Shown here piece after piece: positions 1-31,218 of a stretch of 31,218 nt of DNA. Numbering within the stretch: the first letter of the stretch is position 1; the number at the start of each line of letters is the position of its first letter. Source of the stretch: an uncultured Spongiibacteraceae bacterium (GTDB lineage Bacteria > Pseudomonadota > Gammaproteobacteria > Pseudomonadales > DT-91). A program made the translations under genes and the position numbers. The notes below the pieces were generated by a model. It worked only from the letters and a program-made list of their open reading frames with translations. It was not told where the DNA came from and searched no databases. The stretch is taken from the NCBI GenBank assembly GCA_964568295.1, contig CAZMQC010000002.1, positions 1 through 31,218 of the forward strand, given 5' to 3'.

Positions 1-221
1 ACCAACTTAATTACTTCAATCAGCTTATTTAACTGTTTGGTGATTTGCTCAATTTCACGCGCATCGCCATTAGTTGTCAAAGTAAGACGCGAAATGGTTT
101 TATCTTCGGTTGGCGCAACCGTCAACGTTTCAATGTTATAACCGCGTTGTGAAAACAACCCAACCACGCGCGACAATGCACCTGGTTCATTTTCCATTAA
201 AACGGAAATAATATGACGCAT
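1..221 (-). CDS. ilvH: Acetolactate synthase small regulatory subunit, 5' part (runs off the left edge)
   Basis: Not in the ORF track. Hand translation from ATG at 221 (sharing its A with the ilvI TAA) gives [73 protein letters not shown], the ACT-domain N-terminus typical of IlvH. Confidence 0.95.
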
Positions 222-1969
222 TATGTTCTCTCCGTTTTGCTTAGCCACATATCTTGCATAGAGCCATTAGGCGCTATCAACATGGGATAAACATGCTCAT
301 GTCTATCGACATAAATATCTAAAAACACCAATCGATCTTTCATCGCCATCGCTTCGCGAATCGCAGGTTCAAGGTCAGCAAACTTCTCTACCTTAATGCC
401 CACATGCCCATACGCTTCCGCCAACTTAATAAAGTCAGGTAATGAGTTTTCATAAACGCTTTGCGCATAACGGCTTTCGTACTGCATGTCTTGCCACTGC
501 TTAACCATGCCCAAATAGCCGTTATTTAAGTTAAGGATTTTGACTGGTAAATTGTATTGGGTACAGGTTGAAAGCTCCTGAATATTCATCTGAATACTGC
601 CTTCGCCCGTGATGGTACAAACGTCTGCATCGGGAAAAGCCAGCTTAACGCCCATTGCTGCAGGCAAACCAAAGCCCATAGTGCCTAAGCCACCGGAATT
701 AATCCAACGGCGCGGCTTATTAAAGCGATAGTATTGCGCGGCAAACATCTGATGCTGACCAACGTCCGAACAAACGTAGGCTTCACCGTTGGTTACTTTA
801 TGCAGAATATCAATTACTTGTTGTGGTTTAATTTTGCCAGAATCTAATTCATAGCGTGGTTTAACCCATAAACCATGCGCATCGCGCCAGCGGTTAATCT
901 GATCCCACCAAGCATTGATTGCTTGTTCATCCTGAGCAAATTCTTTTTTCTCTTTTGCTTCATCAAACTGCGCAATCATTTCCTCCAAAACAGCAAGAAC
1001 TGGCCCAACAATCGGCACATCAGCAGTAATGGTTTTCGAAATAGAAGCAGGGTCGATATCCACATGAATAATTTTTGCGTGAGGACAGAATTTGCTCGGT
1101 GTATTGGTCACGCGGTCGTCAAAACGAGCGCCCAACGCCAAAATCACATCAGCATGGTGCATAGTCATGTTGGCTTCGTAATGCCCGTGCATACCCAACA
1201 TACCAATATACTGTTTATCACTACCCGGAAACGCGCCCAAGCCCATTAAAGTATTGGTCACTGGCGCGTTTAAGCGTCGTGCAAACGCGGTAAGTTGCTC
1301 AGAAGCATCGCCTTGCACCACGCCACCGCCTGCATAGATAACCGGTTTCTTCGCTTCAAATAATAACTGAATGGCTTTTTTAATTTGCCCAGAATGCCCA
1401 CGCGCCGCAGGCGTATAAGAGCGCAACTTCACTTCGGCTGGATAGCTATAAGGGAATTTAGCATTGGGCTGAGTAATGTCTTTCGGCAAATCAACAACCA
1501 CAGGGCCAGGACGACCACTTTTGGCTAAATAAAATGCCTTTTTCAAAGTAACAGGAATATCTTCTGCGCGCTTGACCTGAAAGCTATGTTTTACAATCGG
1601 ACGCGAAATACCAATCATATCGGTTTCTTGGAATGCATCTTCACCAATTAGATGGCTCGCCACTTGCCCTGACAAAACCACCATCGGAATGGAGTCCATG
1701 TATGCTGTAGCGATCCCAGTGACCGCATTAGTTGCGCCAGGTCCAGAAGTAACCAAGACCACGCCGACATTACCCGTTGCGCGTGCGTACGCATCTGCCG
1801 CATGAGCCGCTGCCTGCTCATGTCTCACTAAAATATGAGGAATATCACTGGTGCGCTCTAGTGCATCATAAATATGCAAAACCGCGCCGCCTGGATAACC
1901 AAAAATAAACTCTACGCCTTCATCTTTAAGGGCGCGTGCGATCATTTCGCCGCCCGATAACAACTCCAC
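221..1969 (-). CDS. ilvI: Acetolactate synthase large catalytic subunit (AHAS III type)
   Basis: 582 aa; [31 protein letters not shown] and [12 protein letters not shown] motifs plus ThDP-binding GEGS...LNN; GTG start with GAGGTG SD; directly followed by ilvH. Confidence 0.96.
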
Positions 1970-2131
1970 CGTTGCACCTCTATCAAATAGACCAAAATAA
2001 AGTCACTGCGCTTTCTGCGTTACCACTTAAACTGGGTAACAATGCGCCTTAATACGCACAGAAAACTAGAAACAATCGGCATTTATTTAATCTGCCAAGT
2101 AAAAATCGACAAATAAATAAAAGTGTGAAAG

Positions 2132-2140
2132 ATTATATCA
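2132..2140 (-). promoter_or_regulatory. Extended -10 promoter candidate for ilvIH (TG-A-TATAAT)
   Basis: Minus strand reads TGATATAAT, a perfect TGn-TATAAT about 160 nt upstream of ilvI; no good -35 at 17 bp. Confidence 0.5.
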
Positions 2141-2216
2141 CTAAAATGATTTTTTTCTGTGCAATTAGCGCTAGAATTAGCAATGAACTAAGGTTGATTG
2201 TTGGCATCTTATGCAT
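2133..2216 (-). CDS. Candidate Ile/Leu/Val-rich leader peptide upstream of ilvIH (MHKMPTINLSSLLILALIAQKKIILVI)
   Basis: Hand-translated 27-codon ORF (alternative ATG at 2207); 13 residues are I/L/V, with three CTA Leu codons; weak SD; AT-rich DNA could produce this by chance. Confidence 0.35.
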   Translation of the reverse strand: MHKMPTINLSSLLILALIAQKKIILVI

Positions 2217-2222
2217 TATTGT
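2194..2222 (+). promoter_or_regulatory. Sigma70 promoter candidate for the DUF4124 gene
   Basis: TTGATT-N17-TATTGT about 75 nt upstream of the ATG at 2298. Confidence 0.35.
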
Positions 2223-2297
2223 CAACCTATTGCTAAAAAGATGGATTCTTTCTCATTTAGTACCGATAACAAAATGTTTAAAACTAGAGCATAAAAC

Positions 2298-2756
2298 ATG
2301 AACAACATATACAAAACAACATTAAGTTTAGGTGCCGCCGCCCTACTACTTGCTGCTCAAGCTAGCTTCGCCAATGTCGTGTACAAATGGGTTGACGATA
2401 AAGGCCAGACACATTTTGGCCAACAACCATCTGAACAATATAAGAGCGAACGCGTACAAACCAACACTTCGCGCTCTTTTGGGCAAAATATGGATTATAG
2501 TGATGAAGCTTCAGAGCCTGCCGCTGCGGCCACCACAACGGATAGCGTAAACGAAACCGTCACCGAAGCGACAGAAGATGTAACCGAACAAGCAGCACGT
2601 GTTGAAAAAGATGCTTCTCTTTGCAAGAAAGCGCAAGAAAATAAAACGATGCTGTTACAGCATCCTATCATTCGCCGTAACGGTAAAGTAATGACGGTTG
2701 AAGAGAAAAATACCGAGCTGCAATATATCGAAGAAGTTATTCGCATTCATTGCTAG
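2298..2756 (+). CDS. Exported DUF4124-family protein
   Basis: Signal peptide (K, hydrophobic run, ASFA) followed by VYKWVDDKGQTHFGQQP, the DUF4124 signature; acidic Thr-rich linker; two Cys (LCKKAQEN and C-terminal HC). Confidence 0.8.
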   Translation: MNNIYKTTLSLGAAALLLAAQASFANVVYKWVDDKGQTHFGQQPSEQYKSERVQTNTSRSFGQNMDYSDEASEPAAAATTTDSVNETVTEATEDVTEQAARVEKDASLCKKAQENKTMLLQHPIIRRNGKVMTVEEKNTELQYIEEVIRIHC

Positions 2757-2806
2757 CAGCATAAACTTTTATGACAAGCAAAATTTTATCCACTTGAGCC
2801 AATATT

Positions 2807-3046
2807 TCAGGCTCCACTCATTAGGGCACCAGCCATAAAGCTCATAAAGAATAATATGAGGAGTAGAAATAAGAGCGAGCCATAAGGTGTCTTTGTTTTA
2901 CTCCTAACCTCATCAGCAGAAAACGTAAAAAACAAAGCCAGTAAGGTTGCCGTCGCCGTAGTAAAGTAATCACTTACAAGTGACGCTCCCAGTGCAGAAA
3001 TTACAAATACTATACAGCACAGCCAACGCGCAATATTCCAAACCAT
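2807..3046 (-). CDS. Hypothetical small inner-membrane protein (79 aa)
   Basis: Three hydrophobic segments with a basic loop (RSKTKTP); fills the gap between two convergent units; poor SD; no recognised family. Confidence 0.45.
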   Translation of the reverse strand: MVWNIARWLCCIVFVISALGASLVSDYFTTATATLLALFFTFSADEVRSKTKTPYGSLLFLLLILFFMSFMAGALMSGA

Positions 3047-3074
3047 TGCAATTTAGCTCAATTCATATAATTTT

Positions 3075-3103
3075 AAAAAAATACCCAGCTCAAGGCTGGG
3101 TAT
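3075..3103 (-). terminator. Intrinsic terminator of the DUF1329 gene
   Basis: 9-bp stem ATACCCAGC/GCTGGGTAT, 5-nt loop, followed on the minus strand by a T run; 20 nt past the stop codon. Confidence 0.88.
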
Positions 3104-3123
3104 CTCAACTCGATAGACGGGGA

Positions 3124-4506
3124 TTATTTACCCATCGCACGTAAGTTGTTTGGCGAGTAATAGTCTGCGCCCCTTGGTTTTTCCATGAAGTTCATCGGAG
3201 CTGTTTCGTTAACCAAACGGTTAGCAACATAAGCACCTGATTGCAAATCATGATATACCTGTGCACGTGCAACAAAACCTTCAACCGCATAGTCATATAC
3301 AGTATTCAGGATACCTACACGCCACAATTCACCACGACCATCATAGCTTTCTGTCAATACAATGTGCCAGCTATCTTCGTCAATGTAGAAACGACGTTTC
3401 GCATATACGTGACGCGCACCCTGTTTCAACTCAGCTTCAACCACCCATACGCGGTGTAACTCATAGCGCATGAACTCTGGGTTAACGTGGCCTTTAGTCA
3501 ACAATTTGGTGTATTTAATTTTAGGATCGTCGAACTTATAGCTGTGATAAGGAATATAAACTTCTTTTTTACCTACCAATTTCCAATCATAACGATCAAG
3601 CGCACCGTTGAAACCCAATGAGTCATCAACTGTTACCAATCCTCCTGGGCCATCTGGCGTATCATAACCTACAGTTGGAGCACGGCGCACGCGACGTGAA
3701 CCAGGGATATAAACCCATGCCATACGTTCGTTTTTCGCTTGGTCCAATGCTTCGTGAACAACGGTCATTTGGCCTTTTTGACGGTCAGGCTTATCAATCG
3801 AAACGTGCACATAAGCAGCGTTTGTACTGATTGCATCATCTACTTTACCCACAGGGTTGCTATCGTAAGCAAATGGGAACTCACCCACGAATGTTTGACG
3901 ACGCAAGTCATGGCTACCGTTATGGTGAACTGCCACGTCATCAATCGTACCCGTTAACACAGGCGTTGGGTGGATAATACGACCGTTCCAAATCGCTTCT
4001 GGGCCATTGGCTGGGAATGGGAATGGCGCGCCACCCGTATAGTTTTGCAAACCATCATTACCGTTTACTAACTCTGTATGAGTTGCGTTCCAAGCTGTTC
4101 TTTCTTCAATCAACTTGCTGTAACGACCGCTACGGTGCGTAGGGTAAACATTGATAGCGAACGTGTCAGGGTATTTTTTGAAAAGCGCTTTTTGCCCTTC
4201 GCTCAACTTAGCTGCATATTTATCAACATTATCTGCTTTAATCACAAACAATGGTTTTTCAGCAGCATAAGGATCAGGGTAAACATCACCGCTACCAGAG
4301 TATTTCAAGCCTGCTGGCAATCCGCGCATATCACCTGTCCACGCTGGAATACTGCCATCGGCATTACCTTTAACTTCTGCACCCATTGGGGTGAATTCAT
4401 CACCACCTAATTTAGCAGCTTGCTCCTCAGATACTTTTGCCAAAGCAAGACCACTCACCATTGAGCAGCTTAGCAAGGCTGAGGCGACAACCATCTTATA
4501 ATTCAT
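3124..4506 (-). CDS. DUF1329-family exported/periplasmic protein (outer-membrane lipoprotein-sorting-like)
   Basis: Signal peptide, then LTPMGA-like EFTPMGAE..GNADGSIPAWTG, PFP, WVYIPGSRRVRRAP, D..GFNGALDRYDWKLVGKKE and ELHRVWVVEA motifs; start moved from 4518 to ATG 4506, which has GGAG 6-7 nt upstream. Confidence 0.85.
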   Translation of the reverse strand: MNYKMVVASALLSCSMVSGLALAKVSEEQAAKLGGDEFTPMGAEVKGNADGSIPAWTGDMRGLPAGLKYSGSGDVYPDPYAAEKPLFVIKADNVDKYAAKLSEGQKALFKKYPDTFAINVYPTHRSGRYSKLIEERTAWNATHTELVNGNDGLQNYTGGAPFPFPANGPEAIWNGRIIHPTPVLTGTIDDVAVHHNGSHDLRRQTFVGEFPFAYDSNPVGKVDDAISTNAAYVHVSIDKPDRQKGQMTVVHEALDQAKNERMAWVYIPGSRRVRRAPTVGYDTPDGPGGLVTVDDSLGFNGALDRYDWKLVGKKEVYIPYHSYKFDDPKIKYTKLLTKGHVNPEFMRYELHRVWVVEAELKQGARHVYAKRRFYIDEDSWHIVLTESYDGRGELWRVGILNTVYDYAVEGFVARAQVYHDLQSGAYVANRLVNETAPMNFMEKPRGADYYSPNNLRAMGK

Positions 4507-4574
4507 ATCGGTCTCCACAGTGTTTATAAATCTTTAGTTTCTGGAGACGATTAATCCCCAAGCAAAGCGCGAAC

Positions 4575-4603
4575 ATGATAGCGGTATATCTTTTAAACGC
4601 CAA
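4575..4603 (-). promoter_or_regulatory. Sigma70 promoter candidate of the DUF1329 gene
   Basis: Minus strand TTGGCG-N17-TATCAT, giving a 5' UTR of about 60 nt. Confidence 0.55.
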
Positions 4604-4734
4604 GTAAATACAGCAACTTTCTTAGTCTTTTCTCCTCAAATTAAGTTCATAAAATAGCGCCGCCAATAAGTTAATTCCGCAAGTCTCTGTTTTTTCGATA
4701 TACTAACGCAGCAATCAATTTTTAATGATAAATC

Positions 4735-5706
4735 ATGAACCCAAGTCTTTATTATCAATCCGCACAAAGAACCTTGGATACCGAGGCTGCTGCGATTCTT
4801 TCTCTTAAAGCGCGTATCGATGAACAATTTGATCGCGCCTGCGAATTAGTTTTGGCTTGTAAAGGGCGCGTTATTGTCACAGGCATGGGAAAATCAGGGC
4901 ATATCGGCACCAAGATTGCCGCAACCTTAGCTAGTACAGGCACGCCAGCTTTCTTTGTTCACCCTGCCGAAGCCAGTCATGGCGACCTTGGCATGATTAC
5001 GCCCGATGATGTTGTGCTCGCCCTATCGAACTCTGGCAGCACCTCGGAAATCTTGACCATTATTCCGCTGATCAAACGCAAAGGTGCAAAATTAATTAGC
5101 ATTACTGGCAATAAACACTCTCCACTTGCACAAAGCTCAGAGGCGCATTTAGACGGTAGCGTTGAAAAAGAAGCTTGTCCGCATGGCTTAGCGCCAACGT
5201 CCAGCACCACCGTTTCACTGGTATTAGGCGATGCTTTGGCGATTGCGTTACTGGAAGCCAAAGGCTTTTCCGCAGAAGACTTTGCTTTTTCACATCCTGG
5301 CGGCGCATTGGGTCGTAAACTACTGTTGAAAGTAGCGGATATTATGAGCAAGGGCGAGGAAACCCCGATTGTTTCTAACCAAGTGTTAATTAAAGATGCC
5401 TTAATGGAAATTACCAGCAAGGGCTTGGGCATGACGACAATTGTGGACGATAACGGGCAACTGCAAGGTGTATTTACCGATGGCGATTTACGGCGCTATC
5501 TCGACCATGCTAACGATATTAAAACCACACCTGTAGCGCAAATCATGTCTCGCAACCCCAAAACTATTTCGGCTGACATTCTTGCGGCTGAGGCGCTGAA
5601 TATCATGGAAAAAAATCGGATTACCGCATTAATTGTCGCCGATACCCATCAGCGACCAATTGGCGTTTTGCATATGCATCATATTCTCAAGGCGGGCGTC
5701 GCATGA
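4735..5706 (+). CDS. kdsD: Arabinose-5-phosphate isomerase (KpsF/GutQ family, SIS + CBS domains)
   Basis: GMGKSGHIG, HPAEASHGDLG, LAPTSST, HPGGALG, FTDGDLRR; precedes kdsC-lptCAB. Confidence 0.95.
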   Translation: MNPSLYYQSAQRTLDTEAAAILSLKARIDEQFDRACELVLACKGRVIVTGMGKSGHIGTKIAATLASTGTPAFFVHPAEASHGDLGMITPDDVVLALSNSGSTSEILTIIPLIKRKGAKLISITGNKHSPLAQSSEAHLDGSVEKEACPHGLAPTSSTTVSLVLGDALAIALLEAKGFSAEDFAFSHPGGALGRKLLLKVADIMSKGEETPIVSNQVLIKDALMEITSKGLGMTTIVDDNGQLQGVFTDGDLRRYLDHANDIKTTPVAQIMSRNPKTISADILAAEALNIMEKNRITALIVADTHQRPIGVLHMHHILKAGVA

Positions 5707-6233
5707 TAACTCAAACTTTACTGGCAAAAGCGGCAAATATTCGTCTATTGGTTATGGATGTCGATGGCGTTTTAACTGATGGGCGCTTGTATTTTGGCAA
5801 TCAAAGCGAAGAACTTAAAGCTTTTAATATTCGCGATGGCTTAGGTATAAAATGGCTGCAAAATGCAGGTATCGCCACCGCAATCATCACGGGTAGAACG
5901 TCGCAGCTAGTCCTCAATCGTGCGCAAAACCTTGGCATACCGCACGTAATACAGGGGCGCGAGGACAAACGCATCGCCTTGGTTGAAATGTGCAAAACAT
6001 TAAATATCGAGCTTGGACAGGTTGCCTATATTGGCGACGACGTGCAAGATCTAAGCGCCATCACCAGCGCAGGGCTTGGCTGTACCGTTGCCAATGGTGA
6101 CCCGCTAGTCAAAAAACATGCCGATTGGCAAAGCGACTTTAATGGTGGCGCGGGCGCAGTCAGACAACTTGCCGAATTTATTTTGACTGCTCAAAACAAG
6201 CTTGATGCCCTTTATCAACAGTATCTGGTATGA
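5703..6233 (+). CDS. kdsC: KDO-8-phosphate phosphatase (HAD family)
   Basis: DVDGVLTDG, FNIRDGLG, IITGR, YIGDD motifs; 4-nt overlap with kdsD. Confidence 0.95.
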   Translation: MITQTLLAKAANIRLLVMDVDGVLTDGRLYFGNQSEELKAFNIRDGLGIKWLQNAGIATAIITGRTSQLVLNRAQNLGIPHVIQGREDKRIALVEMCKTLNIELGQVAYIGDDVQDLSAITSAGLGCTVANGDPLVKKHADWQSDFNGGAGAVRQLAEFILTAQNKLDALYQQYLV

Positions 6234-6805
6234 CACGCCAACTGCTTTTTTTACTCTGTGTAATCACGCTTGCTGTTCTTGCATGGCATCAAGGCTATTT
6301 CCAACCCATTACTTCGTCTATACAGACCATTGATGATGCAACTAACGATGAGAAAAAACTGATTGCCTCCATCGTTAATCTTAAACGACAGCAGTTCGAT
6401 GAGCACGGACAACCCGAAAGCTTGGTAACCACCGTCTTAGCAACACAATACAATGATCAAGATCATCTACTTTTTGCCAAGCAGCCCTCTTTTGCTTTTG
6501 GCAAAGATAAGCAAAAATGGCACGGACAGTCTGCTACCGCCATGATTGATACACAAGCAGAAACCAGTGCCTTACAAGGTAATGTGATTTTTTATCATGA
6601 CACTAACAATACGCGAGTACACACCAACCATCTCACGATTAATAACAACCAAAAAACCGCTTTTACCGATGATTCTGTTGAGTTACAAAATGAACAAAAT
6701 AAAACCACCGCAAAAGGTATGTCCGTTGACTTACAAAAACAAACCATCGTTCTTAAACAAAATGTTCATAGCACTTTCAAGCTTGGTGCTAATACTCGCG
6801 AATAG
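6230..6805 (+). CDS. lptC: LPS export ABC transporter periplasmic protein LptC
   Basis: N-terminal TM anchor, beta-rich body (LQGNVIF, TNHLTI, TAKGMSVDL); conserved position between kdsC and lptA. Confidence 0.82.
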   Translation: MTRQLLFLLCVITLAVLAWHQGYFQPITSSIQTIDDATNDEKKLIASIVNLKRQQFDEHGQPESLVTTVLATQYNDQDHLLFAKQPSFAFGKDKQKWHGQSATAMIDTQAETSALQGNVIFYHDTNNTRVHTNHLTINNNQKTAFTDDSVELQNEQNKTTAKGMSVDLQKQTIVLKQNVHSTFKLGANTRE

Positions 6806-7268
6806 CAGCTACGCTCTGAACAATGATAAAGATCAGGTCACCGAAATTTTTGCCGACTCTGCTTCGCATAATAATTTAACAGGACAATCTGTTTATTCTG
6901 GCAATGTAGTCATTCAACAAGGCAGCATTTTGCTTGAGGCGCACGAAGTGGCTCTCAATCGCGAACTTGCCTCAATCAATGCCAAAGGCTCTCCCGCTCA
7001 CTTTCAGCAAACTATTGAGCAAGATAAGTCGCCTGTGAAAGCAAGCGCTAACAATATTGTTTATATGCAAAAAAACGGACAAATTGAATTGCTAGGCAAC
7101 GCCAACATCCATCACGGCGATGCTCGCATCAGTGGCGAACGCATTGTGTATAACGTTAATTCACAAACACTGGATGCAACCAACTCAAGCGCATCTCCGA
7201 CTGAAAAACCCAGTCGTGTACACGTTATCCTTCCGCCACAAAATAGCTTGGATGAGGCCAAACCGTAA
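6762..7268 (+). CDS. lptA: LPS transport periplasmic protein LptA
   Basis: Start reassigned from 6597 to ATG 6762, which gives a signal peptide ([18 protein letters not shown]); [27 protein letters not shown] and RVHVILPP motifs. Confidence 0.87.
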
Positions 7269-7990
7269 TGAGCATATTGAAAGCTAGCAATTTGGCCAAA
7301 AGTTATAAAAAACGCCAAGTCGTTAAAGATGTTTCGCTTGAAATACACAGCGGCCAAATTGTTGGCTTACTCGGCCCTAATGGCGCAGGTAAAACCACCT
7401 GTTTTTATATGATTGTTGGTATTGTGCCGGCTGACCGCGGCAAAATCAGCATTGACGATCAAGATATAACCTCACTCGCCATTCATGGCAGAGCACGTAA
7501 AGGCATCGGTTATCTGCCGCAGGAAGCCTCGATATTTCGCAAGTTATCGGTGGAAGACAATATCCTTGCTATGTTAGAAACAACCGCGCTCAATCGCGCA
7601 CAGCGCCAGGCCCGACTAGAAGAACTATTGCAAGAATTCAATATCACCCACATCCGCAAGAGCTTAGGCATGGCGCTCTCTGGCGGGGAACGTCGCCGTG
7701 TAGAAATCGCTCGTGCGCTATCGGTTGATCCTGCGTTCATCTTACTCGATGAACCGTTTGCTGGCGTTGACCCCATTTCGATCGGCGATATTAAAGCCAT
7801 TATTCTGCACTTACAGAGCAAAAATATCGGTGTATTAATTACCGACCACAATGTTAGAGAAACCCTCGATATTTGCGAACGCGCTTATATTGTAGGGGAA
7901 GGTCATATTATTGCTGAAGGTGACGCAGAAACCGTGCTTAACAATCAAAAAGTTAAGGATATTTACCTAGGCAGCCAATTCAGACTGTAG
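7268..7990 (+). CDS. lptB: LPS export ABC transporter ATP-binding protein
   Basis: GPNGAGKTT Walker [49 protein letters not shown]. Confidence 0.98.
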
Positions 7991-7997
7991 CTCTACA

Positions 7998-8014
7998 TGC
8001 AATAAATTTGCCAA
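7998..8014 (-). promoter_or_regulatory. Sigma54 -24/-12 site in reverse orientation upstream of rpoN
   Basis: Minus strand TTGGCAAATTTATTGCA = TGGCA-N6-TTGCA with exact GG-N10-GC spacing. Confidence 0.55.
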
Positions 8015-8019
8015 GATTG

Positions 8020-8048
8020 TTGCTGCAAACTGCTAAGCTCGCTAGACT
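8020..8048 (+). promoter_or_regulatory. Internal sigma70 promoter candidate for rpoN
   Basis: TTGCTG-N17-TAGACT in the lptB-rpoN spacer. Confidence 0.5.
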
Positions 8049-8089
8049 GAGAGCAACAACCGTCGTAGCTCAGTGTAGATTTATCCTTT

Positions 8090-9529
8090 ATGAAGCAGAC
8101 ATTACAGCTAAAACAAGGATTGCAACTAGCATTAACCCCGCAATTGCAGCAGGCAATTCGTCTGATGCAACTTTCTAGCACCGAACTAGAGCAAGAAATA
8201 CAACAAATGCTCGATAGCAATCCTTTGTTAGAGAGCGGCGACAGCTACGAAAGCGAAGATACGCCCGAATCTCACGAGCATGAAAGCGCACAAGATGAGT
8301 GGTCAGATGACATCCCCGAGGAGCTTAGTTTAGACACGCAATGGGATGAGCTTTATGCTGATCGCGACATCCATGAGGAAAGCGTAGCCACTAAGCAAAG
8401 TGATCTGAGCAATAGCCAACAAGATTTTTATCCTGACACAAGCAGCGAAACCTTGCACGAATCGTTGCTATGGCAAGTCACCATGGCCAAGCTAGTTGAT
8501 CAAGATCGTGCAATTGCCCTGACCATTATTGACAGCCTTGCAGCCACGGGACTATTAAGCATTTCTGCCCAAGCGTTGTTTGAATCTATCGCCGATGAGC
8601 TAGAAATCGACTTTGCCGATTTTGAAGCAGTGCGCGGTTTGATTAAAAGCTTTGAGCCACAAGGCTGTGCTTGCGAAAACTTGGTGGAGTTTTTGAATTA
8701 TCGGCTCGATACCCTACCCAAACAAACACCGTCCCGCAAAGAAGCTAAGCAGCTTGTCAATCGGCATCTAGACGCCCTAGCCATTCATGACTATGCGCAA
8801 CTAAAAAGACGAACGGGCTTAAGCCCCGAAGCCATTAAAAGCGCGCTTGAATTAATACAGCGGTTGTCAAACTTACCCAGTGAAGAGTTTGTTGACACCA
8901 ACATCGAATATATCAAACCCGATGTTTACGTCACCAAACGTGGACCAATATGGCAAGCGCAACTGAGTAGCAATAGCGCAATCAAATTACGCATCAACAC
9001 TGATTATGCAGAATTAATCAATCGCGCTAAAAACACCCAAGACCAGACCTATATTCGTGACAATCTGAATGAAGCCAAGTGGTTTATTAAAAGCCTAGAA
9101 AGCCGTAATGATACTCTGTTAAAAGTTGCGCAAACCATTGTTGAGCAACAACATGGTTTTTTTGACTATGGCGAACAAGCAATGAAACCCTTGATTCTGC
9201 AAGATGTCGCACAAGCAATCGACATGCACGAATCAACGGTATCTCGCATCACCACGCGTAAATACATGCAAACGCCAATGGGCGTATTTGAATTAAAATA
9301 TTTTTTCTCTAGCCATGTAAGCACGGATACAGGCGGCGAATGCTCGTCAATTGCTATACGATCCATGATTAAAAAGCTGGTCGATGAAGAAGACACCAAG
9401 AAACCGCTAAGTGATAGCAAGCTTGCCTCGCTATTAGAAGAGCAAGGCATTAATATCGCGCGGAGAACCATTGCAAAATACCGTGAACAATTGCAAATCC
9501 CGCCGTCTAATGAAAGGAAAAGACTTTAA
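8090..9529 (+). CDS. rpoN: RNA polymerase sigma-54 factor
   Basis: Q/L-rich region I (LTPQLQQAIRLMQL), acidic region II, HTH MHESTVSR, ELKYFF and RpoN box ARRTIAKYRE. Confidence 0.98.
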   Translation: MKQTLQLKQGLQLALTPQLQQAIRLMQLSSTELEQEIQQMLDSNPLLESGDSYESEDTPESHEHESAQDEWSDDIPEELSLDTQWDELYADRDIHEESVATKQSDLSNSQQDFYPDTSSETLHESLLWQVTMAKLVDQDRAIALTIIDSLAATGLLSISAQALFESIADELEIDFADFEAVRGLIKSFEPQGCACENLVEFLNYRLDTLPKQTPSRKEAKQLVNRHLDALAIHDYAQLKRRTGLSPEAIKSALELIQRLSNLPSEEFVDTNIEYIKPDVYVTKRGPIWQAQLSSNSAIKLRINTDYAELINRAKNTQDQTYIRDNLNEAKWFIKSLESRNDTLLKVAQTIVEQQHGFFDYGEQAMKPLILQDVAQAIDMHESTVSRITTRKYMQTPMGVFELKYFFSSHVSTDTGGECSSIAIRSMIKKLVDEEDTKKPLSDSKLASLLEEQGINIARRTIAKYREQLQIPPSNERKRL

Positions 9530-9652
9530 GTTTTTTTGAGATAAGTTAATGACAAGTGTGTTTTTTCATGCCTTAATAAGTCAAAGAATTTATATAAAGG
9601 CTTTTACTCGACTAACAACAATAAGTAAGTACTAACCTCCAAGGAGAAATCT

Positions 9653-9955
9653 ATGCAAATCAATGTTAATGGTCGCCACATCGAAGTTACCAGCGCATTA
9701 AACGATTATGTAACCAGCAAAATGCAGCGCTTAGAGCGTCATTTTGATAATATCACCACCATGCAAGTTACCCTAACCGTGGAGAAGCAACGCCAAATTG
9801 CAGACGCTAGTCTCCATATCGCGGGCGCTGAATTATTTGCGGAAGCAGAGTCGGCCGATATGTATGCATCAATTGACGCTTTAATTGACAAGCTCGACAA
9901 ACAAATCCTTAAACACAAAGGCAAACAAGAAGCACGACGCCAAGTGAATGTGTAA
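9653..9955 (+). CDS. hpf: Ribosome hibernation promoting factor (short HPF)
   Basis: MQINVNGRHIEVTSAL..YV..K..RL.RHFD, DMYASIDALIDKLDKQILKHK; AAGGAG SD; canonical position after rpoN. Confidence 0.95.
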   Translation: MQINVNGRHIEVTSALNDYVTSKMQRLERHFDNITTMQVTLTVEKQRQIADASLHIAGAELFAEAESADMYASIDALIDKLDKQILKHKGKQEARRQVNV

Positions 9956-9960
9956 AATAT

Positions 9961-9984
9961 AAGGTCGCGCAAGCGACCTTTTTT
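9961..9984 (+). terminator. Intrinsic terminator after hpf
   Basis: 8-bp stem AAGGTCGC/GCGACCTT, GCAA tetraloop, T run. Confidence 0.75.
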
Positions 9985-10016
9985 ACCATGAAACTTTGCA
10001 ATAAAAAGGTAACACT

Positions 10017-10859
10017 ATGAAGTTGATCATTATCAGTGGTCGCTCAGGATCAGGCAAAAGTACAGCGCTGAATGTATTAGAGGATTCCGGTTATTACGCT
10101 ATCGACAATTTGCCCGCTGGCCTTCTTCCCGCGCTCGTCGAACAATCTAACCCCGATGACAAGCTTGCGGTTTGCATTGATGCACGCAATCATACTAAAG
10201 ACATCGCAAGTTTTGTCAGCATCATTGAATCCTTGCCGAGCAGTGTCGAAAAGCAGCTTATTTACTTAGATGCACAAGGTCCTGTATTAATTAAACGCTT
10301 TAGTGAAACGCGTAGAAAGCACCCATTAAGTAACGAGCAAACCTCACTCAAGCAAGCAATCAGTATTGAGAAAAACATTCTTGACCCGATTGCATCCATT
10401 GCAAACTTGCACATCGATACCAGCCAAATGAATGTGCATACCCTACGCAGCACGATTAAAAAGCGTATTGCGCTGCCCGAAAACGGCGCGATGTCGATTC
10501 TATTTACTTCGTTTGGCTTTAAAACTGGCATTCCTGTTGATGCCGATATTGTTTACGATGTTCGCTGCTTGCCTAATCCCTACTGGGAACCAACACTACG
10601 TCATCTAACTGGCCAAGACAGCGCCGTGCAGGCTTTCTTTGCGCAACAAGACGACGTGAATAAAATGTTTAACGACATCAAACAGTACTTGGAATATTGG
10701 CTACCCAAGTTTAATGACAACAACCGCAGCTATGTCACTATCTCAATTGGCTGTACGGGTGGTATGCATCGCTCGGTTTATATTGCAGAGCAGTTGAAAA
10801 ATCATTTTGCACAAAACTATAGCAATGTATTAATCCATCACCGCGATTTAATTCATTAA
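10017..10859 (+). CDS. rapZ: RNase adapter / P-loop NTPase RapZ (YhbJ)
   Basis: GRSGSGKS, DNLP, RFSETRRKHPL, SFGFK.G.P.DAD.V.DVRCLPNP and GCTGGMHRSV. Confidence 0.95.
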   Translation: MKLIIISGRSGSGKSTALNVLEDSGYYAIDNLPAGLLPALVEQSNPDDKLAVCIDARNHTKDIASFVSIIESLPSSVEKQLIYLDAQGPVLIKRFSETRRKHPLSNEQTSLKQAISIEKNILDPIASIANLHIDTSQMNVHTLRSTIKKRIALPENGAMSILFTSFGFKTGIPVDADIVYDVRCLPNPYWEPTLRHLTGQDSAVQAFFAQQDDVNKMFNDIKQYLEYWLPKFNDNNRSYVTISIGCTGGMHRSVYIAEQLKNHFAQNYSNVLIHHRDLIH

Positions 10860-10894
10860 CCGCTACCACACCCATCTAACCAACACGACCGATA

Positions 10895-11401
10895 ATGAAA
10901 AACAACAAAATAGACGATGAAGATATTGAATACATCAGCAAATCCGAGCAGAAGCGATGGGCGGAGGAGTTACAGGCAATCGGTGTTGAACTCATTGATT
11001 TACCGGAAAATTTATTTAGCCAACTTGAATTACCTGCTAGTTTAGAAAAGGCCATTACCGACACACGTAAAATACAAAACTTTAGCGCGCGCAGAAGGCA
11101 GTATCAATTAATTGGCAAAATCATGCGTAAAATTGATGACGTTGAACCGATTAAGAAAGTCCTAGCGCAATGGAAAGAAGGCAACAAAATTCAAAATCAA
11201 AAACATACCCGCTATGAAAAGCATCGCGAACAGCTACTGAATGGCGATCAAAGTGTTCTGCACATTTACTTAGAAAAACAAGCATGCGACGAAAAAAAAT
11301 TAAGCGAGTTAATTAATCAGGCAAAAAATGAAGTTGAGCAGAATAACAAAGGCAAGGCTTTTAAATCGTTGTTTAAGTATTTACGAGAAATAGATAATTA
11401 A
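10895..11401 (+). CDS. yjgA: Ribosome biogenesis factor YjgA/DarP (DUF615)
   Basis: SKSEQKR..EELQ.IG..L, ARRRQYQLIGKIMR and KAFKSLFKYLRE motifs. Confidence 0.88.
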   Translation: MKNNKIDDEDIEYISKSEQKRWAEELQAIGVELIDLPENLFSQLELPASLEKAITDTRKIQNFSARRRQYQLIGKIMRKIDDVEPIKKVLAQWKEGNKIQNQKHTRYEKHREQLLNGDQSVLHIYLEKQACDEKKLSELINQAKNEVEQNNKGKAFKSLFKYLREIDN

Positions 11402-11407
11402 CTCCAT

Positions 11408-11435
11408 AAAAAAAGGTGCTTTCGCACCTTTTTTT
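11408..11435. terminator. Bidirectional intrinsic terminator between yjgA and rplQ
   Basis: A7-GGTGC-TTTC-GCACC-T7; GAAA loop on the minus strand; overlaps the rplQ stop codon. Confidence 0.92.
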
Positions 11436-11820
11436 ATTCTTCATCAACCGCTACAGCATCAGCTGGACGATCAACAAGCTCTACGTAAGCCATTGGCGCA
11501 TTATCGCCAGCACGAAAGCCTGCTTTAAGGATGCGCAAATAACCGCCTGGGCGTTGTTGATAGCGGGGACCTAGTTCGTTAAATAACTTGCCAACCGCTT
11601 CTTTGCTGCGAAGACGGTCAAAAGCCAAACGACGATTAGCAACCGAATCAACTTTTGCTAACGTAATCAAAGGCTCTGCATAACGGCGAAGTTCTTTCGC
11701 TTTAGGCAAAGTTGTTTTGATTAATTCATGTTCAACCAATGAATTAACCATATTTTTGAACATAGCAGCACGATGTGCTGAAGTTCTGTTAAATTTACGG
11801 CCACTTTTACGATGACGCAT
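11434..11820 (-). CDS. rplQ: 50S ribosomal protein L17
   Basis: [37 protein letters not shown]. Confidence 0.99.
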
Positions 11821-11880
11821 GATGTGTTCCTACCTTTGCTTATGCTATCTCAGCATTGCTTAAATGAATGTGATGGTTGA

Positions 11881-12885
11881 TTATCTGTGCAATACACGAT
11901 CATCATTTTTTAGACTGCTAGGTGGCCAATTTTCTAGGCGCATACCTAGATGAAGACCTCTGCTTGCCAACACATCTTTTATTTCAGTTAATGATTTTTT
12001 ACCTAAATTTGGTGTTTTAAGCAATTCAACTTCAGTGCGTTGTACCAAATCACCAATATAGTAAATGTTTTCAGCTTTCAAACAATTTGCTGAACGAACC
12101 GTTAACTCCAAATCGTCAACAGGACGCAACAACATTGGATCAACTTCTTCTTCAGGCTCTGCTTCAACTTTCTCAGCTTCGCTTTGCAAATCAACAAAGA
12201 TAGCTAATTGTTGTTGTAAGATTGTAGCTGCACGACGAATAGCTTCTTCTGGATCAAGCGTACCGTTAGTTTCAAGATCAAGTACTAACTTATCTAAGTC
12301 AGTACGTTGTTCAACACGTGCACTCTCAACATTGTATGCAACACGCAATACAGGACTGAAAGAAGCGTCTAACTGTAAGCGACCGATAGGACGTGTTTCA
12401 TCCTCTTCACTTAAGCGAGATTCAGCTGTTGAATAACCACGACCTCTTGCCACGGTTAAGTTCATTTTAATTTCAGTACCTTCGCCCAAAGTAGCAATAA
12501 CGTGCTCTGGGTTTTTAATTTCTACATCATGCTCAGCTTGAATGTCACCAGCTGTTAATACGCCTGGACCTTTTTTATGCAAAGAAAGTTCAGCATTGTC
12601 ACGACCTTGCATAACAATGGCAACGCCTTTCAAGTTAAGCAAAATATCAAGGACGTCTTCACGAACGCCTTCGATATTGCTGTACTCATGTTGCACACCA
12701 TCAATTTCAACTTCGGTGATTGCACAACCTGGCATAGAAGATAAAAGGATACGACGTAGCGCATTACCTAGAGTGTGGCCGAAACCACGCTCTAAAGGTT
12801 CCAGAACAACTTTGGCATGTGTAGAAGCTATTTCTTCAACATGAATGACTTTTGGCGTTAAGAATTCATTTACGCTAATGCCCAT
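11881..12885 (-). CDS. rpoA: RNA polymerase alpha subunit
   Basis: [23 protein letters not shown]; alpha[18 protein letters not shown]; start corrected from 12936 (which would overlap rpsD) to ATG 12885 ([11 protein letters not shown]). Confidence 0.98.
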
Positions 12886-12916
12886 AGTTCTACTACCCCT
12901 GTTAATAGACCAAAGA

Positions 12917-13537
12917 TTACTTCGAGTACAATTCAACGATTAAGCTTTCGTTGATTTCAGCTGGCAAATCCTGACGTTCTGGAATGCGTTTAAATACACC
13001 TTCCAATTTTTCAGAATTCACATCAACCCAATCAACATCAGCACGCTGCGCAGCAATTTCTAAAGACTGCTTGATACGAAGTTGGTTTTTAGCTTTTTCA
13101 CGAACCGAAACTACATCGCCTGCTTTCACTTGATAAGAAGCAATGTTCACAGCAGCGCCGTTCACTAAAATAGCTTTATGTGAAACAAGCTGACGTGCTT
13201 CTGCACGTGTTGCACCAAAACCCATTCGATAAACAACGTTATCCAAACGGCTTTCTAACAAGGTCAATAGGTTTTCACCAGTAGCGCCTTTTAAGCGAGC
13301 AGCTTCTTTATAGTAGTTACGGAATTGCTTTTCTAAAATGCCGTAAATACGACGAACTTTTTGTTTTTCGCGTAACTGAGTACCGTACTCAGAAAGACGA
13401 CCACGACGTGCACCGTGCTGTCCTGGAGCGGTCTCAACTTTACACTTGCTATCTAAAGCGCGAATACCACTTTTAAGAAAAAGATCAGTACCTTCACGTC
13501 TCGATAACTTACAGGTAGGGCCGATATATCTTGCCAT
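12917..13537 (-). CDS. rpsD: 30S ribosomal protein S4
   Basis: [34 protein letters not shown]. Confidence 0.99.
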
Positions 13538-13557
13538 TTCAAATTCCTGCCTTTAAA

Positions 13558-13947
13558 TTAAACACGACGTTTTTTAGCTGGACGACACCCATTGTGTGGG
13601 ATTGGCGTAACGTCTTTGATGCTTGTAATTTTATAACCGCAGCCGTTCAATGCACGAACTGCAGATTCACGACCTGGACCAGGACCTTTAACTTCAACGT
13701 CAAGGTTTTTTAAACCGTATTCTTGCGCAGCAACACCCGCTCTTTCTGCAGCAACCTGCGCAGCAAAAGGTGTACTTTTACGTGAACCACGGAAACCAGA
13801 ACCACCTGAAGTAGCCCAGCTTAAGGTATTACCCTGTCTGTCAGTAATTGTAATAATAGTGTTATTGAACGAAGCATGAATGTGAGCTACGCCATCAACA
13901 ACACTCTTCTTGACCTTTTTACGGGGCTTTTGACTTGGCTTTGCCAT
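13558..13947 (-). CDS. rpsK: 30S ribosomal protein S11
   Basis: [38 protein letters not shown]. Confidence 0.99.
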
Positions 13948-13970
13948 AATATTTTCCCAACAAGAATAAG

Positions 13971-14327
13971 TTATTTACGAATTGCTTTACGCGGACCTTT
14001 ACGGGTACGAGCGTTAGTTTTGGTGCGTTGACCACGAAGTGGTAAGTTTTTACGATGACGTAAACCACGATAGCAACCAAGATCTAGCAAGCGCTTAATG
14101 TTGATGTTCACTTCACGACGAAGATCGCCTTCAACGGTTAATTTACCGATCTCGGTACGAAGCTTATCTAAAACTTCTTCAGAAAGATCGGCAATTTTAT
14201 CATCTTCTTTGATACCAACAGCTGCACATAATTGTTTTGCAGTTGTACGACCAACACCATAGATATATGTCAGCGATATCACAGCATGTTTATTGTCTGG
14301 TATGTTGACACCGGCGATACGAGCCAT
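13971..14327 (-). CDS. rpsM: 30S ribosomal protein S13
   Basis: [35 protein letters not shown]. Confidence 0.99.
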
Positions 14328-14366
14328 TCAACTATCTCCAAGTTTATGTTGTTCGAAAGGCGCAGC

Positions 14367-14395
14367 AATATAGCGCCACATTATTAAAAAATCAA
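14367..14395 (-). promoter_or_regulatory. Alpha-operon promoter candidate with GC-rich discriminator
   Basis: TTGATT-N17-TATATT followed by GCTGCGCC. Confidence 0.65.
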
Positions 14396-14410
14396 CCTTT
14401 TTCGGCAAAA

Positions 14411-14527
14411 TTAGCCTTGACGTTGTTTATGACGTGGTTCTGTTGAACAGATTACACGTACAACGCCTTTACGCTTAACAATTTTGCAGTCGCGGCAAAT
14501 TTTCTTTATAGAAGCACGTACTTTCAT
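14411..14527 (-). CDS. rpmJ: 50S ribosomal protein L36, Zn-binding (C+) form
   Basis: Missed by the ORF track; hand translation [38 protein letters not shown] (38 aa; CxxC...C...H); GGAG SD. Confidence 0.98.
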
Positions 14528-14559
14528 TGTCTTACTCCAGAATGCGTTTACACGCTTTT

Positions 14560-15879
14560 CTATCTTTTACCATAGGATTGTAAATTTGCTTTTTGCATCA
14601 GACCTTGGTACTGATGTGAAAGCAAGTGAGATTGCACTTGTGCCATAAAATCCATTACTACGACAACAACAATCAAGAGCGAGGTTCCTCCTAAGTAAAA
14701 AGGAACATTCGCCATAACGATTAACGCCTGAGGTAACAGACACACAGCAGCCACATATGCGGCACCAAACAACGTTAAGCGCGTTAAGACTTTATCAATA
14801 TAAGAAGCGGTGTGCTCACCTGGACGGATGCCCGGCAAGAAAGCTCCAGAACGCTTTAAGTTATCTGCAACTTCTTTAGGATTAAACATCAACGCCGTAT
14901 AGAAGAAACAGAAGAAAACAATCAAAACTGTAAATAAAATAATATTCAATGGTTGACCAGGACCGATAATAAACGCCAAGTCTTGTAACCAACCCATACT
15001 ATCCGACGATTGACCAAACCACTGCGCAATCGATGCTGGGAATAATAAAATACTTGAAGCAAAAATCGGCGGAATAACACCCGACATATTTATCTTCAAT
15101 GGCAAGTGACTGGTTTGCCCTTGCATCATGTGGCGGCCTTGCTGTCTTCTCGCATAGTTAATAGTGATGCGACGCTGTGCACGCTCAACCTTAACTACTA
15201 ACCAAGTAACAAAAACTGCAACAAACAACACCACAAGCAGAACAAGGAAATTCAACTCGCCTTGACGTGCCTGTTCAATGGACTGCACAACCGCAGAAGG
15301 CAAACCTGCAACAATACCCGCGAAGATCAACATGGAAATACCATTACCAATGCCGCGCTCAGTAATCTGCTCACCCAACCACATCATAAACATAGCGCCC
15401 GTTACCAACGAAATAACAGCCACCAAAATTGTATGGAAACCTGCATCAAAGAATAAGCCTTGTGATGCCATACCAACCGACATACCCGTCGCTTGGATTA
15501 ATGCCAAGAAAAACGCACCATAACGAGTGTATTGGCTAATTTTACGACGACCTTGTTCTCCCTCTTTTTTCAACTGATCCAGTTGTGGGGTTACAGGCGT
15601 CAACAACTGCATAATAATTGCAGCAGAAATATAAGGCATTATCCCTAATGCCAAGATACTCATCCGCTCTAAAGCACCACCAGAAAACATATTGAACAAC
15701 CCTAAAATTGTTCCTGAGTTCTGGTTAAACATAGCATCAAGCTGAACAGGGTTTACACCTGGTACAGGAATATGCGTACCTATTCTATAGACCAAGATAG
15801 CCAAAATCAGAAAACGAAGGCGAGTCCATAACTCGCCTAGTCCGGCACCACTTGTATTTACTGCCTGTGCTTTTGCCAT
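14560..15879 (-). CDS. secY: Preprotein translocase subunit SecY
   Basis: [55 protein letters not shown]. Confidence 0.99.
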
Positions 15880-15888
15880 GGTACTTTA

Positions 15889-16335
15889 TTATTCCTCTAC
15901 TTTCCCACCTGCAGCTTCAATCGCAGCTTTAGCACCTTTAGTTACTGCTAAACCTTGAATTGTAACCGCTTTTGTCAACTCACCTGACAAGAATACTTTA
16001 GCGCGTAAGATGCTACGATTTACGATGTTAGCATTTTTCAAAGCCTCCAAATCGATCACCGCTGCGTCAATCGCATTCAATTCAGACGTACGAACTTGAG
16101 CAGAAATACGAGAAATACGTGAGGTAAAACCATATTTAGGCAAGCGTTTTTGAAGTGGCATCTGACCGCCTTCAAAACCTGGACGCACTTTACCACCTGA
16201 ACGTGAAGTCAAACCTTTGTGACCACGACCACAAGTTTTGCCCAATCCGCTACCAATACCGCGACCTACACGGCGAGGTGCAGTTTTATGCCCTTCAGCC
16301 GATTGCATTGTATTTAAACGCATTTTGTCTGACAT
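15889..16335 (-). CDS. rplO: 50S ribosomal protein L15
   Basis: [29 protein letters not shown]; could start 4 codons later at MRLNT. Confidence 0.98.
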
Positions 16336-16337
16336 GA

Positions 16338-16523
16338 TTATGCCTCCACTCGAACTAGATAGTTCACTTTGTTGATCATGCCACGCACTGAAGGTGTATC
16401 TTCTACTTCAACAGTATGACCAATTCTACGAAGGCCCAAACCAATCACACACTGTTGATGGTTTTTCAAACGACCCGCAACACTTTTAACCAGTGTCACT
16501 CTGAGCGTACTTTTAGCACTCAT
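16338..16523 (-). CDS. rpmD: 50S ribosomal protein L30
   Basis: [32 protein letters not shown]. Confidence 0.98.
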
Positions 16524-16540
16524 GTTATCACCTAAATCTA

Positions 16541-17047
16541 TTAAACTATTTCATCAACCGATTTGCCGCGTTTTGCAGCAATCTGCTCGGGTGAGCTAAT
16601 ACTCTTTAAACCGTTAATTGTAGCACGAACTACGTTTACTGGGTTAGTTGAACCGTAACACTTTGCCAAAACGTTGTGTACGCCAGCAACCTCAAGTACC
16701 GCACGCATCGCACCACCAGCAATTACACCAGTACCTTGTGATGCAGGCTGCATGTAAACTTTTGCCGCACCGTGACTTGCTTTGGTTGGGTACTGAATAG
16801 TACCGTTATCCAAATCAACGCTAATCATGCTGCGACGCGCAGCTTCCATCGCTTTTTGGATAGCCGCTGGAACTTCACGCGCTTTACCACGACCGAAACC
16901 AACTCGACCATTACCATCACCAACAACAGTCAAAGCTGTGAAACTGAAGATACGTCCGCCTTTTACAACTTTAGCAACGCGGTTTACTTGTACCAACTTT
17001 TCTTGCAAGCCTTCCAAGTTTTCTTCTTTCTTTTCATTAAATGCCAT
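16541..17047 (-). CDS. rpsE: 30S ribosomal protein S5
   Basis: [31 protein letters not shown]. Confidence 0.99.
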
Positions 17048-17058
17048 TGCTAACCACC

Positions 17059-17409
17059 TTAGAATTGCAAACCAGCTTCACGAGCTGTATCGGCCAACGC
17101 TTTGATACGACCGTGGAATTTAAAGCCACTACGATCAAAACTTACTTGTTCAACACCAACTTGCTTCGCACGCTCAGCAATTAATTGACCTACAGCTTTC
17201 GCTGCATCAATATTACTTGTAGCGCCTTCACGCAATGTTTTATCCAACGTTGACGCGCTTGCTAAAACTTTAGAACCGTCAGCTGAAAGTACTTGTGCAT
17301 AAATATGCTGCGAAGTACGGTGTACAGACAAACGATTGCCACCCAATTCACGGATTTTTGCTCTTGCACGACGCGCTCTACGCAATCTAGCTAATTTTTT
17401 ATCGCTCAT
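17059..17409 (-). CDS. rplR: 50S ribosomal protein L18
   Basis: [39 protein letters not shown]. Confidence 0.99.
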
Positions 17410-17419
17410 ACTTTAACCT

Positions 17420-17944
17420 TTACTTCTTCTTAGCTTCTTTACGACGAACATACTCTTCAACATAACGAACACCTTTACCTTTGTAAGGTTCTGGAGCACG
17501 GAATGCGCGAATTTCTGCTGCAACCTGACCAAGCACTTGTTTATCAATCCCTTTAAGGATGATATCGGTGTTAGAAGGAGTTTCAACTGTTACGCCAGCA
17601 GGCATGGTGTAATCTAATGGATGCGAAAAACCTAAAGAAAGGCTTAATACATCGCCAGCGGCTTTCGCACGATAACCCACACCAACCAATTGTAATTTTC
17701 TTTCGAAGCCTGTGCTTACACCAACAATCATGTTGTTGATTAAAGTACGGGTAGTACCTGCCATTGCCCAGTTATTAGTAACTGGTGCAACTTTTAACGT
17801 ACTGTCTTCTTGATTTACAGCTACACCAGAGTGAACTGTTAAATTTAATGTTCCTTTACCGCCTTTAACAGTTAAATTTTGACCATCAACTGTTACTGTT
17901 ACGCCAGCTGGGATGGTTACAGGACTCTTTGCAATACGAGACAT
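17420..17944 (-). CDS. rplF: 50S ribosomal protein L6
   Basis: [22 protein letters not shown]. Confidence 0.99.
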
Positions 17945-17958
17945 AATAACTCCCTAAA

Positions 17959-18354
17959 TTAGAACACGTTACAGATTATTTCGCCGCCGATGCCTTGAGC
18001 ACGAGCTGCGCGATCAGTCATTAAACCTTTACTGGTTGAAATGATAGATACACCCAAACCACCACTTACTTTGCTTAAATCTTTAGCAGCTTTGTAAATG
18101 CGAAGGCTTGGACGGCTAACACGTTCAATTTTTTCAATAACAGGTTGACCATTAAAATACTTAAGTTCGATATTCAAAACTGATTTATTACCTTCAGCTT
18201 GTACATCGAAATTAGCAATATAACCTTCATCTAACAAAATCTTTGCAATCGCAGATTTCAAGGTAGATGCAGGTAGTGAAACTGACTTTTTCTCTGCCAA
18301 TTGGCCATTACGAATGCGAGTCAGCATATCAGCAATAGGATCTTGCATACTCAT
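17959..18354 (-). CDS. rpsH: 30S ribosomal protein S8
   Basis: [32 protein letters not shown]. Confidence 0.99.
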
Positions 18355-18370
18355 TGTCTAACTCCTCAAA

Positions 18371-18676
18371 TTACCAACTAGCTTTAACTAAACCAGGGAT
18401 GTCGCCACGCATTGCGGACTCACGAATCTGGTTACGGCAAAGACCGAACTTTCTGTAAACACCGTGTGGGCGACCAGTTAATTCGCAACGACGTTGTTGG
18501 CGAATTGGACTGGCATCACGCGGCAGTTTCTGTAGCTGTACTTGTGCTTCCCATTTTTCTTCTTCAGATGAGTGCACACTATTAATTACAGCTTTCAGAC
18601 TAGCTCGCTTCTCTGCATATTTTGCTGCCAATTTTGCGCGTTTAACATCGCGCATTTTCATTGATGTCTTTGCCAT
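18371..18676 (-). CDS. rpsN: 30S ribosomal protein S14, long non-zinc (C-) form
   Basis: 101 aa; [38 protein letters not shown]. Confidence 0.99.
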
Positions 18677-18685
18677 GCTTATACC

Positions 18686-19228
18686 TTAGCCTTTAAATGG
18701 GAAGTTGAAAGCACGTAATAAAGCGCGGCCTTCATCATCATTTCTAGCAGTAGTAGTAATCACGATGTCTAAACCACGTAATTTATCTACTTTATCAAAA
18801 TCGATTTCTGGGAAGATAATTTGCTCGGTTACGCCCATTGCAAAGTTACCACGACCATCAAATGATTTTGAACTAATACCACGGAAGTCACGGATACGAG
18901 GAATTGAAATCGAAATCAAACGATCCAAGAACTCATACATACGATCAGAACGTAAAGTTACTTTACAACCAATCGGCCAACCTTCACGTACTTTAAATCC
19001 AGCAATTGATTTACGCGCTTTAGTAATCACGACCTTTTGGCCAGCGATAGCTTCTAAATCTTTTACCGCATTTTCAAGCGTTTTTTTATCGCCAATCGCT
19101 TCACCCACACCCATGTTTAAGGTGATTTTGGTGATACGTGGCACTTCCATTACGTTATCAAGCTTCAATTCTTCTTTAAGCTTGGCAACGATTTCGTTGT
19201 TATACAATTCTTTTAAGCGAGTCGCCAT
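18686..19228 (-). CDS. rplE: 50S ribosomal protein L5
   Basis: [34 protein letters not shown]. Confidence 0.99.
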
Positions 19229-19245
19229 GTCACAACCTTCTTCAA

Positions 19246-19560
19246 TTAAGCGTCAACAAGCGCGTTGTTAGACTTAAAGAAACGAACTTTCTTTTCACCT
19301 TCAAAACGGAAGCCAACACGGTCAGCTTTTTGTGTTTGAGGATTAAAGATCGCTACATTAGAAGCATCAATTGCTGCTTCTTTTTCTACGATACCGCCTG
19401 CTTGACCAAGGTTTGGATTGCCGCGTTGGTGTTTTTTAACAACATTAACACCGGCTACGATGAGCTTGCCGTCAGAGCGAACTTTGACAACTTTGCCACG
19501 CTTACCTTTATCTTTTCCTGCGATAACAATTACTTCGTCTTCGCGTTTGATTTTCAACAT
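19246..19560 (-). CDS. rplX: 50S ribosomal protein L24
   Basis: [15 protein letters not shown] (KOW), [16 protein letters not shown]. Confidence 0.99.
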
Positions 19561-19581
19561 ATCAATACCCTCGGAATACGT

Positions 19582-19950
19582 TTAGAGCACTTCTGGCGCT
19601 AATGAAATAATTTTCATAAAACGCTCAGAACGCAATTCACGTGTTACAGGTCCAAAGATACGCGTGCCGATTGGCGCTAGCTGATTGTTTAGCAATACAG
19701 CTGCGTTATCATCAAACTTGATTAATGAACCATCTGCGCGACGCACACCTTTACGGGTACGCACAACAACAGCGTTCATTACTTGGCCTTTTTTAACTTT
19801 ACCGCGTGGAATTGCTTCTTTGACGGTAACTTTAATTATATCACCAACGCTTGCGTAACGACGTTTTGAACCGCCTAATACTTTAACGCACATAACTTCG
19901 CGTGCACCGCTGTTATCTGCTACTTGTAAATACGTTTGTGTCTGAATCAT
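19582..19950 (-). CDS. rplN: 50S ribosomal protein L14
   Basis: [34 protein letters not shown]. Confidence 0.99.
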
Positions 19951-19981
19951 TTTTTAGCCCCAAAGCTAATAATGCTATTTG

Positions 19982-20242
19982 TTAGATTTGCGCAGCGCGC
20001 TCATCAATACTCTGTAAAGTCCAAGTTTTTGTCTTAGACAATGGACGGCTTTCTGCAATAGTAACTAAGTCACCAATATTACACTCATTATTTTCATCAT
20101 GAGCGTGCATTTTGGTTGAACGGGTTAAGTATTTACCGTACAGAGGGTGTTTTACACGACGCTCGATAAGAACGGTAATTGTCTTATCCATTTTATTGCT
20201 AGTTACACGACCGCTAGCAGTACGTACTTGCTTTTCGCTCAT
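19982..20242 (-). CDS. rpsQ: 30S ribosomal protein S17
   Basis: [28 protein letters not shown]. Confidence 0.99.
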
Positions 20243-20244
20243 GA

Positions 20245-20439
20245 TTAGTTACCTGCTTTCTTTTCAGCTATTACGGTTTTAACACGCGCAATAGCAACTT
20301 TGTTTTCTTTCAACAAGTGCGTTTGCCCCAGTTGCCCAGTTGCTTTTTGCATGCGTAATTTAAATTGCTCTTCGCGCAATTCGATCAATGCTTTATCAAG
20401 CTCTTGAGCTGATTTATTTTTCAGTTCTGTCACTTTCAT
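20245..20439 (-). CDS. rpmC: 50S ribosomal protein L29
   Basis: [23 protein letters not shown]. Confidence 0.98.
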
Positions 20440-20852
20440 TACATCACCGTCCGCTTAACAAAAGTTGTTGCTACTGGAATTTTTGCAGCAGCCAAGGCAA
20501 ATGCTTCACGAGCTAATTCTTCAGAAACACCTTGTACTTCATACAAAACTTTACCTGGTTGGATTTGTGCTACCCAATATTCAACACTACCTTTACCTTT
20601 ACCCATACGAACTTCTAAGGGTTTTTGTGTAATTGGTTTGTCTGGGAATACACGAATCCAAATTTTACCACCACGTTTAATATGTCTTGTCATCGCACGA
20701 CGCGCTGACTCAATTTGACGAGCGGTAATACGTCCGCGACCGATAGCTTTTAAGCCATAATCGCCGAAGCTAATTGAATTTCCGCGCAGCGCTAAGCCAC
20801 GGTTACGGCCTTTCATCTGCTTACGGAATTTTGTGCGTTTGGGCTGTAACAT
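20439..20852 (-). CDS. rplP: 50S ribosomal protein L16
   Basis: [25 protein letters not shown]. Confidence 0.99.
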
Positions 20853-20861
20853 ATTTCACAC

Positions 20862-21542
20862 CTACTTCTTGGCTGCAACTTTCTTTGCAGTCGCGTCTTC
20901 GGCTACTTTTTTATTACCTAAAATTTCGCCCTTAAATATCCACACCTTTACACCTAAGATGCCGTATGTTGTACTAGCTTCGTATGTAGCATAGTCAATA
21001 TCAGCACGCAAAGTATGCAATGGCACACGGCCTTCGCGATACCATTCTGTACGAGCGATTTCAGCACCACCTAAACGACCACTTACTTGGATCTTGATAC
21101 CTTCAGCACCTTGACGCAATGCGTTTTGAACTGCACGCTTCATAGCACGACGGAACATGACACGACGCTCTAATTGTTGTGCAACGCTTTGTGCAACTAA
21201 TTTCGCATCTAAGTCAGGCTTACGGATTTCTTCGATAGCAATATGAACAGGCACACCCATCATTTTGCTCAATTCAACGCGCAAGCTTTCAACGTCTTCG
21301 CCTTTTTTACCAATCACAACACCAGGACGTGCTGTGTGAATGGTAATGCGAGCTGTTTGAGCTGGACGCTCAATAACAACGCGGCTTACTGAGGCATTTT
21401 TTAATTTGTCTTCAATGTAGCGACGCACAGTAATGTCGGTAACTAGGTTTTTAGCAAACGATTTGCTATCTGCATACCAGACAGAGTTGTGGTCTTTAAC
21501 GATGCCTAAGCGTATGCCGGCAGGATGTACTTTCTGACCCAT
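20862..21542 (-). CDS. rpsC: 30S ribosomal protein S3
   Basis: [39 protein letters not shown]. Confidence 0.99.
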
Positions 21543-21556
21543 AATAACTCCCCTAA

Positions 21557-21889
21557 TTACTCGTCAGCAACTTTAACAGTGATATGACATGTGCGTTTGC
21601 TTATGCGATCCGCACGCCCTTTTGAACGAGGACGGATACGTTTCATAGTCAAACCTTCATCAACATAAATTGTTGATACACGTAGCTCATCAATGTCAGC
21701 GCCTTCGTTATGTTCAGCATTTGCAATAGCTGAATTCAGAACTTTTTTGATGATCGCAGCAGCTTCTTTTGGGCTGAATGTAAGAATATTCAAAGCCTCT
21801 TCAACACGCTTGCCACGAATCTGATCAGCTACTAGACGCGCTTTCTGTGCCGAGAAACCAGCACCTTTTAATTTTGCAGCGACTTCCAT
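21557..21889 (-). CDS. rplV: 50S ribosomal protein L22
   Basis: [37 protein letters not shown]. Confidence 0.99.
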
Positions 21890-21911
21890 CTTTCAGACCT
21901 CTCAACAGCGG

Positions 21912-22187
21912 TTAACGCTTAGCTTTCTTATCTGCAACGTGACCTTTAAAGGTACGTGTCGCAGCGAATTCACCCAATTTATGCCCAACCATGTCTTCTG
22001 TAATAAATACAGGGACATGCTGGCGACCGTTATGTACAGCAATTGTCAACCCAACCATGTCAGGGAAAATTACTGAACGGCGCGACCAGGTTTTAATTGG
22101 ACGCTTATCATTTGCTTGTACAGCAGTCTCAACCTTTTTTAGAAGGTGAAGATCTATAAATGGACCTTTTTTCAACGAACGTGGCAC
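21912..22187 (-). CDS. rpsS: 30S ribosomal protein S19
   Basis: [31 protein letters not shown]; GTG start. Confidence 0.99.
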
Positions 22188-22199
22188 GTATTAACCCTC

Positions 22200-23030
22200 T
22201 TATTTCAATCCGCGACGACGTACGATTAAATGAGTCGTACGCTTATTTTTACGGGTTTTGTAACCTTTAGTCGGTGTACCCCATGGGCTCACTGGATGGC
22301 GTTTACCCGATGAACGACCTTCACCACCACCATGCGGGTGATCGACAGGGTTCATTGCAGCACCACGAACTGTAGGTCTAATACCTCTCCAACGAGTTGC
22401 ACCAGCCTTACCTAATGAACGTAAGTTGTGCTCATGGTTAGAAACTTCGCCTAACGTCGCGCGACAATCTGCTAATACTTTACGCATTTCACCCGAACGT
22501 AAACGGATGGTTGCGTATTGTGCATCACGTGCAACTAACTGAACTGAAGCACCTGCTGAACGTGCTAATTGAGCACCTTTGCCTGGCTTAAGTTCAACAC
22601 AGTGAATTGTGCTACCTACTGGAATATTGCGCAAAGGCAAGGTATTACCAGCTTTAATCGGCGCCGCTGCACCAGAAACCACTTGGTCATCTGCTGCTAG
22701 ATTTTTTGGCGCAATAATGTAGCGACGCTCGCCATCTGCATACAACACAAGTGCAATATGCGCTGAACGGTTAGGGTCATATTCAATACGCTCAACTTTT
22801 CCTACGATGCCGTCTTTATCATTTCTTTTGAAATCGATAACACGGTAATGATGTTTATGACCACCACCTACGTGACGAGTAGTAATGCGTCCATTGTTGT
22901 TACGACCACCGCTTTTGCTTTTTTTCTCAAGCAATGCTTTGTGCGGCTCGCCTTTATGCAAACCAGGCGTAACAATCTTAACTACAAAACGACGACCTGG
23001 CGAAGTTGGTTTTGCTTTTACAATTGCCAT
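22200..23030 (-). CDS. rplB: 50S ribosomal protein L2
   Basis: [32 protein letters not shown]. Confidence 0.99.
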
Positions 23031-23041
23031 ATGACTTCCCC

Positions 23042-23338
23042 TTACTCAGCCGCTGCAAAGTCAACTTCTTGACCTTGAGCCAAACGAACATAAGCTTTTT
23101 TAGTCATTGGGCGACGTGACAAACCGTAACGGTTACGTTTCACTTTACCTTTTGACTTAATCACTTGTACTTTTTCAACTTTTACACTGAAAAGCTTTTC
23201 AACCGCTTTTTTGATTTCTAATTTAGTAGCATCAACAGCGACTTTAAGTACAATTTGGTTTGCCGTTTCATTTCTCATCACTGCTTTTTCAGAAATGTGA
23301 GGCCCAACTAAAACGGTGTAAATACGTTCTGCATTCAT
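23042..23338 (-). CDS. rplW: 50S ribosomal protein L23
   Basis: [28 protein letters not shown]. Confidence 0.98.
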
Positions 23339-23952
23339 CCCAATAACTCCTCAAATTTCTTTACAGCATCTACAGTGATAATCACTTTTTCGAAGCCAAC
23401 CAAACTCACTGGATCAACCGCTGCAACATCTAGAATATCAACATGAGGCAAGTTCCTTGCTGCCAAGAAAGTGTTCATGTCTAATTCATCAGTGATGATT
23501 AATGCTTTAGCTGCATTCAATGCATTCAATTCTTTTGCCAACAACTTAGTTTTTGGCTCTTCAACTTTGAAGCTTTCAACAACGATTAAACGCTCTTGAC
23601 GCACCAATTCAGACAAGATTGAGCTAATTGCCGCACGATACATTTTGCGATTAACTTTTTGCTCAAAGTTTCTTGGCTTAGCGGCAAATGCAACGCCACC
23701 ACCAATCCAAATTGGGCTACGGATACTACCCGCACGCGCACGACCACTGCCTTTTTGACGAAATGGTTTTTTACCACCACCGCTTACTTCAGCACGTGTT
23801 TTTTGCGCTTTACTTCCTTGACGACCAGCAGCCATATAAGCTGTAACAACCTGATGCACCAAGTCTTCATTATATTCACGGGCAAACGTCTTTTCTGAAA
23901 CAGCAATATTGCCAGCAGACGCATTACCTGGAGTAACAATGCGTAAATCCAT
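23335..23952 (-). CDS. rplD: 50S ribosomal protein L4
   Basis: [28 protein letters not shown]; three tandem ATGs (23958/23955/23952), the last best spaced from the G-rich SD. Confidence 0.98.
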
Positions 23953-23963
23953 CATCATCCCCC

Positions 23964-24599
23964 TTATGCCTTAACTTTAGTAGCAGCGCGCACAATCACA
24001 TCGCCACCTTTTGCACCAGGAACAGCACCTCTTACCAAAAGAAGGCCATTCTCGACATCGACGCGTACAACTTGCAGATTCTGCGTAGTTACCTTCTCAT
24101 CGCCCATATGCCCAGCCATTTTTTTGCCTTTCCATACGCGACCAGGAGATTGACACTGACCTGTTGAACCAGGCGCACGGTGAGACAAAGAGTTACCGTG
24201 CGTTGCATCTTGCATAGCAAAATTCCAACGTTTCACAGTACCTTGAAAACCTTTACCTTTTGATTGACCAGTTACATCAACCAATTGACCTTCTTGGAAC
24301 AAGTCCACAGCCAATTCTTGACCCACTGTATAATCTGCCGCTTCTGTGCGGAACTCCCACAGACCACGACCAGCAGCAACACCTGCTTTAGCAAAATGAC
24401 CACTTTCAGATTTGCTCAAACGCGATGCTTTTTTAGCACCAGCCGTTACTTGCACTGACGAGTAACCATCTTTTTCATTTGTTTTGATTTGAGCAATACG
24501 ATTTGACTCAACTTCGATAACCGTTACAGGAATGGAAACACCATCTTCTGTAAAGATTCGAGTCATGCCGCACTTGCGACCTACTAAGCCTATAGCCAT
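23964..24599 (-). CDS. rplC: 50S ribosomal protein L3
   Basis: [28 protein letters not shown]. Confidence 0.99.
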
Positions 24600-24605
24600 T
24601 ATTGA

Positions 24606-24667
24606 CCTCTCGTGTACGGGGCTTCACCCTCTACGGCCGCTTCGCGTTACACCCGAGTTTAGACGGG
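24606..24667 (-). promoter_or_regulatory. Putative cis-regulatory RNA in the rpsJ-rplC spacer resembling the 23S rRNA H18-H20 junction
   Basis: mRNA reads GUG-UAA-CGC(GAA)GCG-GCCGUAGA-GGG(UGAAG)CCC-CGUA-CAC directly before the rplC SD; see findings. Confidence 0.65.
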
Positions 24668-24685
24668 AATAATTAAAAAGCTGCC

Positions 24686-25015
<330 letters not shown>

Positions 25016-25052
25016 TTACCCTTCTCACACATTACAGCGAAAAGGAGGCGGA

Positions 25053-25081
25053 ATTTTAATTAGCGCGCAACATTCTGTCAA
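25053..25081 (-). promoter_or_regulatory. S10-operon sigma70 promoter
   Basis: TTGACA-N17-TAAAAT followed by the GC-rich TCCGCCTCC. Confidence 0.85.
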
Positions 25082-25146
25082 GCAATAATAATTAAAACTT
25101 ACCACATATTAAAAACGCTTATTAAGCCCATCCTGTTAACAAGCAT

Positions 25147-25172
25147 AAAAAAGGCCGAACCTAGGTTCGGCC
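25147..25172 (-). terminator. Intrinsic terminator after tuf
   Basis: 20-bp perfect palindrome GGCCGAACCTAGGTTCGGCC followed by T6 on the minus strand. Confidence 0.9.
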
Positions 25173-25189
25173 ATCTCATCAAGTCGTAA

Positions 25190-26413
25190 TTACTCGATGA
25201 TTTTTGCTACAACACCAGCACCAACGGTACGACCACCTTCACGAATAGCGAAACGTAAGCCGTCTTCCATCGCGATCGGGTGAATCAAAGTTGCTACTAA
25301 TTGTACGTTATCGCCTGGCATAACCATTTCTACGCCTTCTGGCAACTCACATGCACCTGTCACGTCAGTTGTACGGAAGTAGAATTGTGGACGGTAGCCT
25401 TTGAAGAATGGAGTATGACGACCACCTTCTTCTTTGCTCAATACGTAAACTTCAGCTTCAAATTTGGTGTGTGGTTTAACTGAACCTGGTTTACACATTA
25501 CTTGGCCACGCTCAACGTCTTCACGTTTGGTACCACGTAACAATGCACCGATGTTCTCACCTGCACGACCTTCGTCAAGCAATTTACGGAACATTTCAAC
25601 ACCTGTACAGGTTGTTGTTTGAGTAGGACGGATACCAACGATTTCAACGCTGTCACCTACTTTCAAAATACCACGCTCTACACGGCCAGTTACAACAGTA
25701 CCACGACCAGCAATAGAGAATACGTCTTCAACAGGCATTAAGAAAGGCTTGTCGATTGCACGCTCTGGTTCTGGAATATAGGTATCCAATGCTTCAACCA
25801 ATGCTTTAACCGCAGTTGTACCAAGACCATTTTCGTCTTGACCGTTCAATGCCATTAATGCTGAACCACAGATGATTGGTGTGTCGTCACCTGGGAAATC
25901 GTAAGTTGACAACAAGTCACGCAACTCCATTTCAACCAATTCTTTCATTTCTGCGTATTCGTCGCTATCTACGCCACCACAGTCTGCGGCAAGCAAGTCA
26001 GCTTTGTTCATGAATACAACGATGTATGGAACGCCAACTTGACGCGACAACAAGATGTGCTCACGTGTTTGCGGCATTGGGCCATCAGTTGCACCACATA
26101 CTAAAATAGCGCCGTCCATCTGTGCAGCACCAGTGATCATGTTTTTAACATAGTCAGCGTGGCCTGGGCAGTCTACGTGTGCGTAGTGACGTGCAGGTGA
26201 TTCATATTCAACGTGTGAAGTTGCGATGGTGATACCACGCGCTTTTTCTTCTGGCGCGTTGTCGATACCGTCATAACCTAATGCTTGACCGCCGAATGCA
26301 TCAGCACATACGCGTGTTAATGCAGCTGTCAAAGTTGTTTTACCGTGGTCAACGTGACCGATTGTGCCTACGTTAACGTGCGGTTTGCTACGTTCAAATT
26401 GTGATTTTGCCAC
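25190..26413 (-). CDS. tuf: Elongation factor Tu (407 aa, with a 10-aa insertion after NKxD)
   Basis: [41 protein letters not shown]; GTG start. Confidence 0.99.
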
Positions 26414-26450
26414 TTTAATATCCCCTTTAAAAAGTTGATTTAGTTGTTAA

Positions 26451-28556
26451 TTAAGCGTTTTTAGAAATAATTTCTTGTGCCACATTATTTGGAGCTTCGG
26501 CATACTTCAAAAACTCCATCGTATATGTTGCACGACCCTGTGTTGCAGAACGCAAGTCAGTCGCATAGCCGAACATTTCTGCTAGTGGCACTTCCGCATT
26601 CACAACTTTACCGGAAACATTTTCGTCCATACCAGTGATCAAACCACGTCTGCGGTTTAAGTCACCAACAACGTCACCCATGTTTTCTTCCGGAGTGATC
26701 ACTTCAACCTTCATAATTGGTTCAAGTAATTTTGCACCGCCTTCAGATGACAATTTTTTTGTCGCCATCGAAGCCGCAATTTTAAACGCCATTTCGTTGG
26801 AGTCAACATCATGGTACGAACCATCAAAAATAGTTGCTTTCAAGCCGAGCAATGGATAGCCGGCCAAAACACCATTCTTCATTTGTTCTTCAATACCTTT
26901 CTGTGCTGCTGGAATGTATTCTTTTGGAACCACACCACCAACAATTTCGTTTACGAACTCCAGTTTATCAGAGTTTTCATCTTCTGCTGGTTCGAAACGA
27001 ATCCAAACGTGACCGTATTGTCCACGACCACCTGACTGACGTACAAATTTACCTTCGATTTCAGCAACACGAGTAATTTTTTCACGGTATGCCACTTGTG
27101 GCTTACCAATGTTTGCTTCAACCTTAAACTCACGACGCATACGGTCAACAATGATATCAAGGTGTAATTCACCCATACCAGAGATGATCGTTTGACCAGT
27201 TTCTTCATCTGTTTTAACACGGAACGAAGGATCTTCTTGCGCCAAGCGACTCAAAGCAATACCCATTTTTTCTTGGTCTGGCTTTGATTTAGGCTCAACT
27301 GCTACAGAGATTACAGGCTCTGGGAAATCCATTTTTTCCAAGATAATCTTACGTGATTCGTCACACAAAGTGTCACCTGTGGTGGTATCCTTCAAACCAA
27401 TTGCAGCAGCGATATCACCCGCCAATACTTCTTTGATTTCTTGACGATCGTTAGCATGCATTTGCACCATACGACCAACACGTTCACGCTTACCTTTCAC
27501 CGAGTTATACACAGCAGTACCACTTTCTAGCGTACCCGAATACACACGGAAGAACGTCAACGTACCAACAAATGGGTCAGTTGCAATTTTAAACGCCAAG
27601 GCAGCAAATGGTTCGTCGTCAGATGAAACCGCTTTAACTACTGTTTCAGCCGCGTCGTCCAAAGTACCTTCGATGTCTTTTACTTCGGTTGGCGACGGTA
27701 AATATTCAACTACCGCATCCAAAACCGCTTGAACACCTTTGTTTTTGAAAGCTGAGCCAGTGAACATCGGCACGATTTCGCTCGCTAATGTACGCGCACG
27801 AATACCTGCCTTGATCTCCTCTTCGGTTAACTCACCGCCTTCAAGGTATTTTTCCATCAATTCGTCGTTAGCTGCAGCTGCCTCTTCCACCAAATACTCA
27901 CGCATTTCTTGGCACTGCTCTAACATATCAGCTGGCACGTCTTCATAGGTAAATGTCATACCTTGATCCGCTTCATTCCAGATGATGGCTTTCATTTTCA
28001 CAAGATCGACAACACCCTTAAAAGTATCTTCCGAACCAATTGCTGCTTGCATTGGCACTGGAACTGCGTTCAGACGTGAGCGAACTTGGTCAACCACACG
28101 CTCAAAGCTTGCGCCGGTACGGTCCATCTTGTTAACAAAAATAATACGCGGAACTTCGTATTTGTTGGCTTGTCTCCAAACGGTTTCAGTTTGTGGCTGA
28201 ACACCAGAAGACGCACACAATACAACCACCGCACCGTCAAGTACACGCAATGAACGTTCAACTTCGATAGTGAAGTCAACGTGACCGGGCGTGTCAATAA
28301 CGTTAATACGGTGTTCTTTAAACTGACGTTGCATACCGCTCCAGAAAGCGGTTACAGCTGCAGACGTAATGGTGATACCACGCTCTTGCTCTTGCGCCAT
28401 CCAGTCGGTTGTCGCAGAACCATCGTGTGTTTCACCGAGTTTGTGTGATAAACCAGTATAAAATAAAATACGCTCTGAGGTAGTAGTTTTACCTGCATCA
28501 ACGTGTGCACAGATACCGATGTTACGGTATCTTTCAATAGGAGTTTGACGTGCCAC
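26451..28556 (-). CDS. fusA: Elongation factor G
   Basis: [45 protein letters not shown]; GTG start. Confidence 0.99.
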
Positions 28557-28575
28557 TTAATTTTCCCCCAGGCTC

Positions 28576-29049
28576 TTAAAAACGGAAATGTGAGAAAGCT
28601 TTATTAGCTTCAGCCATACGATGCACGTCTTCACGTTTCTTAACCGCATTACCTTTGCCTTGTGCCGCATCTAAAATCTCACCAGCTAAGCGCTGACGCA
28701 TAGACTTCTCACCGCGCTTTCTTGCGTACTCAGCCAACCAACGCATTGAAAGCGCTTGGCGACGTGAAGGGCGAACCTCTACAGGCACTTGATACGTTGC
28801 ACCACCAACACGGCGAGCTTTAACCTCAACCATTGGCGCAATGTTCTCTAACGCTTCAGTGAAAATTTCCAACGCATCTTTGCCTGGATTTTTTTCTGCA
28901 ACCACATCTAACGCACCATAAACAATGCGTTCAGCAACGGCTTTTTTACCACTTTCCATTACGTGGTTCATAAATTTTGCCAAAGTAACACTGTTAAACT
29001 TTGGATCTGGCAAAATCTCTCGTTTTGCGACGACTCTTCTTCTAGGCAT
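28576..29049 (-). CDS. rpsG: 30S ribosomal protein S7
   Basis: [34 protein letters not shown]. Confidence 0.99.
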
Positions 29050-29065
29050 TTCTTTTACCTTTTTA

Positions 29066-29101
29066 CTTCAGGCTCGCCCAAGACAAACGCTTGGCCTTAC
29101 T
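29066..29101 (-). promoter_or_regulatory. Putative S7 autoregulatory element in the rpsL-rpsG spacer
   Basis: mRNA GUAAGGCC-AAGCGUUUGUCUU-GGGCGAGCCUGAAG; AGGC/GCCU and CAAG/CUUG helices with an asymmetric loop; resembles (from memory) the GUAAGGCC...CCUGAA landmarks of the E. coli S7 operator. Confidence 0.5.
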
Positions 29102-29147
29102 ATCGTATTGAACCTAATAATCTTTTATTGACTAAAATCCAACCGCA

Positions 29148-29522
29148 TTAAGCTTTTGGTTTTTTAGCACCGTATTTCGAACGACCTTGACGACGTTTAG
29201 CAACACCTTGAGTATCCAAGGTACCGCGCACGGTATGATAACGAACACCTGGCAAGTCTTTTACACGACCGCCACGGATCAAAATCACGCTATGCTCTTG
29301 CAAGTTGTGCCCTTCACCACCGATATATGAAGAAACTTCATAACCGCTAGTCAAGCGAACACGACAAACCTTACGCAATGCTGAGTTAGGCTTTTTAGGT
29401 GTTGTGGTATATACACGAGTACATACACCGCGACGTTGAGGACAATTCTCCAACGCTGGAACACCGCTTTTTGCAAGCTTACGTTTTCTAGGCTTACGAA
29501 CCAACTGGTTGATCGTTGCCAT
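29148..29522 (-). CDS. rpsL: 30S ribosomal protein S12
   Basis: [36 protein letters not shown]; wild-type Lys at both classical streptomycin-resistance positions. Confidence 0.99.
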
Positions 29523-29604
29523 CTATTTACTCCACATTTCTACACCGCTTTCGCGGCAAACAAACAATAATGGTTGCCCATTATTCACTAAAAAAGGAGG
29601 CAGG

Positions 29605-29633
29605 ATTTTATAGATACCACCCCCCATAGTCAA
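29605..29633 (-). promoter_or_regulatory. str-operon sigma70 promoter
   Basis: TTGACT-N17-TAAAAT followed by CCTGCCTCC. Confidence 0.8.
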
Positions 29634-29662
29634 GCAGTGCAGCTTAAATTCTGCTCAACTGC

Positions 29663-31218
29663 TTATTCTTTATCGGCAAATGCTTCCGCCAATGCTGCTT
29701 CAACATCAAGAGCTGTTACAGCATTACCGCCCTCACTTGCTTTCATACGTTTTGCTTTACGCTCATTATGGTATGCCAAACCTGTACCTGCAGGAATCAA
29801 GCGACCCACCACAACGTTCTCTTTCAAGCCACGCAAGTAATCGCGCTTGCCGGTAACTGCAGCTTCTGTCAATACACGCGTTGTCTCTTGGAACGACGCT
29901 GCTGAAATAAAGCTTTCGGTTGCCAATGACGCTTTAGTAATACCTAGCAATACACGTTCGTATTGCGCAGGAATTTTACCGCTCGCGACCAATTTGTCAT
30001 TTGCTTCCAGTACTTCGTTGATATCAAGCTGTTCGCCCGTGATAAAATCGCTATCACCTGTTTGGGTAATTTCGATTTTACGCAGCATCTGGCGAATAAT
30101 CACTTCAATGTGCTTATCATTGATTTTAACACCTTGCAAACGGTAAACATCTTGAACTTCGTTAACAATATAGTTAGTTAACGCATCAACACCTTTCAAG
30201 CGTAAAATATCGTGCGGGCTTAATGGCCCCTCTGAAATCATCTCGCCTTTTTCGATGTTTTCACCCTCAAACACCGACAAGCTACGCCATTTTGGAATTA
30301 ACAACTCATACTGTTCATCTTGCGCACCGATATTGCTTTCTGGTGGAATGATGATCAAGCGACGCTTACCTTTGGTTTCTTTACCAAAGCTAATAGTACC
30401 CGAGATTTCCGCCAAAATAGCAGGCTCTTTCGGCTTACGCGCTTCGAACAAGTCGGCAACGCGAGGCAAACCACCGGTGATGTCACGGGTTTTCGAGCCT
30501 TCTTGTGGAATACGCGCTAATGCTTCACCTACTTTAACGTTATCACCATCGTTCAATGAGATCATCGCGCCTGATGGCAAGAAGTAACGTGCTGGTACGT
30601 TAGTGCCTGCAATCAACAACTCTTCGCCATCGTCATCCACCAAAGTAATAGACGGACGCATGTCTTTACCTGACACAGGACGATCCGCCGGATCCATTAT
30701 TTGGATGCTTGAAAGACCCGTTAAATCGTCTGTTTGGCGCTTAACTGTCACACCTTCTTCCATTGCACCAAAACGAACATGACCCGCTACTTCAGTAATG
30801 ATCGGATACATGAGTGGATCCCATGTTGCCACCACATCACCACTTTTCACCTCAGCTTGGTCAAGCAAATGAATAACCGCACCATAAGGTAACTTGTAAC
30901 GCTCTTTCTCACGGCCTGCTTTGTCAGTAATCGAAACGCCACCTGAACGTGAAGTTGCGACTAGTTTGCCATCTTCGCGCTCAACGAATTTCAAGTTTTG
31001 TAAACGTACAACACCATCGTGTTTAACTTGGATATTGTCATTTGCTGTTGCACGTGACGCAGCACCACCAATGTGGAACGTACGCATGGTTAACTGTGTA
31101 CCTGGCTCACCGATAGATTGCGCAGCGATAACACCAACAGCTTCACCTACGTTAACTTTATGGCCTCTTGCCAAGTCACGACCATAACAGGATGAACAAA
31201 CTCCATGGCGTGTTTCAC
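29663..31218 (-). CDS. rpoC: RNA polymerase beta' subunit, 3' part (runs off the right edge)
   Basis: The frame stays open past the track's TTG to the window edge ([19 protein letters not shown], Zn site); [18 protein letters not shown] trigger loop, SI3 insertion, [41 protein letters not shown]. Confidence 0.99.

Follow-up and report, generated by a model that had tools for sequence, protein, structure and literature searches.

A near copy of the 23S rRNA H18/H19/H20 junction between rpsJ and rplC in Pseudomonas-like bacteria, a candidate feedback operator of the S10 operon

An rRNA-like three-way junction upstream of rplC

We found that the 86-nt spacer between rpsJ and rplC in an uncultured Spongiibacteraceae bacterium carries, on the minus strand and thus in mRNA sense, an element that mimics the three-way junction of helices H18, H19 and H20 of 23S rRNA, with counterparts in the same spacer of Pseudomonas and its allies (Table 1; the window is the whole analyzed stretch of 31,218 nt). 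Its fold, its conservation, its likeness to rRNA and its fixed position by the rplC Shine-Dalgarno (SD) sequence, as well as the lack of an enteric-type leader before rpsJ, are shown by the analysis. We consider it probable that the element is a translational operator through which free uL4, perhaps along with uL24, represses rplC and the genes coupled downstream of it while sparing rpsJ. The sequence-only reading of this DNA had proposed the mimicry, spelling out the bases from 24652 down to 24612 and quoting the E. coli counterpart; the former are indeed those of the window and the latter agrees with nt 295-343 of MG1655 rrlH, which served as the E. coli 23S reference (GUGGAAGCGUCUGGAAAGGCGCGCGAUACAGGGUGACAGCCCCGUACAC).

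Table 1. Parts of the junction mimic and features of the surrounding operon, in window coordinates.
Feature	Position	Strand	Description	Basis
23S H18/H19/H20 mimic, three-way junction	24612..24652	minus	41 bases; approximates E. coli 23S nt 295-343	sequence, model R1, 23S alignment
P1 5' strand GUG (H18 equivalent)	24650..24652	minus	23S 295-297; partner 24612-24614 (G-C, U-A, G-C)	
UAA between P1 5' strand (GUG) and H19 equivalent		minus		sequence
H19 equivalent CGC-GAA-GCG	24638..24646	minus	shortened to 3 bp and a triloop	sequence
J19/20 strand GCCGUAGA	24630..24637	minus	23S 317-324; includes the C-NUA-G lone-pair triloop; most conserved single-stranded part	
H20 equivalent GGG-UGAAGC-CCC	24618..24629	minus	23S 325-337	sequence, alignment
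J20/18 GUA and P1 3' strand CAC	24612..24617	minus	23S 338-343; CAC at 24614-24612	
rplC SD core GAGG, in GAGAGG	24606..24609	minus	starts 2 nt past P1	
Upstream hairpin CCCG-N8-CGGG	24652..24667	minus	abuts P1; G24652 common to both	
rplC (uL3)	23964..24599	minus	directly downstream of the element; ATG at 24599	
rplD (uL4)	23335..23958	minus	second gene downstream of the element, 5 nt past rplC; encodes the likeliest ligand	
rplX (uL24)	19246..19560	minus	encodes an alternative or co-ligand candidate	
rpsJ (uS10/NusE)	24686..24997	minus	upstream of the element, outside its direct reach	
Promoter-like TTGACA-17-TAAAAT for rpsJ	25053..25081	minus	11/12 consensus matches; leader about 48 nt	
Intrinsic terminator after tuf	25153..25172	minus		

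Alignment to 23S rRNA brings the helix order, the junction strands and the GGGU..AGCCCCGUACAC tract into register with H18/H19/H20, and the likeness ends at nt 295 and 343. We take 23S 295-343 to be the minimal uL4/uL24 fragment of Stelzl and Nierhaus. A slightly larger 23S segment that includes the junction (281-359) is reported to interact specifically with uL4 and uL24 only, the two forming a cooperative clamp; in the H18-H20 fragment uL24 makes more close contacts than uL4 and touches both strands of H18 at the junction (PMC6426284).

A covariance model, R1, whose seed comprised related spacers alone and no rRNA, recovered the element as its sole significant match in 31 kb on both strands (24610-24654, minus strand; 50.4 bits, E 1e-13) and matched E. 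coli 23S at nt 293-345 with nearly the same score (47.2 bits, E 1e-12). The window itself has no rRNA; comparisons of a mimic with the 23S of its own organism were made through the rrn operon beside tufB in P. aeruginosa and Marinobacter. R1 gives the P. aeruginosa 23S 68 bits, and the spacer of that organism is identical to it at 41 of 49 positions without a gap, a likeness about equal to that between the P. aeruginosa and E. coli 23S segments themselves. Marinobacter 23S receives 59 bits, and the H19 of the Marinobacter mimic is cut to about 2 bp. The proposed mimicry is therefore borne out by the alignment, by the cross-matches of R1 and by the covariation described below.

Shared with the 23S junction are the helix order, the junction strands, the C-NUA-G triloop, the GGGU..AG..CCC hairpin and GUA-CAC. 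By contrast, the mimic has an H18 cut to 3 bp (longer in some lineages) and a variable, often truncated H19 that has lost the conserved UGGAA loop, and it sits in an mRNA spacer between protein genes rather than in an rRNA gene. A 23S gene or fragment was rejected as an explanation, since the flanks are rpsJ and rplC, the likeness stops at nt 295 and 343, and no LSU family of Rfam matches in the window. The parts that are invariant in the mimic, namely the AA of J18/19, the C-NUA-G strand, GGGU..AG..CCC and GUA, are also strongly conserved in the LSU (Rfam bacterial consensus), whereas the H19 loop varies or vanishes in the mimic although it is equally conserved in 23S. A fixed junction and H20 combined with a free H19 loop is the pattern expected under selection for a protein-contact surface and not for rRNA function.

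Comparative support for the fold

When the structure was taken from the 23S model and imposed on 31 distinct cores, 95.2% of the pairs were standard and 7 of 15 pairs were changed on both sides, with none of 500 shuffles as good; RNAalifold, run unguided, arrived at the same three-way junction. An enlarged set of 48 distinct model-aligned sequences, in which nearer relatives of the window organism and additional lineages are represented, gave 96.2% standard pair cells and compensatory changes in 8 of 14 pairs (again 0/500 shuffles as good), figures that lean towards the structure because this alignment was fitted to the model. The G-U pairs are compatible with the mRNA strand only. A coding reading of the spacer was ruled out by indels that are not multiples of three and by the compensatory variation of the stems.

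The variation is unevenly spread over the junction. The middle pair of P1 is A-U (GAG/CUC) in three sequences and U-G in others, and in H19 all five modeled pairs show compensatory changes across the 48 sequences, with lengths ranging from about 2 bp up to long insertions. In J19/20, G, C, C, A and G are invariant in the 31 sequences, fitting the Rfam bacterial LSU consensus aCcAuAga, and in H20 the GGG/CCC stem, the loop U and the loop AG are all invariant. The U of the triloop covaries with 24615 in the GUA strand (U-A replaced by C-G in Microbulbifer), which suggests that the mimic also keeps the non-nested junction contact equivalent to U321:A340; this pair is broken (A.A) in one subgroup (L100/L107). 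The tufB region of Microbulbifer, sought for comparing the C-G variant of 321:340 with the organism's own rRNA, held no rrn operon.

Several variants carry additional hairpins: one in the H20 loop (L003, 554-619) and others at the tip of H19 (L021, L079, L253, L275, L287, L301 and L317), in each case with the core undisturbed. Such insertions mark the tips of H19 and H20 as solvent-exposed and unconstrained.

Folded singly, the window spacer adopts a minimum-energy structure in which the H20 arm alone survives, P1 being absent and the H19 region paired with other bases (z = -1.8); in many relatives, too, the minimum predicted is a fold other than the junction. It is thus the comparison of sequences, and not thermodynamics, that supports the fold. 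With a closing helix of 3 bp and a junction that is not the minimum of the free RNA, the fold would depend on protein.

Phyletic distribution of the element

We gathered 80 genome loci as relatives of the L3 of the window and cut out the rpsJ-rplC spacer of each. The element is present in 79 of them, where the spacer consensus is GUGUAACGCUCUGAAAUGGGCGGCCAUAGNGGGUNANAGCCCCGUACAC followed a few bases later by GAGG, and R1 finds exactly one match per locus, in the spacer, for every carrier. The carriers comprise Pseudomonas and allies, Marinobacterium, Neptuniibacter, Amphritea, Porticoccaceae, Halieaceae, Microbulbifer, Pseudohongiella, Saccharospirillaceae and Endozoicomonas-like symbionts, so that the occurrence in Pseudomonas-like genomes, which the sequence-only reading had mentioned, is now seen in these loci; the sole non-carrier among the 80 is Idiomarina, with a spacer of 38 nt. 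Two records with unexpected names, 'Pantoea sp. Ap-967' (L045) and 'Pontibacter sp. JAM-7' (L028), have Pseudomonas-type and Neptuniibacter-type loci, respectively, and are probably mislabeled or contaminated. R1 also catches variants outside its seed, both those with hairpins inserted in H19 or in the loop of H20 and a divergent pair, L019 and L029, in which little of H19 remains.

Among 32 further loci, gathered via relatives of L3, S10 or EF-Tu, 22 have the element and one lineage is without it. That lineage is a GC-rich 'Pseudomonadota bacterium' (L110-L119) whose S10 is 94% identical to that of the window; its spacer of 186-187 nt (e.g., L113:763-949) contains no mimic, which shows that the mimic is not indispensable and has been lost or replaced at least once. 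The spacer of this lineage is highly structured, with 4-5 predicted hairpins and 5 compensatory pairs; its last predicted helix lies over the rplC SD. The site may here be occupied by a regulatory RNA independent of the mimic.

A metagenome scan used a pattern made of the 3' half, the SD and the ATG only and returned 80 loci. Thirty of these are matches to the model, each with at least one of the S10 and L3 genes beside it; the remaining 50 are chance matches with neither gene nearby. Compensatory change and large length variation of H19 recur in the metagenome matches, and the covariation across genomes that the mimic was expected to show is thereby present in the 31- and 48-sequence sets, in the RNAalifold result and in these independent loci. 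Phage-borne copies were considered and rejected, in that the first 80 pattern matches in IMG/VR were chance matches save for one E. coli-like 23S fragment (L196). In PLSDB, which was searched for Pseudomonadales 23S, the only relevant taxon among the 60 listed of 613 matches was Acinetobacter. These figures on distribution apply to close relatives of the L3 and S10 of the window.

This record bears on the idea of a structural or processing role, free of any feedback, be it as an mRNA stabilizer, an RNase site, a docking place for an SrmB-like helicase or a neutral relic of rDNA. We regard such a role as unlikely: the likeness of 41/49 to the organism's own 23S does make an origin from copied rDNA conceivable, but the element persists across the GTDB order Pseudomonadales, has undergone compensatory changes and has indels in H19 alone, its likeness ends exactly at the minimal protein site, and it keeps a fixed distance from the SD. 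Without selection a relic would have decayed, and an element that only stabilizes mRNA has no need to copy an rRNA junction.

Position relative to the Shine-Dalgarno sequence and the upstream hairpin

GAGG starts 1-4 nt past P1 in most lineages and 9-12 nt past it in the Marinobacterium/Neptuniibacter group, and the AUG follows P1 at 10-25 nt, depending on the lineage. Between P1 and the SD, a conserved AACUGGCAA is found in the Marinobacterium/Neptuniibacter/Amphritea group (L004, L008, L024, L030, L049, L059, L078 and others) and ACUGG in L100-L109; both appear able to pair 5' of P1, lengthening the H18-like helix to 5-6 bp.

Past the rpsJ stop, nearly every lineage has a hairpin of unrelated sequence and length, placed 0-15 nt before P1 and usually without overlapping it (e.g., GACUUCGGUC in Pseudomonas). 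It seems to form a module of its own, which could insulate against the ribosomes that end translation at the rpsJ stop, stabilize the mRNA or stack coaxially on P1. The sequence-only reading had singled out a CCCG/CGGG hairpin as a competitor for the 5' strand of the junction, and had extended the closing helix by CUC/GAG into the SD. Both hold for the clade of the window, where the hairpin is real and abuts P1, yet neither generalizes: elsewhere the hairpin differs in sequence and usually does not overlap P1, and lineages share no helix that sequesters the SD. The two features are invariant in this small clade (four variants) and only there, and hence show no covariation. A conserved SD-sequestering helix was likewise rejected as a candidate, partition-function folding of 69 distinct spacers having yielded inconsistent partners for the SD (mean SD pairing probability 0.58, with no common helix).

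These observations weigh on a protein-independent RNA switch, in which the upstream hairpin would alternate with an extended closing helix that sequesters the SD. The four variants of the window's clade would suit it, given that CCCG/CGGG shares G24652 with P1 and that CUC can pair with the GAG of the SD; nevertheless, with a hairpin that elsewhere stands clear of P1 by up to 15 nt, with predicted SD partners that vary by lineage, and with the copying of an rRNA protein site in the core left unexplained, we judge it very improbable.

Operon context

[quoted passage not shown] Downstream of the element the genes are separated by 5, -4, 11 and 12 nt, a tight spacing such as translational coupling requires. 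At the boundary of the S10 and spc clusters, the rpsQ-rplN gap (window 19951-19981) measures 31 nt, where E. coli has 164 nt, and both clusters accordingly probably belong to a single transcription unit in the window organism.

Between 24500 and 25300, the only terminator-like site is that of tuf (25172-25153), and there is neither a U tract nor a terminator between the element and rplC. Right past the tuf terminator, rpsJ has a near-consensus promoter of its own and a leader of about 48 nt, leaving the enteric-type attenuator of 172 nt absent, in agreement with the earlier view that this leader is too short for enteric L4 attenuation. In Microbulbifer, an opposite-strand ORF of 158 aa is inserted between tuf and rpsJ (L040:1398-1874). 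As for the neighboring str operon, P. aeruginosa has the Rfam rpsL_pseudo leader upstream of rpsL (L091:6757-6878, 104.7 bits). In the window, where 29523-29662 was the stretch compared, no Rfam family reaches its gathering score anywhere; the str-operon leader of the window organism, if present, differs from the rpsL_pseudo of P. aeruginosa.

Predicted function and candidate ligands

An operator reading draws on the occurrence of a single copy at each locus, without exception between rpsJ and rplC, on the SD adjoining P1 and on the close spacing of the genes that follow. The element would act in cis on the S10-operon mRNA by reproducing the minimal uL4/uL24 site of 23S rRNA. With 23S rRNA in short supply, uL4 left free (its gene is the second one downstream), perhaps joined by uL24, would bind the junction and clamp it; the bound complex near the rplC SD would then block or trap the 30S subunit and reduce the translation of rplC, with rplD, rplW, rplB and further genes following through translational coupling or polarity. 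Lying upstream of the element, rpsJ (uS10/NusE) would escape. We infer both the identity of the bound protein and the repression on binding. The computation separates uL4 from uL24 in neither direction, and our preference for uL4 is by analogy with E. coli and from the proximity of its gene.

That uL24 alone is the ligand, the upstream operator sensing free uL24 as the initiator of 50S assembly with S10-spc acting effectively as one unit, strikes us as improbable. We know of no autoregulation by uL24 in any bacterium; rplX is 11 genes and about 5 kb downstream, whereas known autoregulators usually act near their own gene, and the established regulator of the S10 operon is uL4 and not uL24. On the side of uL24 are its greater number of close contacts with H18-H20, including both strands of H18 (PMC6426284), the location of rplX on the same strand and the rpsQ-rplN gap of 31 nt versus 164 nt in E. 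coli. A further point against uL24 is that the mimic retains just 3 bp of H18.

Returning to uL4, we entertain as a tentative and rather doubtful elaboration that uL4 and uL24 form a two-protein sensor, assembling cooperatively on the mRNA copy, and that the element may have arisen by capture of rDNA rather than by convergence. If this were so, the fused S10-spc unit would be throttled only when both of these early 50S assembly proteins are in excess, and a miniature first step of 50S assembly, carried out on mRNA, would gauge the supply of rRNA.

Relationship to known regulatory RNAs and significance

uL4 is a known regulator of the S10 operon of E. coli. The S10 leader of that organism (Zengel and Lindahl) concerns the same operon and the same likely regulator, and follows the same logic, with free uL4 divided between domain I of 23S rRNA and its own mRNA. 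The arrangement nevertheless differs: the E. coli site is a 172-nt 5' leader before rpsJ, acts with NusA at a terminator hairpin (HE), represses rpsJ too and has no visible likeness to 23S in sequence or secondary structure, whereas the present element lies downstream of rpsJ, has no terminator or U tract, cannot act directly on rpsJ and is a near copy of 23S. Searching the E. coli S10 region, leader included, with R1 gave nothing better than E 0.33; Rfam includes no family for that leader against which the reverse comparison could be made.

According to a 2024 review, conservation of the uL4 regulatory site extends to enterobacteria, Haemophilus and Vibrio and does not include Pseudomonas (PMC10931766). 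In Pseudomonadaceae, Fu et al. (2013) found no more than sequences similar to HG, the final hairpin of the enteric leader (PMC3616713). The mimic presumably stands in place of the enteric S10 leader, a view that fits its distribution (absent from E. coli and Idiomarina).

Operators that imitate rRNA from within an operon or beside an RBS are known for other ribosomal proteins, e.g., the S8 site at rplE in spc, the S7 site between rpsL and rpsG, and those of L1, L20 and S15. Like the present element they are intercistronic or RBS-proximal and reach distal genes by repression and coupling, with upstream genes spared or indirectly affected; they differ in the protein and the fold, and the likeness to rRNA sequence is far closer here than in most. 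Three features by which ribosomal-protein leaders are recognized are found here: a covarying structure, next to the RBS of a ribosomal-protein gene, that resembles the rRNA site of a protein of the same operon. Eckert and Weinberg (2020) list a uL4 candidate for Archaeoglobi only (PMC7247131); that family, L4-Archaeoglobi in Rfam, is likewise a uL4 candidate from comparative genomics upstream of rplC-rplD, but it is archaeal and structurally unrelated to the element described here.

Scanned against Rfam 15, neither the window nor the P. aeruginosa spacer gave a match for the element at gathering score or at E <= 10, with rpsL_pseudo, found in the same P. aeruginosa locus, as the positive control; the earlier opinion that no characterized family covers it accordingly stands, although the silence of Rfam 15 is weak evidence of novelty because it also lacks the classical E. 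coli S10 leader. The open full-text literature, as distinct from subscription-only papers, yielded no description of the element. The regulatory logic, feedback by a ribosomal protein through an rRNA look-alike, is familiar; what departs from the known case is the RNA itself, where it lies in the operon and how it probably acts. The element is probably a feedback operator, new to knowledge, that matches ribosomal-protein output to rRNA supply in Pseudomonas-like bacteria.

Pseudomonas lacks the uL4 leader mechanism of E. coli (PMC10931766; PMC3616713). As to how the at least 11 proteins of the S10 operon are balanced against rRNA outside the enterics, the element offers a concrete answer, open to experiment, for an entire order with P. 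aeruginosa and P. putida among its members. With 41/49 identical bases and edges coinciding with those of the minimal fragment, it would rank among the plainest cases of rRNA mimicry in an mRNA. It would also serve as a natural minimal substrate for the study of uL4/uL24 recognition, one that can do without the H19 arm but keeps the junction and H20 unchanged. Set beside the enteric leader, it would mean that the same regulatory need has been met by unrelated RNAs at different places of one operon.
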